Shown: piece by piece, positions 1 through 55,046 of the stretch
Layout: each line of letters starts with the position of its first letter
How positions within the stretch are numbered: the stretch's first letter is position 1
Source: Candidatus Nealsonbacteria bacterium
GTDB taxonomy: Bacteria; Patescibacteriota; Minisyncoccia; Minisyncoccales; PWPS01
Length of the DNA stretch: 55,046 bases
Reading direction: 5' to 3'
NCBI GenBank assembly: GCA_003551845.1
Contig: PUNQ01000054.1
Location: forward strand, 1-55,046
Position numbers and translations under genes: made by a program
The notes under the pieces: model-generated
Database searches by the model: none
Told to the model about the DNA's origin: nothing
What the model saw: only the letters and a program-made list of their open reading frames with translations

Positions 1-2
1 AA

Positions 3-188
3 AAAGTAATTTCTCTTATAGATGACTATTGTGATAAATACGGGATGTCGGTGGTTATGGCCGTCAGTAACAAAGAGGACATCAAGCACTTCAATACGAT
101 TTATCTTCTGGAAAAAGGGAAGATAGTCTTTAAGGGAACCGAGGAGGAGCTGGAAGAGCGAGGTGGTAGCCAGTTTTGCTCTCATTAA
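3..188 (+). CDS. C-terminal fragment of an ABC-type ATP-binding protein (partial, 5' truncated)
   Basis: Frame 3 reads ...GMSVVMAVSNKEDIKHFNTIYLLEKGKIVFKGTEEEL...*, a typical ABC NBD C-terminus. The H-loop His appears to be replaced. Confidence 0.6.
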   Translation, partial: KVISLIDDYCDKYGMSVVMAVSNKEDIKHFNTIYLLEKGKIVFKGTEEELEERGGSQFCSH

Positions 189-213
189 AAAAACCGCCCT
201 TTACGGACGGTTT
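187..213 (-). terminator. Intrinsic terminator between the ABC gene and tRNA-Gly
   Basis: aaaccgccc-ttta-cggacggttt imperfect hairpin with a 7-nt A tract (U tract on the - strand). Confidence 0.6.
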
Positions 214-217
214 AAAG

Positions 218-291
218 TGGAGCGGGTGATGGGACTCGAACCCACATAACTGGCTTGGAAGGCCAGGGCTCTGCCATTGAGCTACACCCGC
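218..291 (-). tRNA. tRNA-Gly(TCC)
   Basis: Reverse complement gcgggtgtagctcaatggcagagc...ct TCC aa...ggttcgagtcccatcacccgctcca folds as a cloverleaf; CCA is encoded. Confidence 0.95.
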
Positions 292-355
292 CTAAGATAT
301 ATGTACTGACATTATGATAAGCAAATAGCTAAAAGCTGTCAATGTTTTTAAGGTG

Positions 356-428
356 TCGGGGCACCCGGATTCGAACCGGGAATCACTCGCTCCCAAAGCG
401 AGCATGTTAGCCGTTACACCATGCCCCG
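356..428 (-). tRNA. tRNA-Pro(TGG)
   Basis: Reverse complement cggggcatggtgtaacgg...ctcgc tt TGG ga gcgag...ggttcgaatccgggtgccccga. Confidence 0.95.
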
Positions 429-495
429 CGGATGGATAAATAATAACACTTTAACTTAAGTTGGTCAAACGAAAAAAATATGATAATTTTAAGTA

Positions 496-1371
496 ATGAA
501 AAAATTACTTCTCATAGACAGCAACGCTCTGGTTTATAGGGCTTATCATGCTCTTCCCCCTCTTAAAAACGACGGAAGGCAGGTCAACGCTCTTTACGGG
601 TTTTTTCTTATTTTTACCCGAGTTACGGAAGATGAGAATCCGGATTACGTGATAGCGGTCTTTGACAGAAAAGAGAAGACTTTCAGGCATGAAATATTCA
701 AAGATTATAAAGCTCAAAGGCCGGATATGCCGGATGAGTTGGTGGATCAACTCCCTTTGATAAAAAAGGGCTTGGAAAAGTACGGTGTTCCCGTTTTGGA
801 CAAAAAAGGCTTTGAAGCCGATGACATAATAGCGACGCTTTCAAAAAGGTGGGAAAAAGAAGTCAAAACGGTTATTTTGAGTGGAGACAGAGATCTTCTG
901 CAGCTTGTAAACGATAACGTTGTCGTTAGGTCTCCTGGAAGAGGAATAAAAAAAATGATAAAATTCGACAAGGAGAAAGTTTTAAGAGAATACGGAGTGC
1001 CTCCGAAGCTTTTTGTCGACTACAAGGCGTTAAAAGGAGATCCTTCGGACAACATCCCGGGAATTGAAGGAATAGGCAAAAAGAGAGCTTCTGAATTGGT
1101 AAAAAACTATGGAACGGTAGAAGATATTTATGACTCTTTTGACGAATTAAAGGAGTCGGTCGGGAAAAGGTTGAAAAACAAAAAAGAAACGGCGATAAAA
1201 AGCAAAAAGCTGGTTTCCTTGAGAGAAGATCTCGATCTGGAAATCGATCTCGAAAAAGCGATTTTTAATTATTCCGATAAAGAAGTTTTAAACTTTTTTA
1301 AAAAATATAATTTTAAAAGTTTGATAAAAAAATATGGGGAGGGATACGATCAAATGGAGCTGGATTTCTAA
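496..1371 (+). CDS. Stand-alone 5'-3' exonuclease (Pol I N-terminal/flap endonuclease domain)
   Basis: LLIDSNALVYRAYHA, YKAQR, FEADDIIATL, SGDRDLLQL and the GDPSDNIPGIEGIGKK HhH motif; ends at 291 aa without a polymerase domain. Confidence 0.9.
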   Translation: MKKLLLIDSNALVYRAYHALPPLKNDGRQVNALYGFFLIFTRVTEDENPDYVIAVFDRKEKTFRHEIFKDYKAQRPDMPDELVDQLPLIKKGLEKYGVPVLDKKGFEADDIIATLSKRWEKEVKTVILSGDRDLLQLVNDNVVVRSPGRGIKKMIKFDKEKVLREYGVPPKLFVDYKALKGDPSDNIPGIEGIGKKRASELVKNYGTVEDIYDSFDELKESVGKRLKNKKETAIKSKKLVSLREDLDLEIDLEKAIFNYSDKEVLNFFKKYNFKSLIKKYGEGYDQMELDF

Positions 1372-1395
1372 AAAAGTAAAATTCGGCAAAACCAA

Positions 1396-2352
1396 ATGAA
1401 AACCAGTATATTCAGCAGAATATTCGGGGCTATGGTTTTGGTTTCTTTTCTGGCTGTAAGTTTGGTCACGATTTTGACCGTAAGGGATCAGATATTGATT
1501 TTTCACGAAGCGACGATGAAAGAAAATAAAACCGTCCTTGATTTGTTATGGGCTTATTCCAGAGAAAGTGAGGGTGAAAAGTTGATTCCCGAAGTCGTTT
1601 TGGAAGAAGTTTCCAGGTCTGTAGACATATCTTTTCTTTGGATAGTGGATTCGGATGGTGAGCTTTATTATGCGGACAACGGTGAATTTTCCGGAATGAT
1701 GATTGACGATCCTTTTGTCGGAGTTGAGACTTTTGAAAGAAGAAGAGCGCTTTACCGTGAACGAGAAACGGAAATAATAGCTCGTCCGTTGGTTGGAAAA
1801 GACGGAGAAAACTGGACCGTTATTGCCGGAGTGAATCGTATTAAGATAATGGCATTTTTGATGCCCGCCATAGCCAGAGGTTCATCAATACTTCTTCTTG
1901 CGGTTTTGATTTCGGTATTTTTATCACTCTTTTTTACAGAAAGAATTATAAGACCCCTTCTTAAACTTAAAAAAGCGATAATCAAGATCAGAGAAGGAGA
2001 TATGAGTCAACGTATAAAGATCAATACCGGGGATGAAGTTCAAAGAATAGGAGAAGAGTTTAATGAAATGGCCGCCGAACTGGAAAGAAGTCATCGGGAA
2101 CTGGAAGAAGCCAAACAGGTTTTGGAAATAAGAGTTCGTTCCAGAACGAGGGAGTTGGAAGAATTGACGGAAAGTTTGGAGGAGAAGGTAGAGGCGAGAA
2201 CCGAAGAGCTTCAAAGAAAGGTGGAGGAGCTGGAAAAATTTCATAATTTAACTGTCGGCAGGGAAAAAAAGATGATTCAATTGAAGGAAGAAAATGAAAA
2301 GATAAAAGAAGAAAATGAAAAATTGAAAAGAAGGCTAAAAAACAAGGAATAG
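1396..2352 (+). CDS. Membrane sensor: 2 TM, extracytoplasmic domain, HAMP, S-helices and C-terminal coiled coil; no kinase domain
   Basis: Two hydrophobic helices; HAMP (IIRPLLKL...GDEVQRIGEEFNEMA); LEIRVRSRTREL and LEEKVEARTEEL S-helix repeats. Confidence 0.85.
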   Translation: MKTSIFSRIFGAMVLVSFLAVSLVTILTVRDQILIFHEATMKENKTVLDLLWAYSRESEGEKLIPEVVLEEVSRSVDISFLWIVDSDGELYYADNGEFSGMMIDDPFVGVETFERRRALYRERETEIIARPLVGKDGENWTVIAGVNRIKIMAFLMPAIARGSSILLLAVLISVFLSLFFTERIIRPLLKLKKAIIKIREGDMSQRIKINTGDEVQRIGEEFNEMAAELERSHRELEEAKQVLEIRVRSRTRELEELTESLEEKVEARTEELQRKVEELEKFHNLTVGREKKMIQLKEENEKIKEENEKLKRRLKNKE

Positions 2353-2355
2353 TTT

Positions 2356-2874
2356 ATGGAAAATATTTTTAAAAATTATCTTGAAGATATTCTCTCCTTT
2401 TTGCCCGTAGCGGTTCTTTTTACGGATGATCAGGGACGTATATTGAAGATTAATGAAAAGGTTGAAAAGATTTTGGAATACAAAAGTCATGAGCTTGTGG
2501 ATAGCCGCCTGGACAAGATTATGGATGTTGAAAAGATGGAAGATGTGCTGGTTAAAGAGCAAAGAGATGAAAAGATAACTCTGAAGGGCAAAAATAAAGA
2601 TATATTGGTCAATTTTTTCAGTGAAAAAAAGATAAGGGAAGATAAGCCGATTATACTTATTTCTTTTTTTGATCTCAGCCGAGCTCAAAAAATAGAAAAG
2701 AGAATGGAAGAAAAAGTGAAGGAACTGGAAAGATTCAATCGATTGGCGACGGGAAGAGAGTTGAAGATGGTCGAACTGAAGAGAGAGAAGAAAAAGTTGG
2801 AAAAAAAGAATGAAGAATTGGAAAAGGAGATAAAGATACTCAAAAAGAGAATAAATCGGGAAAATGAACAATAA
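2356..2874 (+). CDS. PAS-domain protein with C-terminal coiled coil; no output domain
   Basis: LPVAVLFTDDQGRILKINEKVEKILEY PAS motif; FFDLS end; ELERFNRLATGRELKMVELK tail. Confidence 0.8.
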   Translation: MENIFKNYLEDILSFLPVAVLFTDDQGRILKINEKVEKILEYKSHELVDSRLDKIMDVEKMEDVLVKEQRDEKITLKGKNKDILVNFFSEKKIREDKPIILISFFDLSRAQKIEKRMEEKVKELERFNRLATGRELKMVELKREKKKLEKKNEELEKEIKILKKRINRENEQ

Positions 2875-4498
2875 TAAAACTCAAGAAAAGCGAATAACCG
2901 AAGAGATGAAAGATTTGGAAGAATTCAAGCGTTACGCTCAAGAATTAACGGATTTTTTACCTATCGCTTTTTGTGTAGTCAATCCTTTTGATTTGATATT
3001 GGAAGCCAATAAATTTTTCGGAGAAATTTCCGGATACGGAATAATCGATTCAGTAGGCCTGAACATAAAAGAGCTTTTTCTGGAAAAAAGAGAAATTGAA
3101 GATTTTATTGAAATAATAAGAAGAACCGATGAAAAAAAAGAAAAAGAACTCACTCTTTTAAGCAGTAGTGAAGAGGCGATACCGGTTGAAATTTTTGCGT
3201 TAGCAAAAAGAAACGAAGACGGTGATTTTACCGGTTATTTTTTGGCGATCGTTGATATAACCGAAAGAAGAAAATTAAGTGAAAGGCTAAAAACGGAACT
3301 TGAAAAAAAGGAAGAAGAGCTGAAAAAAAAGACGGAACAGATGGATGATTCTCGCCTGGCTTTACTTAATATATTGGAGGACGTTGATGAAAATTATAAG
3401 AAGACGAAAAGAGAAAGAGCAAAAACCTTGGCAATAATAGAAAATTTTGTGGATGGGATGCTTTTTTTCGACCCCGAGGATCGCCTGACCATCATCAACC
3501 CCAAAGCGGAAAAACTGTTCGGAATTGATTCTGAAAAAGTTGTCGGAAAAAAAATTAAAGAACTTTATGAAATTGATCAATTTTCAGAATTGCTTGAATT
3601 TATAGAAGATAAAGAAAAAGAAGAAAATTTAAGTCAAGTTTTTAGGGAAGAGCTCCAAATAGGTGATAATTATTTTGAAATAACAACGACGGAAGTCGAA
3701 GAAGAAAATGAAAGCTGGGGAGTTTTGGTTCATGTTCATGATGTTACCAGGGAAAAAAGAATAGAAAGAATTAAGAGCGAATTCGTATCGGTGGCCGCTC
3801 ATCAATTGAGAACTCCCCTTTCGGGAATAAAATGGACTTTGGAAACTTTTCTTGAAGAAACGGTTGAAGAAAAAGAAAAATTGACCGAGGACGAGGTTGA
3901 TTTGATTAAAAAAGCTTATGATGCCAACGAAAGAATGGTTAATTTGATTAATGATCTGCTCAATGTAAGTAGAATTGAAGAAGGTAGATATATTTATGAG
4001 CCACAAATAGTCAATATCTTCGATGTAATAGATCCGATAGTTAAAAATTATAAGGAGGGTATAGAAAAAAAAGATAATGTTGAATTCAAGCTGAATAAAG
4101 TTAAGAAAAATTTTCCGGCGGTAAAAGTGGATACGGAAAAAATATCGATAGTAATTCAAAATCTTTTGGATAATGCGATAAAGTATACGGATAAAGGAGA
4201 AATAGTCTTATCGATAAGCATGAAAGGTGAAGACGAATTGAAGATATCGGTTCAAGATGATGGAATAGGAATTCCCGAAGAGCAACAGGAAAGACTTTTC
4301 AATAAATTTTTCAGAGCCGGAAATGTAGTGAGAAAAGATGTAGAGGGTTCCGGATTGGGTCTTTTCATTTCTAAAAATATTGTTGAGGCGCATGGGGGAG
4401 AAATGGGTTTCGAGTCAACTGAAGGAGTGGGAAGTCTTTTCTACTTCACTCTGCCGACGAAAAAAGGTGATGACGAAGACTTTATGAGAAATTTTTAA
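2864..4498 (+). CDS. Cytoplasmic PAS-PAS sensor histidine kinase (HisKA + HATPase)
   Basis: H-box FVSVAAHQLRTPL, N-box NLLDNAIKY, G1 DDGIGI, F-box LFNKFFR, G2 GSGLGL; PAS ends DITE and DVTRE. Confidence 0.95.
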   Translation: MNNNKTQEKRITEEMKDLEEFKRYAQELTDFLPIAFCVVNPFDLILEANKFFGEISGYGIIDSVGLNIKELFLEKREIEDFIEIIRRTDEKKEKELTLLSSSEEAIPVEIFALAKRNEDGDFTGYFLAIVDITERRKLSERLKTELEKKEEELKKKTEQMDDSRLALLNILEDVDENYKKTKRERAKTLAIIENFVDGMLFFDPEDRLTIINPKAEKLFGIDSEKVVGKKIKELYEIDQFSELLEFIEDKEKEENLSQVFREELQIGDNYFEITTTEVEEENESWGVLVHVHDVTREKRIERIKSEFVSVAAHQLRTPLSGIKWTLETFLEETVEEKEKLTEDEVDLIKKAYDANERMVNLINDLLNVSRIEEGRYIYEPQIVNIFDVIDPIVKNYKEGIEKKDNVEFKLNKVKKNFPAVKVDTEKISIVIQNLLDNAIKYTDKGEIVLSISMKGEDELKISVQDDGIGIPEEQQERLFNKFFRAGNVVRKDVEGSGLGLFISKNIVEAHGGEMGFESTEGVGSLFYFTLPTKKGDDEDFMRNF

Positions 4499-4508
4499 CT
4501 TGAAAAGT

Positions 4509-4537
4509 TTGACAATAAGGTTTTAACTGTTTAAAAT
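4509..4537 (+). promoter_or_regulatory. Sigma70-type promoter for the receiver genes
   Basis: TTGACA-17 bp-TAAAAT. Confidence 0.7.
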
Positions 4538-4566
4538 CAAGGCAGCGGATTAAAAAATATGAAGAT

Positions 4567-4938
4567 ATGAAAAAAGTATTGATAATAGAAGATGAGAAGC
4601 TCGTAAGGAATTTAATATCCAAGAAGTTATCCGAGAAAGGTTTTGTCGTTGAAATTGCCGAGAATGGAAAGAAGGGTTTTCAAAAAATAAAAGAAACGGA
4701 ACCGGACTTGATTTTGCTGGATATCATAATGCCGGAAATGAACGGATTCGAAGTTCTCGAAAAGATGCAAGAGGAGAATATCGAAGTGCCGGTAGTTATC
4801 GTTTCCAATTCCGGACAACCGGTCGAGATAGATAAAGCCAAGGAATACGGTGTCAGGGATTGGATAGTAAAGACAAAATTCGATCTTCAGGAAGTAATTG
4901 AAAAGACAGTGGCTCAAATAGGAAAACCACAAAAATAA
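4567..4938 (+). CDS. Single-domain response regulator (receiver)
   Basis: IIEDE, LLDIIMPEMNGFEVL, conserved Ser and Lys. Confidence 0.92.
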   Translation: MKKVLIIEDEKLVRNLISKKLSEKGFVVEIAENGKKGFQKIKETEPDLILLDIIMPEMNGFEVLEKMQEENIEVPVVIVSNSGQPVEIDKAKEYGVRDWIVKTKFDLQEVIEKTVAQIGKPQK

Positions 4939-4971
4939 TAGTTAATATTAATAAATAATAAATTAAAAAAC

Positions 4972-5337
4972 ATGACTAAAATATTGGTTGTAGAAGATGA
5001 TAAATTCTTGAGAGAAATGATAGTCAGAAAACTTGATAAGGAGGGATACGAAACGGTTCAGGCGGTGGAAGGAAAAGAAGGGTTGAAAAAGATGAGAGAA
5101 GAGAAACCGGATTTGGTTCTTTTGGATCTGATAATGCCCGGAGTGGGAGGTTTTGAAGTTTTGGAGAAATCCAAAGAAGACGATGAGCTCAAGGAGATCC
5201 CCATAGTGATTCTTTCCAACCTGGGTCAAAAATCGGAAGTGGAAAGAGGGTTGGATCTCGGGGCTGAAGACTTTCTGATTAAAGCTCATTTTACACCCAA
5301 AGAGATAATTACCAAGATCAAGGAGACCCTGGATTAG
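4972..5337 (+). CDS. Single-domain response regulator (receiver)
   Basis: VVEDD, LLDLIMPGVGGFEVL, GAEDFLIK. Confidence 0.93.
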   Translation: MTKILVVEDDKFLREMIVRKLDKEGYETVQAVEGKEGLKKMREEKPDLVLLDLIMPGVGGFEVLEKSKEDDELKEIPIVILSNLGQKSEVERGLDLGAEDFLIKAHFTPKEIITKIKETLD

Positions 5338-5355
5338 TTTTCAAAAATTTAAGCG

Positions 5356-6234
5356 ATGCCCGAACTTCCGGAAGTTCAATCAAGCGTTTCATATCTTAAA
5401 ACGAAGGTCCCGAAAAGGACCTTCGTTGACGTATGGACCGATACGCCGAAAATGGGAGTTTGTAAAGGATCTTTAAAAGGGTCGTTTAACCGATTAATTA
5501 AAGGGAGAAAGATAAAAACGGTGAGAAGAAGAGCGAAAAACGTTATTTTTGAACTTGATAAAGAGCTTTCTCTGCTTATTCATTACAAAATGACGGGACA
5601 TCTTCTGTATGGAAAGTGGAAAAAGGAGGAGGATGAATGGGTATCCCGAATTCCGGGCCCACTGAAAGAAGATAAAATGAATAAGTACATTCGTTTTTTG
5701 TTTTTTTTGGATAACGGAAAACATATCGCTTTCTCGGATCTTAGAAAATTCGGAAAAATTGAACTTTGGAAAAGAGAAGAGTTGAAAGAAAAGCTGAAAG
5801 AGATAGGTCCGGAACCCTTATCTGAAGATTTTACGGTTAATAAATTTAAAAAGATGATTTCCGGAAGAAAAAAAATGATAAAACCGCTTATAATGGATCA
5901 ACATTTTTTGGCGGGAGTAGGGAATATTTATGCCTCGGATGCTTTGTGGATGGCCGGAATTCATCCGGAAAAAAAGGCCGACAGACTTTCCGAAGAGGAG
6001 ATGAAAAAGCTGCATAATGCCATAAGAGATGTCTTAAAGCAGGGAATTAAAAACAGCGGAGACAGCATGGTTGATTTCAGGTTGCCCGATGGAACAAAGG
6101 GAAATTATCAGAAAAAGCAGAAAGTGTATAATAAGGAGGGAGAAAAATGTGAAAAGTGTAACTCCGAAAATATTGAAAAAATAAAAGTCGGGGGAAGAGG
6201 AACTTATTTTTGCCCCCGCTGTCAAAAGTTATGA
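5356..6234 (+). CDS. mutM: Formamidopyrimidine-DNA glycosylase
   Basis: N-terminal PELPEV, GVGNIYASD H2TH, C-terminal Zn finger CEKC...RGTYFCPRCQ. Confidence 0.96.
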   Translation: MPELPEVQSSVSYLKTKVPKRTFVDVWTDTPKMGVCKGSLKGSFNRLIKGRKIKTVRRRAKNVIFELDKELSLLIHYKMTGHLLYGKWKKEEDEWVSRIPGPLKEDKMNKYIRFLFFLDNGKHIAFSDLRKFGKIELWKREELKEKLKEIGPEPLSEDFTVNKFKKMISGRKKMIKPLIMDQHFLAGVGNIYASDALWMAGIHPEKKADRLSEEEMKKLHNAIRDVLKQGIKNSGDSMVDFRLPDGTKGNYQKKQKVYNKEGEKCEKCNSENIEKIKVGGRGTYFCPRCQKL

Positions 6235-7166
6235 TAATCATTTTACATGGTAATGATACTTATAGGTCAGCTCGGAAACTGAAGGAGATAATTTCCGGAT
6301 ACCGAGATAAAAATACGAGTGGAATCAATTTAATCTTTATGGAAAAGGCTTCTTTTAATGAGCTGAAAGACGAAAGCGGTCAAATGGGGATGTTTATGGA
6401 AAAAAGATTGGTTGTGGGAAAAGGATTACTCAAAAATAAAGATCTTAGAAAAAAAATAGAGGAAAATTTGGAGGATCTGGCCGGAAGAAGAAATATTTTG
6501 ATACTTAAAGAAGAAAAAAAGATAAAGGGAAAGCTGGTAAAAAAAGCCGAAGGAATGAAAAATGATAAAGTGATGATAAAAGAGTACCGAAAATTAAAAG
6601 GAAAAAAACTTCAAAAGTGGTATGAAGCTCAATTTTCAAAAGAGAGCGCGAAAATTAAAAAAAGAGCATTGAAAAAGATGGTGGAATATGTCGGTGACGA
6701 TTTATGGCGAGCGAGCAATGAAATAAATAAACTTGCAAATATGAAGAGAGGGAGTGAAATAACCGTTGATGACGTAAGAGAGCATGTCAAGCCCGAATTG
6801 GAAACGGACATATTCAAGACTATAGATGCTTTGGGAAAAGGCGACAAAGCTAAAGCGGTAGAATTAATTCAAAAACACATTCAAAAGGGAGATTCGCCTT
6901 TTTATCTGCTCTCGATGATTAATTATCAGCTGAGAAACCTACTCATTTTAAAAGAGCTCCAAGATCAAAATTTATCGGCGAAGGAGATGAGAAAAAAAAG
7001 TGGAATGAGTCCGTTCGTTTTTAAAAAGACCGGCAGGCAAACTAAAAATTTTAGCTTTGACTCATTAAAAAAAATCCATCAAGAACTCTTCAAGATGGAT
7101 TTGGATATCAAACTGGGAAGAATAACTCCGGAAACCGCTTTAATGATGATTGTCTCTCACTTTTAA
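6231..7166 (+). CDS. holA: DNA polymerase III delta subunit
   Basis: MIIILHGND start (ATGA overlap with mutM), NEINKL, IFKTIDAL, DLDIKLG; convergent with rpsT as is common. Confidence 0.85.
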   Translation: MIIILHGNDTYRSARKLKEIISGYRDKNTSGINLIFMEKASFNELKDESGQMGMFMEKRLVVGKGLLKNKDLRKKIEENLEDLAGRRNILILKEEKKIKGKLVKKAEGMKNDKVMIKEYRKLKGKKLQKWYEAQFSKESAKIKKRALKKMVEYVGDDLWRASNEINKLANMKRGSEITVDDVREHVKPELETDIFKTIDALGKGDKAKAVELIQKHIQKGDSPFYLLSMINYQLRNLLILKELQDQNLSAKEMRKKSGMSPFVFKKTGRQTKNFSFDSLKKIHQELFKMDLDIKLGRITPETALMMIVSHF

Positions 7167-7425
7167 TCCAATTTGTTGACCAATTTCGTCAAACGTGATT
7201 TTTTACGGCTGGCATTCTTTTTCTTTATCACTCCCTTTTTTGCAGCCTTGTCTATCGCTTTGTAGGTATCGGGTAGTTTTTTTACAGCTTCCTTTTTTTT
7301 ACCCTCTTCCACCAAGCTGCGAATCTCTTTTATCGAACTCTTCATTCTATCCTTAAAAACTTTGTTTCTTTTTTTCTTTTTTTATTTTGGCGTAGCCTTT
7401 TTTTTGCTGAATCGGTTATCGGCAT
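7163..7425 (-). CDS. rpsT: 30S ribosomal protein S20, frameshifted in a poly-A run in this sequence
   Basis: ATG at 7425 gives MPITDSAKKRLRQNKKRKK. A frame change in the A7 run (7369-7375) continues as RNKVFKDRMKSSIK...IDKAAKKGVIKKKNASRKKSRL. Confidence 0.88.
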
Positions 7426-7506
7426 AAGGTTTTAGATTGGTTTTTAGTGGTTATTATTATACTTGAAATTGGCGGATAGTCAAATAAAAGAAGGGCATCA
7501 ATTACA

Positions 7507-7549
7507 AGCCCCCATTTTTACACCTACGAGGTGTAAAAAGGGGGTTTTT
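7507..7549 (-). terminator. Hairpin downstream of rpsA, with a palindromic core
   Basis: ccccc-a-tttttacacct-acg-aggtgtaaaaa-g-gggg. Confidence 0.5.
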
Positions 7550-7563
7550 AACGGGATGGCAAT

Positions 7564-8613
7564 TTAGCTTTTGAGTCTTAAGCTCAACCTGTGATCGTCG
7601 GCGTCAATGGACAAAATTTCAAACTCGTAAGACTTGCCGACTTCCAGAGATGCTTTCATTCTTTCTTTGGTTCCGAATTCGGAAATGTGGCAAAGACCTT
7701 GAATTCCGGAATCGAGCTCCACGAAAGCACCGAAAGAAACCATTTTGGTAACTTTCCCCTCTATCACGTCACCTTTGGAATGTTTTTCTTGTATCGTTTT
7801 CCAGGGATCTTCCTTTAAGGCTTTTAGTGACAGAAAAACTTTTCCGTCCGCTATTTTGATTATTTTGGCTTCAATTTCTTGATTTTCTTCCAATATGTCC
7901 GAAGGATCGGAAACCAAGCTCCAATCCAATTCCGAGATATGGATCAGTCCTTCTATTCCTTCACCGAACTTTATGAAAGCACCGAAATCGACTATACCGG
8001 TTATTTCTCCCTCGACTACATCTCCTTCGGAATAATCTTTAAGTGCTTCTTCTTTCTTTTCTATTTCTCTTATCTTTTCGGACAGAATAATTTTTTCATC
8101 TTCTTTGGAGAGATCCAAGATTCTCACATCCAATTTTTTACCTACCAGTTCTTGCAATTCTTCCAGTATCTTGTCTCGATCACCGCCTTCTACGTGTGGG
8201 TAATGATCTGAAGAAAGTTGGGAAGAGGGCAAAAATGCGGGAATACCGAAAAGCTTGGCCAAAAGCCCCCCTTTGTTGGCTCCTTCTATTTTTACACTTA
8301 TCGTTTCACTGTTTTCTTTCTTTTCTTCCAAAACTCCCCAAGCCATATCTTTTCTGGCTTGATGTCGTGACAACTCCACATAGCCGTCTTCTCCGTCTAT
8401 GTCGATTACTTTTACGGAAACAGTTTCTCCGTTTTCCAAGTCTTTCAATTCGTCTTTAGCTTCGTAGAACTCTTTTCCGAATATTATTCCGGTACCGAAG
8501 ATTCCCAGATCAACGTAAGCTGCCGCACGACCCTTTCCGACTATTTTTCCTTCTATTATGGATCCTTCTTTTGGAATTTCGAGTAAATTTTCTTCTTGTA
8601 GTTTTTCCTTCAT
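7564..8613 (-). CDS. rpsA: 30S ribosomal protein S1 (4 S1 domains)
   Basis: Repeated S1 motifs: FGAFIKFGEGIEGLIHISEL, FGAFVELDSGIQGLCHISE, AFLPSSQL. Confidence 0.9.
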   Translation of the reverse strand: MKEKLQEENLLEIPKEGSIIEGKIVGKGRAAAYVDLGIFGTGIIFGKEFYEAKDELKDLENGETVSVKVIDIDGEDGYVELSRHQARKDMAWGVLEEKKENSETISVKIEGANKGGLLAKLFGIPAFLPSSQLSSDHYPHVEGGDRDKILEELQELVGKKLDVRILDLSKEDEKIILSEKIREIEKKEEALKDYSEGDVVEGEITGIVDFGAFIKFGEGIEGLIHISELDWSLVSDPSDILEENQEIEAKIIKIADGKVFLSLKALKEDPWKTIQEKHSKGDVIEGKVTKMVSFGAFVELDSGIQGLCHISEFGTKERMKASLEVGKSYEFEILSIDADDHRLSLRLKS

Positions 8614-8820
8614 ATTTTTTTTGATGGAAATTAAGCTATTCGGCTCGAATTAAGCTTTTTTCCACCGATTGGTTAATAATTTTTTTAAAGCAACGGAAGT
8701 CTTCGAGCCCAAACTTTTATCCGTCACCTGCACTGAATGCTTATTTTACATCATATCTTGATTTTTTCAAGTCGGCTTGCTAAAATAAGTGTCAGTTCAA
8801 AAGATAAAAGAGTAAAAAAT

Positions 8821-9495
8821 ATGGATTTTAAATGGTACGGACAGTCTTGCTTTTATATTTCGGGAAAAAGAGGAAGAAAATCGAGGAAGAAGGTTTCAAT
8901 TTTAACTGATCCCTTCGATGAATCGACCGGATTGAAGCTTTATAAAAAAAATGTTGAAATGGTTCTTGTTTCTCACGATCATGATGATCACAGTAATTTG
9001 GATGCGGTAAACGATGAAGCTTTCGTTATTGACGGGCCCGGAGAATATGAAGTGGAAAATACTCTCATAAGGGGTATTTTTTCTTATCATGACGAAAAAA
9101 AAGGTGAAGAAAGAGGTGTAAATACAATTTACGTCATAGAGTCGGAAGGTATGGTGGTGTGTCATTTGGGAGATTTTGGGCAAAAAGAGCTCACGGATAA
9201 ACAGGTAAAAGAAATAGGAGAAGTCGATATTTTACTTGTTCCCGTCGGTGGCAAATATACGATAAATGCAAAAACAGCCGGAAGAATAGTTTCTCACCTT
9301 GAACCCAAAGCGGTAATACCGATGCATTACAAGATTCCGGGACTAAAATTTGATTTGGAGGGACCGGAAGCTTTTATGAAGGCGATGGGAGCCAAAGACA
9401 AAAAAGCGGAAGAGAAAGTTTCAATTTCCAGAACTAATCTTTCGGAAGGAGAAATACAAGTTTACAAGCTTAAACCTCAGAGTAAAAAAGCATAA
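8821..9495 (+). CDS. MBL-fold metallo-hydrolase (Lactamase_B_3-like)
   Basis: MDFKWYGQSCF, VSHDHDDHS, CHLGD, IPMHY; the ATG at 8821 is the more plausible start. Confidence 0.85.
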   Translation: MDFKWYGQSCFYISGKRGRKSRKKVSILTDPFDESTGLKLYKKNVEMVLVSHDHDDHSNLDAVNDEAFVIDGPGEYEVENTLIRGIFSYHDEKKGEERGVNTIYVIESEGMVVCHLGDFGQKELTDKQVKEIGEVDILLVPVGGKYTINAKTAGRIVSHLEPKAVIPMHYKIPGLKFDLEGPEAFMKAMGAKDKKAEEKVSISRTNLSEGEIQVYKLKPQSKKA

Positions 9496-9506
9496 AACAA
9501 AAGCCA

Positions 9507-11960
9507 ATGGAAGATGAAAAATTTGAAGAAAACGATATAGGATACGTAAAACCCAGAAGCATTGAAGAAGAGATGAAGAAATCGTACATCGATTATGCGA
9601 TGTCGGTTATAGTCGGAAGAGCTCTTCCCGATGTTCGGGACGGATTGAAGCCGGTCCACAGGAGGATTCTTTATACGATGAATGAAGACGGACTAACTCC
9701 CGGAGCAAAATACAAAAAATCGGCCAGTGTTGTCGGAATGACTTTGGCTCGTTATCATCCGCACGGTGATAGTGCCGTTTATAATTCTATGGTCAGGATG
9801 GCTCAGGACTTTTCACTTAGATACCCTTTGGTTAAGGGTCAGGGAAACTTCGGATCGATAGATGACGATCCTCCCGGAGCTCAGAGATACACGGAGGCCA
9901 AACTTTCCGAGATAGGAAGTGTGATGCTTCAGGACATAAGCAAGGATACGGTTGATTTTATTGACAACTACGACGGAACCAAGAAAGAGCCGACGGTCTT
10001 GCCCTCGCCTCTTCCTCAGCTTCTACTGAACGGTTCTTTGGGTATTGCCGTAGGGATGGCGACCAATATACCTCCGCACAACTTGGGAGAAACGATTGAC
10101 GCGGCTGTTCATCTTCTGGAAAATCCGGATGCGGATACGGAAGATCTTTTTAAGTACATAAAAGGACCCGATTTTCCCACCGGTGGAGAAATTTTCAACA
10201 AAGAGCAGATTATAACCGCTTACTCTCAAGGAAAAGGAAGTATAAAATTGAGAGGAAAGGCGGAAATAAAACAAAGTGCGAAAAGCTCTCAAATAATAAT
10301 AAACGAGATTCCGTACGGCGTTAAAAAGTCCAAAATGGTTGAAGAATTCGCCAAATTGGTCAAGGACGGAAAGTTGGAGGGCGTCAGAGACATAAGAGAC
10401 GAATCGGACAGAGAGGGTTTGAGAGTAGCTATCGACCTCAAAAGAAACGCTTATCCCCGGAAAGTTTTGAACAGGCTTTTCAATTACAGCTCGCTTCAGA
10501 AAAAGTTTCACTTGAACATGATCGCCCTCGTTGACGGCATTCAACCGAGAGTTTTGAGTTTGGTTGAGATTTTGGAACATTATCTGGATCACAGGATAGA
10601 GGTAATTACCAGGAGAATGAAATACGATTTGAGAAAGGCGAAAGATAGAGAGCACATCTTGGAAGGACTGTATAAGGCCTTGGTTGATATAGACGACATT
10701 ATAGAAACGATTAAAGCTTCCGAAAACAAAGAGGAGGCTCAAACCAATTTGATGGATGAATACGGTCTCAGTGATCTGCAGGCATTGGCTATTTTAAGAA
10801 TGAGATTGCAAAGATTGGCTAAACTGGAAAGAGTTGAAGTGGAAGACGAATTAAAAGAAAAAAGAGAGAAAATTAAGGAATTGACGGAAATTTTGGAAAG
10901 TGATGAAAAAATAAAAGAAGTGGTTAAAAAAGAGCTTGAAGAGATGAAGGAAAAATTCGACGATGAAAGAAGAACCGAAGTTAATGAGCAACCGTTGGGA
11001 AATATAAAAGAAAAAGACTTGATTCCCAAAGAGTCGGCCATAGTCACCATAACCAACGGAGGATATATAAAGAGAATAAATCCGTCGACCTATAAAAAGC
11101 AAAAAAGAGGAGGTAAGGGAATTTTAGGAATGAAAACCAGCCAAGATGACGTAGTGGAACACTTCATAAAAGCGAATACTCATGACGACTTGTTGTTTTT
11201 TACCGATACGGGAAAAGTTTTCAGAGTTCCGGTCTACAGGGTTCCGGAAGGATCTCGAGCCGCTCGAGGAAGAGGAATTCTCAATTTTTTGGAACTTTCT
11301 TCGGATGAATCGGTTTTGGCGGCGATACCTTTGGACAAGGACGGAAAGGACGGAGAGATTAAAAATTTGATAATGGTTACCGAAAAGGGTAAGATTAAGA
11401 AAACGGCTTTGGACGAATTCAAGAATATACGGAGATCCGGATTGATAGCACTGGGACTCAAAGAAGGGGATCAGCTCAAAAAAGTAAGAAAAACGACCGG
11501 TAGTGACGACGTAATAATTATTACCGAAAAGGGAAAAGCTATAAGATTCGATGAAGAAGAAGCTCGGCCGATGGGAAGGCAAGCCATGGGGGTTAAGGGA
11601 ATAGATTTGAAAAAGAAAGACAAAGTTGCCGATGTCGGAATAATCAGAAAGGACAAAAAAGGACAGTACGTCTTCTTGATAACAGAAAAGGGATACGGAA
11701 AGAGGACTCCGATTGAAAAATACAGACCTCAGAAAAGGGGTGGAGTCGGTTTAAAAACCTTGAGCAACTCTTCCAAGGTCGGAGAGATAATAGCTGCTCG
11801 AGTGGTTACCGAAGGACAAGACGTAGTAGCCATATCGAAAAGAGGCAAGGTTATAAGAACCAATATAGACAAAATTTCAGAACTTTCCAGGGTAACTCAA
11901 GGAGTGCGAGTAATGAAGTTGGGAAAAGATGATGAAGTCGCTTCCATAACTTGTTTTTAA
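9507..11960 (+). CDS. gyrA: DNA gyrase subunit A
   Basis: [23 protein letters not shown] catalytic Tyr, GyrA-box QKRGGKG, beta-pinwheel repeats. Confidence 0.97.
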
Positions 11961-11978
11961 AAGTTAAAATTAATCATT

Positions 11979-12491
11979 ATGGAGTTCGTAAAACCCGAAG
12001 AGATAATAGATGATCTTCCCCTGGAAAAAAATATGATTGCTGCCGATTTCGGGTGTGGATCGGGCGGATGGGTTGTGCCTTTATCAAAAAGATTGAAGGA
12101 AGGAGTAATTTATGCCATAGATATTTTAGAGGAGCCGCTCTCGGCCTTGAGAGGAAAGATGAAGAGAAACAATATTGCCAACATAAAGGTGGTGAATGAA
12201 AATATAGAGAAAGGCACCCACATTCAAGATGGGAAGGTTGACTTGGTCCTAATGACCAATTTTTTATTTCAAGTGGAAAATAAAGAAAAAGTTGTCTCGG
12301 AAGCAAGAAGGATTTTAAGAAAAGAAGGGCTGCTTTTAACCGTGGAATGGGAGCCGGAATCACCCATAGCCCCGAAAGTGGAAAAGCTTTCTCCGGGAAA
12401 AACCAAGAATTTGATTGAAGATGCGGGATTTAAATTGGAAGAAGAATTTCAGGCCGGCATGCATCATTACGGATTTTTACATAGAAAGTAA
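11979..12491 (+). CDS. Class I SAM-dependent methyltransferase
   Basis: ADFGCGSG motif I, YAIDI, RILRKEGLL. Confidence 0.85.
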   Translation: MEFVKPEEIIDDLPLEKNMIAADFGCGSGGWVVPLSKRLKEGVIYAIDILEEPLSALRGKMKRNNIANIKVVNENIEKGTHIQDGKVDLVLMTNFLFQVENKEKVVSEARRILRKEGLLLTVEWEPESPIAPKVEKLSPGKTKNLIEDAGFKLEEEFQAGMHHYGFLHRK

Positions 12492-12514
12492 AAGATAAAA
12501 TAGTGAAAAAAGCT

Positions 12515-12874
12515 ATGAAAAAAAGAAGTTTTTTTGCTCTAATTTTATGGTCTTTACTTCTTTTTTCTTTCGGAACGAGTGCTTATGCCAATGCGGCAAC
12601 CGCCACGGGTCCTACAACTCTTACCATTCCGAATCCGGTTCGTTTCGAAACGATATCGGAGTTTTTTGACGCTCTTATAAATTTATTAATCTCTCTGGGG
12701 CTCGCTTTACTCGTTTTTATGGTGGTTGTCGCCGCTCTTTATATAATGGTCGGTGGAAACAATCAAGAGTATATACAAAAAGGGAAAAATATAATCAAAT
12801 GGACCGTCTTGGGAGTTTTCATAGTTGTCGCCGCTCGAGCAATTTTATGGCTGGTAGCGTATATATTTTCTTAA
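12515..12874 (+). CDS. TrbC/VirB2-like (T4SS-type) pilin family protein
   Basis: Signal peptide, IPNP motif, two TM helices separated by GGNNQEYIQKGKNIIKW. Confidence 0.75.
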   Translation: MKKRSFFALILWSLLLFSFGTSAYANAATATGPTTLTIPNPVRFETISEFFDALINLLISLGLALLVFMVVVAALYIMVGGNNQEYIQKGKNIIKWTVLGVFIVVAARAILWLVAYIFS

Positions 12875-12880
12875 GTTTAT

Positions 12881-12908
12881 TTGCAATAATAAGAGAAGGT
12901 GATAAAAT
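12881..12908 (+). promoter_or_regulatory. Sigma70 promoter with extended -10
   Basis: TTGCAA-16 bp-(TGa)TAAAAT. Confidence 0.55.
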
Positions 12909-12957
12909 AAACCAAGTAGCTTTCTAAAAAGGTCGATTACAACTTATAATAAGAAAA

Positions 12958-13371
12958 ATGAAAAAAACAATATTGACATTGACGTTGCTTGCCGTATTCG
13001 GTTTGATGTTTGCCACTCCGGTTAATGCTCAGTTGGGAATTTGGGAAGATTGTACTTTGGTAAGACCAATAGAAGTGGACGGAACCCCGTATTCAGAAGG
13101 TGCTACGGTCACGATGGGTCAAAACGAAGGGCAAGGATCATTGGTTTGCATGCTTAATGCGGTTTACAGAGCTATTAACGTCTTGATTTGGTTCATGGTT
13201 GCCTTGGTTGTGCTCTTCGTAATTTACGGAGGATACAAGATACTGACTGCGAGAGGGGTTGAAGATGACATAAATGCGGGTAAAAAGATGATCACTTTTG
13301 CTATCATAGGTGTATTCATTGCCGCCGTCGCTTGGGCCGTTCCTTGGATTGTCAACTTTATGATAAGTTAA
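12958..13371 (+). CDS. TrbC/VirB2-like pilin with a Cys-bounded loop
   Basis: Signal peptide ending VNA; YGGYKILTARG...GKKMITFAIIG TM hairpin. Confidence 0.8.
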   Translation: MKKTILTLTLLAVFGLMFATPVNAQLGIWEDCTLVRPIEVDGTPYSEGATVTMGQNEGQGSLVCMLNAVYRAINVLIWFMVALVVLFVIYGGYKILTARGVEDDINAGKKMITFAIIGVFIAAVAWAVPWIVNFMIS

Positions 13372-13380
13372 CGACTCTTA

Positions 13381-13420
13381 AAAACTCCCTTCTCGTATTT
13401 TTTAGGAAGGGAGTTTTGTT
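13381..13420 (+). terminator. Intrinsic terminator after the pilin gene
   Basis: aaaactcccttc...gaagggagtttt 12-bp stem followed by gttt. Confidence 0.7.
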
Positions 13421-13422
13421 TA

Positions 13423-13506
13423 GCCGAGGTGGCGAAATTGGCAACCGCGGTAGGTTTAGGGCCTGCTGTCCGTCAGGACTTGTGGGTTCGAGTCCCACCC
13501 TCGGCA
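13423..13506 (+). tRNA. tRNA-Leu(TAG)
   Basis: gccgagg/cctcggc acceptor stem, gtagg tt TAG gg cctgc anticodon arm, long variable arm. Confidence 0.92.
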
Positions 13507-13564
13507 CATTTTCATGGAATGCTCCTTTTTGGATATAAATTTTGAATAGATCAAAATTGTAATC

Positions 13565-13999
13565 ATGAAAGGAAAATTGATAGCGGGAGCAATATTAATT
13601 TTTATCATTTCTGGCACTCTTTTTCCTTTGCGAAAAATTAGTGGCTGTGGGGAAGGTCGACTCTGTCCACCGGAGCAGCGTTGTCAAATGGTACGTGAGC
13701 TTGAAATTGAAAACAATCGGTATTCAAGAGGGAGAATAGTCGGGGTCTCAGAAAATGAGGGCGAAGGAGCTTTAGCTTGTATGATTAATAATCTCTATAG
13801 AGCAGCTCATGGTATCGCGCTTTTTGCGAGCGGTTTTGCCCTTGCTTTGATTATTTTGGGACTACGAACGCTGACTACCGGAAAGGATAAAAGGATGGCA
13901 AAGAGAGGCAAAAGGAGAATTATTTACGGAATACTGGGAGTGATTATTGCTGTCGCTTTCATGGTTAGCCCAATGGTGATCAATTTTGCAATAAGCTGA
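13565..13999 (+). CDS. TrbC/VirB2-like pilin, paralog of 12958..13371
   Basis: Shared C..VR..E....YS.G..V...NEG.G.L.CM.N..YRA segment; GKRRIIYGILG. Confidence 0.75.
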   Translation: MKGKLIAGAILIFIISGTLFPLRKISGCGEGRLCPPEQRCQMVRELEIENNRYSRGRIVGVSENEGEGALACMINNLYRAAHGIALFASGFALALIILGLRTLTTGKDKRMAKRGKRRIIYGILGVIIAVAFMVSPMVINFAIS

Positions 14000-14030
14000 T
14001 TTTAGGATTTTTAGAGTTTTCGGAAAAGTT

Positions 14031-14588
14031 TTACAGTTCGTAGATAAAGATACTTTTACCGCTGGACATTTTTATTCTTTTTACCTCTTTTAAATTCGGA
14101 AAAGAAAAGGAATAACTCACCACTTTGAAACTCAATTTTTCCCGTTGTATCTTTTTTTCCAATTTTTTCATAAGAGATATTGAAAGATATGCAAAGACAA
14201 CATCGGCTTTCGATAAATCCGATTCAAGCAGATTCTGACAGATTATTTCTCCTTTAATTCCTCTTATTTTCAAGTTTATTTTGGAAACAAAAGCATTGGG
14301 ACGGGAATGTTCGATTCCCACTACTTGCGCCCCGAATTCTTCAGCGGCTATTATCAGGGACCTGCCGCTTCCCGATCCCAAATCAAAGTAAAGATCTCCG
14401 CTTTTTAAACCGGCCTCTTTCAAAGCAGTTCGTATTACTTTTTTGGGAGTCGGAACCGGAGGAGCTCCACTGATATAAGACTTGATACTACTCGGGGTAA
14501 GAAAAAAGAATAAAAGGGTAATCAAGACGAATATTGCTAAAAGAAGACTGAAAAATAAGAATATAAGATCAAAATTATTCATCTTCAC
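14031..14588 (-). CDS. Membrane-anchored SAM-dependent methyltransferase
   Basis: N-terminal TM, GAPPVPT, FDLGSGSGR, ADVVFAYL. Confidence 0.85.
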   Translation of the reverse strand: MKMNNFDLIFLFFSLLLAIFVLITLLFFFLTPSSIKSYISGAPPVPTPKKVIRTALKEAGLKSGDLYFDLGSGSGRSLIIAAEEFGAQVVGIEHSRPNAFVSKINLKIRGIKGEIICQNLLESDLSKADVVFAYLSISLMKKLEKKIQREKLSFKVVSYSFSFPNLKEVKRIKMSSGKSIFIYEL

Positions 14589-14979
14589 TTAAGTTGACCT
14601 CTCTTCTTTTTTCGCGTTCGATGCGTGGTATTTTTATCGTCAAAACACCCTTATTCATTAAAGCCTTCGCTCTGGAAGGGTCGGTTTCTTCCGGAAGAAT
14701 TATTTTTCTGGAAAACGGACCCCAAAAACACTCCTTAATGAAAAATTCTTCAGGCTCTCCGTTTTCGGGGCGATTTCTTTGACCCTTGATAATAATCATG
14801 TCTTTTTCCGTGATTATTTCCAGATCGTTTTCATCGATTCCGGCTACCGGTGTTTGTATGATTATATCTTTATCCGTCTTATATACGTCCACGGTAAGCT
14901 CTCCCTCCTTGGAAAGCCAACTCTTTTTATTTTCATCCATTTTTTTTGTCGTCCACTCTTCTTTTTTGTTTTTACTCAT
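14575..14979 (-). CDS. Hsp20/alpha-crystallin family protein
   Basis: LTVDVYKT, ECFWGPFSRKIILP, NKGVLTIKIP. Confidence 0.92.
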   Translation of the reverse strand: MSKNKKEEWTTKKMDENKKSWLSKEGELTVDVYKTDKDIIIQTPVAGIDENDLEIITEKDMIIIKGQRNRPENGEPEEFFIKECFWGPFSRKIILPEETDPSRAKALMNKGVLTIKIPRIEREKRREVNLSEDE

Positions 14980-15004
14980 AGTATTTTTATTATTTTTTAA
15001 TCTA

Positions 15005-15787
15005 CTAATCCGAATGAAGGCTTGCCGGCTTACAGATACTTTTCATCTCTTTACATCTTTTAAATGCTCTCATTAAAACAATCGTTAAAAGCAGCAAGAA
15101 ACCCAAAAGAAGTCCGGGATAAATAAGTCCTTCAACTTGAACCATGAAAGATATAAGGAGATTGTAGAGAGTGTGAAAAAAGGTTACCGTCAAAAGACCC
15201 AGAAATACGAGGTTCAACTTCATTTTTTTGATTGAAAGAGCGATGAAATAACCCAATATTCCGGCAGCCAAAGCATGAAAAAGAGTGGTTATGGCAAAGC
15301 GCAGAAGGACCAGTTCGGTAACCATTTCCAACGGAGCTTCCGAAAAATATAAAAAGTTTTCCAAGGCGGCAAAGCCGAGACCGGCGGTTACCATATATAT
15401 TATACAATCGACCGGTTCGTCAAGCTCTCTCTTATTCAAAAGGAAGACTCCCGCCAAAACGGCTAAAAGTTTTGAAGATTCTTCTATGAAAGCGACTAAA
15501 AAGAAAGAATCGATGAAGCCGACTAAAAAAACTTCCAATTCCGCCATATCGAACCTCTCCAAGAAGCTGAAAAAATCAACTGAATAAATTATTTCCCTGG
15601 TCGGAATTTGAATAATTGCCGCCAAGAAAGCCCCGAAAACTCCCAAAAAAAAGACCAGGACAATCATTATTTTGGGTTCGGGATCGTTATCCTTTTCCAA
15701 AAAGTAAAAGAGCCAAACCAGACTCGGTAAAATTCCCAAGATGAAAAATGGTATCAAGTCGATAAAAAATGGTATCAAATCGGCCAT
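15005..15787 (-). CDS. PrsW-family intramembrane glutamic protease
   Basis: PEP, EESSK, GLGFAALEN, H...G, H.LYN motifs in a multi-TM protein. Confidence 0.9.
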   Translation of the reverse strand: MADLIPFFIDLIPFFILGILPSLVWLFYFLEKDNDPEPKIMIVLVFFLGVFGAFLAAIIQIPTREIIYSVDFFSFLERFDMAELEVFLVGFIDSFFLVAFIEESSKLLAVLAGVFLLNKRELDEPVDCIIYMVTAGLGFAALENFLYFSEAPLEMVTELVLLRFAITTLFHALAAGILGYFIALSIKKMKLNLVFLGLLTVTFFHTLYNLLISFMVQVEGLIYPGLLLGFLLLLTIVLMRAFKRCKEMKSICKPASLHSD

Positions 15788-17916
15788 TCTTCAATCATTA
15801 AAGTTTCTTTTTTGTCTTCCAGGGGCATCTTTTGATAAATCTCTTCTGTAACGAAAGGAATAAAAGGATGGGCCAGCTTCAATATTCCGGTAAAGATGGT
15901 AATAAGAACTTCCTGTCGCCCCGCTTTCTTGTTCTTATCATCCAGGATTGGCTTTGACTCTTCTATTATTTCATCTGCAAAACGATGCCAGCTGTAATGA
16001 TATATTTTTTCTGCAGCATGAGAAAATTCAAAATTTTCAATGTGAGAAGTGACTTCTTCAGCTTTTTCATTGAACTCGTCAATCAATTTTTTATCCTTAT
16101 TACTTAATTTAGGATTTTTTCCGGGCTCGTAATCTTCACACCTAAACATTAAAAAACGAAACATATTCCAGATTTTATTAACGTAATTTCTGTATCCTTT
16201 TATTTCATTTTCGGAGATGACTACGTCTTTACCCGGGAGGTTACCGACTATCAAAGACATTCTTAAGGCGTCGGTTCCGTATTCTTCAGCTATTTCTATG
16301 GGATTGATTACGTTCCCTTTTGATTTTGACATTTTGTCTCTGTTTTCATCCCTGACCAGCCCGTGAAGATAAACCGTCTTGAAAGGAATCTTCTCGGTTT
16401 TGTAAAGGCTGAGCATTATCATTCTGGCGACCCAGAAGAAAAGAATGTCATAAGCCGTTTCCATGACGGAAGTCGGATAGTACTGTTCCAAGTCGGATTC
16501 GTTTAAAAGGGTGGCAAAAGGCCATTGTCCTGAAGAAAACCAAGTATCGAAAACATCACCATCCCGCTCCAAATTATTTTCTTCGCATTGTGGGCATTTT
16601 TTAGGCTTTTTTCCCGCCGTTATGACCCACTTTTCATCATCTTCGGTTGAGCAATTTTGACACTTCCAGGCGGGAATCTCTATTCCCCACCAATTTTGTC
16701 TCGATATATTCCAGTCTTTTATATTCTCCATCCAGTGAAGGTATACTTTTTTGTAATTGTCGGGGATTATCTTGATTTTACCACTTTTTACCGCTTCTAT
16801 GGCCGGTTCGGCCAAGGGTTTTATATCTATGAACCATTGCTTCATCAAAATGGGTTCAATCTTTTTTCCACACTTATAGCAGACTGACAAATTATGTTCG
16901 TATTCTTCATCAATTCGTTGCAGAAGATCTTTTTTCTTGAGGTCTTGAACTACCTTTTTTCTTGCTTTTTCTACTGACATTCCCGCATAAGGGCCTGTGA
17001 CGTCGGTCATTTTTCCGTCTTTATCGATTGCTTCAATCGGATCGGGCATTTCGTCCTTGTGACGTTGCCAGATTTCATAATCGACTTCCGAGTGGGCGGG
17101 AGTCACTTTTATCGCCCCCGTTCCGAACTCTCTATCTACCGCCTCATCCTGGATTACTTTGATCTTCTTTTCGCCGAGCAATGTTTTTATTCTTATCTCT
17201 TTACCCACGTACTTTCTGTATTTTCTGTCTTCCGGATGAACGGCTATGGCCGTATCACCGAATTTGGTTTCCGGCCTGGTGGTGGCTAAAATGAAGGGGC
17301 CGTATTTTATGTAGTAGAGGGGAGTTTTTCTTCTTACGTGCTCGACTTCCAAGTCGGAAAAGGCTGTTTGATGATTGGTGCAGTAGTTTACCAATCTCTT
17401 CTTCCTGTAGATCAATCCCTCGTCGGCCATTTTTTTGAAAGTATTGTGAGTGGTTTCAACTATTTTTTCATCCAGTGTAAAAGTATCTCTGCTCCAGTCG
17501 CAAGAAGCACCCATCTTTTTTATTTGATCTTTAACCACCTCTCTGTTTTTTTGAGTATAGTCCCAAACTTTTTCATAAAATTCTTCTCTTTCCATATCCA
17601 AACGAGATTTTCCTTCTTTTTCCAATTTTTGTTCAAAAACTATTTGAGTTTCAAACCCGGCATGGTCCGCACCCGGAAGCCAGAGAGCCTTTTTTCCCTT
17701 CATTCGGTTGTATCTGGTCATTATGTCTTGAAGTGTAATAAATAGAGAATGGCCGATATGAAGAGAGCCGTTGGCATTGGGAGGGGGCATCAGTATTGAA
17801 AACGGATCTTTGTGATTTTCGGGAAGGTTGTCCGGATTGAAGTATCCCGTTTTTTCCCAAAGCTTATATATCTTTCCTTCTTTTTTATTTGGATCGTATG
17901 CTTTTGGTATTTTCAT
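15775..17916 (-). CDS. valS: Valyl-tRNA synthetase (short form)
   Basis: PPPNANGSLHIGH, DHAG, GTGAIKVTPAH, DWNISRQ, DTWFSS, KMSKS. Confidence 0.95.
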   Translation of the reverse strand: MKIPKAYDPNKKEGKIYKLWEKTGYFNPDNLPENHKDPFSILMPPPNANGSLHIGHSLFITLQDIMTRYNRMKGKKALWLPGADHAGFETQIVFEQKLEKEGKSRLDMEREEFYEKVWDYTQKNREVVKDQIKKMGASCDWSRDTFTLDEKIVETTHNTFKKMADEGLIYRKKRLVNYCTNHQTAFSDLEVEHVRRKTPLYYIKYGPFILATTRPETKFGDTAIAVHPEDRKYRKYVGKEIRIKTLLGEKKIKVIQDEAVDREFGTGAIKVTPAHSEVDYEIWQRHKDEMPDPIEAIDKDGKMTDVTGPYAGMSVEKARKKVVQDLKKKDLLQRIDEEYEHNLSVCYKCGKKIEPILMKQWFIDIKPLAEPAIEAVKSGKIKIIPDNYKKVYLHWMENIKDWNISRQNWWGIEIPAWKCQNCSTEDDEKWVITAGKKPKKCPQCEENNLERDGDVFDTWFSSGQWPFATLLNESDLEQYYPTSVMETAYDILFFWVARMIMLSLYKTEKIPFKTVYLHGLVRDENRDKMSKSKGNVINPIEIAEEYGTDALRMSLIVGNLPGKDVVISENEIKGYRNYVNKIWNMFRFLMFRCEDYEPGKNPKLSNKDKKLIDEFNEKAEEVTSHIENFEFSHAAEKIYHYSWHRFADEIIEESKPILDDKNKKAGRQEVLITIFTGILKLAHPFIPFVTEEIYQKMPLEDKKETLMIEEWPI

Positions 17917-17986
17917 AATTTCAGTATAGCAAATTTTTCAACTGCTTTTGGTATTTTCATAATCTCAGTATAGCAAATTTTTCAAC
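17899..17986 (-). repeat. 44-bp tandem duplication spanning the valS promoter and first codons
   Basis: tgcttttggtattttcataat(t/c)tcagtatagcaaatttttcaac at 17899-17942 and 17943-17986, 1 mismatch. Confidence 0.95.
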
Positions 17987-19085
17987 TTATTTTAAGGTTT
18001 GGTCTCGCCTTCAATGATTTCGGATCAATCGAACCGTTATTTTTGTATTCGTAAAAAGCGGTAACGGCTATCATTTTCGCATTATCCGTGCAAAGGTCCT
18101 TGTCGGGCATGATTAGATTAACCTTTTCCTTTTTTGCTCTTTGTTTAAACCTTTTTCTCAAAGCCGAATTGGCGGAAACTCCACCACCCAAAATTACGGT
18201 CTTTGCACTTTTTTCTTTGACCGCTTTGAATGTTTTTTCCGTTAGAACTTCAACTATTGCCGCTTGAATCTCTTTAGCCATCGCAATTTTCAAATCCCGA
18301 CCTCCCTCCATATCTCGCCAGCGATACAAGACGGCGGTTTTCAGGCCGGAAAAACTGAAGTCGTAATTATCTTCTTTCAGCATCGGCCGTGGAAGATCTA
18401 CCTCTTTTTTCGTTTCTTTTTTTGCGAACTTTTCTATTTCCGGTCCACCCGGATAGGAAAATCCCAACAAGCGAGCCGTTTTGTCAAAACATTCTCCGGC
18501 CGCATCATCGCGAGTTCTTCCTATGACCCGATGGCTCTTGAGATCGGAAGATAAAACCAGTTGAGTATGCCCCCCGCTGACAATTAAAGAAATCGCCGGA
18601 AATTCCCCATCTTGCATATAAAGAGGTGCAAAAAAATGGGCTTTTATATGATTTACGGGAACCACTTCCAGGTCCCAACAAAGAGCCAGCGCTTTTGCCA
18701 TAGTTATTCCCGACCAGAGAGAAGGATCCAATCCCGGACCGGCGGTTACGGCTAAAAGATCTATCTTCGGCTCGGAATGGTTTTCAAGAAATTTTTTTAA
18801 ATTGTCCAGAAGAACGGACTTCCTTTTAAAGTTTTTTTCTATGGGCTCAACGGGAGATGAACCTTTTTCTAACAGGCCAGCCTTTTTAAGTGCTTTTTTT
18901 AAGACGGGAACCAGATTTTTTTGATGCTCTCTGGCAGCCAAGGTGGGGTGTATTCCTCCCCATTCTTTATGAATTTCGATTTGAGAAGAAACAATATCGG
19001 AGAGAAATACGCTTTTTTCATCTTCAATGTCCAATACGGAGATACAGGTGTCGTCACAAGAAGTTTCTACGGCTAAAATTTTCAT
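17982..19085 (-). CDS. tsaD: tRNA N6-threonylcarbamoyltransferase
   Basis: ILAVETSCDDT, VNHIKAH, VSGGHT, DDAAGECFDK, FSFSGLKT, CTDNAKMIA. Confidence 0.95.
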   Translation of the reverse strand: MKILAVETSCDDTCISVLDIEDEKSVFLSDIVSSQIEIHKEWGGIHPTLAAREHQKNLVPVLKKALKKAGLLEKGSSPVEPIEKNFKRKSVLLDNLKKFLENHSEPKIDLLAVTAGPGLDPSLWSGITMAKALALCWDLEVVPVNHIKAHFFAPLYMQDGEFPAISLIVSGGHTQLVLSSDLKSHRVIGRTRDDAAGECFDKTARLLGFSYPGGPEIEKFAKKETKKEVDLPRPMLKEDNYDFSFSGLKTAVLYRWRDMEGGRDLKIAMAKEIQAAIVEVLTEKTFKAVKEKSAKTVILGGGVSANSALRKRFKQRAKKEKVNLIMPDKDLCTDNAKMIAVTAFYEYKNNGSIDPKSLKARPNLKIS

Positions 19086-19186
19086 AACGGTCTTGATTTT
19101 TATAAAAATTACTTTATACTGTAAAAGCAGTTTACCTTAAATTTAATCAATTTAAAAGTTTTAGCTTTAATTGAGGGTAAAAATAC

Positions 19187-19264
19187 GGCCCCGTCGTCTA
19201 GCCCGGTCCAGGACGCCAGGTTTTCATCCTGGTAACAGGGGTTCAAATCCCCTCGGGGTCACCA
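19187..19264 (+). tRNA. tRNA-Glu(TTC)
   Basis: ggccccg/cggggtc acceptor stem, ccagg tt TTC at cctgg, encoded CCA. Confidence 0.95.
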
Positions 19265-19275
19265 CCATATTTTAT

Positions 19276-19309
19276 AAACACCTCCGAAGATAAGGAGGTG
19301 TTTTTATTT
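19276..19309 (+). terminator. Intrinsic terminator after tRNA-Glu
   Basis: aaacacctcc-gaagataa-ggaggtgttt followed by a T tract. Confidence 0.8.
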
Positions 19310-19385
19310 TAAAATTTTGTACAGCTTGTTAATAAAAAGTTATTAGTTTATAATTTACGACATATATCTAAAAATTATATAACTC

Positions 19386-20357
19386 ATGTTTTTAAGATAC
19401 CAAAAACGAAAATTCATCCCGTTAGAGATAAAGAATGCACTTTATAATTATAAAAAAAAGTGCACTAAGAATCGCTTGGAGCGATTCCCGTCTCTAACGG
19501 GGTTTACGCTAATAGAATTACTAATTGTTGTCGGAATAATAGCGATTTTAGCAGCTGCGGTAGTGGTGGTCATAAATCCCGGCCGGCAATTCGCCTCCGC
19601 AAGGGATGCGACCAGAGAATCTCATATAAACAGCTTATACACTTCTCTTATATCTTACCAAGTAAGCCATCAGGGCGGATGGGATGAAATAGGCATGCCG
19701 CAAGAATTAACTGAGATTTGTAACACCAATTTGAATAATCCCGATTGTGAAGATTTGGTCAATCTTTCCACACTGGTTCCTGATTATATTAATCAAATTC
19801 CGGTTGATCCACAAGGCAGTGTAAGTGCGGTGCAGGATGGAACGGGATACTTTATTTCCGAAAGCAGCATTATTCTTGTCGCTGAAAATTGGGAAACCAG
19901 ATTTTTGGGAGTCGGTATGACGGAAGACCAATATGCGGAATATGTTGAAAATTTTAGTTGTGACGAATATGAAGGAGTTATTGTTTTTTATGGAGACCCG
20001 GTTTATTGTGATATGTCCGGAAATATTTGGACCCCGACTTTGGATTTGACTGCCGATGGTGGTAATTATCAGGACTACGATTGGAGTAGTGCTATTGACC
20101 AATGTGAAAATTTGGATTACGGGGGTAAAGATGATTGGGGGTTGCCCGGCCTTTCCGATCTGGAAGAGCTTTATGACGGGGCGGGATCGGAGCCGAGTTA
20201 CGATATTAATGCCCGGTCGGCGGGCTATTGGTCTTCCATGTCGGATATGATGGGAGGAGCATGGATGGTGGATTTTTCCAACGGAGAGTCGAGTGTAGAC
20301 GATGTAAGTGAGCACAACTTTATTCGTTGTGTTCTTGAGGAAGGGATTTCAATTTAA
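19386..20357 (+). CDS. Type IV pilin-like protein fused to a C-terminal DUF1566/Lcl-C-like domain
   Basis: G|FTLIELLIV N-methylation motif; WSSAIDQCENLDYGGKDDWGLP...EL, YWSS, AWMVDF, FIRCV. Confidence 0.8.
   Translation: MFLRYQKRKFIPLEIKNALYNYKKKCTKNRLERFPSLTGFTLIELLIVVGIIAILAAAVVVVINPGRQFASARDATRESHINSLYTSLISYQVSHQGGWDEIGMPQELTEICNTNLNNPDCEDLVNLSTLVPDYINQIPVDPQGSVSAVQDGTGYFISESSIILVAENWETRFLGVGMTEDQYAEYVENFSCDEYEGVIVFYGDPVYCDMSGNIWTPTLDLTADGGNYQDYDWSSAIDQCENLDYGGKDDWGLPGLSDLEELYDGAGSEPSYDINARSAGYWSSMSDMMGGAWMVDFSNGESSVDDVSEHNFIRCVLEEGISI
19416..19503. mobile_element. MITE/REP-like inverted-repeat element inside the pilin leader
   Basis: Terminal IRs atcccgttagaga / tctctaacggggt (1 mismatch) enclose the hairpins tgcacttt..aaagtgca and gaatcgct-tgg-agcgattc. 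Confidence 0.7.
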
Positions 20358-20425
20358 TATTTAAAAATGTTAATTGGCACGGGTAAATAATCAGACAACC
20401 AAACTTTTCAGCTTTAATGATTAAT

Positions 20426-20450
20426 AAAACCGTCGTTTAGACGGTTTTTT
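20426..20450. terminator. Bidirectional terminator between the pilin gene and recG
   Basis: aaaaccgtc-gttta-gacggtttttt. Confidence 0.8.
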
Positions 20451-20465
20451 AATTATAAAATCCAT

Positions 20466-22556
20466 TTATTCGAAGTGCAGATTTTTTTCCACCGATTTCA
20501 GCTTTCTTTTTACAGTCGAATATTTTTCCAATTTAAAATCCTTTTCTAACAAATCGCTTGCCGCCTCTTTCGTTTTTTGCACCGTCTTTCTGTCTTTTAA
20601 AGCTTCCATGGTAAACCCGGCCACTCCCCATTGTCTTTTACCGGCCAAATCACCCGGACCCCTGAGCTTCAAATCCTTTTCGGCCAATTCAAAACTGTTT
20701 TCGGATTCAACCAGGGCCTTTAGTCTTTTTATTGATTTTTCGGAATTGGAACCGGAAAAAAGAAAGCAGTAAGATTTTTTTTCACTTCTTCCCACCCGGC
20801 CCCTGAATTGATGAAGCTGAGCCAAACCGAACATCTCCGCCCCCTCTATGACCATTACCGTTGCGTTGGGTATGTCTATTCCGACTTCTATCACCGAGGT
20901 GGATACCAGGATATCAATTTTTTTATTTTTAAAATCTTCCATTATCTTCGCCTTTTTTGTAGCCGTAAGTTGGCCGTGGAGAGTAGCCACTTTGAATTCG
21001 GTGAACTGTTTTTTTAATTTTTCAGCCAATTCTTCCACGGAAGTTACGTCCGCCCAGGGGGTTTCGTCTTCTTCATCGGGTTTTTCGATTCGCGGACAGA
21101 TGAAAAAGGCCTGCCTCTCCTTTTTCAATTCCTTTTCTACGAAAGAGTAGATTCTCCCCCGCTCCTTTTCATTTACCACTCTGGTTTCTATCTTTTTTCG
21201 TCCTTCGGGAAGTTCGTCTATGATTGATATATCCAAATCGCCGTAAAGAGTGAGAGCCAGAGTTCTGGGAATGGGAGTGGCGGTCATCGAAAGCAGGTGA
21301 GGAATGGTGTCTTTTTTGCAAAGCTTGGCGCGTTGCTTTACCCCGAATCTGTGTTGCTCGTCGACTATTACCAGGCCCAAATTATCAAAAGTGACTTTGT
21401 CTTGAATCAAGGCGTGAGTGCCTATGAGAAGATCGATTTCTCCGATTTCAACTTTTTCCAAAAGCTTTTCTCGGGAGATTTCTATGAATTGTTTTTTTAG
21501 TTTTTTGGACTTGAATTTATCCTTTTTTCCGGTTAGAAACCCTATGTTAAGCTTGAATCCTTCAAGCAAGTCGGAGACCTTTTTAAAGTGTTGAGTAGCT
21601 AAAACTTCAGTGGGAGCCATCAAGGCCGCTTGGTAGTTGTCCTTGGTGGTGGCCAAAATAGCCATTGTTGCCACTACCGTTTTTCCCGATCCGACGTCAC
21701 CCTCCAAAAGGCGGTTCATCGGGTGAGGCTTTTCCAAGTCTTTAAGGATTTGCCAGGCGGCTTTTTTTTGGGCGTCGGTCAGCTTGAAGGGGAGCCCTTC
21801 TACGAAATCCTTAACGTATTCCATGTCGATTTCGATGGGAGAAGATGACTCACTTTTTATGGATAGCTTTTTCCGCATTGCAGCCAAGTGGATAAAGAAA
21901 AGGCGCTCAAAAGAAAAACGCTCACGCGCCCTCTTTTTTTCTTTTTCGGTTTTGGGAAAGTGGATTTTTTCAATCGCTTTATCAATCGTAAGTAGATTAT
22001 ACTTTTCAATCACTTCTTGAGGCAGGACCTCCGGAATTTTGGGGGCCAATCTTTTTATCAAGGGCTTTAAAACGTATCTGAGCCAGCGTGATGAAATACC
22101 TTGGGTTTCCGGATATATCGGGATAAGCCCACCGGTATGAATCGTTTCGTCCTTTTCTTTTTCATAAGAGGGGTTTATAAATTGCAAGCCCTCTCGTCCG
22201 TAGGACGGTTCACCGGAAATATAAATTGATTCCCCTTTTTTTATGCTGTTTGCCAAATAGGGTTGATAAAACCAAATTATCTTTACGGCGCCGGTACTGT
22301 CTTGAATTATCGCTTGAGCGTAAGGAACTTTTTTTCTGTTGGTTTTTCCCGCTTCGATTGCTTTCACTTTTCCTTTTATCGTAGCCGGCTTATCTCTACG
22401 TAAGTTTTTAATTTTAGTAAGAGAAGAGAAGTCTTCATATCTGGAAGGGAAGTGATACAATAGATCGCCCACGGAGATTATGCCCATTTTTCGTAATCTT
22501 CTTCCGTATTTCGGACCTATTTTGGGAACTTCATTTATTGAATCTGAGAATCTCAT
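20466..22556 (-). CDS. recG: ATP-dependent DNA helicase RecG
   Basis: GDVGSGKT, DEQHRFG, MTATPIPRTL, QLHQFRGRVGR, DLKLRGPG. Confidence 0.97.
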   Translation of the reverse strand: MRFSDSINEVPKIGPKYGRRLRKMGIISVGDLLYHFPSRYEDFSSLTKIKNLRRDKPATIKGKVKAIEAGKTNRKKVPYAQAIIQDSTGAVKIIWFYQPYLANSIKKGESIYISGEPSYGREGLQFINPSYEKEKDETIHTGGLIPIYPETQGISSRWLRYVLKPLIKRLAPKIPEVLPQEVIEKYNLLTIDKAIEKIHFPKTEKEKKRARERFSFERLFFIHLAAMRKKLSIKSESSSPIEIDMEYVKDFVEGLPFKLTDAQKKAAWQILKDLEKPHPMNRLLEGDVGSGKTVVATMAILATTKDNYQAALMAPTEVLATQHFKKVSDLLEGFKLNIGFLTGKKDKFKSKKLKKQFIEISREKLLEKVEIGEIDLLIGTHALIQDKVTFDNLGLVIVDEQHRFGVKQRAKLCKKDTIPHLLSMTATPIPRTLALTLYGDLDISIIDELPEGRKKIETRVVNEKERGRIYSFVEKELKKERQAFFICPRIEKPDEEDETPWADVTSVEELAEKLKKQFTEFKVATLHGQLTATKKAKIMEDFKNKKIDILVSTSVIEVGIDIPNATVMVIEGAEMFGLAQLHQFRGRVGRSEKKSYCFLFSGSNSEKSIKRLKALVESENSFELAEKDLKLRGPGDLAGKRQWGVAGFTMEALKDRKTVQKTKEAASDLLEKDFKLEKYSTVKRKLKSVEKNLHFE

Positions 22557-22567
22557 ATTTTTATTTG

Positions 22568-22640
22568 TGCCCTCGAGAGGACTCGAACCTCTATTGCAAG
22601 CTCCGCAAGCTTGTGTTTTATCCGGTTAAACTACGAGGGC
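22568..22640 (-). tRNA. tRNA-Arg(GCG)
   Basis: Reverse complement gccctcgtagtttaaccggataaaac-a-caagc tt GCG ga gcttg...ggttcgagtcctctcgagggca. Confidence 0.92.
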
Positions 22641-22770
22641 TTTTCACAATTCTAACATAAAAAATTATTTTTTCTAATAAAGACACTTTCTTCCGCTGTT
22701 TGAAATGATAATTTTTAACTTGAAAGAGGTTCGTAAGTTGGGAGAGGCCTGACCTCTCACAATTCGCCCC

Positions 22771-22876
22771 ATTTCCACGCACCAGGTGCGTGCATATTTA
22801 TCACACCCCGCTCCATTTTCACGCACCAGGTGCGTGCATATGGGCGTAAAGTAGCATTGACTTCCGATTACGGATT
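22771..22876. repeat. Left copy of a direct repeat carrying two CACGCACCAGGTGCGTG palindromes
   Basis: Palindromes at 22776-22792 and 22820-22836; the 64-bp core 22813-22876 matches 24385-24448 with 2 mismatches. Confidence 0.95.
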
Positions 22877-22996
22877 GTCGATTAAATCCACGGAAGTGGA
22901 TTTTCTATTTTTGCAAAGGGGGATTTATGATATAATTTTACAATACAGTCTTTTATTTAAATACAATTGACGTATTTTTCATAATCAAATACATAT

Positions 22997-24109
22997 ATGA
23001 GCAAATATAAAAATGGAGGTTTTACTCTCATAGAATTACTAATTGTCATAGGAATAATAGCGATACTCGCTTCCGCTATTATTGTAGTCATAAATCCCGG
23101 CCGGCAATTCGCCTCCGCAAGGGATGCGACAAGAAACAGTCACATAAACTCACTTTATAATTCACTTATTTCCTATCAAGTAGCCAATCGAGGAAATTGG
23201 GGTGAAATAGACCTACCTCAAGAACTTACCGAGATATGTAACAGCAATCTTGAATCTCCGGATTGTACCGGTTTAGTTGATCTATCCGATTTGGTAGACA
23301 ACGGTTATATAAATCAAATACCCTTAGATCCTCATGCCGAAGGTTACGGAACCGGTTACGAAGTAGCCGAGGCAAGCGTTATTTTAAGAGCTCCACTGGC
23401 TGAAACACGGTTTATAGGAATAGGAATTGTCGAGACCGAATATGCGGAAAACGGAAACGGTGGAGAATTTAATTGCGGAGATGACTTTACCGACAATAGA
23501 GATGGAAACATTTACGCAACTGTAGAAATAGGTGGCCAATGTTGGTTTACTGAGGATTTAAGGTATGAATGTGATAATTTTAATGATGTGGGTGAAGATG
23601 ATGCCACCAATTGGGATGGAGACGGTTGTGCCCCACAAGGAGATAATTATAATGGACTTCTGTATCAATGGGGTGCGGTAATGGATTGGGATGGTGAAGG
23701 AGATCCACCCGAGGAAGGATCGCAAGGAATTTGTCCCGACGGATGGATTGTTCCCACCGATGATGACTTTAAAGAATTGGAAATAGGGCTGGGAATGAGT
23801 CAGTCCGATGCAGACGGTACGGGATATAGAGGAGATCAGGAGGGAGATATGCTAAAATCCGATCCGGAGGTGGAAGATTGGTGTCACACATCTATGGATT
23901 GCGCAACTTCAGGATGGGAAGGATTACCTGGCGGTTACCGCCACAACCATGGCTACATCATCAATGTCGGTTCGAGTGGTCGCTGGTGGTTTTCTACTGA
24001 AGATGGTACTGGTGCCTGGGCCCGGCATCTTCACAGTACCTTCAGTGCAGTCAGCCGTCTCTCCACCGCCCAGAATTCCGGTCACTCCGTTCGCTGCCTC
24101 AAGAACTAA
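22997..24109 (+). CDS. Type IV pilin fused to a FISUMP (Fib_succ_major) domain; probable DGR target
   Basis: G|FTLIELLIV; DNRDGNIYATVEIGGQCWFTEDL, GLLYQW, QGICPDGWIVPTDDD, GHSVRCLKN. Confidence 0.88.
   Translation: MSKYKNGGFTLIELLIVIGIIAILASAIIVVINPGRQFASARDATRNSHINSLYNSLISYQVANRGNWGEIDLPQELTEICNSNLESPDCTGLVDLSDLVDNGYINQIPLDPHAEGYGTGYEVAEASVILRAPLAETRFIGIGIVETEYAENGNGGEFNCGDDFTDNRDGNIYATVEIGGQCWFTEDLRYECDNFNDVGEDDATNWDGDGCAPQGDNYNGLLYQWGAVMDWDGEGDPPEEGSQGICPDGWIVPTDDDFKELEIGLGMSQSDADGTGYRGDQEGDMLKSDPEVEDWCHTSMDCATSGWEGLPGGYRHNHGYIINVGSSGRWWFSTEDGTGAWARHLHSTFSAVSRLSTAQNSGHSVRCLKN
23930..24109 (+). other. Putative DGR variable region (VR)
   Basis: 50 of the last 59 codons end in C/T and only 2 end in A; abrupt switch to GGY Gly and CGN Arg codons. 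Confidence 0.7.
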
Positions 24110-24117
24110 TTGCACTC

Positions 24118-24251
24118 GATACCCTCTTTTGAGAGACCACGCCTCGAATCGTCCGGCGACGATTCGGGCCTTACGCTCTCGGCGTTTCATTTCCAACAAG
24201 GTCGGAAAACCATGCTGAAACGCCTGCGAGAGTCCTCTCAAAGAGGGTATC
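24118..24251. repeat. Structured inverted-repeat element directly 3' of the VR
   Basis: gataccctcttttgagag / ctctcaaagagggtatc outer IR; inner stems cgaatcgtc-cggc-gacgattcg and ggcgtttca...tgaaacgcc. Confidence 0.8.
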
Positions 24252-24279
24252 TTCGCTTAAAAGTTACGATCGCGAACTT

Positions 24280-24299
24280 CCTGCCTGCCGGCAGGCAGG
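24280..24299. repeat. Perfect 20-bp REP-like palindrome
   Basis: CCTGCCTGCCGGCAGGCAGG. Confidence 0.9.
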
Positions 24300-24341
24300 T
24301 TTCAACCCCAATCCCTCGCTTAAGGGAAAAAATAGACAAAT

Positions 24342-24448
24342 ATTTCACGCACCAGGTGCGTGCATACACTCCTACACTCCCACCCCATTTTCACGCACCA
24401 GGTGCGTGCATATAGGCGTAAAGTAGCATTGATTTCCGATTACGGATT
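24342..24448. repeat. Right copy of the direct repeat with two CACGCACCAGGTGCGTG palindromes
   Basis: Palindromes at 24346-24362 and 24392-24408; tail ggcgtaaagtagcattgaYttccgattacggatt shared with the left copy. Confidence 0.95.
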
Positions 24449-24524
24449 AAAGATTAATGATTGCGAAAACGTTTATTTTTCAAGTTGAAAATAATCGAAA
24501 TTATATTATACTTGAATTCAAGAA

Positions 24525-24611
24525 GGAGAGGTGCCGGAGCGGTCGAACGGGGCACCCTGCTAAGGTGTTGTGCCTTCACGGGTACCGAGGGTTCGAATCC
24601 CTCCCTCTCCG
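24525..24611 (+). tRNA. tRNA-Ser(GCT)
   Basis: ggagagg/cctctcc acceptor stem, gcacc ct GCT aa ggtgt, long variable arm, G discriminator. Confidence 0.95.
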
Positions 24612-24613
24612 CA

Positions 24614-25053
24614 TTGACAGTCAGTATTTATTTAAGTTAATTGTTTATGCTAATTGGGTTGGTGAGTGAAGTTGATTCGAACGGTTTTTCCCCGTGTTGA
24701 AAAACAGTCCAGTGCATATCCCGACATCATATTCTGAGCGACAGTACTTTGAATCAGTTTGCAGGAACGAGGATAAAAGTTTGTTATTTACAAACGATAG
24801 ACGAGTGACGACCAAAATGATCAAAGTACGGTCGTCCAAAAGAAAGCTTTTTAAAATTCATCTTCGGCGTTACTTCGTCAATCACGATAGCCTTCCGGCA
24901 TCGCTCAATCCTTGCGCCTTGAATCTGAATCTTAAAGAAGCTTCTCAGAATATGATTGATCGGGTATGACACTGGACGCTAAAAAACGTGGTTTTTTAGA
25001 GCCAGGGGGTCGGGGAAAAACAGGTGTTTATTTCGAATCCCTCCCTCTCCGCA
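24614..25053. mobile_element. Non-coding structured element ending in a duplicate of the tRNA-Ser(GCT) 3' end
   Basis: 22-bp ttcgaatccctccctctccgca at 24592-24613 and 25032-25053; long internal IR tccagtgcatatcccgacatcatattctgag / ctcagaatatgattgatcgggtatgacactgga. Confidence 0.75.
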
Positions 25054-25101
25054 CTATCTGAAGAGAGAGGAGGGTTGTAAATAATCGAGAGGATAAAACC
25101 G

Positions 25102-25186
25102 GGTGGGGTGGTCGAGTGGCTTAAGGCAGCGGTTTTGAAAACCGCCAACCCTCACGGGTTCGTGGGTTCGAATCCCACCCCCACCG
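25102..25186 (+). tRNA. tRNA-Ser(TGA)
   Basis: ggtgggg/ccccacc acceptor stem, gcggt tt TGA aa accgc, long variable arm. Confidence 0.95.
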
Positions 25187-25189
25187 CAT

Positions 25190-25651
25190 ATAAAGCAGAA
25201 TATTAAAAAATACAATTAATTGAGATGGATAGAGTTGACAAGCAGGATTCGAACTTTAGGGGAGTGAGATCCGAATCAAAGTCCATTCAGCGAGAATGAT
25301 GCAGGTTCATATTTTAGGCTCGAGGAGTAAAAGATATTGTTCAATATCTTGTCGACGAGAACGACAAAGATGGACATGCATCACTCGCCCGAAGGGAAGC
25401 ATTTAAATGTTCGTCTTCGTTGTCATTTCGTCGCTTACAATGTTTGCACATTGTTCACTCCTCATTCCTAAAATCCGAACATTTAAAAAGCTTCTGAATG
25501 GATTGGGGTTCGAATTCCCCTCCCCTATAAAAGGGGTCGGGAAAAATTAATGAATTTTTCCCGTGTTGGGAAAGACTAAAACCCGTGGGGTTTTAGGGGG
25601 CAAGCCGTCCGGTGGGCGGCGAAGCGACTTCGAATCCCACCCCCACCGCAT
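25190..25651. mobile_element. Non-coding structured element ending in a duplicate of the tRNA-Ser(TGA) 3' end
   Basis: 23-bp ttcgaatcccacccccaccgcat at 25167-25189 and 25629-25651; nested IRs. Confidence 0.75.
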
Positions 25652-25753
25652 TAAGAACAAGATAGTAGAAAGCACAATCGATGTGGACGGGCGGAATTGA
25701 TAAGAAGATATGACTACCCTGAACTCTACGTAGTTCAGGGCCACCCCCACCGC
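25652..25753. repeat. Third partial tRNA-Ser(TGA) 3'-end copy preceded by a REP-like hairpin
   Basis: ccctgaact-ctacgt-agttcaggg followed by ccacccccaccgc (25741-25753). Confidence 0.7.
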
Positions 25754-25821
25754 TTTAATTCAAGCCGGTTGCAAAAAATATTTTTATCACTTATCATTAT
25801 TAAAAGATTTAACTTTGTAAT

Positions 25822-26847
25822 ATGCCTCTATTTTCAAATGAGCCCAAAAAGTGTTTAGGGGTGGATATAGGATCAACTTCAATTAAAATAGTAGAGCTTA
25901 CCAGAACGAGAAACGGAATTTCACTTTCAAATTACGGAATAGCTTCCATAAGAGACATAACCGGCAGGGAATTGAGAAGAAAAACGAGTGACGATTTTAT
26001 ATCTTCCGTGGATATTATTTCAGAAGCGATACAGATAATTTTAAAAGAGGCGGATATTAAAACAAAAAGAAGCGTTTTCGCAATCCCCGATTTTACCAGC
26101 TTTTTCACCTCTTTCGAAGTGCCGAAGATGGAAAAATCCGAAGTTGAATCCGCGATTCAATTTCAAGCCAGACAAAGAGTACCGCTTCCCTTGAATCAGG
26201 TTACATTGGATTGGACTCTTACCGGAATCAGAGATTCCGGAGAGCAGGAGATGGTGGAGGTTTTGCTTTTGGCCGTACCCAATGAAACTGTTAATTCTTA
26301 TAGAAACGTAGCTAAAAAAACCGGCTTGGACGCCGGCTTGCTTGATGCTGAGACTTCCGCTTTTGCAAAAGTTTACGGAAGAAAAAACGAGACCGTAGCC
26401 GTTATCGACATAGGAGACAAAAGTACTACGGTTAACATAATAGAGGATGAGATTCCGAAGCATAGTCACAGTTTGGACATAGCGGGTAAAGACTTTACCG
26501 AAGATTTTGCAGTATTGCCGGAAATTGAAAGGACGGAAAAGGCGGTCAGTCAAACTACGGAAAAAATTAAAAAATCTCTTTCTGAAGATTTGGTTTCCAA
26601 CATTATTGATGCAATCGGAAGCTATGAAGCGGGAGGAAAAAAGGTTGATGAAGTTATTTTAACCGGTGGAGGAGCTAATTTTAGAGAAATTCGGGAAAAT
26701 TTGGGGAAGCATTATAAAATTTCAATCGCTAATCCCTTTCAAAGTCTTGACTACCCCTCCATTTTGGAAGAAGTATTAAAAAAAGATCTGTCTCCCCTCT
26801 GCTCGGTAGCGGTCGGGATGGCGATGGAAGGTTTGAATTTAGAATAA
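25822..26847 (+). CDS. pilM: Type IV pilus assembly protein PilM
   Basis: GVDIGSTSIKIVEL, VIDIGDKST and ILTGGGA actin-like motifs; first gene of the T4P operon. Confidence 0.9.
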   Translation: MPLFSNEPKKCLGVDIGSTSIKIVELTRTRNGISLSNYGIASIRDITGRELRRKTSDDFISSVDIISEAIQIILKEADIKTKRSVFAIPDFTSFFTSFEVPKMEKSEVESAIQFQARQRVPLPLNQVTLDWTLTGIRDSGEQEMVEVLLLAVPNETVNSYRNVAKKTGLDAGLLDAETSAFAKVYGRKNETVAVIDIGDKSTTVNIIEDEIPKHSHSLDIAGKDFTEDFAVLPEIERTEKAVSQTTEKIKKSLSEDLVSNIIDAIGSYEAGGKKVDEVILTGGGANFREIRENLGKHYKISIANPFQSLDYPSILEEVLKKDLSPLCSVAVGMAMEGLNLE

Positions 26848-26848
26848 T

Positions 26849-27655
26849 ATGGCAATAAGCATAAAACCGCAGAAGGACAAGAAGTATGAGCTACCCGGCT
26901 CTTTTAATATATTGTTTTATTATTCAATAATTATTTTATTTTTTGCTCTTAGTGCTTATTTATTGGTTAACAGATGGAATGAAAACATGCAAGAACAGAT
27001 TCAAAGCAGAGAAAGCGTTTTACAGAGATTGGAACAACAATCGGAATTTCAGCAAAATAAACTGAAGGTTCATGACTATCGAAGCAAAGTGAATAATTAT
27101 TCCGACATTTTAAGTGCAAGAAATTCAGTGGAGGGATTTTTCCTATTTTTGGAAAATTCAATACACCCTCTCGCTCATTGGCAAGAAGTTCGTCTGGATG
27201 CGGAAGAAAGAAGAATTGACCTGGAGGGAAACGCCCTGGATTTTGACGCTTTGGAGCAACAACACTCAATCTTAAAGAATTTTAGCATGGAAAAAGAATT
27301 CACCGGTTGGGTTGACGCCGAAGATGTGGAGGAGATTGCCGAAGACAGACTTTCAACCGACGGAAGAGCGGTTTCACTTTACAACAAACCGACTTCAATG
27401 GGTAGAGAGGAGGTGATTAATTTGAGAGACGCGGAAGAAATTTTAATTTTACAAAAGATAAGTGAAGAAGATTACGAGCCTCAAGGATTGAGAGTGGATA
27501 TCGATTTGATTGAAGGAGAGTGGTATGAAGTTTTGGCTAAAAAAGATGTTTCACCCGTTGACGACATCGAGCTCAGGAATGTCGGTGAGACCGATGAAGA
27601 ATTGAGAGTGATGTTTGAATTAATCCTGACAATCGATCCCATAATATTTAAATAA
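26849..27655 (+). CDS. PilN-like protein with an internal SH3-like insertion
   Basis: N-terminal TM, coiled coil and ferredoxin-like core (IDLEGNA...MFELILTI); located after pilM. Confidence 0.7.
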   Translation: MAISIKPQKDKKYELPGSFNILFYYSIIILFFALSAYLLVNRWNENMQEQIQSRESVLQRLEQQSEFQQNKLKVHDYRSKVNNYSDILSARNSVEGFFLFLENSIHPLAHWQEVRLDAEERRIDLEGNALDFDALEQQHSILKNFSMEKEFTGWVDAEDVEEIAEDRLSTDGRAVSLYNKPTSMGREEVINLRDAEEILILQKISEEDYEPQGLRVDIDLIEGEWYEVLAKKDVSPVDDIELRNVGETDEELRVMFELILTIDPIIFK

Positions 27656-27666
27656 AATAACAAACA

Positions 27667-28191
27667 ATGCGTCCAATAATTACAATAATTTGTCTTACGA
27701 TGGCATTTGTCATAATGGGGCTCTTTCTGTGGCCGGAGTATCAAGATTTAAGAGAAGCGATGATTGAAGCTGAAATTAAGGATACCGATTGGCAAAATAT
27801 GCTCAATTACAGCAGAAGCATGGACAAGATGATTGAAATTTTGAATGAAGAATATGAGGAGGAAGTTAAAAAAATGGATGATGGAATTCCGGATGATCAT
27901 TATATCCCCTCTCTTTTTTCGGAAATCAGAAACGCTTCCAGAGCATCGGGTATCAGGGTGGAGAATATAGGTAGTTTTTCAACCCGAAATCATTCTGAAA
28001 AAGACGGTATTACTGAAATAGAAATATCTTTTGCTGTCAGGGGGGATTATTTGAACTTCAAAAACTTTTTGTTACGCTTAGAAAATTCAGCTCGAATAAA
28101 AAGTATAAGAGGAATAAGGATAGATAGGATAGCGGGTGAAGATTTTGACACTTTGGAGTCTAATTTAACATTGATAACTCACTCCTACTAA
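27667..28191 (+). CDS. pilO: Type IV pilus assembly protein PilO
   Basis: N-terminal TM; GDYLNFKNFLLRLENSARI motif. Confidence 0.8.
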   Translation: MRPIITIICLTMAFVIMGLFLWPEYQDLREAMIEAEIKDTDWQNMLNYSRSMDKMIEILNEEYEEEVKKMDDGIPDDHYIPSLFSEIRNASRASGIRVENIGSFSTRNHSEKDGITEIEISFAVRGDYLNFKNFLLRLENSARIKSIRGIRIDRIAGEDFDTLESNLTLITHSY

Positions 28192-28195
28192 AAGT

Positions 28196-28894
28196 ATGGC
28201 AACAAAGACAAAAAAAGACGACTCCAAGTATTTTTACGCAGTGGTTTTAATCACTTTCGCAATAATGGGAGTGATACTCTGGGAATTATTTTTCGTAACT
28301 TATGAACATGGGACTACGGATCCCGGATTGGAGCATATTCCGGTTATAGATTTCACACTATTTGAAAGTTATAAATTTCAAGATCTGGACTCTTTTCAAA
28401 GGGGAGACGATCCACTTTTGCCCTGGAGAAACATGGAAACACAAAACCCCTTCAATCCACCGACAATTCCGCAAGAGAGAAGATTGCGAGAATGGTGGAG
28501 AGTTTTCAATATTAATTTTCAGCTCGAAGAAGATGTTCTGGTTGGAGATTTTCCCAATATGATAGTTGGAGAAGAAAATCCGGAATTGATACTTTTCGAA
28601 GACAGATGGTATCAGTTTAAGTGGAGAGAATCGGGAAATGAGTGTGATTTGATATTTATCAGTGAAGATGACGAGATTGTAAACGGCGATCAAGTCGAAG
28701 AAAAGGAGGACGGAAAAAAAGTCAGAATTAAAATCACGGGAGAGATCGAAGAATATCTTTGTGAAAATATACCCGAAGCGAGAGGCAGGGTGACGGTGGT
28801 CGGAGACGACTACGAAATAGCTGACCCGGGAGAGGTTGCCGAAGAAATTGAGGAGGAAGAAGAAATTGAAGAGGAGATTGAAGAAGAGGAATAA
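28196..28894 (+). CDS. Membrane-anchored hypothetical protein at the PilP position, with an acidic tail
   Basis: Single TM, NPF motif, poly-Glu C-terminus. Confidence 0.55.
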   Translation: MATKTKKDDSKYFYAVVLITFAIMGVILWELFFVTYEHGTTDPGLEHIPVIDFTLFESYKFQDLDSFQRGDDPLLPWRNMETQNPFNPPTIPQERRLREWWRVFNINFQLEEDVLVGDFPNMIVGEENPELILFEDRWYQFKWRESGNECDLIFISEDDEIVNGDQVEEKEDGKKVRIKITGEIEEYLCENIPEARGRVTVVGDDYEIADPGEVAEEIEEEEEIEEEIEEEE

Positions 28895-28944
28895 GGAATG
28901 AATTAAAAAAATAGAAGATTCATTTTATAAAAACAGTTTAAAAA

Positions 28945-30696
28945 ATGCAGGGATTAATCCGGGAATTAAAAAGGAGGAGGATAATCGACGAAAGGGAGAT
29001 GGACTCCTTGATAGAAGAAGCGAGAACCGAAAACATAAAAGAAGAAGAGGTAATTTTGGAAAATGTTCCGTCACTTTCGGAGGAGCAACTTTTTACCATA
29101 AAAAGTGATCTTTTGAATATTCCGCTGAAGACGGAAGTTAATCTGGACAAGCTCGGAAGCATATTGCCGGATATAGCCAATTTGATTCCGGAAGACTCGG
29201 CCGAGCATTACAGGATGGTCCCTTTGAATAAGGAAAATAACACGATAGAGATCGGAATGGTTTACCCCAAAGATTTGAAAGCACAAGAAGTACTCAAATT
29301 TTTATCGAAGAGAGGCGGATTCGATTCGAAGATAGTTTTAATAACTCCACAAGTTTTCAGTGAAGTATTGAGTCAGTACGAAGAATTGAGAAAGGGTGCC
29401 GGAGCTGCATTGGGAGCCATGGACGAAAAAGAAGAAAAGGAGCTGGCGGAAAAGCTAAAGCAGCAGCAGGAAGAAGATGTTAAAAAAATGGCCGAGGAGG
29501 CTCCGATAGTCAGGGTCGTTTCGGTAATACTCAGGGAAGCCGTAGAGGGTGGAGCTTCGGATATACATATAGAGCCGGGCAGAGAAAAGCTGGAAGTAAG
29601 ATACAGAACGGACGGAGTTTTGCATTCCAACTTGATTTTACCTCTTAAAACCCACAAAGCAGTAGTTGCCAGAATAAAGATACTTTCCGATTTGAAAATA
29701 GAAGAAAAGAGACTTCCGCAGGACGGTAGATTTTTTGCCAATATAGCCGGAAAAGAGATAGATTTCAGAGTATCCACTTTTCCGACTACTCTGGGAGAAA
29801 AAGTGGTTCTCAGAGTTTTGGATCCGGAACAGGGAATGATGAGTATCGATGAGCTGGGAATGAGAGATGCAACCAAAGATATAATAATCAAGGGGATAAA
29901 CAAGCCCACGGGAATGCTTCTTTCCACCGGTCCCACCGGTTCCGGTAAAACGACCACACTTTATTCGCTGCTCAGAAAACTGAACACGGAAAAGGTCAAT
30001 ATAGTAACTCTTGAAGATCCGGTTGAATATTTTATTACCGGAGTAAACCAGTCACAAATAAAGCATGACATAGGGTACGATTTTGCGAGCGGACTGAGAA
30101 GAATTCTCAGACAGGACCCGGATATTATAATGGTAGGAGAGATAAGAGATCAAGAAACGGCCGAATTGGCGGTGCACGCGGCTCTTACCGGTCACATAGT
30201 TTTGTCCACTTTACACACCAATGATGCAGTCGGTGTTATTCCGCGATTGATAGATATGGGTATAAAACCTTATCTTCTCCCCCCTTCGCTAAATACCGCT
30301 GTTTCTCAACGTCTTGTCAGGCGTCTGTGTGATCAATGTAAAAAAGAAGTGGAGCCCGATGAAAGAATGAGAAGAATTATTATTCAAGAAATGGAAGCAC
30401 TGCCCACCAAATATGCGGAGAAAGTCAATCTTTCAAATTTCAAGACGTATAAGCCGATCGGATGTGATCAGTGCGGAGGAAGAGGATTCAGGGGCAGAGT
30501 GGGAATTTTCGAAGCTTTGGAGATGACGGATGAAATGGCGGCAATGGTTCTGGAAGACAAAGGGGAAGGCGTTATCAGAAACCAGGCATACAAACAAGGA
30601 ATGGTCACCATGAGGCAGGACGGAATAATGAAAGCTCTTGAAGGATTAACTTCCGTAGAGGTGGTTTTGAAAGCGACCAAAGAAACTAAAAAATAA
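28945..30696 (+). CDS. pilB: Type IV pilus extension ATPase (GspE/PilB)
   Basis: ASDIHIEP, PQDGR, GPTGSGKTTT, LRQDPDIIMVGEIRD, tetra-Cys motif. Confidence 0.95.
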   Translation: MQGLIRELKRRRIIDEREMDSLIEEARTENIKEEEVILENVPSLSEEQLFTIKSDLLNIPLKTEVNLDKLGSILPDIANLIPEDSAEHYRMVPLNKENNTIEIGMVYPKDLKAQEVLKFLSKRGGFDSKIVLITPQVFSEVLSQYEELRKGAGAALGAMDEKEEKELAEKLKQQQEEDVKKMAEEAPIVRVVSVILREAVEGGASDIHIEPGREKLEVRYRTDGVLHSNLILPLKTHKAVVARIKILSDLKIEEKRLPQDGRFFANIAGKEIDFRVSTFPTTLGEKVVLRVLDPEQGMMSIDELGMRDATKDIIIKGINKPTGMLLSTGPTGSGKTTTLYSLLRKLNTEKVNIVTLEDPVEYFITGVNQSQIKHDIGYDFASGLRRILRQDPDIIMVGEIRDQETAELAVHAALTGHIVLSTLHTNDAVGVIPRLIDMGIKPYLLPPSLNTAVSQRLVRRLCDQCKKEVEPDERMRRIIIQEMEALPTKYAEKVNLSNFKTYKPIGCDQCGGRGFRGRVGIFEALEMTDEMAAMVLEDKGEGVIRNQAYKQGMVTMRQDGIMKALEGLTSVEVVLKATKETKK

Positions 30697-30706
30697 TTGA
30701 AAATAG

Positions 30707-31774
30707 ATGCGGGAAAGAAATACAAGACTAAACAATTTTTTTAAAAAGGCAATTGAAAATGAAGCCTCCGATTTGCATATTCCTTCCGGAAGAAGGCCGG
30801 TAATCAGAGTGGATGGAAAGTTGAGAAAAATCCGGGAAGAGGACAAAATAAGCCCCGAGGAAGCGGAAGAGATGGCTTATCAGCTGATGGGAGAAGACAG
30901 AAAGAAAAAATTTTTAAAAGAGAAGGAGATTGATTTTTCTTATCTTTTTGAAGATGGCACCCGCTTCAGAGTGAATGTTTTTTATCAAAAGGGAGAAATT
31001 TCTTGCGCCCTGAGAATGATTCCGGAGAGGATAAAGACCTTGGAGGAATTAAATCTTCCGACTGTGCTTTATGAGTTTGCAGAGGCTAATCAAGGGCTCG
31101 TTTTGGTAACCGGTCCGGCTTCTCACGGAAAGTCAACAACTCTGGCCGCTTTAATAGATAGAATAGACAAAAGTAGATTTGAGCACATCTTAACGATAGA
31201 GGATCCCATAGAATACATATTCAAAGGAGACAAAGCTCTTATAGATCAAAGGGAGGTCGGTCACGACACCTTGTCTTTCGCCAAAGCGTTGAAATCGGCT
31301 TTCAGGCAGGACCCGGATGTTATCATGGTCGGTGAGATGAGAGATCCGGAAACGATAGAAACTACGATAACCGCAGCCGAAACGGGGCATCTTGTTTTTT
31401 CCACCCTGCATACGAATTCGGCGGCCGAAACGGTTCATAGAATAGTGGACTCTTTTCCGGCCGAGCAACAAGATCAAATAAGGGCTCAGCTTTCATCTTC
31501 ACTTTTGGGAATAGTCTCTCAAAGGCTGATTCCTCGAATTTCCGGAGGTCTTATTCCCGCTTGTGAAATTATGAAGAATAATTCCGCGGTTTCCAATTTG
31601 ATTCGTGAAAGAAAAATCCATGAATTGGATATAACGATAGAAACGTCCTCGAATGACGGAATGATCAGTCTCAACAAATATTTGAGCAATTTGATTAAGC
31701 AAAATGAGATAAGCTTGGAAGAGGCTTTGACTTTTTCAAGAAAGCCGAAGAGCTTAAAAAAATTAATAGAGTAA
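30707..31774 (+). CDS. pilT: Type IV pilus retraction ATPase
   Basis: ASDLH, GPASHGKST, TIEDPIE, AAETGHLVFSTLHT, AVSNLIRE (AIRNLIRE-like). Confidence 0.93.
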   Translation: MRERNTRLNNFFKKAIENEASDLHIPSGRRPVIRVDGKLRKIREEDKISPEEAEEMAYQLMGEDRKKKFLKEKEIDFSYLFEDGTRFRVNVFYQKGEISCALRMIPERIKTLEELNLPTVLYEFAEANQGLVLVTGPASHGKSTTLAALIDRIDKSRFEHILTIEDPIEYIFKGDKALIDQREVGHDTLSFAKALKSAFRQDPDVIMVGEMRDPETIETTITAAETGHLVFSTLHTNSAAETVHRIVDSFPAEQQDQIRAQLSSSLLGIVSQRLIPRISGGLIPACEIMKNNSAVSNLIRERKIHELDITIETSSNDGMISLNKYLSNLIKQNEISLEEALTFSRKPKSLKKLIE

Positions 31775-31781
31775 AGCGCAG

Positions 31782-32996
31782 ATGAAATTCAAATACCGGG
31801 CAAAAAGCGAGAACGGAGAGACAGTGGAGGATTTTATAGAAGCCGACTCCGAAGGTGGGGCTCTTTTAAAGTTGCAACAGAGAGGTTTGTATGTAATGGA
31901 GATTAAAAAAGAGTCTCCTCCGTTTTATAAAAGAGAGTTGGAAATAAAGAATCCGTTCGGAGGAATTTCGGATACCGATTTGTTGATGTTTACCAGACAG
32001 TTGAGTGTAATGCTGGATTCCCGAGTGGGAATTATAGAATCGCTCAGGATATTATCCAAGCAGATAGAAAATGAAAAAATGAAGGAGATAGTAGTCGATA
32101 TAGCCGATAAAGTTGAAGAAGGAGACCCGTTTTCCAAAGCGCTGCAAAGACACAGGCAGGTTTTTTCAGAATTTTTCATCGGAGTCATCGAATCGGGAGA
32201 GGCGTCCGGAAGCTTGCCCAAGTCCTTGGAATATTTGGAAGAACACATAGAAAGAAACAGCAGATTCAAAAAAAAGCTCACCGGAGCTTTAATTTATCCG
32301 CTTTTCATCATTTTCGTTTTTAGTTTCGTAGTTGCCTTTCTTCTCTTTTTCGTAATTCCCGACTTGGTGGAGATAGTTGAAGACTTCGATGCGGAATTAC
32401 CTTTCATAACCAGAGCCATGATAGGAACTTCAGAATTCATGATCGATTGGGGTCCGGTAATTTTAATAGTTTTGGCAGTTTTAATATTTTTATTTATAAG
32501 ATTCAAAAGAACCGAAAAGGGGAAAGCGCTTTTTGATGAATTCATTTTAAAACTTCCCGTCTTCGGCAAGTTTTTTAAAAAGGTTTATTTGACTTATTTT
32601 TCGGAAAGCATGGCTACTCTGATATCGAGTGGGCTCGATGTAGTCAAGGCCCTGGAAGTTACGGAGGGGATTGTGGGGAACGAAACTTATCGGGAAATAG
32701 TTTCCGAAACGAGACAGGGAGTAAAAGAAGGAAAAGAGATAAGCTCCTGCCTGCAAAGACATCCCCAATACTTTTCTCCCTTGGTAACCAGAATGATAAT
32801 CGTTGGAGAAAAGACCGGTAAAATGGAAAGAATATTGAACAGTATAGTCAGTTTTTACAGAGATGAAATAGAGAGAAGCATGGAAAATTACGTAAAAATT
32901 GCCGAACCGGTTTTAATCATCATGCTGGGACTTGTCGTCGGTGGACTGGTCGCTTCCATCCTTCTTCCAATCTTCAATTTGGGAGCGGTGATGTAG
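31782..32996 (+). CDS. pilC: Type IV pilus platform protein (GspF/PilC)
   Basis: FTRQLSVML, GEASGSL, ALIYP, VGEKTGKM, EPVLI. Confidence 0.93.
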   Translation: MKFKYRAKSENGETVEDFIEADSEGGALLKLQQRGLYVMEIKKESPPFYKRELEIKNPFGGISDTDLLMFTRQLSVMLDSRVGIIESLRILSKQIENEKMKEIVVDIADKVEEGDPFSKALQRHRQVFSEFFIGVIESGEASGSLPKSLEYLEEHIERNSRFKKKLTGALIYPLFIIFVFSFVVAFLLFFVIPDLVEIVEDFDAELPFITRAMIGTSEFMIDWGPVILIVLAVLIFLFIRFKRTEKGKALFDEFILKLPVFGKFFKKVYLTYFSESMATLISSGLDVVKALEVTEGIVGNETYREIVSETRQGVKEGKEISSCLQRHPQYFSPLVTRMIIVGEKTGKMERILNSIVSFYRDEIERSMENYVKIAEPVLIIMLGLVVGGLVASILLPIFNLGAVM

Positions 32997-33002
32997 ATTT
33001 TC

Positions 33003-33030
33003 TTGACTTCAGACTGTATTCTGATAATCT
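33003..33030 (+). promoter_or_regulatory. Sigma70 promoter for the major pilin
   Basis: TTGACT-16 bp-(TGa)TAATCT. Confidence 0.55.
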
Positions 33031-33090
33031 TAAATAAGAAGTCAATCAACAAAAAGGTCGTCAGTGATTAATTATATAATTAATTCATTC

Positions 33091-33540
33091 ATGAGAAAAA
33101 ACGGAGGATTTACTTTAATTGAGCTTTTGGTAGTAGTGGCAATAATCGGTATCTTGGCGGGAATAGCTTTCGTATCAATAAGTGAAGCGAGGCTGTCGGC
33201 TTATGATACCCAAATCAGATCCGAGCTCTCTCAAATAAGAAGTAATGCTGAACAATATTATTACAGAGACGGAACATATGAAGGTTATGATGATGATGGT
33301 GCCGATTCCGGATGGGACAGAGTAAAAGGGCAAATTCCGGGTTGTAGTGCGGACCAATTGCCGGATGGTGCGGATGAAGAGTATCAGATAGCGGTTGACT
33401 CTCAAGCATATGCCGCTTGGGCACCGCTTTGCTCGGAAGAAGTCTACTATTGTGTTGACAGTACCGGTGCGGCGGATAATTTTGACGGAAATCCGACTAC
33501 TAATGGTAATTTCAGCTGTGAAGACGTTTTTAGTGACTAA
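33091..33540 (+). CDS. Major type IV pilin candidate
   Basis: MRKNGG|FTLIELLVVVAIIGILA; YCVDSTG; has its own promoter and terminator. Confidence 0.88.
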   Translation: MRKNGGFTLIELLVVVAIIGILAGIAFVSISEARLSAYDTQIRSELSQIRSNAEQYYYRDGTYEGYDDDGADSGWDRVKGQIPGCSADQLPDGADEEYQIAVDSQAYAAWAPLCSEEVYYCVDSTGAADNFDGNPTTNGNFSCEDVFSD

Positions 33541-33559
33541 ACGTATTTTTAGATTTCTT

Positions 33560-33587
33560 GCACCGCTTCCTTGCTGGAAGCGGTGTT
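33560..33587 (+). terminator. Hairpin after the major pilin gene
   Basis: gcaccgcttcc-ttgct-ggaagcggtgt. Confidence 0.65.
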
Positions 33588-33605
33588 AGCTAATTTTAGT
33601 TTGTA

Positions 33606-34427
33606 ATGAGCAGTACGGCGCATTTAATCGGTTCCGGAGTGACTGTTTATTTTTATTCGGTTTTTTTTATCTTCGGACTTTTGGTCGGTTCTTTTTTAAA
33701 TTGTCTTATTTACAGAATAAAAACAGGAGATTCTTTACGCGGAAGATCCTTTTGTCCTCGATGTGAACACGGTCTGGGACCCCGGGATCTGGTTCCGATT
33801 TTTTCTTTTATTTTTTTAAGGGGTCGGTGTCGCTATTGTAAAGAGCGGATATCTCCACAATATCCTGCAGTTGAGCTTGTCACCGGGATCCTTTTTTTAA
33901 CTACTTTTATCTTTTTCAGGCCGATAGAATCCGTGGAAGCGGCACTTCTTTTTTCTCTCGTTCTTTTTTGCTTTTCTTGTCTTTTGCTGATATTCGTTTA
34001 TGACTTGAAGCACTATATAATACCCAACAAAGTTATTTATCCCGCCTTGGCTGCGGCCGGAGCGTATATCTTGGGATCGGCTCTTTTCAAGGGAGAAACC
34101 GGGATTATCGGAAATCATCTTTTGACCGCTTCGGCAACTTTTCTCTTTTTTCTTGTTATTTTTCTTCTTACTCGGGGAAAGGGATTGGGTTTCGGTGATG
34201 TGCGTTACGCCGCCTTCATGGGGCTCTTTTTGGGTTTTCCCGATATTTTGGTGGGGCTGTTTTTTTCTTTTTTTTCAGGTGCTATAATAGGAGTAGCACT
34301 TATCTTTACGGGAAGAAAAAAAAGAAAAGACATGATTCCCTTCGGCCCCTTTCTGGTAGCCGGAACGGTTATAGCTTTTTTTCTGGGTGAAGTGATTATT
34401 AATTGGTATTTAAGTGGCTTATTATGA
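33606..34427 (+). CDS. pilD: Prepilin peptidase
   Basis: GSFLNC, RSFCPRC, GRCRYC, YDLK and GFGD aspartates, IPFGPFL. Confidence 0.95.
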   Translation: MSSTAHLIGSGVTVYFYSVFFIFGLLVGSFLNCLIYRIKTGDSLRGRSFCPRCEHGLGPRDLVPIFSFIFLRGRCRYCKERISPQYPAVELVTGILFLTTFIFFRPIESVEAALLFSLVLFCFSCLLLIFVYDLKHYIIPNKVIYPALAAAGAYILGSALFKGETGIIGNHLLTASATFLFFLVIFLLTRGKGLGFGDVRYAAFMGLFLGFPDILVGLFFSFFSGAIIGVALIFTGRKKRKDMIPFGPFLVAGTVIAFFLGEVIINWYLSGLL

Positions 34428-34927
34428 AAGATAAAGGCTTTAGCATCATTGAGCTCATAGTCACCACTTCGGTGATAGCTATAATTTCGCTTATAGTATT
34501 TTCCGGCTACAGGCAAAGTGGACAAGCCACTCTTTTGGATGATCAAGCCAGCGCGATAGTGGTTGACATAGAGGCGGTCAGAGGAACCGCTCTTTCCGCT
34601 AAGTCGATCAAAACCGATCAGGGAAATCAGGTGGATTATTACACTCTTCACTTTGAAGAAAATGCAGTGGTTCTTTTTAAAGAAACGGAAGAAGAAAGAC
34701 GTAGAAATCTGGAAGGAGAAGTTAAAATAAAAGAAGGGGCGGGTAAGAGTGTAGGATTCAGACCTCCTCAGCCGGAAGTAATTTTTTTTGACAGCGAGGG
34801 AGAAGAAATGGAAGACGGTAATTTGGAGATAACGGTCGGCTTTCCGGGTGAAGGCGACAATGATCAAAGTTTGAAGGTGATAATTAATAGAGCGGGACTG
34901 GCTAAAATGGTAACTGAAAATGATTAA
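34424..34927 (+). CDS. Minor pilin (FimT/FimU-like)
   Basis: KG|FSIIELIV; ATGA overlap with pilD. Confidence 0.8.
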   Translation: MKDKGFSIIELIVTTSVIAIISLIVFSGYRQSGQATLLDDQASAIVVDIEAVRGTALSAKSIKTDQGNQVDYYTLHFEENAVVLFKETEEERRRNLEGEVKIKEGAGKSVGFRPPQPEVIFFDSEGEEMEDGNLEITVGFPGEGDNDQSLKVIINRAGLAKMVTEND

Positions 34928-35540
34928 CAGCAACAAACTTCATAAAAAAAAGTGTAACAAGAGCGGTTTTGCGGCCGGCTTCACTCTGATAGAATTAATT
35001 ATAGCCTCAGCGGTAATTTCGGTAGGTTTTTTGGCCGTAGTTTCACTGGCATTAAACACCTTCAGCCAAACGGTACCTCTTTCTTATAATTTGACCGCCA
35101 GCTATTTGACTCAGGAAGGTTTTGAGGTGGTAAGAAGAATAAGAGATCACAATTTCAACATTAAATATACTGAAGATGATGAAAGATTCTGGCTCGAGAA
35201 TCTAATTGATGATCAGAGTAATGAAGGTGATGAAACTATCGGCGGTCTCGATTATGAATCGACATCACTTGAAGAGGGAATGGAAGAAGACTATTTGAAA
35301 GTGGATGGACAGGGCTTTTTCAACTATGAGGAGGGAGATGAAACGACATTCAAAAGAGAAGTATCCCTCCAAAGGTTGTGCTATGATGGCTATCATGATT
35401 ATGGTGAAGGGGCTTTTGAAGATGATCTTTGCGGAGAAGACGAAGCCGAATACGTGCTTGTAACCATCAGGATAACTTGGGAGGACAAGGGAGAGGAATA
35501 TTCCCATGAAGCGAGCACTAAACTTTTTAATTGGTACTGA
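34920..35540 (+). CDS. Minor pilin (PilV-like)
   Basis: AG|FTLIELII; TQEGFEVVRRIRD. Confidence 0.8.
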   Translation: MINSNKLHKKKCNKSGFAAGFTLIELIIASAVISVGFLAVVSLALNTFSQTVPLSYNLTASYLTQEGFEVVRRIRDHNFNIKYTEDDERFWLENLIDDQSNEGDETIGGLDYESTSLEEGMEEDYLKVDGQGFFNYEEGDETTFKREVSLQRLCYDGYHDYGEGAFEDDLCGEDEAEYVLVTIRITWEDKGEEYSHEASTKLFNWY

Positions 35541-35544
35541 TAAG

Positions 35545-36162
35545 ATGAAAAAAAATGAAAAGGGATTGACCCTTATAGAAATATTAGTCGTAATGGGTGT
35601 ATTTTCCGGATTGATGATTATTATTTCCGGCATCTTTTTGGTTAATTTTCGAATGCAAAGAAGGACACTGGCAATTCAAAAAACGATGGGAGAAGTAAGT
35701 TATGCAATTGAATACATAGGAAGGGCGGCCAGAATGGCTCAAATAGATGAAGAGGGAGATTGTTTAGGGGAAGATAATTGGGGTTTTACCTACAAGACGA
35801 TAAGTAATCCGGGAAATGGAATTAAATTTATAGATTACAAAGAAGAGTGCATCAGATTTTATCTGGATGATAACGGAAATGGAGAGCAGCTTATAAAAAA
35901 AGGAATCAAAGAAAACGGTAGCTGGGAAAGTCATGATTTAACCTCCGGACTTTTGGAGATAGAAACCTTTGATATTCAAACAAATGTTGACGCCGCTGAC
36001 CCCGATGCAGTTGAAGAAGCTTTATATAGGCACCAGCCTTCAATAACATTGACCATGAAGTTCAAGGAAACGGAAGCCGAGTGGTGGGAGGGAAGTATAC
36101 AAACCACGGTGGCCAGAAGAAAATTGGAAATAGAAAGATTACGTGATGAAGAAAATGATTAA
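35545..36162 (+). CDS. Minor pilin (PilW-like)
   Basis: KG|LTLIEILVV. Confidence 0.8.
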   Translation: MKKNEKGLTLIEILVVMGVFSGLMIIISGIFLVNFRMQRRTLAIQKTMGEVSYAIEYIGRAARMAQIDEEGDCLGEDNWGFTYKTISNPGNGIKFIDYKEECIRFYLDDNGNGEQLIKKGIKENGSWESHDLTSGLLEIETFDIQTNVDAADPDAVEEALYRHQPSITLTMKFKETEAEWWEGSIQTTVARRKLEIERLRDEEND

Positions 36163-36577
36163 AAAAAATCAAAAAGGATCCGTTCTCTATTTTGCAGTTC
36201 TACTTTTGGGGATACTTTTTACTTCCGGAGCGGTTTTGACGGTTATTCTGATTCAAAGGATAAGAATGATAAATGAGATGAGTTATTCCATAGGCGCTTT
36301 TTATGCCGCTGATTCGGGCATAGAGAAGATTCTTTACAGATGGGGAGATATGCCGGAAGAAGAAGGTGACGAAGTTTTGAATTGGGATAATCCGGAAGAC
36401 CTGATTTTTACGGGGCCGGGAGAAAATCAACACTACGAATTGAGGAGGGAAATACGTGAGGAAAATGGCATCGATATGTTGATAATTACTTCAGTGGGAG
36501 AATTCAAGCCGGGAGAAGAATGGGAAGAAGGAGTAAGAAGAGGAATTCAAATAAGTAGACCGATTGAGAACAATTAA
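36155..36577 (+). CDS. Minor pilin (PilX-like)
   Basis: QKG|SVLYF lacking Glu5; AFYAADSGIE motif. Confidence 0.8.
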   Translation: MIKKNQKGSVLYFAVLLLGILFTSGAVLTVILIQRIRMINEMSYSIGAFYAADSGIEKILYRWGDMPEEEGDEVLNWDNPEDLIFTGPGENQHYELRREIREENGIDMLIITSVGEFKPGEEWEEGVRRGIQISRPIENN

Positions 36578-36578
36578 A

Positions 36579-38639
36579 ATGAAAAGAGAAGAGGCTCAAA
36601 AAAGAATAGAAAAACTGAAGAAAGTTATAAAGAAGCACAGATACCTGTATCACGTTCTCGATAAGCAGGAGATTTCCGAAGAGGCACTCGACTCCTTGAA
36701 AAAGGAGCTTTTTGACTTGGAGAATAGATTTCCGGAATTTGTTACTCCCGATTCTCCGACTCAGAGAGTCGGCGGAAAACCACTTGACGAATTCGATAAA
36801 CATCGCCATTTCAGCCCGATGCTCTCTTTTCAAGACGCCTTCACCGAAGAGGATATGACAGATTGGAAAAAAAGAATGGAAAGGCACTCCGGAAAAAGCC
36901 CGAAAGAATTTTTTTGTGAATACAAAATCGACGGGCTCGCTTTGGAGTTGGTATATGAAAAATCAATTTTAAAAACCGCTTCGACCAGGGGTGACGGTCT
37001 GGTGGGTGAAGATGTAACTGAAAATGTAAAGACGATAGAAGCGATCCCCTTAAGACTGAGAAGTCCTCGATTTTTTTCCGACGAGGAAAAGTCTTTTTCA
37101 GAAGATTCCGGATGGCTTGATGAAGGTAAGAGCTTGATAGTGCGGGGAGAAATTTTCATAAGTAAAAAAGAGTTTGAAAAGATAAATAAAAAAAGAAAAA
37201 AGAAAGGAGAAAAGGCGTATGCAAATCCACGCAATTTGGCTGCCGGATCGATAAGACAGCTCGATCCGAAAATTGTTTCTTCTCGTAATCTGGATTTTTT
37301 CGCTTACGATTTGGTTGCCGATCTGAATACGGAAGAAACGATAAATCCGTTCGGAGCAAAAACGCATGCGAAAAAACATAAATTGGTAAGAAGCCTGGGA
37401 TTTAAAACCACGAAAGAAAAAGTTTGCAACGGATTGGATGAGGTTTTTCTTTTCAGGGAAGAAGCGGAGGAAGAAAGAGAAAAACTGAATTACGAAATTG
37501 ACGGGATAGCCGTCTTTGTCAATGATAATCAATTTTTTGAAGATCTGGGAGTAACGGGTAAAGCTCCGAGAGGAGGGATCGCTTATAAGTTCCCATTGAA
37601 AAAAGCGGTTACCGAGGTTAAAGATATAAAGGTGCAAGTGGGAAGAACGGGAAGTGTTACTCCGGTAGCGATTTTAAAACCGGTCGAAGTTGGTGGAGTG
37701 ACGATAACCCGGGCATCACTTCACAATGAAGATGAATTGAAAAAAAAGGATGTTAAAATCGGAGACAGCGTAGTGGTCGGACGAGCCGGTGACGTGATTC
37801 CCTACGTCATACGCGTGCTGAAAGAGATGAGGGACGGCAATGAAAAAGATTTCATCTTTCCCGAAAAATGCCCCGTTTGCGGTAGCCGGCTCGTAAAAAG
37901 AGATGAGGAGGTGGTTAAGAGATGTCCTTCCGATGACTGTGTCGCTAAAAAAAGAGAACAGCTGAAGCATTTTGTCTCCAAATCGGCTTTCGACATAGAA
38001 GGTTTGGGCGATAGGGTGATCGCTCTTTTAATGGAAGAGGGAATAGTTTCCGATCCGGAAGACATATTCGAGATCAAGAAGGGGGATCTGATTCCGTTGG
38101 AGGGATTCGGCGAAAAATCGGCGAATAACTTGATTAGCTCGATAGAGAAAAGCAAAGAGATATCACTTTCCCGATTCATATATTCATTGGGAATAAGGCA
38201 GGTGGGAGAAAGAACCGCTGTAGATTTGGCCCGAGAGTTCAAGAGTTTGGAAAATATAAAAAATGCTGAACGAGAAGAGTTGTTGAGAGTAAAGGACATA
38301 GGACCGGTAGCGGCTGAAGAAATCGAGGATTGGTTTGTAAGTGAGAAAAATCTGAATACCGTAAATAACCTGAGAAAAGCCGGGGTTCGTATTAAAAATG
38401 AGTATTCAAAGAAGGATCATTTGAGCGACAAAACATTTGTTTTTACTGGGAGAATGGACTCTTTCAGTCGTCGAAAAGCCAAAGAGAAAGTATTGTCTTC
38501 CGGTGGAAACGTGGCTAATTCGATTACCGAAAAAACGGACTATCTCGTTGTGGGTGAAAATCCCGGCTCAAAATTGGAGGCGGCTCGGAAGCGAGGGATT
38601 GAAACTATCAATGAGGAAGAGTTCATAAATCTGTTATGA
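36579..38639 (+). CDS. ligA: NAD-dependent DNA ligase
   Basis: SPTQRVGG, KIDG, NPRNLAAGS, Zn finger CPVC, HhH repeats, BRCT. Confidence 0.97.
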   Translation: MKREEAQKRIEKLKKVIKKHRYLYHVLDKQEISEEALDSLKKELFDLENRFPEFVTPDSPTQRVGGKPLDEFDKHRHFSPMLSFQDAFTEEDMTDWKKRMERHSGKSPKEFFCEYKIDGLALELVYEKSILKTASTRGDGLVGEDVTENVKTIEAIPLRLRSPRFFSDEEKSFSEDSGWLDEGKSLIVRGEIFISKKEFEKINKKRKKKGEKAYANPRNLAAGSIRQLDPKIVSSRNLDFFAYDLVADLNTEETINPFGAKTHAKKHKLVRSLGFKTTKEKVCNGLDEVFLFREEAEEEREKLNYEIDGIAVFVNDNQFFEDLGVTGKAPRGGIAYKFPLKKAVTEVKDIKVQVGRTGSVTPVAILKPVEVGGVTITRASLHNEDELKKKDVKIGDSVVVGRAGDVIPYVIRVLKEMRDGNEKDFIFPEKCPVCGSRLVKRDEEVVKRCPSDDCVAKKREQLKHFVSKSAFDIEGLGDRVIALLMEEGIVSDPEDIFEIKKGDLIPLEGFGEKSANNLISSIEKSKEISLSRFIYSLGIRQVGERTAVDLAREFKSLENIKNAEREELLRVKDIGPVAAEEIEDWFVSEKNLNTVNNLRKAGVRIKNEYSKKDHLSDKTFVFTGRMDSFSRRKAKEKVLSSGGNVANSITEKTDYLVVGENPGSKLEAARKRGIETINEEEFINLL

Positions 38640-39718
38640 AAATTATTAAAAGATTTTTCGAATTGGATTTTATATTGCTGGGAGCGGTCGGCTTCATAAT
38701 AGCCGTCGGACTTATTTCCATATATAGTTCAACCGGTCCGGAAGTGATGACCAGGCAAGCTTTTTTTGTGGGTCTCGGTCTCCTTGTCTATTTCGTGATT
38801 TCTTTTTTCGACTGGAAAGTATTGGAGGAAAATTCTTTCGTCGTTTTGGGAATTTATCTTTTGTCAATAGCTCTTTTATTGGCACTGCTTCAATTCGGTC
38901 CGGAAATAAGAAATGTAAGACGCTGGTTCAGACTGGGACCGATCATGATTTCTCCGGCTGAGTTTTCCAAATTGGCACTCATAATAATTTTGGCCAAATA
39001 TTTTTCGATGCGTCATGTCGAGCTTTATAAGATAAGGCACATTCTTCTTTCCGGAATATATGCGATTATTCCGACTTATCTGGTTTTCAGGCAGCCGGAT
39101 ATGGGAACGGCCCTGATTTTCATCGTTTTGTGGGTTGGAATTCTTCTTATTTCCGGAATAAGGCTCAAGCATTTTTTGGCGCTTTGCTTTATCGGTTTGA
39201 CTTCTCTGGGCCTTGTATGGGGCTTTCTGATGCAGGATTACCAAAAAGAGAGAGTGATGAGCTTTATAGACCCCCAACTGGATCCTCAGGGGATAGGTTG
39301 GGGAGGAAGACACGCCAGGATAGCGATAGGAAACGGTGGTTTTTTCGGAACCGGAATAGGGCAAGGAACCCAGACTCAGTACGGATTTCTTCCGGAGCCT
39401 CATACCGATTTCATATTCGCTTCAATAGCCGAAGAGATGGGCTTTATAGTAGTTACTTTACTCTTCATAGCTATGGCGATAGCGGTCTGGAGAATGTTCA
39501 TCGTCATTTTCAGCACGGAATCCAACTTCCCTCGGCTTTTCATATCCGGTTTTTTGATAATCATAATGTTTCAAAGCTTTGTCAATATAGGGATGAATTT
39601 GGGTCTTTTACCGATAATGGGAACCCCGCTTCCTTTTGTCAGTTACGGAGGAAGTTCCATGCTGCTTTCTTTTACCGGACTTGGAATTTTGGAAAGTATG
39701 CGCTATAATGATACTTAG
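38636..39718 (+). CDS. rodA: SEDS family protein (RodA/FtsW)
   Basis: RRW, PAEFSK, QPDMG, LPEPHTDFIF, LPFVSYGGSS. Confidence 0.85.
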   Translation: MKIIKRFFELDFILLGAVGFIIAVGLISIYSSTGPEVMTRQAFFVGLGLLVYFVISFFDWKVLEENSFVVLGIYLLSIALLLALLQFGPEIRNVRRWFRLGPIMISPAEFSKLALIIILAKYFSMRHVELYKIRHILLSGIYAIIPTYLVFRQPDMGTALIFIVLWVGILLISGIRLKHFLALCFIGLTSLGLVWGFLMQDYQKERVMSFIDPQLDPQGIGWGGRHARIAIGNGGFFGTGIGQGTQTQYGFLPEPHTDFIFASIAEEMGFIVVTLLFIAMAIAVWRMFIVIFSTESNFPRLFISGFLIIIMFQSFVNIGMNLGLLPIMGTPLPFVSYGGSSMLLSFTGLGILESMRYNDT

Positions 39719-39730
39719 TTTCTCTGATAC

Positions 39731-39759
39731 TTGACAAAGCTTTTTGAAAAAAGTAGAAT
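39731..39759 (+). promoter_or_regulatory. Sigma70 promoter of rpoBC
   Basis: TTGACA-17 bp-TAGAAT. Confidence 0.75.
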
Positions 39760-39920
39760 AAGGAACATTGAAGAGTTTTTATATTAAATAAGCGTCAAAT
39801 AACATTCGCTTACGCTTTCTGTTCAAGCTTTTTTATTAATAAATAAAAATATATATCACCCTAAAATTCAATTAGGGTTTGTTTACTTTGTTAAATTCGA
39901 TTAAGAATACTCAAAAAACC

Positions 39921-42900
39921 ATGCCCAAAGTCAAAAAATTCGGTCGTCGGAAAAAAACACTCGATTTCCCCTATCTTTTCAGCTTACAAGAAGAAAGTTG
40001 GGATATTTTTTGGGAAGAAAAATTGGAAAATCTTTTCAAGGAGGCTTCTCCGATTAAGGATTATTCCGGGAAAGAGTGGGAGATCTATTTTCTGGATTAC
40101 AAGTTGGAAGAATCCAAATACGAAAGTGCGAGAGAAGCCAAAGAGAATAATGATTCCTATACCGCCCCCCTGAAAGTGGATGTCAAGCTGGTCAACTTGG
40201 AAACGGAAGAAAGCAAAAATCAAGAAATATTTCTATGCGATTTTCCGCTTATGAGCGAAAGGGGAACCTTTATAGTTAACGGAGTGGAGAGAGTTGCCGT
40301 TTCTCAATTGATAAGATCTCCCGGAGCATTTTTCAATTCTGAAGACAAGAAAGGAAACAAATGTTTCGGTGCCAAAATAATTCCCAATCGTGGGACCTGG
40401 CTCGAATTCGTTTCCGAGCCGGACGGCTTTATCGGTGTAAAGATAGACAGAAGAAGAAAAGTTCCGGCAACGACTCTTTTGAAGGCTTTGGGAGTTGATG
40501 ATAAAAAGATGGAAAAGAGCTCGCTGGACAAAGATATCGTCAACATTCTTTCGGCGGGTATCGATGGAGACGACCATATTAAAAAGACTCTGGAACGTGA
40601 TCCGGCAAAAAACAGGAAAGAGGCGGTGATGGAAATTTACAGAAGAATGAGACCCGGTGAAGCGGTTACACCCGAACCGGCTAAAGAACTCGTAGAAAAT
40701 ACCTTTTTCAATTTTGACAGATATGATCTTTCCGAAGTCGGAAGGTGGAGAATGTGGCAACGGCTTCCCGTTCTGAAGCCCGAAAAAGATAGAGAAATCA
40801 CGCTTGATGACAGAGTTTTAACTACGGAAGACGTAGTGGAGGTGGTCAAAGAGATAATAAGGCTCAATAATGATCCGGAAGCGGAAGAGGACAAAATAGA
40901 TCACCTCGGAAACAGAAGAGTCAGGCCTTTCACCGAGCTTTTGGAAAACAGGTTACGCGTATCTTTGATGAGAATAGATAGGAATGTAAAGGATAAAATC
41001 TCAACTGCGGAAGATGATGACCTCGAACCGTCCAAGCTTATCAATGCCAGACCCTTCGCTTCCGCGGTACAGAAATTTTTTGCATCTTCGGCCATATCCC
41101 AATTTATGGATCAGGAAAACGTTCTTGCCGAAACCGAACACAAAAGAAGACTAACGGCCACCGGGCCGGGCGGCCTTACGAGAGAGAGAGCCGGATTCGA
41201 AGCCAGAGATGTTCAGGCTTCTCACTACGGCAGAATTTGCCCGATCCAGACTCCGGAGGGAGCCAACGTGGGCTTGGTTAATCATTTTTCTCTCTTTTCT
41301 CGGGTCAACAAGTACGGTTTTTTGGAAACTCCTTATTATAAGGTAAAAAATGGAAAAATAACTTCCGAAGTGGAATTTCTGGATGCTCATGAGGAAGAAA
41401 AATACAAGATTGCTCACGGAGGAACCGAAATTGAAAACGGAAAGATAAAAGATAAAAAAGTGGAGGCCAGAATCAAGGGAGAGCCGGGCATGGCTGATCG
41501 GGAAGAGATAGATTATATAGACGTATCGGCAGAACAACTGGTTTCAGTAGCCGCTTCGGCTATACCGTTTTTACAAAATGATGATGCCAACAGGGCGCTT
41601 ATGGGTGCCAACATGCAAAGACAGGCCGTTCCCCTCTTAAAGCCGAACCCTCCCTTGGTCGGGACGGGGATAGAAACCAAGGTGGCCGAAGATTCGGGTC
41701 ATATAATTTTGGCGGAAAAAGAAGGAACGGTAAAGGAAGTTGACGGAAAAAAGATAGTGGTAAAATATGCAGACGGGAAAAAGAAGACATACCAATTGGA
41801 AACTTTTTCGGAGACGAATAACTATACTTGCTTTCACCAAAAACCGATAGTTGAAAAAGGTCAGAAGATTTCCGAAGGAGAGGCTTTGACCGACGGAGGA
41901 TCAATAGCCGACGGGCGACTCTCTCTGGGTCAAAACGCCTTAGTGGCTTTTTTGCCCTGGAGAGGATATAACTATGAAGATGCGATAGTCGTTTCCGAAA
42001 GATTGGTCAAAGACGATACCTACACCTCCATCCATATAGAGAATTTCACTTGTGATGTCAGAGAAACCAAGTTGGGTCCGGAAGTTACTACCAACGATAT
42101 TCCGAATGTGGCGGAAGAAAAACTTAAAGATTTGGACGAAGAGGGAGTAATCAGAATCGGAGCGGAAGTTGATCCCGGCGATATCCTGGTCGGAAAAATA
42201 TCACCGAAAGGAAAAGCCGAACTGACTCCGGAAGAGAGACTTTTGAAAGCTATCTTCGGTGAAAAGGCGAAAGACGTAAAAGACGCTTCTTTGAGACTGA
42301 AACACGGTAAAAAAGGAAGAGTTATCGGAGTAAAAATATTTTCACGAGAAAAGGGAGATAAATTGGATACGGGGGTAATAAAAAGAGTGGAAGTCAAGGT
42401 TGCTCAAATGAGAAAAATAAAGACCGGTGATAAGCTATCCGGAAGACACGGAAACAAGGGGGTTATCTCCACCGTGCTGCCGGAAGAAGAGATGCCCTTT
42501 TTGGAAGACGGTACTCCCGTTGACGTGGTTTTGAATCCGTTGTCGATAATCTCCAGAATGAATATCGGACAAGTTATGGAAACCCATCTGGGACTTGCCG
42601 CCGACAAATTGGGCTATTTGGCCGAAACCCCTTCTTTATCGGGAGCCAAGAATGAAGAAATCAAGGAAGAATTAAAAAAAGCCGGCTATCCGGAAGACGG
42701 AAAGCTGAAAGTGTATGACGGACGAACCGGAAAACTTTTTCCGGGAAGGGTAACGGTCGGTTACATGTATCTTTTGAAGTTGATTCATATGATAGAAGAC
42801 AAGATTCACATGAGAGCGATAGGACCTTATTCGCTTATTACCCAACAGCCCCTGGGAGGAAAAGCTCAATTCGGTGGACAGAGGTTCGGAGAGATGGAAG

Positions 42901-43109
42901 TCTGGGCTCTACAAGGATACGGGGCGGCACACACCCTCCAAGAAATGCTTACGATTAAATCGGATGATGTTCCGGGAAGAGCGGCCGCTTATGAGGCGAT
43001 ATTGAAAGGTGAAGAGATAAGTAAGCCCAATTTACCGGCTTCATTTCAGCTTCTGCTTTCGGAAATGAAGGCGATCGGATTGAATGTGGAAATAAAAGAA
43101 GACGAATAA
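39921..43109 (+). CDS. rpoB: RNA polymerase beta subunit
   Basis: NGVERVAVSQLIRSPG, TPEG, GDKLSGRHGNKG, GGQRFGEME; the ATG at 39921 is preferred. Confidence 0.98.
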   Translation: MPKVKKFGRRKKTLDFPYLFSLQEESWDIFWEEKLENLFKEASPIKDYSGKEWEIYFLDYKLEESKYESAREAKENNDSYTAPLKVDVKLVNLETEESKNQEIFLCDFPLMSERGTFIVNGVERVAVSQLIRSPGAFFNSEDKKGNKCFGAKIIPNRGTWLEFVSEPDGFIGVKIDRRRKVPATTLLKALGVDDKKMEKSSLDKDIVNILSAGIDGDDHIKKTLERDPAKNRKEAVMEIYRRMRPGEAVTPEPAKELVENTFFNFDRYDLSEVGRWRMWQRLPVLKPEKDREITLDDRVLTTEDVVEVVKEIIRLNNDPEAEEDKIDHLGNRRVRPFTELLENRLRVSLMRIDRNVKDKISTAEDDDLEPSKLINARPFASAVQKFFASSAISQFMDQENVLAETEHKRRLTATGPGGLTRERAGFEARDVQASHYGRICPIQTPEGANVGLVNHFSLFSRVNKYGFLETPYYKVKNGKITSEVEFLDAHEEEKYKIAHGGTEIENGKIKDKKVEARIKGEPGMADREEIDYIDVSAEQLVSVAASAIPFLQNDDANRALMGANMQRQAVPLLKPNPPLVGTGIETKVAEDSGHIILAEKEGTVKEVDGKKIVVKYADGKKKTYQLETFSETNNYTCFHQKPIVEKGQKISEGEALTDGGSIADGRLSLGQNALVAFLPWRGYNYEDAIVVSERLVKDDTYTSIHIENFTCDVRETKLGPEVTTNDIPNVAEEKLKDLDEEGVIRIGAEVDPGDILVGKISPKGKAELTPEERLLKAIFGEKAKDVKDASLRLKHGKKGRVIGVKIFSREKGDKLDTGVIKRVEVKVAQMRKIKTGDKLSGRHGNKGVISTVLPEEEMPFLEDGTPVDVVLNPLSIISRMNIGQVMETHLGLAADKLGYLAETPSLSGAKNEEIKEELKKAGYPEDGKLKVYDGRTGKLFPGRVTVGYMYLLKLIHMIEDKIHMRAIGPYSLITQQPLGGKAQFGGQRFGEMEVWALQGYGAAHTLQEMLTIKSDDVPGRAAAYEAILKGEEISKPNLPASFQLLLSEMKAIGLNVEIKEDE

Positions 43110-43184
43110 AAATTCATCAACCCGAAATCAACCCTAATTTTCAATCGCGAAAATTGTAAATTATAAAATTGAAAATCCATCATT

Positions 43185-46100
43185 ATGCGAGTAGAAGATG
43201 TAAACGCAATCAAAATCAGACTCGCTTCTCCTCAAAATGTCAAGGATTGGTCTTATGGAGAAGTTACCGAAGCGGAAACGATAAATTACAGAAATCAAAA
43301 GCCGGAAAAAAACGGCCTATTTTGTGAACGGATATTCGGCCCGGAAAAAGATTACCAATGTTATTGTGGTAAATATAAAAAGATAAGGTACAAGGGAATA
43401 GTTTGTGATCGATGCGGAGTGGAAGTTACCAAGTCGGCAGTAAGAAGATCGAGGATGGGACACATTGAATTGGCCAGTCCGGTTTCCCATATTTGGTACT
43501 TGAGAGGAATCCCTTCCAAGATGGGATTGGTGATGGGGATTTCCAAAAAGAAACTTGAGAAAGTCGTTTATTTTACCGGATACATTATAACCGAAGTCGA
43601 TGAAGAAGGAAAAAAAGAAGTTCTTGAGAAGCTGAAAAATGAATTTAAAAAGAAAAAAAAGAAAAGAAAAGAGAATTTGGACGGAGAGGAGCTGGAACAA
43701 TCACTCGAAAAGCTACGTAAAGCGAGAGACAAGACCAAAGAAGAGATAAAGTCGATAAAGAAAAAGAAGATTTTAACCGAAGTTGAATATCACCGCTTCA
43801 AGAGAAAATACGGTGATATCTTCAAGGCCGGAACCGGAGCGGAGACCTTAAGAGAGATCTTTGAACAAATAGACTTAAAAAAGAGAATAGAATTACTCAC
43901 GAAAAAGAAAGAAGAAACCAACTCCAAATCAAAAAGAAAGAAATATTTAAAAAGACTCAAGGTTTTTCGAGCGATGGAGAAGGCCGATCTGAGACCGGAG
44001 TGGATGTTTCCGGTCGTTTTACCGGTTCTTCCTCCCGATTTGAGGCCGATTATTCAATTAGACGGTGGAAGGTATGCTTCCTCGGATTTGAATGATTTGT
44101 ACAGAAGAGTGATAAATAGGAATAACAGGTTGAAAAATCTACTTGATATAAACGCTCCCGAAGTTATTGTCAGAAATGAAAAAAGGATGCTTCAAGAGGC
44201 GGTTGATGCTTTGATTGATAATCAGATGAGAAAAGGGGTGGTTACGCAAGCTTCGACCGGAGGACAAAGACTACTCAAATCTTTAGCCGACATGCTCAAG
44301 GGAAAGCAGGGAAGGTTCAGACAAAATCTTTTGGGAAAAAGAGTTGACTATTCCGGAAGATCGGTAATCGTTGTCGGTCCCGAACTAAAATTGAATCAGT
44401 GCGGGCTTCCCAAGAGAATGGCTCTGGAAATATTCAAGCCGTTCATAATTCAAAAAATATTGGATAGAGATTTGGCTTATAACGTCAAGGGAGCTTCCCG
44501 GATGATAGATGAAAAAGATGATGAGGTGTGGGGAATATTGGAAGAGGTGGTGAAAGGAAAAGCGGTGCTTTTGAACAGAGCACCGACTCTGCACAGGCTG
44601 GGAATACAAGCTTTTGAACCCGTTCTTACGGAGGGTGAGGCGATCAGGATTCATCCTTTGGTATGTGAAGCCTTTAATGCCGATTTTGACGGTGATCAGA
44701 TGGCGGTTCATCTTCCCCTTTCCAAAAAAGCACAAAAAGAAGCTAAAGAATTGATGCTTTCTTCCGAGAACCTTCTTAAACCGGCAACGGGAAGGCCGAT
44801 AGTTTCTCCTTCACAGGATATGGTTTTGGGATGCTATTGGATGACGCAGATTCCGGAAGGCGAAAAAGGAGAAGGAAGAATTTTTTCTTCTCCCCAGGAA
44901 GCCAAGCTCGCTCACGATTATGAAGAGGTGGGAATAAGGGCGAAGATAAAAGTAAGAATAGACGGAGAAATCGTGGAGACTTCCGTGGGAAGAATAATAT
45001 TCAATGAAGCTTTACCCGAGGAAATTCCCTATAAAAATGAAGTCATGGGAGCGGGGAATATTAAAGGAGTCGTAGCTCAAATAATAAAAAATTATGAGCC
45101 GAAAGAAGCTCACTTGATGCTTGATGAAATTAAGAATCTGGGATTTAAATACTCGACACTTTCCGGAATTTCATGGGGAATGGATGACCTGGTAATTCCG
45201 AAGGAGAAGAAAAAAGTTATTGAAGAGGCCGAGAAAAAAGCCGAAGAAGTGGAAGATTACTATGATCAGGGGCTTTTCTCCGCTGACGAGAGAACCGAAA
45301 AGGTGATTGAAGTATGGACCAAAGCCAAAGACAAAATAGAAGACTTGATACCCGAAACTCTTTCCGAATACGGTTCGGTTTTAACCATTACCGAATCGGG
45401 ATCGAGAGGATCGTGGTCTCAACCGATTCAAATGGCGGGAATGAAGGGTTTGGTGGTTAATCCTTCCGGAGAAATTATAGAGCTGCCGGTTAAAAGCTCT
45501 TTCAAAGAAGGGTTCGATGTTTTGGAATACTTCATTTCTACTCACGGTGCTCGTAAAGGAACCGTGGATACGGCCTTGAGAACAGCGAGTGCCGGATACT
45601 TGACGAGAAGACTGGTTGATGTTTCGCATGAAGTTGTCGTAACCGAAGAAGACTGTGGAGAGGATGAAGGAATAGTTTTGAAAAAGGAAGATGCCGACCG
45701 GCTCGATCAGGATTTTTATTTTAAGATTTCGGGAAGAGGTTCTTTACAAGATATAAAGGCGGAAGGAAAAGTGATTGTCAGTAAGGGTGAAATCATAGAT
45801 TTGGATGCTACGGAAAAGATAAAAAAGAGCAATTTGGATCAAGTCAGGGTTCGTTCGGTGATGACGTGTAATACGATAGACGGTGTTTGCAAAAAATGTT
45901 ACGGATGGGAAATGGGACACAATAAAATGGTTAATTTGGGAGAGGCGGTAGGTATAGTCGCTGCTCAAGCAATAGGAGAGCCGGGAACTCAACTTACCAT
46001 GAGAACATTTCACACCGGTGGAGTAGCCGGAGGAACCGACATAACCTTGGGACTCCCCAGAGTCCAGGAGATATTCGAAGTGAGAAACCCAAAAGGGAAG

Positions 46101-46754
46101 GCGGAAATGTCGGAAGTTTCGGGGAAAGTGGTGGAAGTCAATGAAGAGGATAGAATAGTGAAGATAAGAGTTGATGAAAAAAAGACGAAAAAGGAAGAAA
46201 TAAAGAGCTATAAAATAGCTCCGAACAGGGCAATTTGGGTTGAAAAAGGAGAAAAAGTGGAGCCGGGAACTCAGCTTTGTGAAGGTAACTTGGATTTAAA
46301 AAAGTATTTTAAAGCCAAGGGACTGAAAGAAACCAAAAGACATATCTTGAATGAAGCTCAAAAAGTATATGTTTCACAAGGAGTTGATATTCACGACAAG
46401 CACCTGGAAGTTATTGTCAGGCAAATGACTTCTCGAATGAGAGTAACCGACCCCGGTGACAGCTTTTTAACCCCCAATCAAATAATTGAAAAAGATATCT
46501 TCAGAAAGAAGAGGGATGAGCTGGAGGAAAAAGGAAAAACTCCCCCCAAGGCAAAACCGGTTTTGCTCGGAATTTCAAAAGTCGCTCTCAACACGGACTC
46601 ATTTCTTTCGGCTGCCTCTTTTCAGCAAACTTCAAAGGTTTTGATAGAGGCTTCTTTGGAAGGAAAAGTGGATCCCTTGAAAGGGCTGAAAGAGAATGTG
46701 ATCATAGGAAAATTAATACCCGCCGGAACAGGATTCGGACAAAAAGAGGAGTAG
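43185..46754 (+). CDS. rpoC: RNA polymerase beta' subunit
   Basis: NADFDGDQM catalytic motif, N-terminal Zn finger, GEPGTQLTMRTFH. Confidence 0.98.
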   Translation: MRVEDVNAIKIRLASPQNVKDWSYGEVTEAETINYRNQKPEKNGLFCERIFGPEKDYQCYCGKYKKIRYKGIVCDRCGVEVTKSAVRRSRMGHIELASPVSHIWYLRGIPSKMGLVMGISKKKLEKVVYFTGYIITEVDEEGKKEVLEKLKNEFKKKKKKRKENLDGEELEQSLEKLRKARDKTKEEIKSIKKKKILTEVEYHRFKRKYGDIFKAGTGAETLREIFEQIDLKKRIELLTKKKEETNSKSKRKKYLKRLKVFRAMEKADLRPEWMFPVVLPVLPPDLRPIIQLDGGRYASSDLNDLYRRVINRNNRLKNLLDINAPEVIVRNEKRMLQEAVDALIDNQMRKGVVTQASTGGQRLLKSLADMLKGKQGRFRQNLLGKRVDYSGRSVIVVGPELKLNQCGLPKRMALEIFKPFIIQKILDRDLAYNVKGASRMIDEKDDEVWGILEEVVKGKAVLLNRAPTLHRLGIQAFEPVLTEGEAIRIHPLVCEAFNADFDGDQMAVHLPLSKKAQKEAKELMLSSENLLKPATGRPIVSPSQDMVLGCYWMTQIPEGEKGEGRIFSSPQEAKLAHDYEEVGIRAKIKVRIDGEIVETSVGRIIFNEALPEEIPYKNEVMGAGNIKGVVAQIIKNYEPKEAHLMLDEIKNLGFKYSTLSGISWGMDDLVIPKEKKKVIEEAEKKAEEVEDYYDQGLFSADERTEKVIEVWTKAKDKIEDLIPETLSEYGSVLTITESGSRGSWSQPIQMAGMKGLVVNPSGEIIELPVKSSFKEGFDVLEYFISTHGARKGTVDTALRTASAGYLTRRLVDVSHEVVVTEEDCGEDEGIVLKKEDADRLDQDFYFKISGRGSLQDIKAEGKVIVSKGEIIDLDATEKIKKSNLDQVRVRSVMTCNTIDGVCKKCYGWEMGHNKMVNLGEAVGIVAAQAIGEPGTQLTMRTFHTGGVAGGTDITLGLPRVQEIFEVRNPKGKAEMSEVSGKVVEVNEEDRIVKIRVDEKKTKKEEIKSYKIAPNRAIWVEKGEKVEPGTQLCEGNLDLKKYFKAKGLKETKRHILNEAQKVYVSQGVDIHDKHLEVIVRQMTSRMRVTDPGDSFLTPNQIIEKDIFRKKRDELEEKGKTPPKAKPVLLGISKVALNTDSFLSAASFQQTSKVLIEASLEGKVDPLKGLKENVIIGKLIPAGTGFGQKEE

Positions 46755-46797
46755 CTTTATTTTAATCTAACTGCTTTTTTGCTACAATTAAATAAGT

Positions 46798-48936
46798 ATG
46801 GGAAAGAAAAAGAAAAAAGGTGAAGAAAAAGCACCCTTCTTTTCGGACAAGATAAAGAGAATCATTACCGGCCTTCTTCTTATACTTTTATCACTGATAG
46901 GTGCTTTAAGTGCATTCGAAGGACTTGCCGGACGGGGAGGGGATTTTTTGCGGGAATTTGTTTTCATCCCGCTTTTCGGTGGCATGGCCGCCCTTATTCC
47001 TCTTTTACTCTTCGTCGCCGGCTGGATTTTTATAAAGACGGAATATGAAGACTTCGTATTTCCGCTGACCGCCGGTTTTTTATTGATTTTAGTGGGGTCA
47101 ACCGGATTTTTCACTACAATCGGAAATATATTCGGAATAATTGAAAACGGTAGAGACGTGGGTGGAGTAACGGGCTCATCAATCAGCGGACTGATGGAAT
47201 ATTTTTTGGGAAGATATGCCAGCATTCTCATTTTTTCAATATTTACTTTGATGGGCTTGGTCATATTTTGGCATTTACTTTATAAAGAGGCTTCTTTGGC
47301 AGGAGCCGTGGAAAACTTTTTTGAGAAAAGAAAAAAGAAAAAAGAATCTCAGCCTTCGGTGATTAAAAAGATATTTACGCCGGGATTCGAAACCAAAGAG
47401 ATAGATGAAAGCGTCGATTCGGAAGAAGTGGAGGAAGAGGAAGAGAAAAAAGAGCCGAGCACGGTAACGAGCAAAAATCTGGTTCCTCCCCTCAAATTAC
47501 TTGAAAAAGGAAAAGGGAGTGCCGATCCGGGTGATACGAAAAAGAATTCCAAGGTGATAAAAGACACTTTTTTCAATTTTGACATAGAGGTAAAAATGTC
47601 GGAAATAAATGTGGGGCCGACGGTTACTCAATACACCTTGAAGCCGGCGGAAGGAATTAAGTTGTCAAAGATAACTTCACTTTCCGATGATTTGGCTTTG
47701 TCTTTGGCCAAGCACCCTGTCAGAACGGAAGCACCGATACCCGGAAAATCATTAGTGGGAATAGAAGTCCCGAATGAAGACAGGGAAACGATTCGCCTGA
47801 GAGACCTTTTGGATAACGGCTATAAAAGACATGACTCCTCTTTAACTCTGGCGGTGGGAAAGGATGTTTCCGGAGAAAAAATTTATGCCGATCTTGCGAG
47901 AATGCCTCATCTTTTGGTTGCCGGTGCCACCGGATCCGGTAAAACCATATTTTTAAATACTTTAATTTTAAGCCTGATATACAAAAACTCCCCTGAAGAT
48001 TTGAGACTTATTCTGGTTGATCCGAAGAGGGTTGAGTTTTCTCTCTATAAACGATTGCCCCATCTTTTGACTTCGGTTATTTATGATGCGGAAAAAACTC
48101 ACAATGCTCTCGAATGGATGATCGGGGAAATGGAAAGGAGATTCGATGTTTTGTCGGAAGCGAAGAAAAGAAACATAGACAGCTATAACGATTGGGCCAG
48201 AAAAAAGAAAGACAAGGAGGTAATGCCTTATATCGTACTGGTCGTTGACGAGTTGGCCGATTTAATGGCAAAAAAGCAAAATGAAATTGAGAGTGGCATA
48301 GTCAGAATTGCTCAGATGGCCAGAGCGGTGGGAATTCACTTGATATTGGCAACGCAAAGACCGTCGGTAGAGGTCATAACCGGACTGATAAAAGCCAACA
48401 TAACTTCTCGAGTCAGCTTTCAAGTCGCTTCACAGGTGGATTCAAGAACTATATTGGATATGGGTGGAGCGGAAAGACTTTTGGGATCGGGAGATATGCT
48501 CTTTATCTCTTCCAACAGTTCCAAGCCGAGAAGAGTTCAAGGACCATATGTCTCCGAGGAGGAGGTCAAGTCGGTTGTCAATTGGCTGACGGATAAAAGT
48601 GAAGATCAGGACGACGGAGAAGATGATTTGAGTGAAGAACTGGAAGAAGAACTGGAAAAGGACAGAGCGCAAAGAATTGAAGACGATAGAGAAGAAGACC
48701 CTCTTTATGAAGACGCCAAAGAGCTGGTAATACGCGCCGATAAAGCTTCCGCTTCCATGCTCCAGAGGAAATTGAGAATCGGCTATGTGAGAGCGGCTCG
48801 AATACTCGACATGCTGGAGGCGAGAAATATTGTCGGACCGTCTCGTGGGTCAAAGCCGAGAGTCGTTTACGGAGAAAGTGGCAATCAAGACTTCTCCGAT
48901 GACGAAGAGTTCGATGATTTCAGTGAAGAAGATTAA
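46798..48936 (+). CDS. ftsK: DNA translocase FtsK/SpoIIIE
   Basis: 4 TM N-terminus, AGATGSGKT, DELADLM, ATQRPS, gamma domain SASMLQRKLRIGYVRAAR. Confidence 0.95.
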   Translation: MGKKKKKGEEKAPFFSDKIKRIITGLLLILLSLIGALSAFEGLAGRGGDFLREFVFIPLFGGMAALIPLLLFVAGWIFIKTEYEDFVFPLTAGFLLILVGSTGFFTTIGNIFGIIENGRDVGGVTGSSISGLMEYFLGRYASILIFSIFTLMGLVIFWHLLYKEASLAGAVENFFEKRKKKKESQPSVIKKIFTPGFETKEIDESVDSEEVEEEEEKKEPSTVTSKNLVPPLKLLEKGKGSADPGDTKKNSKVIKDTFFNFDIEVKMSEINVGPTVTQYTLKPAEGIKLSKITSLSDDLALSLAKHPVRTEAPIPGKSLVGIEVPNEDRETIRLRDLLDNGYKRHDSSLTLAVGKDVSGEKIYADLARMPHLLVAGATGSGKTIFLNTLILSLIYKNSPEDLRLILVDPKRVEFSLYKRLPHLLTSVIYDAEKTHNALEWMIGEMERRFDVLSEAKKRNIDSYNDWARKKKDKEVMPYIVLVVDELADLMAKKQNEIESGIVRIAQMARAVGIHLILATQRPSVEVITGLIKANITSRVSFQVASQVDSRTILDMGGAERLLGSGDMLFISSNSSKPRRVQGPYVSEEEVKSVVNWLTDKSEDQDDGEDDLSEELEEELEKDRAQRIEDDREEDPLYEDAKELVIRADKASASMLQRKLRIGYVRAARILDMLEARNIVGPSRGSKPRVVYGESGNQDFSDDEEFDDFSEED

Positions 48937-48954
48937 AATAAATCTCAATACTTT

Positions 48955-50019
48955 ATGGCTAAAAAGAAGAAAAAAGAAAAAAACAAGAAGGAGGCGAAGA
49001 AAAAAAATAAAGACAAAAAAAATCGTCTCGAAAAAAAAGAGCTGAAGGAGGCGATGAAAGAGATAAAGCAGAAATTCGGAGAAGGTTCATTGATGACTTT
49101 GAAGGATTTGAAAGCGGTTGATGTCGACAGCATACCGACCGGGTCGCTTTCTTTGGATATGGCTTTGGGGGTCGGAGGAATTCCCCGGGGAAGAGTGATA
49201 GAGATATACGGATCGGCATCTACCGGAAAAACGACCTTGGCACTTCATGTGGTTGCCGAAGCTCAAAAAAGAGACGGGATAGCCGCTTTTATAGACGTGG
49301 AAAACGCACTTGATCCCAACTATGCAAGGAAGATAGGAGTGGATGTCGATGAGCTTTTGATTTCCCAACCCGACTCGGGAGAACAAGCTTTACAGATTGT
49401 AGAAACTTTGGTGCGGTCGGGAGAAGTGGATGTTATCGTAGTGGATTCGGTTGCCGCCTTAGCTCCCAAAAGTGAAATTGCGGGAGAAGTCGGAGATCAT
49501 CAGGTCGGAAAACAAGCCAGATTGATGTCATCGGCCCTGAGGAAGTTGTCGAAAGTGATATCGGAGACCGATACCACGGTTATATTTTTAAATCAAACCA
49601 GAATGAAGATAGGTCAAACTTTCGGTAATCCCCGAACCACTTCCGGAGGATTGGCTCTTAAATTCTATTCGTCGGTAAGGATCAGCCTCAGTCGCAGGGC
49701 GCAAATAAAGAGTAAGGGAGAAATAATCGGAAATCGAGTAGTGGCCAAAGTCGTAAAAAACAAGGTGGGTGCTCCGTTCAGAAAGGCGCAATTCGATATT
49801 TATTACAATGAAGGAATATCCTATTATGGAGACTTGCTGAAAGTCGGTGTTGAGATGGAGGTGATTGACAAAGCGGGAGCCTGGTACAATTACGGGGATA
49901 AAAAATTGGGACAAGGGCAAAGCAACTCCAAAGATTTCTTGGAAGAAAATACAAAAATAGCAAAAGAGATAGAAAAGAAGATCAAAGAAAAGATAAAAGA
50001 AAAAAGAAGCGGAAAGTAG
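48955..50019 (+). CDS. recA: Recombinase RecA with a Lys-rich N-terminal extension
   Basis: [43 protein letters not shown]. Confidence 0.97.
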
Positions 50020-50031
50020 ACAAGAAAAACA

Positions 50032-50066
50032 AAAAAAGCGCGAAGAGACTTCTTTGCGCTTTTTTT
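50032..50066. terminator. Bidirectional terminator between recA and rpsR
   Basis: aaaaaagcgcgaaga-gact-tctttgcgcttttttt. Confidence 0.8.
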
Positions 50067-50073
50067 ATTTTCT

Positions 50074-50280
50074 TTATTTTACTTTTTCTTGATAGGGCAA
50101 AAGAGCCAACTGCCGGGCTCTTTTTATAGCTCTGGAGAGCTTTCTTTGATGGCCGGCACAAGTTCCCGTTTTTTTTCTCGGTTTTATCTTGTGTGTTTTG
50201 TCGGTGAATTTCTGAAGGATTTCAATATCCTTAAAATCTATTCTTTCAACTTCGTGCTGGCAAAAATAACATTGCTTCAT
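50074..50280 (-). CDS. rpsR: 30S ribosomal protein S18 (Zn-binding form)
   Basis: CYFC, IDFKD, TGTCAGHQRKL..AIKRAR.LALLPY. Confidence 0.95.
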   Translation of the reverse strand: MKQCYFCQHEVERIDFKDIEILQKFTDKTHKIKPRKKTGTCAGHQRKLSRAIKRARQLALLPYQEKVK

Positions 50281-50334
50281 AACTTTTTTCAATTACTGGT
50301 TAACAATTAAATATTACTGATTATGGATTAACGA

Positions 50335-50778
50335 TTAAAAAGGTATGCCTTCCACGTCTATATCGTCATCTTCTTCGATGACGGGAATCTCTTCGTCCGC
50401 CTCTTTCTTTTGAGCTTTCGGCTTTCCTCCTCCTTTTCCGGATTCTCCGTCGGTCCTGGGTCCGAATTGAATATTTTGTCCCACTATTTCAGTATTGTAT
50501 CTCGTTTTCCCGTCTTGCCCTTCCCAGCTTCTCGTTTGCAATCTTCCCTCCACCAAGACGGAAGAGCCCTTGGACAAATAGCGGGTTATGTTTTCAGCCG
50601 TCTTCCCGAAAAAAACTACGTCGTGATACTCCGTTCTTTGTTGCCTTTCTCCGGATCCGTCAGTAAAAAAACGATTCGTAGCTACCGAAAAGTTGGCGAC
50701 GGAAGTTCCGGAATCGGTAACTCTTTTTTCCGGATCATCGGTCAAATTACCGGCAATTATAACTTTATTGAAGTTCAT
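50335..50778 (-). CDS. ssb: Single-stranded DNA-binding protein
   Basis: NKVIIAGNL, VEGRLQTRSW, acidic tail ending GIPF. Confidence 0.97.
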   Translation of the reverse strand: MNFNKVIIAGNLTDDPEKRVTDSGTSVANFSVATNRFFTDGSGERQQRTEYHDVVFFGKTAENITRYLSKGSSVLVEGRLQTRSWEGQDGKTRYNTEIVGQNIQFGPRTDGESGKGGGKPKAQKKEADEEIPVIEEDDDIDVEGIPF

Positions 50779-51227
50779 AATATTTCATCGATTTTTTCAT
50801 CGATTTCGTTTAGTTTTACTTTTTTCTCCTTTTTTGATTTCTTTTTTTCTTCATCTCGATCGATATCATCCTCGTCCGAATCTTCATCGTATTCTTTTTC
50901 TTCACTTTCGTCTTCTCTTTTCGGCTCTTCTTCCTTTTCAATGAATTCTTCGGAAACCAAGAGATGGCGCAACACTTTCTCTTCTTTTTTTAGCTTTTCA
51001 TCAACTAATTTAACCTCTTCCGAAGAGAGGTCGAAGTTGATTCTGGCGATGTAGGCCTCATTGAAGCCGCCGAGATCATAAGCCAGGTTTCTTTTTTTCG
51101 GGTTTTCAATTTTATAAAGCGTAGCTCCCGTTCCCTTCAATTTTTCAATGATTTCTTCGTTGAATTTGCCCGCATCTTCATCGGTTATCTTCGGTGTTAT
51201 TAAATATGTAAGTTCGTAAAGAGTCAT
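50775..51227 (-). CDS. rpsF: 30S ribosomal protein S6 with a long charged tail
   Basis: YELTYLI, RNLAY, VLRHLL; rpsF-ssb-rpsR gene order. Confidence 0.93.
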   Translation of the reverse strand: MTLYELTYLITPKITDEDAGKFNEEIIEKLKGTGATLYKIENPKKRNLAYDLGGFNEAYIARINFDLSSEEVKLVDEKLKKEEKVLRHLLVSEEFIEKEEEPKREDESEEKEYDEDSDEDDIDRDEEKKKSKKEKKVKLNEIDEKIDEIL

Positions 51228-52177
51228 ATTTTGAATTCAATTACGTCTCCGTTTTTAATTTTGTAATCGGCTCCTACCGCCTTAACCTTTCCCGCATTGC
51301 GTGCTTTTTTGAAAGATTTGGCACTAATTATATCTTCCGGACCGGTTATTTCCGCTCTTTTAAAATCCTCTTTAAAGTCCGAGTGAACTTTTTCAGCCGC
51401 TTCGGAAGCCGTTGCTCCTTTTTCTATCGCCCATCCTTGCACTTTTCTTCCCGCAACGGTGAAAAAAGTTATCAAATCAAATGCATTATAACACTCAACT
51501 AAAAAATCATCAAGGCGGGACTGAACTCCCAATTGCCTTTTTTCCTCGTCGGTAAGCTCTTTGATTTCTTCTTCGAGTTTCAAATCGATTGAGAATCCCG
51601 GTCCGGGTCCGTTGTAAAGCTTGAAAATCGGTTTCAATGTTAAAAATTGATACTCCTTTATCTTTTCGATCTCTTCCTCCGTTAAGTTGAGATCTTTAAA
51701 GCTTTGATTTTTCATCAAGGCGCCTTTAATCTTTTTTATGATTGACAGCTTTTCTTCATTTTTAACTTTTCCGATCAATTTTTCAGTTAATTCCAGATCT
51801 TTCATCAATAACTCTTTTTGAATGATTTTTTCTCCTTCATCCGGATTTTTTTGATCGAAAGATCCGATTACATGAATCAGGGCACTGCATCCTTTGACAT
51901 GGGAAAGAAATTTATTTCCCAATCCTTCTCCCTTGTGAGCTCCTTCGATAAGGCCGGCTATGTCAACGAATTTCATAACCGGATAAATTTTTTCTTCGGT
52001 TCCGGTGGCTTTCGCTATTTTATCAACTCTTTCGTCCGGAATTTTTACCATCCCCACATTGGGGTCTATGGTTGTAAACGGGTAAGAGTCTATGTCGACC
52101 TCCGCTTCCGTGAGAAGCTTGAAAAGGGTCGATTTTCCGGCGTTGGGCAAGCCTATTATCCCTATATTATAACTCAT
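51224..52177 (-). CDS. ychF: YchF/Ola1 ATPase (shortened)
   Basis: GLPNAGKST, YPFTTIDPN, DIAGL, LGNKFL, TGS domain ITFFT...GDVIEF. Confidence 0.88.
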   Translation of the reverse strand: MSYNIGIIGLPNAGKSTLFKLLTEAEVDIDSYPFTTIDPNVGMVKIPDERVDKIAKATGTEEKIYPVMKFVDIAGLIEGAHKGEGLGNKFLSHVKGCSALIHVIGSFDQKNPDEGEKIIQKELLMKDLELTEKLIGKVKNEEKLSIIKKIKGALMKNQSFKDLNLTEEEIEKIKEYQFLTLKPIFKLYNGPGPGFSIDLKLEEEIKELTDEEKRQLGVQSRLDDFLVECYNAFDLITFFTVAGRKVQGWAIEKGATASEAAEKVHSDFKEDFKRAEITGPEDIISAKSFKKARNAGKVKAVGADYKIKNGDVIEFKI

Positions 52178-52253
52178 GGTGATTTAATCATAACTCAAAT
52201 TCTTATCAGCCTCAAATTTTTATGATATACTGCTAAAAAATAAAAATATATTC

Positions 52254-53579
52254 ATGAATGAAGAAATATTCAAGACGTATGACATCAGGGGGATCGCTCC
52301 CGATTTTTTGAACGAAGAAGTTGCCTACGCGGTCGGTCGGGCCTTCGTAACTTTTTTAAAAAAAGAAAAGCCGGAGATTGTCGTGGGTAGAGACGGAAGA
52401 AAAACTTCAAAAAAGCTGTTTGAGAATCTAAAAAGGGGGCTGATTGATTCCGGTGCTCGGGTTTATGATCTCGGACTGGCGAACACGCCTTTGGTTAATT
52501 TTTCCGTATGCGACTCCGATTACGACGGCGGAATAATGGTAACCGCTTCCCACAACCCGCCGGAATATAACGGGTTCAAACTGATTCGGGAAAAAGGGCT
52601 TCAAATTCACGGCAAGGAGATAAAAAAGATTAAAAAGATAATAAAAAATGAAGAGTTTTCGAAAGGGAAAGGACTCGTGCGTGAGATAAATATTCTTCCG
52701 GACTATGTTTCACGAATATTGAATGCGGGTAAAAATGTGAAGGACTTAAAAGTGGTTGTCGATTACGGTAACGGAGTCGCTTCAGTGACCGGAAAAGAAG
52801 TTTTTGATCAATTGAATCTGGAGGTGATCAGTCTTTTTGATCGGGTTGACGGAAGTTTTCCCAATCATCTCCCCAATCCGGAACCGGAAAATATGGAGTA
52901 TTTGATAAGTGTCGTGAAAGATGAAGGGGCCGATTTGGGGGTCTTTTTTGACGGAGACGGGGACAGGGCCTTTTTTGTGGATGAAAAGGGTGAGATAGTC
53001 TATCCGGACCTCCTTACGGCACTTTTGGCCGAAGAGGAGCTGAAAAACACTAATGAAAAAACCGTTTATTTTGATCTCAGGTTTTCAAAAATTACTGCGG
53101 AAAAGATATCGGAAGCGGGAGGAATTCCGGAAATGATGCGAGTAGGGAACCCCTTTTATAAAGAAAAGCTGATTAATGAAGGCGGATTGATGGGTGCCGA
53201 GCTTTCCGGTCACGTAATGCACAAAGATCACTTCTGTATTGATGACGGTCTCTTTATCGCAGTCAAGTTAATCGACTTCTTAACCGATAGAGATAAAAGC
53301 TTCTCCGAGCTGGTGGCTCCTTTGAAAAAATATCATCAGAGCGAAGAGATAAATATGAAAGTGAAAGATAAAAATGAGGCATTGAAAAAAGCGAGAGATG
53401 CTTTTCCCGACGGTTTGAACTATGACCTGGACGGAGTTTATATCGAGTTTGAGGATTGGTGGTTCAATCTGAGAAAATCAAATACTGAAGATTTGGTCAG
53501 ATTGAGAATAGAGGCGTCAACGAAAAAGCTTTTGGAAGAAAAAAAGAAGAAGCTTGTTTCTTTGGTGAAGGGTTGCTGA
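52254..53579 (+). CDS. Phosphomannomutase/phosphoglucomutase
   Basis: FKTYDIRG, TASHNP, FDGDGDR, ELSGH, RKSNTE. Confidence 0.93.
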   Translation: MNEEIFKTYDIRGIAPDFLNEEVAYAVGRAFVTFLKKEKPEIVVGRDGRKTSKKLFENLKRGLIDSGARVYDLGLANTPLVNFSVCDSDYDGGIMVTASHNPPEYNGFKLIREKGLQIHGKEIKKIKKIIKNEEFSKGKGLVREINILPDYVSRILNAGKNVKDLKVVVDYGNGVASVTGKEVFDQLNLEVISLFDRVDGSFPNHLPNPEPENMEYLISVVKDEGADLGVFFDGDGDRAFFVDEKGEIVYPDLLTALLAEEELKNTNEKTVYFDLRFSKITAEKISEAGGIPEMMRVGNPFYKEKLINEGGLMGAELSGHVMHKDHFCIDDGLFIAVKLIDFLTDRDKSFSELVAPLKKYHQSEEINMKVKDKNEALKKARDAFPDGLNYDLDGVYIEFEDWWFNLRKSNTEDLVRLRIEASTKKLLEEKKKKLVSLVKGC

Positions 53580-53584
53580 AAACA

Positions 53585-53620
53585 AAACCACGCCCCGATA
53601 AGGGGCATGGCTTTTATTTT
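53585..53620. terminator. Terminator between the convergent pgm and trpS genes
   Basis: ccacgcccc-gataa-ggggcatgg imperfect stem followed by T tracts. Confidence 0.65.
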
Positions 53621-53642
53621 TTATAAAGAGAAGAGCTTTCTA

Positions 53643-54626
53643 CTAATTAATGAGCCCCATTTTTCTTCTTACCTCCACTATTTTCGAGGATGCCAAAGCA
53701 TTCGCTCTTTTTGCTCCCCGGGATAAAATTTCCTCGACATAAACTTCTCTTCTTTTCTCCAGCTCTTTTCTTTTTTTTCTAAAAGGGGCGAGAGACTCTA
53801 CCAAAACTTCGGTTAACTTTTCCTTAAAAATTTTATAACTAACTCCTTCCAGCTCCTTTTCGGACTCTTTCACGGTTTGGTTTTTGAATTCACTGTAAAT
53901 GACGAGAAGATTGGAAATGGCCGGCTTATTTTTTGGATCATAACATATCTTATTATCCGTATCGGTTACCGCCGACTTTATTTTTTCTTCTATTGTCTTC
54001 GGGTCATCAAAAAGAGAAATCGCATTTCCCTTTTTTCCGGATTTCGACATTTTATTTTTCGGGTTCTTCAAACTCATTATTCGGGCTCCTTTTTCCGGTA
54101 GCTTAGCTTTCGGTATTTTAAAAGTTTTGCCGAAATGTTTGTTGAATTTTTTGGCTATGTCCCTGGATAATTCTATATGTTGTTTCTGATCCTCTCCGAC
54201 CGGAACCAGTTCCGTATCATAAAGCAATATGTCGGCTGCCTGCAATATCGGATAATTCAAAAGACCGGCATTGGCTCTCTTTTTTTTGGCCTTTGATTTT
54301 TCCTTGTACTGAGTCATTCGCTCAAGCTCACCTATGGAAGTGACGGTATTCAAATACCAACACAGCTCCGTATGCTCTTTTACCTCCGACTGAACAAAAA
54401 CGGACGCTCTTTCCGGGTCTATTCCCGCTGCCAAATAAACTATGGCCGTGTTGATTATCGACTCTTTCAATTCTTCCGGACTGTAGTCGGAAGTGATGGC
54501 GTGCAGGTCAACTATGCAGTAGATACACTCGTTTTCATTTTGAAGCTTTATCCATTGTTTGATTGCTCCTATATAATTTCCTATGTGAATCTCTCCCGTC
54601 GGTTGTATTCCGCTGAATATTCTCAT
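53643..54626 (-). CDS. trpS: Tryptophanyl-tRNA synthetase
   Basis: FSGIQPTG.IHIGNY, YPILQAADIL, VPVGEDQ, KMSKS. Confidence 0.97.
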   Translation of the reverse strand: MRIFSGIQPTGEIHIGNYIGAIKQWIKLQNENECIYCIVDLHAITSDYSPEELKESIINTAIVYLAAGIDPERASVFVQSEVKEHTELCWYLNTVTSIGELERMTQYKEKSKAKKKRANAGLLNYPILQAADILLYDTELVPVGEDQKQHIELSRDIAKKFNKHFGKTFKIPKAKLPEKGARIMSLKNPKNKMSKSGKKGNAISLFDDPKTIEEKIKSAVTDTDNKICYDPKNKPAISNLLVIYSEFKNQTVKESEKELEGVSYKIFKEKLTEVLVESLAPFRKKRKELEKRREVYVEEILSRGAKRANALASSKIVEVRRKMGLIN

Positions 54627-54717
54627 AATTTGTTTTTAGTTGTTTTTAATCCTTGACTTCTTGATTATAAATCAATCGGGCGGTTACTTCAAAGTTTTAA
54701 GTGATTCGCTCTTTTAA

Positions 54718-55046
54718 TTAAACTTCTATCACTACGGGTAAAACTATGGGCCTCCTTTTTGTTTTGCTGTAGAGGAAATCTTCTATTTTTTGTTCCATCT
54801 CCTTTTTAATATGCTTGGCATTCGCTTTTTTTCTTGATTTGGAAGCCTCTTTGATTATTTCTCTGGTCTTTTTTCTGGTTTCGGCTAACAAGTCTTGCGA
54901 TTCTCTCAGATATACGAATCCTCTCGATATTATGTCCGGCGAGTTTTTTAATTTTTTAGTCTTTTTATCCAGAACGACTATAACTACGAATATTCCGCTT
55001 TCAGCCAATTCTTTTCTGTCATATAAGACGACTCCGCCGACATCTC
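54718..55046 (-). CDS. rnj: Ribonuclease J, C-terminal part (5' truncated by the window edge)
   Basis: PDIISRGFVY and RRPIVLPVVIEV C-terminal signature. Confidence 0.9.
   Translation of the reverse strand, partial: DVGGVVLYDRKELAESGIFVVIVVLDKKTKKLKNSPDIISRGFVYLRESQDLLAETRKKTREIIKEASKSRKKANAKHIKKEMEQKIEDFLYSKTKRRPIVLPVVIEV

Follow-up and report, generated by a model that had tools for sequence, protein, structure and literature searches.

Does a pilin gene that lies between palindrome-bearing direct repeats travel as a unit, and if so, what moves it? The locus sits in an 864-kb Candidatus Nealsonbacteria genome of 71 contigs (G000), on the 55,046-nt contig C20, the whole of which was analysed and is called the window here. 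A preliminary description of the window saw an excisable, amplifiable or mobilisable cassette that could carry a hypermutable adhesin gene between loci or cells. We find that the palindrome belongs to the REP-type repeats and that the genome carries a RAYT-type gene cognate to it, a reading well supported by the copies and the gene described below, and that the REP hairpins are likely swap points for the gain and loss of accessory pilin genes.

The pilin gene and the repeats around it

The pilin locus lies between tRNA-Arg(GCG) (22567..22640, minus strand) and tRNA-Ser(GCT) (24525..24612, plus strand), the left and right resident flanks called by ARAGORN, in an inter-tRNA spacer of 1884 bp pieced together from repeats of at least five families. 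The 17-bp palindrome CACGCACCAGGTGCGTG occurs exactly at 22776, 22820, 24346 and 24392 of the window, followed by CATA in all four cases, where chance would give an expected 0.02 and four copies were reached in 0 of 100 shuffles. As first described, the copies form a doublet on each side of the gene, spaced 44 bp on the left and 46 bp on the right, and share a tail: the left 64-bp core (22813..22876, plus strand) consists of REP copy 2 (22820-22836) and a tail with GATTA heptamers, the right core (24385..24448, plus strand) of REP copy 4 (24392-24408) and its tail, and alignment confirmed that the two cores differ at two positions (22842/24414 and 22861/24433). The core repeat can be extended to 79 bp at 91% identity with a spacing of 1572, the longest exact stretch common to any two copies is 29 bp, and the spacers within the two doublets are clearly unlike each other when aligned. 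Copies 1 (22776..22792, plus strand) and 3 (24346..24362, plus strand) complete the doublets, copy 3 lacking the C-rich 5' flank of most copies. Judged by loop base and flanks, both doublets are direct and not inverted as a REPIN would be.

Further repeats crowd the spacer. The hairpin at 22740..22760, decayed and recognised by sequence, belongs to a second class of REPs (AGG-N5-CCT type) and matches G000:C23:27646-27670; palindromes like it flank RAYT genes in G007 and G006. The AAATCC-N-GGATTT hairpin at 22884..22903 (plus strand) is a terminator-like, dispersed small repeat with another copy at G000:C5:48742. Downstream lie a dispersed hairpin element of about 150 nt (24118..24251; fold z=-7.2), which is found genus-wide (copies in G000:C5 and G002-G008) and mostly away from pilins, and a CCTGCC-type palindrome (24280..24299), a dispersed repeat with three copies in the genome; an Rfam scan returned no match for the ~150-nt element and otherwise tRNA-related matches only. 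The 64-79-bp core is composite in its own right: G003 has one homologous copy, G003:C19:13323-13401 (76% over 79 bp), which sits before ruvA in a 3-kb locus without a pilin. The left core and its upstream flank differ from the right at four positions, and the right agrees with this outgroup copy where left and right differ; that the left carries the changed letter in 4 of 4 cases is a weak hint that fits an incoming copy arriving with the gene. Neighbour names used here (argS, murA, ruvA, galT-like, sodA-like) are ones we take from the translations, not family calls.

Five sequencing runs, X1-X5, were compared as assembled contigs, not raw reads, and mapped to the window at 88 and 94 likeness; X4 comes from another year and study, X5 from the same study as X4, and X1 may be the source sample, with X1-X3 possibly one campaign. 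Single X1 contigs traverse each repeat into unique flanks (22564-23116 and 24232-24552, 0 differences), so the repeat layout is not a mis-join or assembly artefact, and X2 and X3 also cover parts of the filled allele, at 0-1 differences. Elsewhere in the assembly, C9, C28 and further short contigs with a GC content of 48-68% are probable contamination, which takes in an LTR-type and a group II intron-type reverse transcriptase. Beyond the right flank, two non-coding stretches of ~440-460 bp (24613-25052 and 25188-25651) trail the two tRNA-Ser genes and each closes with a copy of the respective tRNA 3' end, much as a small integrated element would; G004:C5 has a stretch 90% identical to the first of them, and an X4 contig omits 24705-24978.

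The gene (22997..24109, plus strand) encodes 370 aa in which a type IV prepilin N-terminus is fused to a FISUMP (Fib_succ_major) domain (PF07963, PF09603; TIGR02532, TIGR02145). Its AT-rich leader (22918..22996, plus strand), shared with the pilin paralogs C5:46748 and C47:12921 by blastn and alignment, is promoter-like by consensus match only. The 3' end (23936..24109, plus strand) had been read as a DGR variable region (VR), and its codon signature agrees: C stands at the third position in 28 of the last 57 codons against 58 of 313 in the rest (p=4e-6), the third base is C or T in 48 of these 57 against 167 of 313 (p=8e-6), and for a 3' shift to C-ending codons the gene comes first of 464, with its C5 paralog second. 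The machinery that should accompany a VR did not come to light. No template repeat differing at adenines was found in the fragmentary assembly and the loci examined or in 400 other genomes of the order, and searches of the genome found no Avd-like gene (PF05635) and no DGR reverse transcriptase; its two reverse transcriptase matches, which we read as LTR-type and group II intron-type, sit on contigs whose GC content is 57% and 67% against about 40%. One of eight congeners has a reverse transcriptase match, inside a phage-like region, and six pattern matches to FISUMP in viral contigs yielded none that was confirmed. At the level of contigs, not raw reads, X1 shows 0 differences from the assembly over 23101-24190. 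In X2 the gene contig ends at 23987 and 23988-24089 lacks cover, which could be VR variation or a hole and is for that reason not taken as evidence. With template repeat, DGR reverse transcriptase and variants all not found, the term hypermutable is unsupported; a DGR likely shaped the 3' end, either formerly or from a locus that the assembly lacks, so that it would be a fossil or an unassembled, remote target. The accessible part of PMC5758913 treats Fib_succ_major as a known DGR target class and includes remote targets, and DGRs are described as common in CPR in the portions available of PMC8144416 and PMC11661182.

A second pilin in the window (19386-20357) is fused to Lcl_C and 74% alike over 270 nt at its 5' end; it has no VR-like codon shift and no REPs. 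At G000:C47:12921-13830 the contig breaks exactly where the VR-like part of a pilin-Lcl paralog would start, and several congener contigs also break off at a pilin gene or the ~150-nt element.

REP repeats, a candidate enzyme and other pilin genes

Genome-wide, the palindrome occurs in eight copies within one mismatch, against none for a reversed control: four at the pilin locus, two flanking a Y1 gene and two singlets between ordinary genes (C18:11330 and C68:9811). This number is low beside classical REPs, and the exact palindrome is present in 2 of 61 genomes searched. The Y1 gene (C68:3477-4148, palindromes at -55 and +5) encodes a RAYT-like transposase of 223 aa with intact motifs (HUH, as HFH at 92 with H92/H94, and YIHLNP with Y152), which matches PF01797 above cut-off, NF047646 (REP-associated tyrosine transposase; E=1e-20, 74.1 bits) just below the cut-off of 80, and E. 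coli TnpA-REP 4ER8 (E=4e-9); no HTH was detected in it. The eight dispersed copies and the cognate gene bear out the description of the palindrome as REP-like, and the search it recommended, for a RAYT flanked by the same palindrome, thus succeeded; its remark that no enzyme is encoded holds for the window and fails for the genome, since an intact RAYT-like Y1 gene flanked by the palindrome makes C68 the source of a candidate enzyme.

By its motifs, not by a tree, the C68 enzyme fits subclass 2.1 / RAYT group 1 / TIRYT as set out in 10.1101/279083, PMC3733652 and PMC5581495. The palindrome's flanks are C-rich or T-rich and carry no GTAG tag, and it is therefore not a group 2 or 3 REP and stands closer to subclass 2.1/TIRYT repeats. 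A relative of the enzyme in G002 (77.6% identity) has its own, different palindrome at identical offsets, with eight copies in G002, and two further Y1 genes in G000 adjoin their own palindromes (26 and 15 genomic copies). Of the 15 class-3 copies, 14 pair up as doublets at a distance of 49 bp, and in class-2 doublets the distance is 42-64 bp; as 42-64 bp is usual for these two other REP classes, the doublets at the pilin locus are unremarkable in spacing. Predicted hairpin energies of the four local copies, whose stem is shortened, are -7.4 to -11.8 kcal/mol versus -14.2 for a RAYT-flanking copy. The 5' C-run is missing from 7 of 34 class-1 and class-2 copies, in varied settings, and we gave up a missing C-rich flank as a general mark of right-hand REP copies once two such pairs proved to bracket resident genes. 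Public collections yielded no usable match to the palindrome: the 13 in genomes are titled Actinomycetota/Polyangia, three are viral, and seven in metagenomes were rejected as one identical, non-homologous locus.

Some arrangements of other REPs deserve mention. The orthologous intergenic site G000:C68:9811 / G002:C8:12865 bears each species' own RAYT-type palindrome, which suggests that REP sites may be rewritten to match the resident enzyme. At G000:C66:3537-5192, two class-3 doublets 1594 bp apart bracket a 431-aa gene that adjoins the doublets' own RAYT gene, the doublet-gene-doublet layout of the pilin locus in a different repeat class. A tRNA-Arg(CCT) lies between two class-2 REPs identical over 33 bp (G000:C5:30123-30343); in matching congeners this tRNA is on other contigs or far from ruvA.

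Genes of the pilin family are present at varied sites in eight of nine genus genomes, yet their link to REPs is weak. The best congener copy (58% protein identity; G002:C11:20001-21077) lies beside a galT-like gene and is followed by the same ~150-nt element; it has an in-frame TAG near the start and a VR-like 3' end that is kept. The C5 and C47 paralogs begin to align at the foot of a class-2 REP, whose 5' flank is abrupt in C5, and the equivalent spacer in G005, G006 and G008 lacks the C5 pilin. Before murA, where G000 carries just one REP and G002 a mosaic of repeats, G005 has a pilin gene. In a test confined to contigs below 46% GC and to genes more than 330 bp from a contig end, an upstream REP precedes 3 of 9 pilin genes against 17 of 178 long-spacer genes (p=0.058, not significant), and the three cases, being paralogs, are not independent. 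When 16 pilin loci were compared with themselves, a long bracketing repeat appeared only at the window pilin; three others had 30-52-bp matches and one was a tandem gene pair. REP pairs also bracket resident genes, such as C5:45563 and C65:10241. Mapped genome-wide with their cargo, as had been proposed, the palindromes accompany a gene at the pilin locus (four copies) and the RAYT gene (two) and stand without cargo at the two singlets. Related pilin genes occupy different loci in congeners; no near-identical copy of the unit was found at another site. Movement of the unit between cells is not supported.

An empty allele and how the unit may have been exchanged

In six congeners, the tRNA-Arg/tRNA-Ser spacer measures 84-156 bp, with no REP and the whole insert absent (G004, G005 and three loci of other genera without a measurable spacer stand outside this comparison). 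An X2 contig with the G003 spacer links 22640 to 24476, and an X2 contig has 62 unlike letters ahead of 24422. In X4, one 188-nt contig of depth 2.6 links 22775 to 24346 and skips 1570 bp, with 90 letters per side at 97-98% identity and 21 letters that fit both sides, so that an allele emptied of the predicted ~1.57 kb is present there. The unit absent from this allele (22776..24345, plus strand) comprises REP 1 or 3, the left spacer, REP 2, the tail, the hairpin, the promoter-like region, the gene and the downstream repeats. The empty allele, a ~265-bp REP mosaic, retains the left flank with its decayed hairpin, one palindrome, the right spacer, and copy 4 with its tail, the right core remaining at least to 24435. 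Because X4 joins 22775 to 24346, the exchange point is the 21 bp common to copies 1 and 3 (22776-22796 and 24346-24366); the break falls in the first palindrome of each doublet, and not in the 64-bp cores.

X4 contains the organism (444 bp of a neighbouring gene with 3 differences, depth 5.4) and no cover of the skipped gene at 94%, and its joint contig and X2 both have the variant 24380 C>A. The empty allele is a single contig in one of five runs and is not shown by X5. A circle junction was found neither in X1, X2, X4 and X5 nor among the joints listed for X1-X4, with the proviso that contigs lose rare variants and single-stranded circles escape; among the joints listed for the five runs, none joined back across the unit as a tandem or amplified copy would, and the only related copies in the genome are paralogs with 73-77% DNA identity over the 5' part. 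The circular and amplified forms once envisaged were thus not seen in the five runs compared.

Reportedly, Shyamala (1990) dealt with REP-like repeats as recombination points. The accessible text of PMC7661048 describes them as sites at which recombination gives rise to duplications. Given the citation of REPs as substrates of this kind, the weakened local hairpins and the failure to find a circle, we rank host repeat recombination first: that the 1570-bp unit was gained (loss being less likely) by recombination between two REP copies strikes us as an evenly balanced proposition. The direction of change is not fixed by the data, with gain likely favoured. The locus may have started as the short spacer between two tRNA promoters that congeners display and then passed through the ~265-bp REP mosaic seen in the one contig; crossing over between the first palindrome and a second REP doublet with tail, one that carried promoter, pilin gene and downstream repeats, would have left a doublet on each side. 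The RAYT would likely serve only to spread the repeats, and the exchange itself would be ordinary repeat recombination. Against plain homologous recombination, the 64-79-bp core pair (copies 2 and 4) would be expected in preference to the 21-bp pair observed. No donor locus for the pilin unit was found.

That choice of break and the paralog boundaries at REP feet are why catalysis by the RAYT is ranked second, as a possible account clearly behind host recombination. The enzyme would act on single-stranded DNA: it would nick the foot of the cognate hairpin, free a REP-to-REP circle with the pilin and paste this circle into another REP. IS200/IS605 transposases excise and paste in this way with their own ends. 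The break inside a palindrome and not in longer homology would suit such an event, as would the junction-like copy 3 without its C-rich 5' flank, the C5/C47 homology that starts at a REP foot beside an abrupt flank, the orthologous REP site with each species' own palindrome and the intact sequence of the cognate enzyme. The part of PMC8266576 available reports in vitro cleavage and strand transfer by TnpA-REP of groups 2 and 3, on the 5' or the 3' side of REPs, and REPIN excision was detected in reads according to the accessible portion of PMC3116915. However, that biochemistry concerns groups 2 and 3 and not the subclass of the C68 protein, whose palindrome has no GTAG tag; the four local stems are shortened, the lack of a 5' C-run recurs in varied settings among class-1 and class-2 copies, none of the runs and joints searched held a circle junction, and E. 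coli REP regions yielded no circles in the text available of 10.1101/2024.07.17.603846.

It is unlikely that no true exchange took place, with REPs accumulating around an unrelated arrival, local copying homogenising the cores, and the X4 contig being a library chimera or one-off slip. The mosaic spacer, the REP pairs around resident genes and a joint in one contig below depth 5 are what such a history might leave, but the joint matches over 90 letters per side, its 21 shared letters are probably too short for a false 31-mer graph join, X4 does hold the organism, and the 24380 variant recurs in X2. Least credible is a reading of the repeats as sites for an Xer-type recombinase or integron integrase, with the unit as an integron-like cassette: the assembly has two tyrosine recombinase genes (C12, C44) and the unit a single gene, but in partial-domain scans both proteins fit best as Xer-like and the integron model matched only their C-terminal 60-65 residues, neither contig carries the palindrome, which flanks the Y1 gene instead, no serine resolvase was found in the assembly, and the pilin unit, with its own promoter-like leader, shows neither an integron integrase nor attC sites nor the promoterless gene of an integron cassette.

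Comparison with known systems

Several described systems bear comparison with the locus. Like the REPtron (REP/REPIN/BIME plus RAYT), as characterised in the accessible parts of PMC5581495, PMC3116915 and PMC8266576, the genome has a single-copy Y1/HUH gene flanked by a recurring intergenic palindrome, often in doublets, and several RAYT classes each with its own repeat. Unlike the REPtron, the palindrome at the pilin locus has no GTAG and only eight copies, its doublets share one orientation, and the repeat occurs both with and without a 1.57-kb gene unit, a variation that those parts of the three sources do not describe for RAYTs. TnpA-Y1 subclass 2.1 / RAYT group 1 / TIRYT enzymes share the longer protein (223 aa here), the Y-x-x-x-NP motif, a serine motif past the tyrosine and flanking self-complementary repeats in small families (10.1101/279083 and PMC3733652, as far as their available text goes); the same text of 10.1101/279083 reports no nearby REP-like sequence and a C-terminal HTH, in contrast to C68, which has REPs and no detected HTH.

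As a target, the pilin resembles the CLec2 class of DGR targets (DUF1566 / Fib_succ_major; PMC5758913 in the part accessible) in its C-terminal Fib_succ_major domain and its pyrimidine-ending, A-poor 3' end, and the paralog with an Lcl/DUF1566-like end ranks second for the codon shift; it differs in that its genome has yielded no template repeat, DGR reverse transcriptase, Avd-like gene or variants. With IS200/IS605 elements and their non-autonomous derivatives the locus shares an HUH enzyme and same-orientation hairpins near both ends, whereas the pilin unit has no transposase, TnpB or second copy, and its empty allele keeps a full palindrome doublet. IS608, by contrast, is said to lose both ends precisely.

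The nearest published idea is that of the procA lanthipeptide genes and TnpA-REP in picocyanobacteria (10.1101/2020.03.09.984088), where an expanded, variable family is proposed to be shuffled with group-1 RAYTs; there the transposase genes adjoin the cargo, whereas here the link is the cognate palindrome and the empty allele, and in the available text of that source the authors saw no strong evidence for or against causation. No report of RAYT cargo movement, or of RAYT repeats in Patescibacteria, appeared in the literature searched, which included few subscription papers and no supplements. What the locus adds to knowledge of RAYTs and REPs is an empty allele with a cargo gene. The benefit of RAYT-REP systems for their hosts is described as an open question in the part available of 10.1101/2021.07.10.451892, and a cognate enzyme, a 17-bp hairpin and filled and empty adhesin alleles within one species make the idea of REPs as points of cargo entry directly testable. 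If the enzyme plays no part, the locus would be a clean case of repeat-mediated pilin turnover in Patescibacteria by an ordinary mechanism. We regard as doubtful, at this stage, the bolder proposal that domesticated Patescibacteria RAYTs mobilise entire pilin-adhesin genes, of which some have tips diversified by a DGR, by cutting them out at one cognate hairpin and pasting them in at another; if RAYTs do move cargo, host-dependent cells could reshuffle their attachment proteins, and RAYTs would gain a host-beneficial job.

Follow-up and report, generated by a model that had tools for sequence, protein, structure and literature searches.

The segment of about 440 bp that follows the tRNA-Ser(GCT) gene in the window (the whole 55,046-nt stretch analyzed here, contig C20 of an 864-kb Candidatus Nealsonbacteria assembly labelled G000) is made up of two gene-free folded DNA units, the inner one nested in the outer one. 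The outer unit belongs to an apparently undescribed family of guide-bearing elements that is widespread in Patescibacteria; no description of this family was found in the literature searched, which was mostly openly accessible.

Structure of the segment behind tRNA-Ser(GCT)

The original prediction had described the segment as one integrase-free element that duplicates the tRNA 3' end, and its sequence observations largely held. The att-like 22-bp direct repeat is exact and runs from the T loop to the discriminator (Table 1), the motif complementary to it is present as GATTCGAAC, the pair gtttttccc/gggaaaaac was found as an 11-nt perfect inverted pair, and the imperfect inverted repeat of ~30 bp was located at 24707-24738 and 24944-24977, with a 13-nt perfect part included. 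The sequences of the smaller stems proposed within it are also in place, but the pairing of gacgacc with ggtcgtc is absent from the predicted folds, in which these arms pair otherwise. As claimed, there is no credible ORF: the segment has only ORFs of 62-91 aa, none of them conserved, and the 91-aa ORF halts after 38 codons in a 93%-identical copy from genome G004. Folded as DNA, the 440 nt gave a z-score of -8.26 (0 of 100 shuffles equal), and the segment and tRNA folded as RNA gave -6.96 relative to shuffles. A contig from run X1, which is possibly the source sample, matches 24584-25176 with zero differences, and an assembly slip can therefore be dismissed. In the Rfam comparison that had been called for, run on 24100-25830, the gathering score was reached by tRNAs only; this covariance-model scan gave no match to group I or II introns, ribozymes or other Rfam RNAs.

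Table 1. Features of the two elements and their host tRNA genes (window coordinates).
Feature	Position	Strand	Basis or remark
tRNA-Ser(GCT), intact host gene	24525..24612	+	ARAGORN; Rfam RF00005
Target site in T arm, GTTCGAATC, complementary to guide	24591..24599	+	Sequence, inverted pair
Copy 1 of 22-nt repeat (T loop to discriminator)	24592..24613	+	Repeat search
60-nt spacer	24614..24673	+	Homologous to spacer behind G003 tRNA-Ser(CGA), z 4.7-5.7
Guide GATTCGAAC, 9 nt (10 nt in sister copies)	24674..24682	+	Sequence, alignment
First part of outer core, with arm B (24684-24694; partner strand 25011-25021) and small hairpin C	24684..24704	+	
Inner three-armed fold-back element, separate insertion	24707..24977	+	Missing in sister copies; relatives elsewhere
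Outer core, hairpin D	24979..24999	+	Fold, alignment
Outer core, arm A (GGGGGTCGGGGAAAAAC) and element end	25005..25031	+	Arm A after B, C and D: permuted
Copy 2 of 22-nt tRNA end	25032..25053	+	Repeat search
tRNA-Ser(TGA), host gene of sister element	25102..25187	+	ARAGORN
Sister element, common unpermuted form, behind tRNA-Ser(TGA)	25167..25651	+	DNA fold z -6.89
Sister element, copy 1	25167-25189	+	
Sister element, guide	25245-25254	+	
Sister element, inner ~275-nt element	about 25255-25529	+	Directly after guide
Sister element, core	25530-25628	+	
Sister element, copy 2	25629-25651	+	

An alignment of seven copies from six genomes of the genus defined the outer unit as a tRNA end, a spacer of 31-63 nt, a guide, a core of ~85 nt and a second tRNA end. 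It occurs at Ser(GCT) in G000, G005 and G006, at Ser(CGA) in G002, G003, G004 and G006, and at Ser(GGA) at locus L305. Because of its homology to the spacer behind another tRNA-Ser gene, the window spacer seems to travel with the element. The same architecture had been expected at other tRNA 3' flanks of the assembly, and it recurs at one of them: among the 47 tRNAs, a tail copy of at least 14 nt lies only downstream of Ser(GCT) and of the neighboring Ser(TGA), on the + strand, and the other 45 lack one. A guide-like motif is retained 58-61 nt downstream of each of the organism's four tRNA-Ser genes. Among nine genomes of the genus, the Ser(GCT) locus was empty in four, held a remnant in one and carried the common form in one; the four empty loci are evidence for mobility. 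The segment is not the remnant of a larger integrase island, since sister copies are smaller, not larger.

The common form has the order guide-A-B-C-D-end-target copy, and the window element guide-B-C-D-A-target copy, which places its target arm in the loop of the A:B hairpin. This permuted pattern was detected in 3 of 251 genomes of the order, two of them in this genus (three genus genomes in the sample); the third had no evident guide. Such a permutation would be expected from a circular intermediate that was opened elsewhere, and it speaks for a circle.

The assumption of one element had to be given up, as the segment is a compound in which an inner unit of ~271 nt forms a separate insertion. 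This follows from three observations: sister copies lack 274 nt (24705-24978) that G000 and G004 carry between hairpins C and D, a contig from run X3 omits exactly these positions (joint 24704-24979), and G003 has a relative of the inner element in reverse orientation after hairpin D. Within the outer element the inner family occupies three positions, in both orientations. The nine relatives aligned were all 269-275 nt long. Two of ~273 nt form stem-closed insertions inside the 23S rRNA gene of contig C64 of G000 (L288:984-1256 and 1472-1744, within the RF02541 match), one lies in the sister element at Ser(TGA), and free intergenic relatives were present in G021 and G020. The closing stems vary in sequence yet stay complementary, with compensatory changes readable between both 23S copies; this covariation comes from pairwise reading, because RNAalifold on the nine elements gave a poor consensus and missed the outer stem.

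Several other features were seen in the same assembly. A truncated permuted form lies behind tRNA-Ser(GGA) (C51, about 4800-4940), cut by the palindrome of the Y1 gene of C66, and a guide alone behind tRNA-Ser(CGA) (C25, 52069-52078). In the window, a diverged spacer copy precedes a further hairpin and a 13-nt piece of the tRNA-Ser(TGA) end behind it (25717-25753); this hairpin unit stands alone behind Ser(TGA) in G003 (L005), and is possibly a third, smaller element type. Two REP-like palindromes (24343-24366 and 24389-24412) belong to the kind that flanks the Y1/RAYT-type gene of contig C68 (L122). A third palindrome, short and GC-rich, at 24281-24300 belongs to another family. Two pilin-like genes with an N-terminal methylation motif and long C-terminal extensions (19386-20357 and 22997-24109) neighbor a type IV pilus assembly cluster that starts at 25822. 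Besides, tRNA genes for Ser(GCT), Ser(TGA), Arg(GCG) and Glu(TTC) recur in the same order on contig C8 (1-3700), as a distinct second set that lacks elements; C8 is probably another organism's contig in the bin.

A family with target-following guides

A pattern for the A:B hairpin of the core matched in 72 of 301 genomes of the class, versus 11 matches in 9 genomes for the reversed control; 3 of 30 inspected loci were chance matches. A stricter pattern gave at least 121 loci in a GTDB scan, and the 80 titled loci among the matches listed comprised 66 Patescibacteria, 10 named as bacterium only, 3 Bdellovibrionales and 1 WS2. In viral contigs the strict pattern had no match, and none of the three matches to the loose pattern had the element architecture. 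The core is a conserved multi-helix structure with conserved single-stranded purines. Its A:B purine/pyrimidine pair was A-T in 89, G-C in 17 and other in 5 of 111 copies, and the outer pairs of hairpin D formed in 286 of 380 cases versus 129 with arms swapped, kin not being independent in either count. Thus related elements elsewhere, empty alleles and covariation, all named in advance as expectations of a genuine element, were found.

We examined the guide in 111 cores with enough flank (11 skipped), seeking a pairing site 15-150 nt upstream with a score of at least 11. The guide paired with its own target in 70 of the 111, versus 59 of 1665 for swapped guides; for cores without a called tRNA the figures were 23 of 52 versus 5 of 780. 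In an independent set of loci, the own guide beat every swapped guide in 16 of 26. Guides had a median length of 15.5 nt, and 45 of the 70 lay at one offset 5' of the hairpin. A second copy of the target was present in 59 of the 70 guide-bearing loci, with a period of 114-267 nt, although the scoring penalizes repeats beyond 250 nt and long ones could be hidden.

Among tRNA genes, 26 types are targeted, in the T arm; further targets are tmRNA and protein genes, at the 3' end in gapA, rpsI, rpmG and fusA and at the 5' end in dnaX, fusA, rplN, rpmB and GTPases of the typA/lepA type (names read from translations, with Pfam support for the GTPase at L150). The original prediction of a non-autonomous, tRNA-targeting element whose end pairs with T-arm sequence is thus supported in its mobility and pairing, but neither as a single element nor as one limited to tRNA genes. 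Elements at 5' ends lie antisense to the gene and thus always point away from the gene body. The dnaX guide tracks a synonymous third position in three of four species. For the guides of L037 and L038, the usual T-loop sequence is a better match than that present at the locus. Elements of the common form are arranged in tandem at the gapA 3' end in G000 (C1, about 940-1260) and G008 (L041), with guides that match gapA. Another palindrome interrupts the final unit in G000. In G149, G079, G249 and G290 (L081-L111), the core lacks guide and repeat, reaches a high copy number (up to 17) and lies within other GC-rich hairpins; it sometimes flanks small gene blocks or sits in a coding region.

Comparison of the two target copies indicated that each has been in use. 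From 34 candidates for codon comparison, 13 were dropped (wrong frame or past the repeat) and one further was left out. The 15 coding targets with differences between copies had 70 synonymous versus 24 non-synonymous codons, and five more targets were identical. For a dead duplicate, an estimated 25-40% of differences would be synonymous; as the copies differ mainly synonymously, both have functioned as gene ends. For one dnaX pair, the closest relative has the start of the distal copy in each of its own two copies, and the proximal copy departs from it; this single case fits an imported proximal end. Spacers are common to different tRNA-Ser genes (z 9.8, 9.3 and 6.0-6.6; many pairs are unrelated), and the compound elements of G000, at Ser(GCT), and of G004, at Ser(CGA), are 90-93% identical.

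At positions 1-7, copy 1 paired with the guide in 53-59 of 59 copies and copy 2 in 23-34, the latter pairing in 46-53 at positions 8-11. The size of this contrast is overstated, because the pairing register was chosen ungapped on copy 1, and kin are not independent. Mismatches in copy 2 include recurring substitutes such as GTGA for GTTC, and non-host letters recur in its first 7 nt in unrelated lineages as well as in the permuted copy L305. A mini-hairpin of 10-25 nt is found inside the T loop of copy 2 in L066, L067, L068, L073, L075 and L115, recurring across families; it may inactivate or mark the distal site.

Proposed mode of insertion and alternatives

We think it probable that the outer unit is a non-autonomous mobile element that moves as a folded single-stranded DNA circle, lets guide pairing pick the site and brings a replacement gene end. 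Support is provided by the anatomy, the family, guide-target covariation, patchy occupancy, the sharing of spacers and the compound element between tRNA-Ser genes, copy recoding and the strand bias of the fold. The circle would contain the gene end, spacer, guide and core. Pairing between the guide and the circle's own target copy would leave ~7 nt mismatched, and the entire guide would pair with the host target. A trans-acting enzyme would then swap one strand pair ~7 nt into the target, and replication would complete the event by a logic like that of CTX phage. The gene end of the element would complete the gene, so that the gene would survive, and the old host end would be displaced downstream as copy 2. 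More tentatively, the system may represent natural DNA-guided site-specific integration, in which a protein-free single-stranded circle of ~170 nt, with a 10-20-nt guide settable to any conserved gene end, leaves the gene unbroken and recruits a putative structure-recognizing recombinase.

Candidates for the enzyme are the host's single Xer-like tyrosine recombinase and an outside HUH-type enzyme. A Pfam scan of 125 of 136 neighboring ORFs (11 target-gene ORFs excluded, long ones cut to 330 aa) found no recombinase, transposase or reverse transcriptase (RT), and all-against-all BLAST of 567 neighboring ORFs found no recurring unknown neighbor. In 35 element-rich versus 38 motif-free genomes ("motif-free" meaning no match to one pattern), Y1 was present in 16 versus 31, DUF559 in 9 versus 12 and large serine recombinase in 10 versus 22. 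Tyrosine recombinase occurred in 5 of 5 carrier genomes and in 14 of 14 controls, IS110 DEDD transposase in none of the 5 carriers, and RT genes were present in G000 and absent from 2 of the 5, one of them single-contig. None of these enzymes, profiled in 35 versus 38 genomes (Y1, DUF559, serine recombinase) or in the five (IS110, RT, tyrosine recombinase), tracks the family, and no larger integrase-bearing version of the element was found. Among the joints listed from four runs, whose contigs drop rare forms, there was neither a circle junction nor a precise empty allele. G000 has three Y1 genes, and those inspected are each flanked by their own, other palindromes. At L062 (G300 C19), a large serine recombinase gene lies between the tRNA end and the element guide, apparently as a second, nested insertion at the same T loop.

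The failure to find an enzyme or a circle junction weighs against the folded circle, and so do other observations. In the young copies L031, L032, L041, L117 and L209, identical duplicates extend across most of the spacer, and target copying would explain this equally well; the two tRNA copies are in every case of the host's own isoacceptor type, for which the circle model needs conversion or branch migration; 41 of 111 cores have no scored guide; and the family of L081-L111 carries the core with neither guide nor repeat. These facts, together with the match of guides to synonymous variants of the host, are what a self-programming insertion would produce, in which the core alone is mobile, host gene end and flank become duplicated on insertion, and template switching writes the guide as an inverted target copy. 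We nevertheless consider such a course unlikely, as it does not account for spacers common to different tRNA-Ser loci, for the 70 versus 24 recoding of second copies, for the non-host letters recurring at the start of copy 2 across unrelated lineages and in L305, or for the preference of the L037 and L038 guides for the usual T loop. An ordinary att-type satellite, that is, a gene-less remnant mobilized as double-stranded DNA by a tyrosine or serine integrase, with hairpins that are incidental or serve as arm-type sites, is disfavored and quite unlikely. The targets (tRNA, tmRNA, gapA, rpsI, rpmG, fusA, dnaX, rplN and typA/lepA-type starts) have no common sequence, the overlap region often differs between copies, an inverted, covarying guide is foreign to att sites, and neither a larger integrase-bearing version nor a true copy in viral contigs was seen, even though the repeat, which begins in the T loop, restores the 3' end of the tRNA, the switch point is ~7 nt into the target, all five tested genomes have a tyrosine recombinase and the L062 copy adjoins a serine recombinase gene.

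The remaining alternatives involve RNA, and the strand signature bears on both. C-GNA-G triloops are unusually stable in DNA. They numbered 65 on the core strand and 9 on the other strand, versus 20.6 in shuffles (maximum 31), and in 12 copies antisense to a gene 8 versus 0 (shuffle mean 1.8, maximum 7); the core strand folded better in all 12 of these copies. The window's own outer core is without such a triloop, and cUUCGg occurred once. A count of G.T versus A.C pairs (30 versus 8) was biased by the scoring and was set aside. GNRA tetraloops were also enriched (116 versus 46 shuffled), so an RNA form is conceivable. The co-transcribed structured RNA offered by the original prediction, a host element pairing with the T arm and controlling folding or trimming of the tRNA precursor, would agree with the strong RNA fold, the position of 47 of 47 tRNA-linked copies on the transcribed strand, the guide-like motif behind all four tRNA-Ser genes and, weakly, a sigma-70-like site at 24485-24512 with no terminator called before the element (5 sites versus 2.9 expected). 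In the RNA centroid fold of tRNA and segment, the guide pairs with copy 2, and the tRNA would thus be left free of the guide if the unit were co-transcribed. We regard this RNA role as very unlikely: occupancy is patchy, the same core bears the fold signature with equal strand bias even where it is antisense at protein-gene starts, Rfam gave no match, and the second, recoded gene end would be left unexplained. Least probable in our view is an RNA-circle or retro element, whose precursor would be cut at both repeats by a ribozyme-like, permutable core, circularized, reverse transcribed and reinserted. Circular permutation, the conserved multi-helix core with its single-stranded purines, the GNRA enrichment and the RT genes of G000 speak for it; against it are two of five carrier genomes without RT (one single-contig), the lack of a ribozyme family match, the DNA-type triloops and the antisense copies, whose folding strand would not be transcribed from the host gene.

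Relation to known systems and significance

Integrative elements that target tRNA genes insert in the T loop, restore the gene with an element-borne 3' end and leave the displaced fragment downstream; they also occur at protein-gene ends. The outer family is similar in T-loop insertion, in the direct repeat that restores the tRNA 3' end and in the fragment left downstream. It differs in having no integrase in or beside the element, a period of 114-267 nt, an inverted guide and many unrelated targets per core. Its overlap varies: the two 22-nt copies of the window element are the same, and in the 59 copies compared across the family mismatches fall on about half of positions 1-7. In IS110/IS1111 elements, a structured non-coding part, the bridge or seek RNA, programs the target and a circular intermediate is formed. 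Programmable recognition by a structured non-coding part and the circle, here proposed, are shared with them, whereas the guide of the outer family is contiguous and in cis beside the target, a gene end is duplicated and no IS110 transposase is present in 5 of 5 carriers. IS200/IS605 elements with their gene-less derivatives, and REP/RAYT systems, are also comparable. The outer family has a guide at a fixed distance as these do, and has neither a 4-nt guide without target duplication nor a cognate Y1: Y1 genes do not track it, and those seen are flanked by other palindromes. To our knowledge, known integrases recognize the target through protein, and the guides of single-stranded transposons in nature are 4 nt long.

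The closest working model would be CTX-phage integration via folded single-stranded attP, combined by analogy with IS608-like guide pairing, although the outer family lacks defining features of both systems, as it does of integrase islands and IS110. According to the part of PMC4246890 consulted, CTX uses a folded single-stranded attP with partial overlap homology, lacks an integrase of its own, and makes one strand exchange that is finished by replication. In both cases two inverted arms pair in single-stranded DNA across a loop (90 bp in CTX, mostly 20-80 nt in the outer family), overlap homology is partial and an own integrase is absent, single strand exchange with replication being proposed here (PMC4246890, in part). 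In CTX, integration is directed at dif, and the arms are dif-like sites bound by XerC/XerD (PMC4246890). The arms of the outer family follow the target gene, and neither dif-like sites nor a dif target were seen, the targets being unrelated gene sequences. The outer family also differs in that its loop carries a replacement gene end and a phage genome is absent. With IS200/IS605 (IS608), as covered by the sections of PMC5934647 used here, the family shares a single-stranded hairpin, a guide at a fixed place 5' of the hairpin foot, target choice by base pairing and an AAAG-like word before the hairpin. The natural IS200/IS605 guide in these sections is 4 nt long, with no target duplication and no gene end carried, and engineered IS608 guides reach 12-17 nt, the length seen naturally in the outer family (PMC5934647).

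As for the inner element, short insertions or intervening sequences that are ORF-less and unclassified have been reported in CPR 23S rRNA (PMC11270868, in the portion consulted). The inner element, found twice in a 23S rRNA gene without an ORF and with a long closing stem, resembles them. In that portion they are treated as rRNA insertions and are not tied to a mobile repeat, whereas the inner ~270-nt family is also present in intergenic DNA and in the outer element (PMC11270868).

The inner element thereby ties a class of uncharacterized 23S rRNA insertions to a mobile repeat. The outer family accounts for a common, unannotated part of the intergenic DNA of Patescibacteria and shows how pieces of essential genes can be exchanged between species. 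If true, the combination of one conserved core with a long, target-following guide would be a natural programmable route of insertion, and the enzyme of such guide-directed insertion would have direct use in genome engineering.
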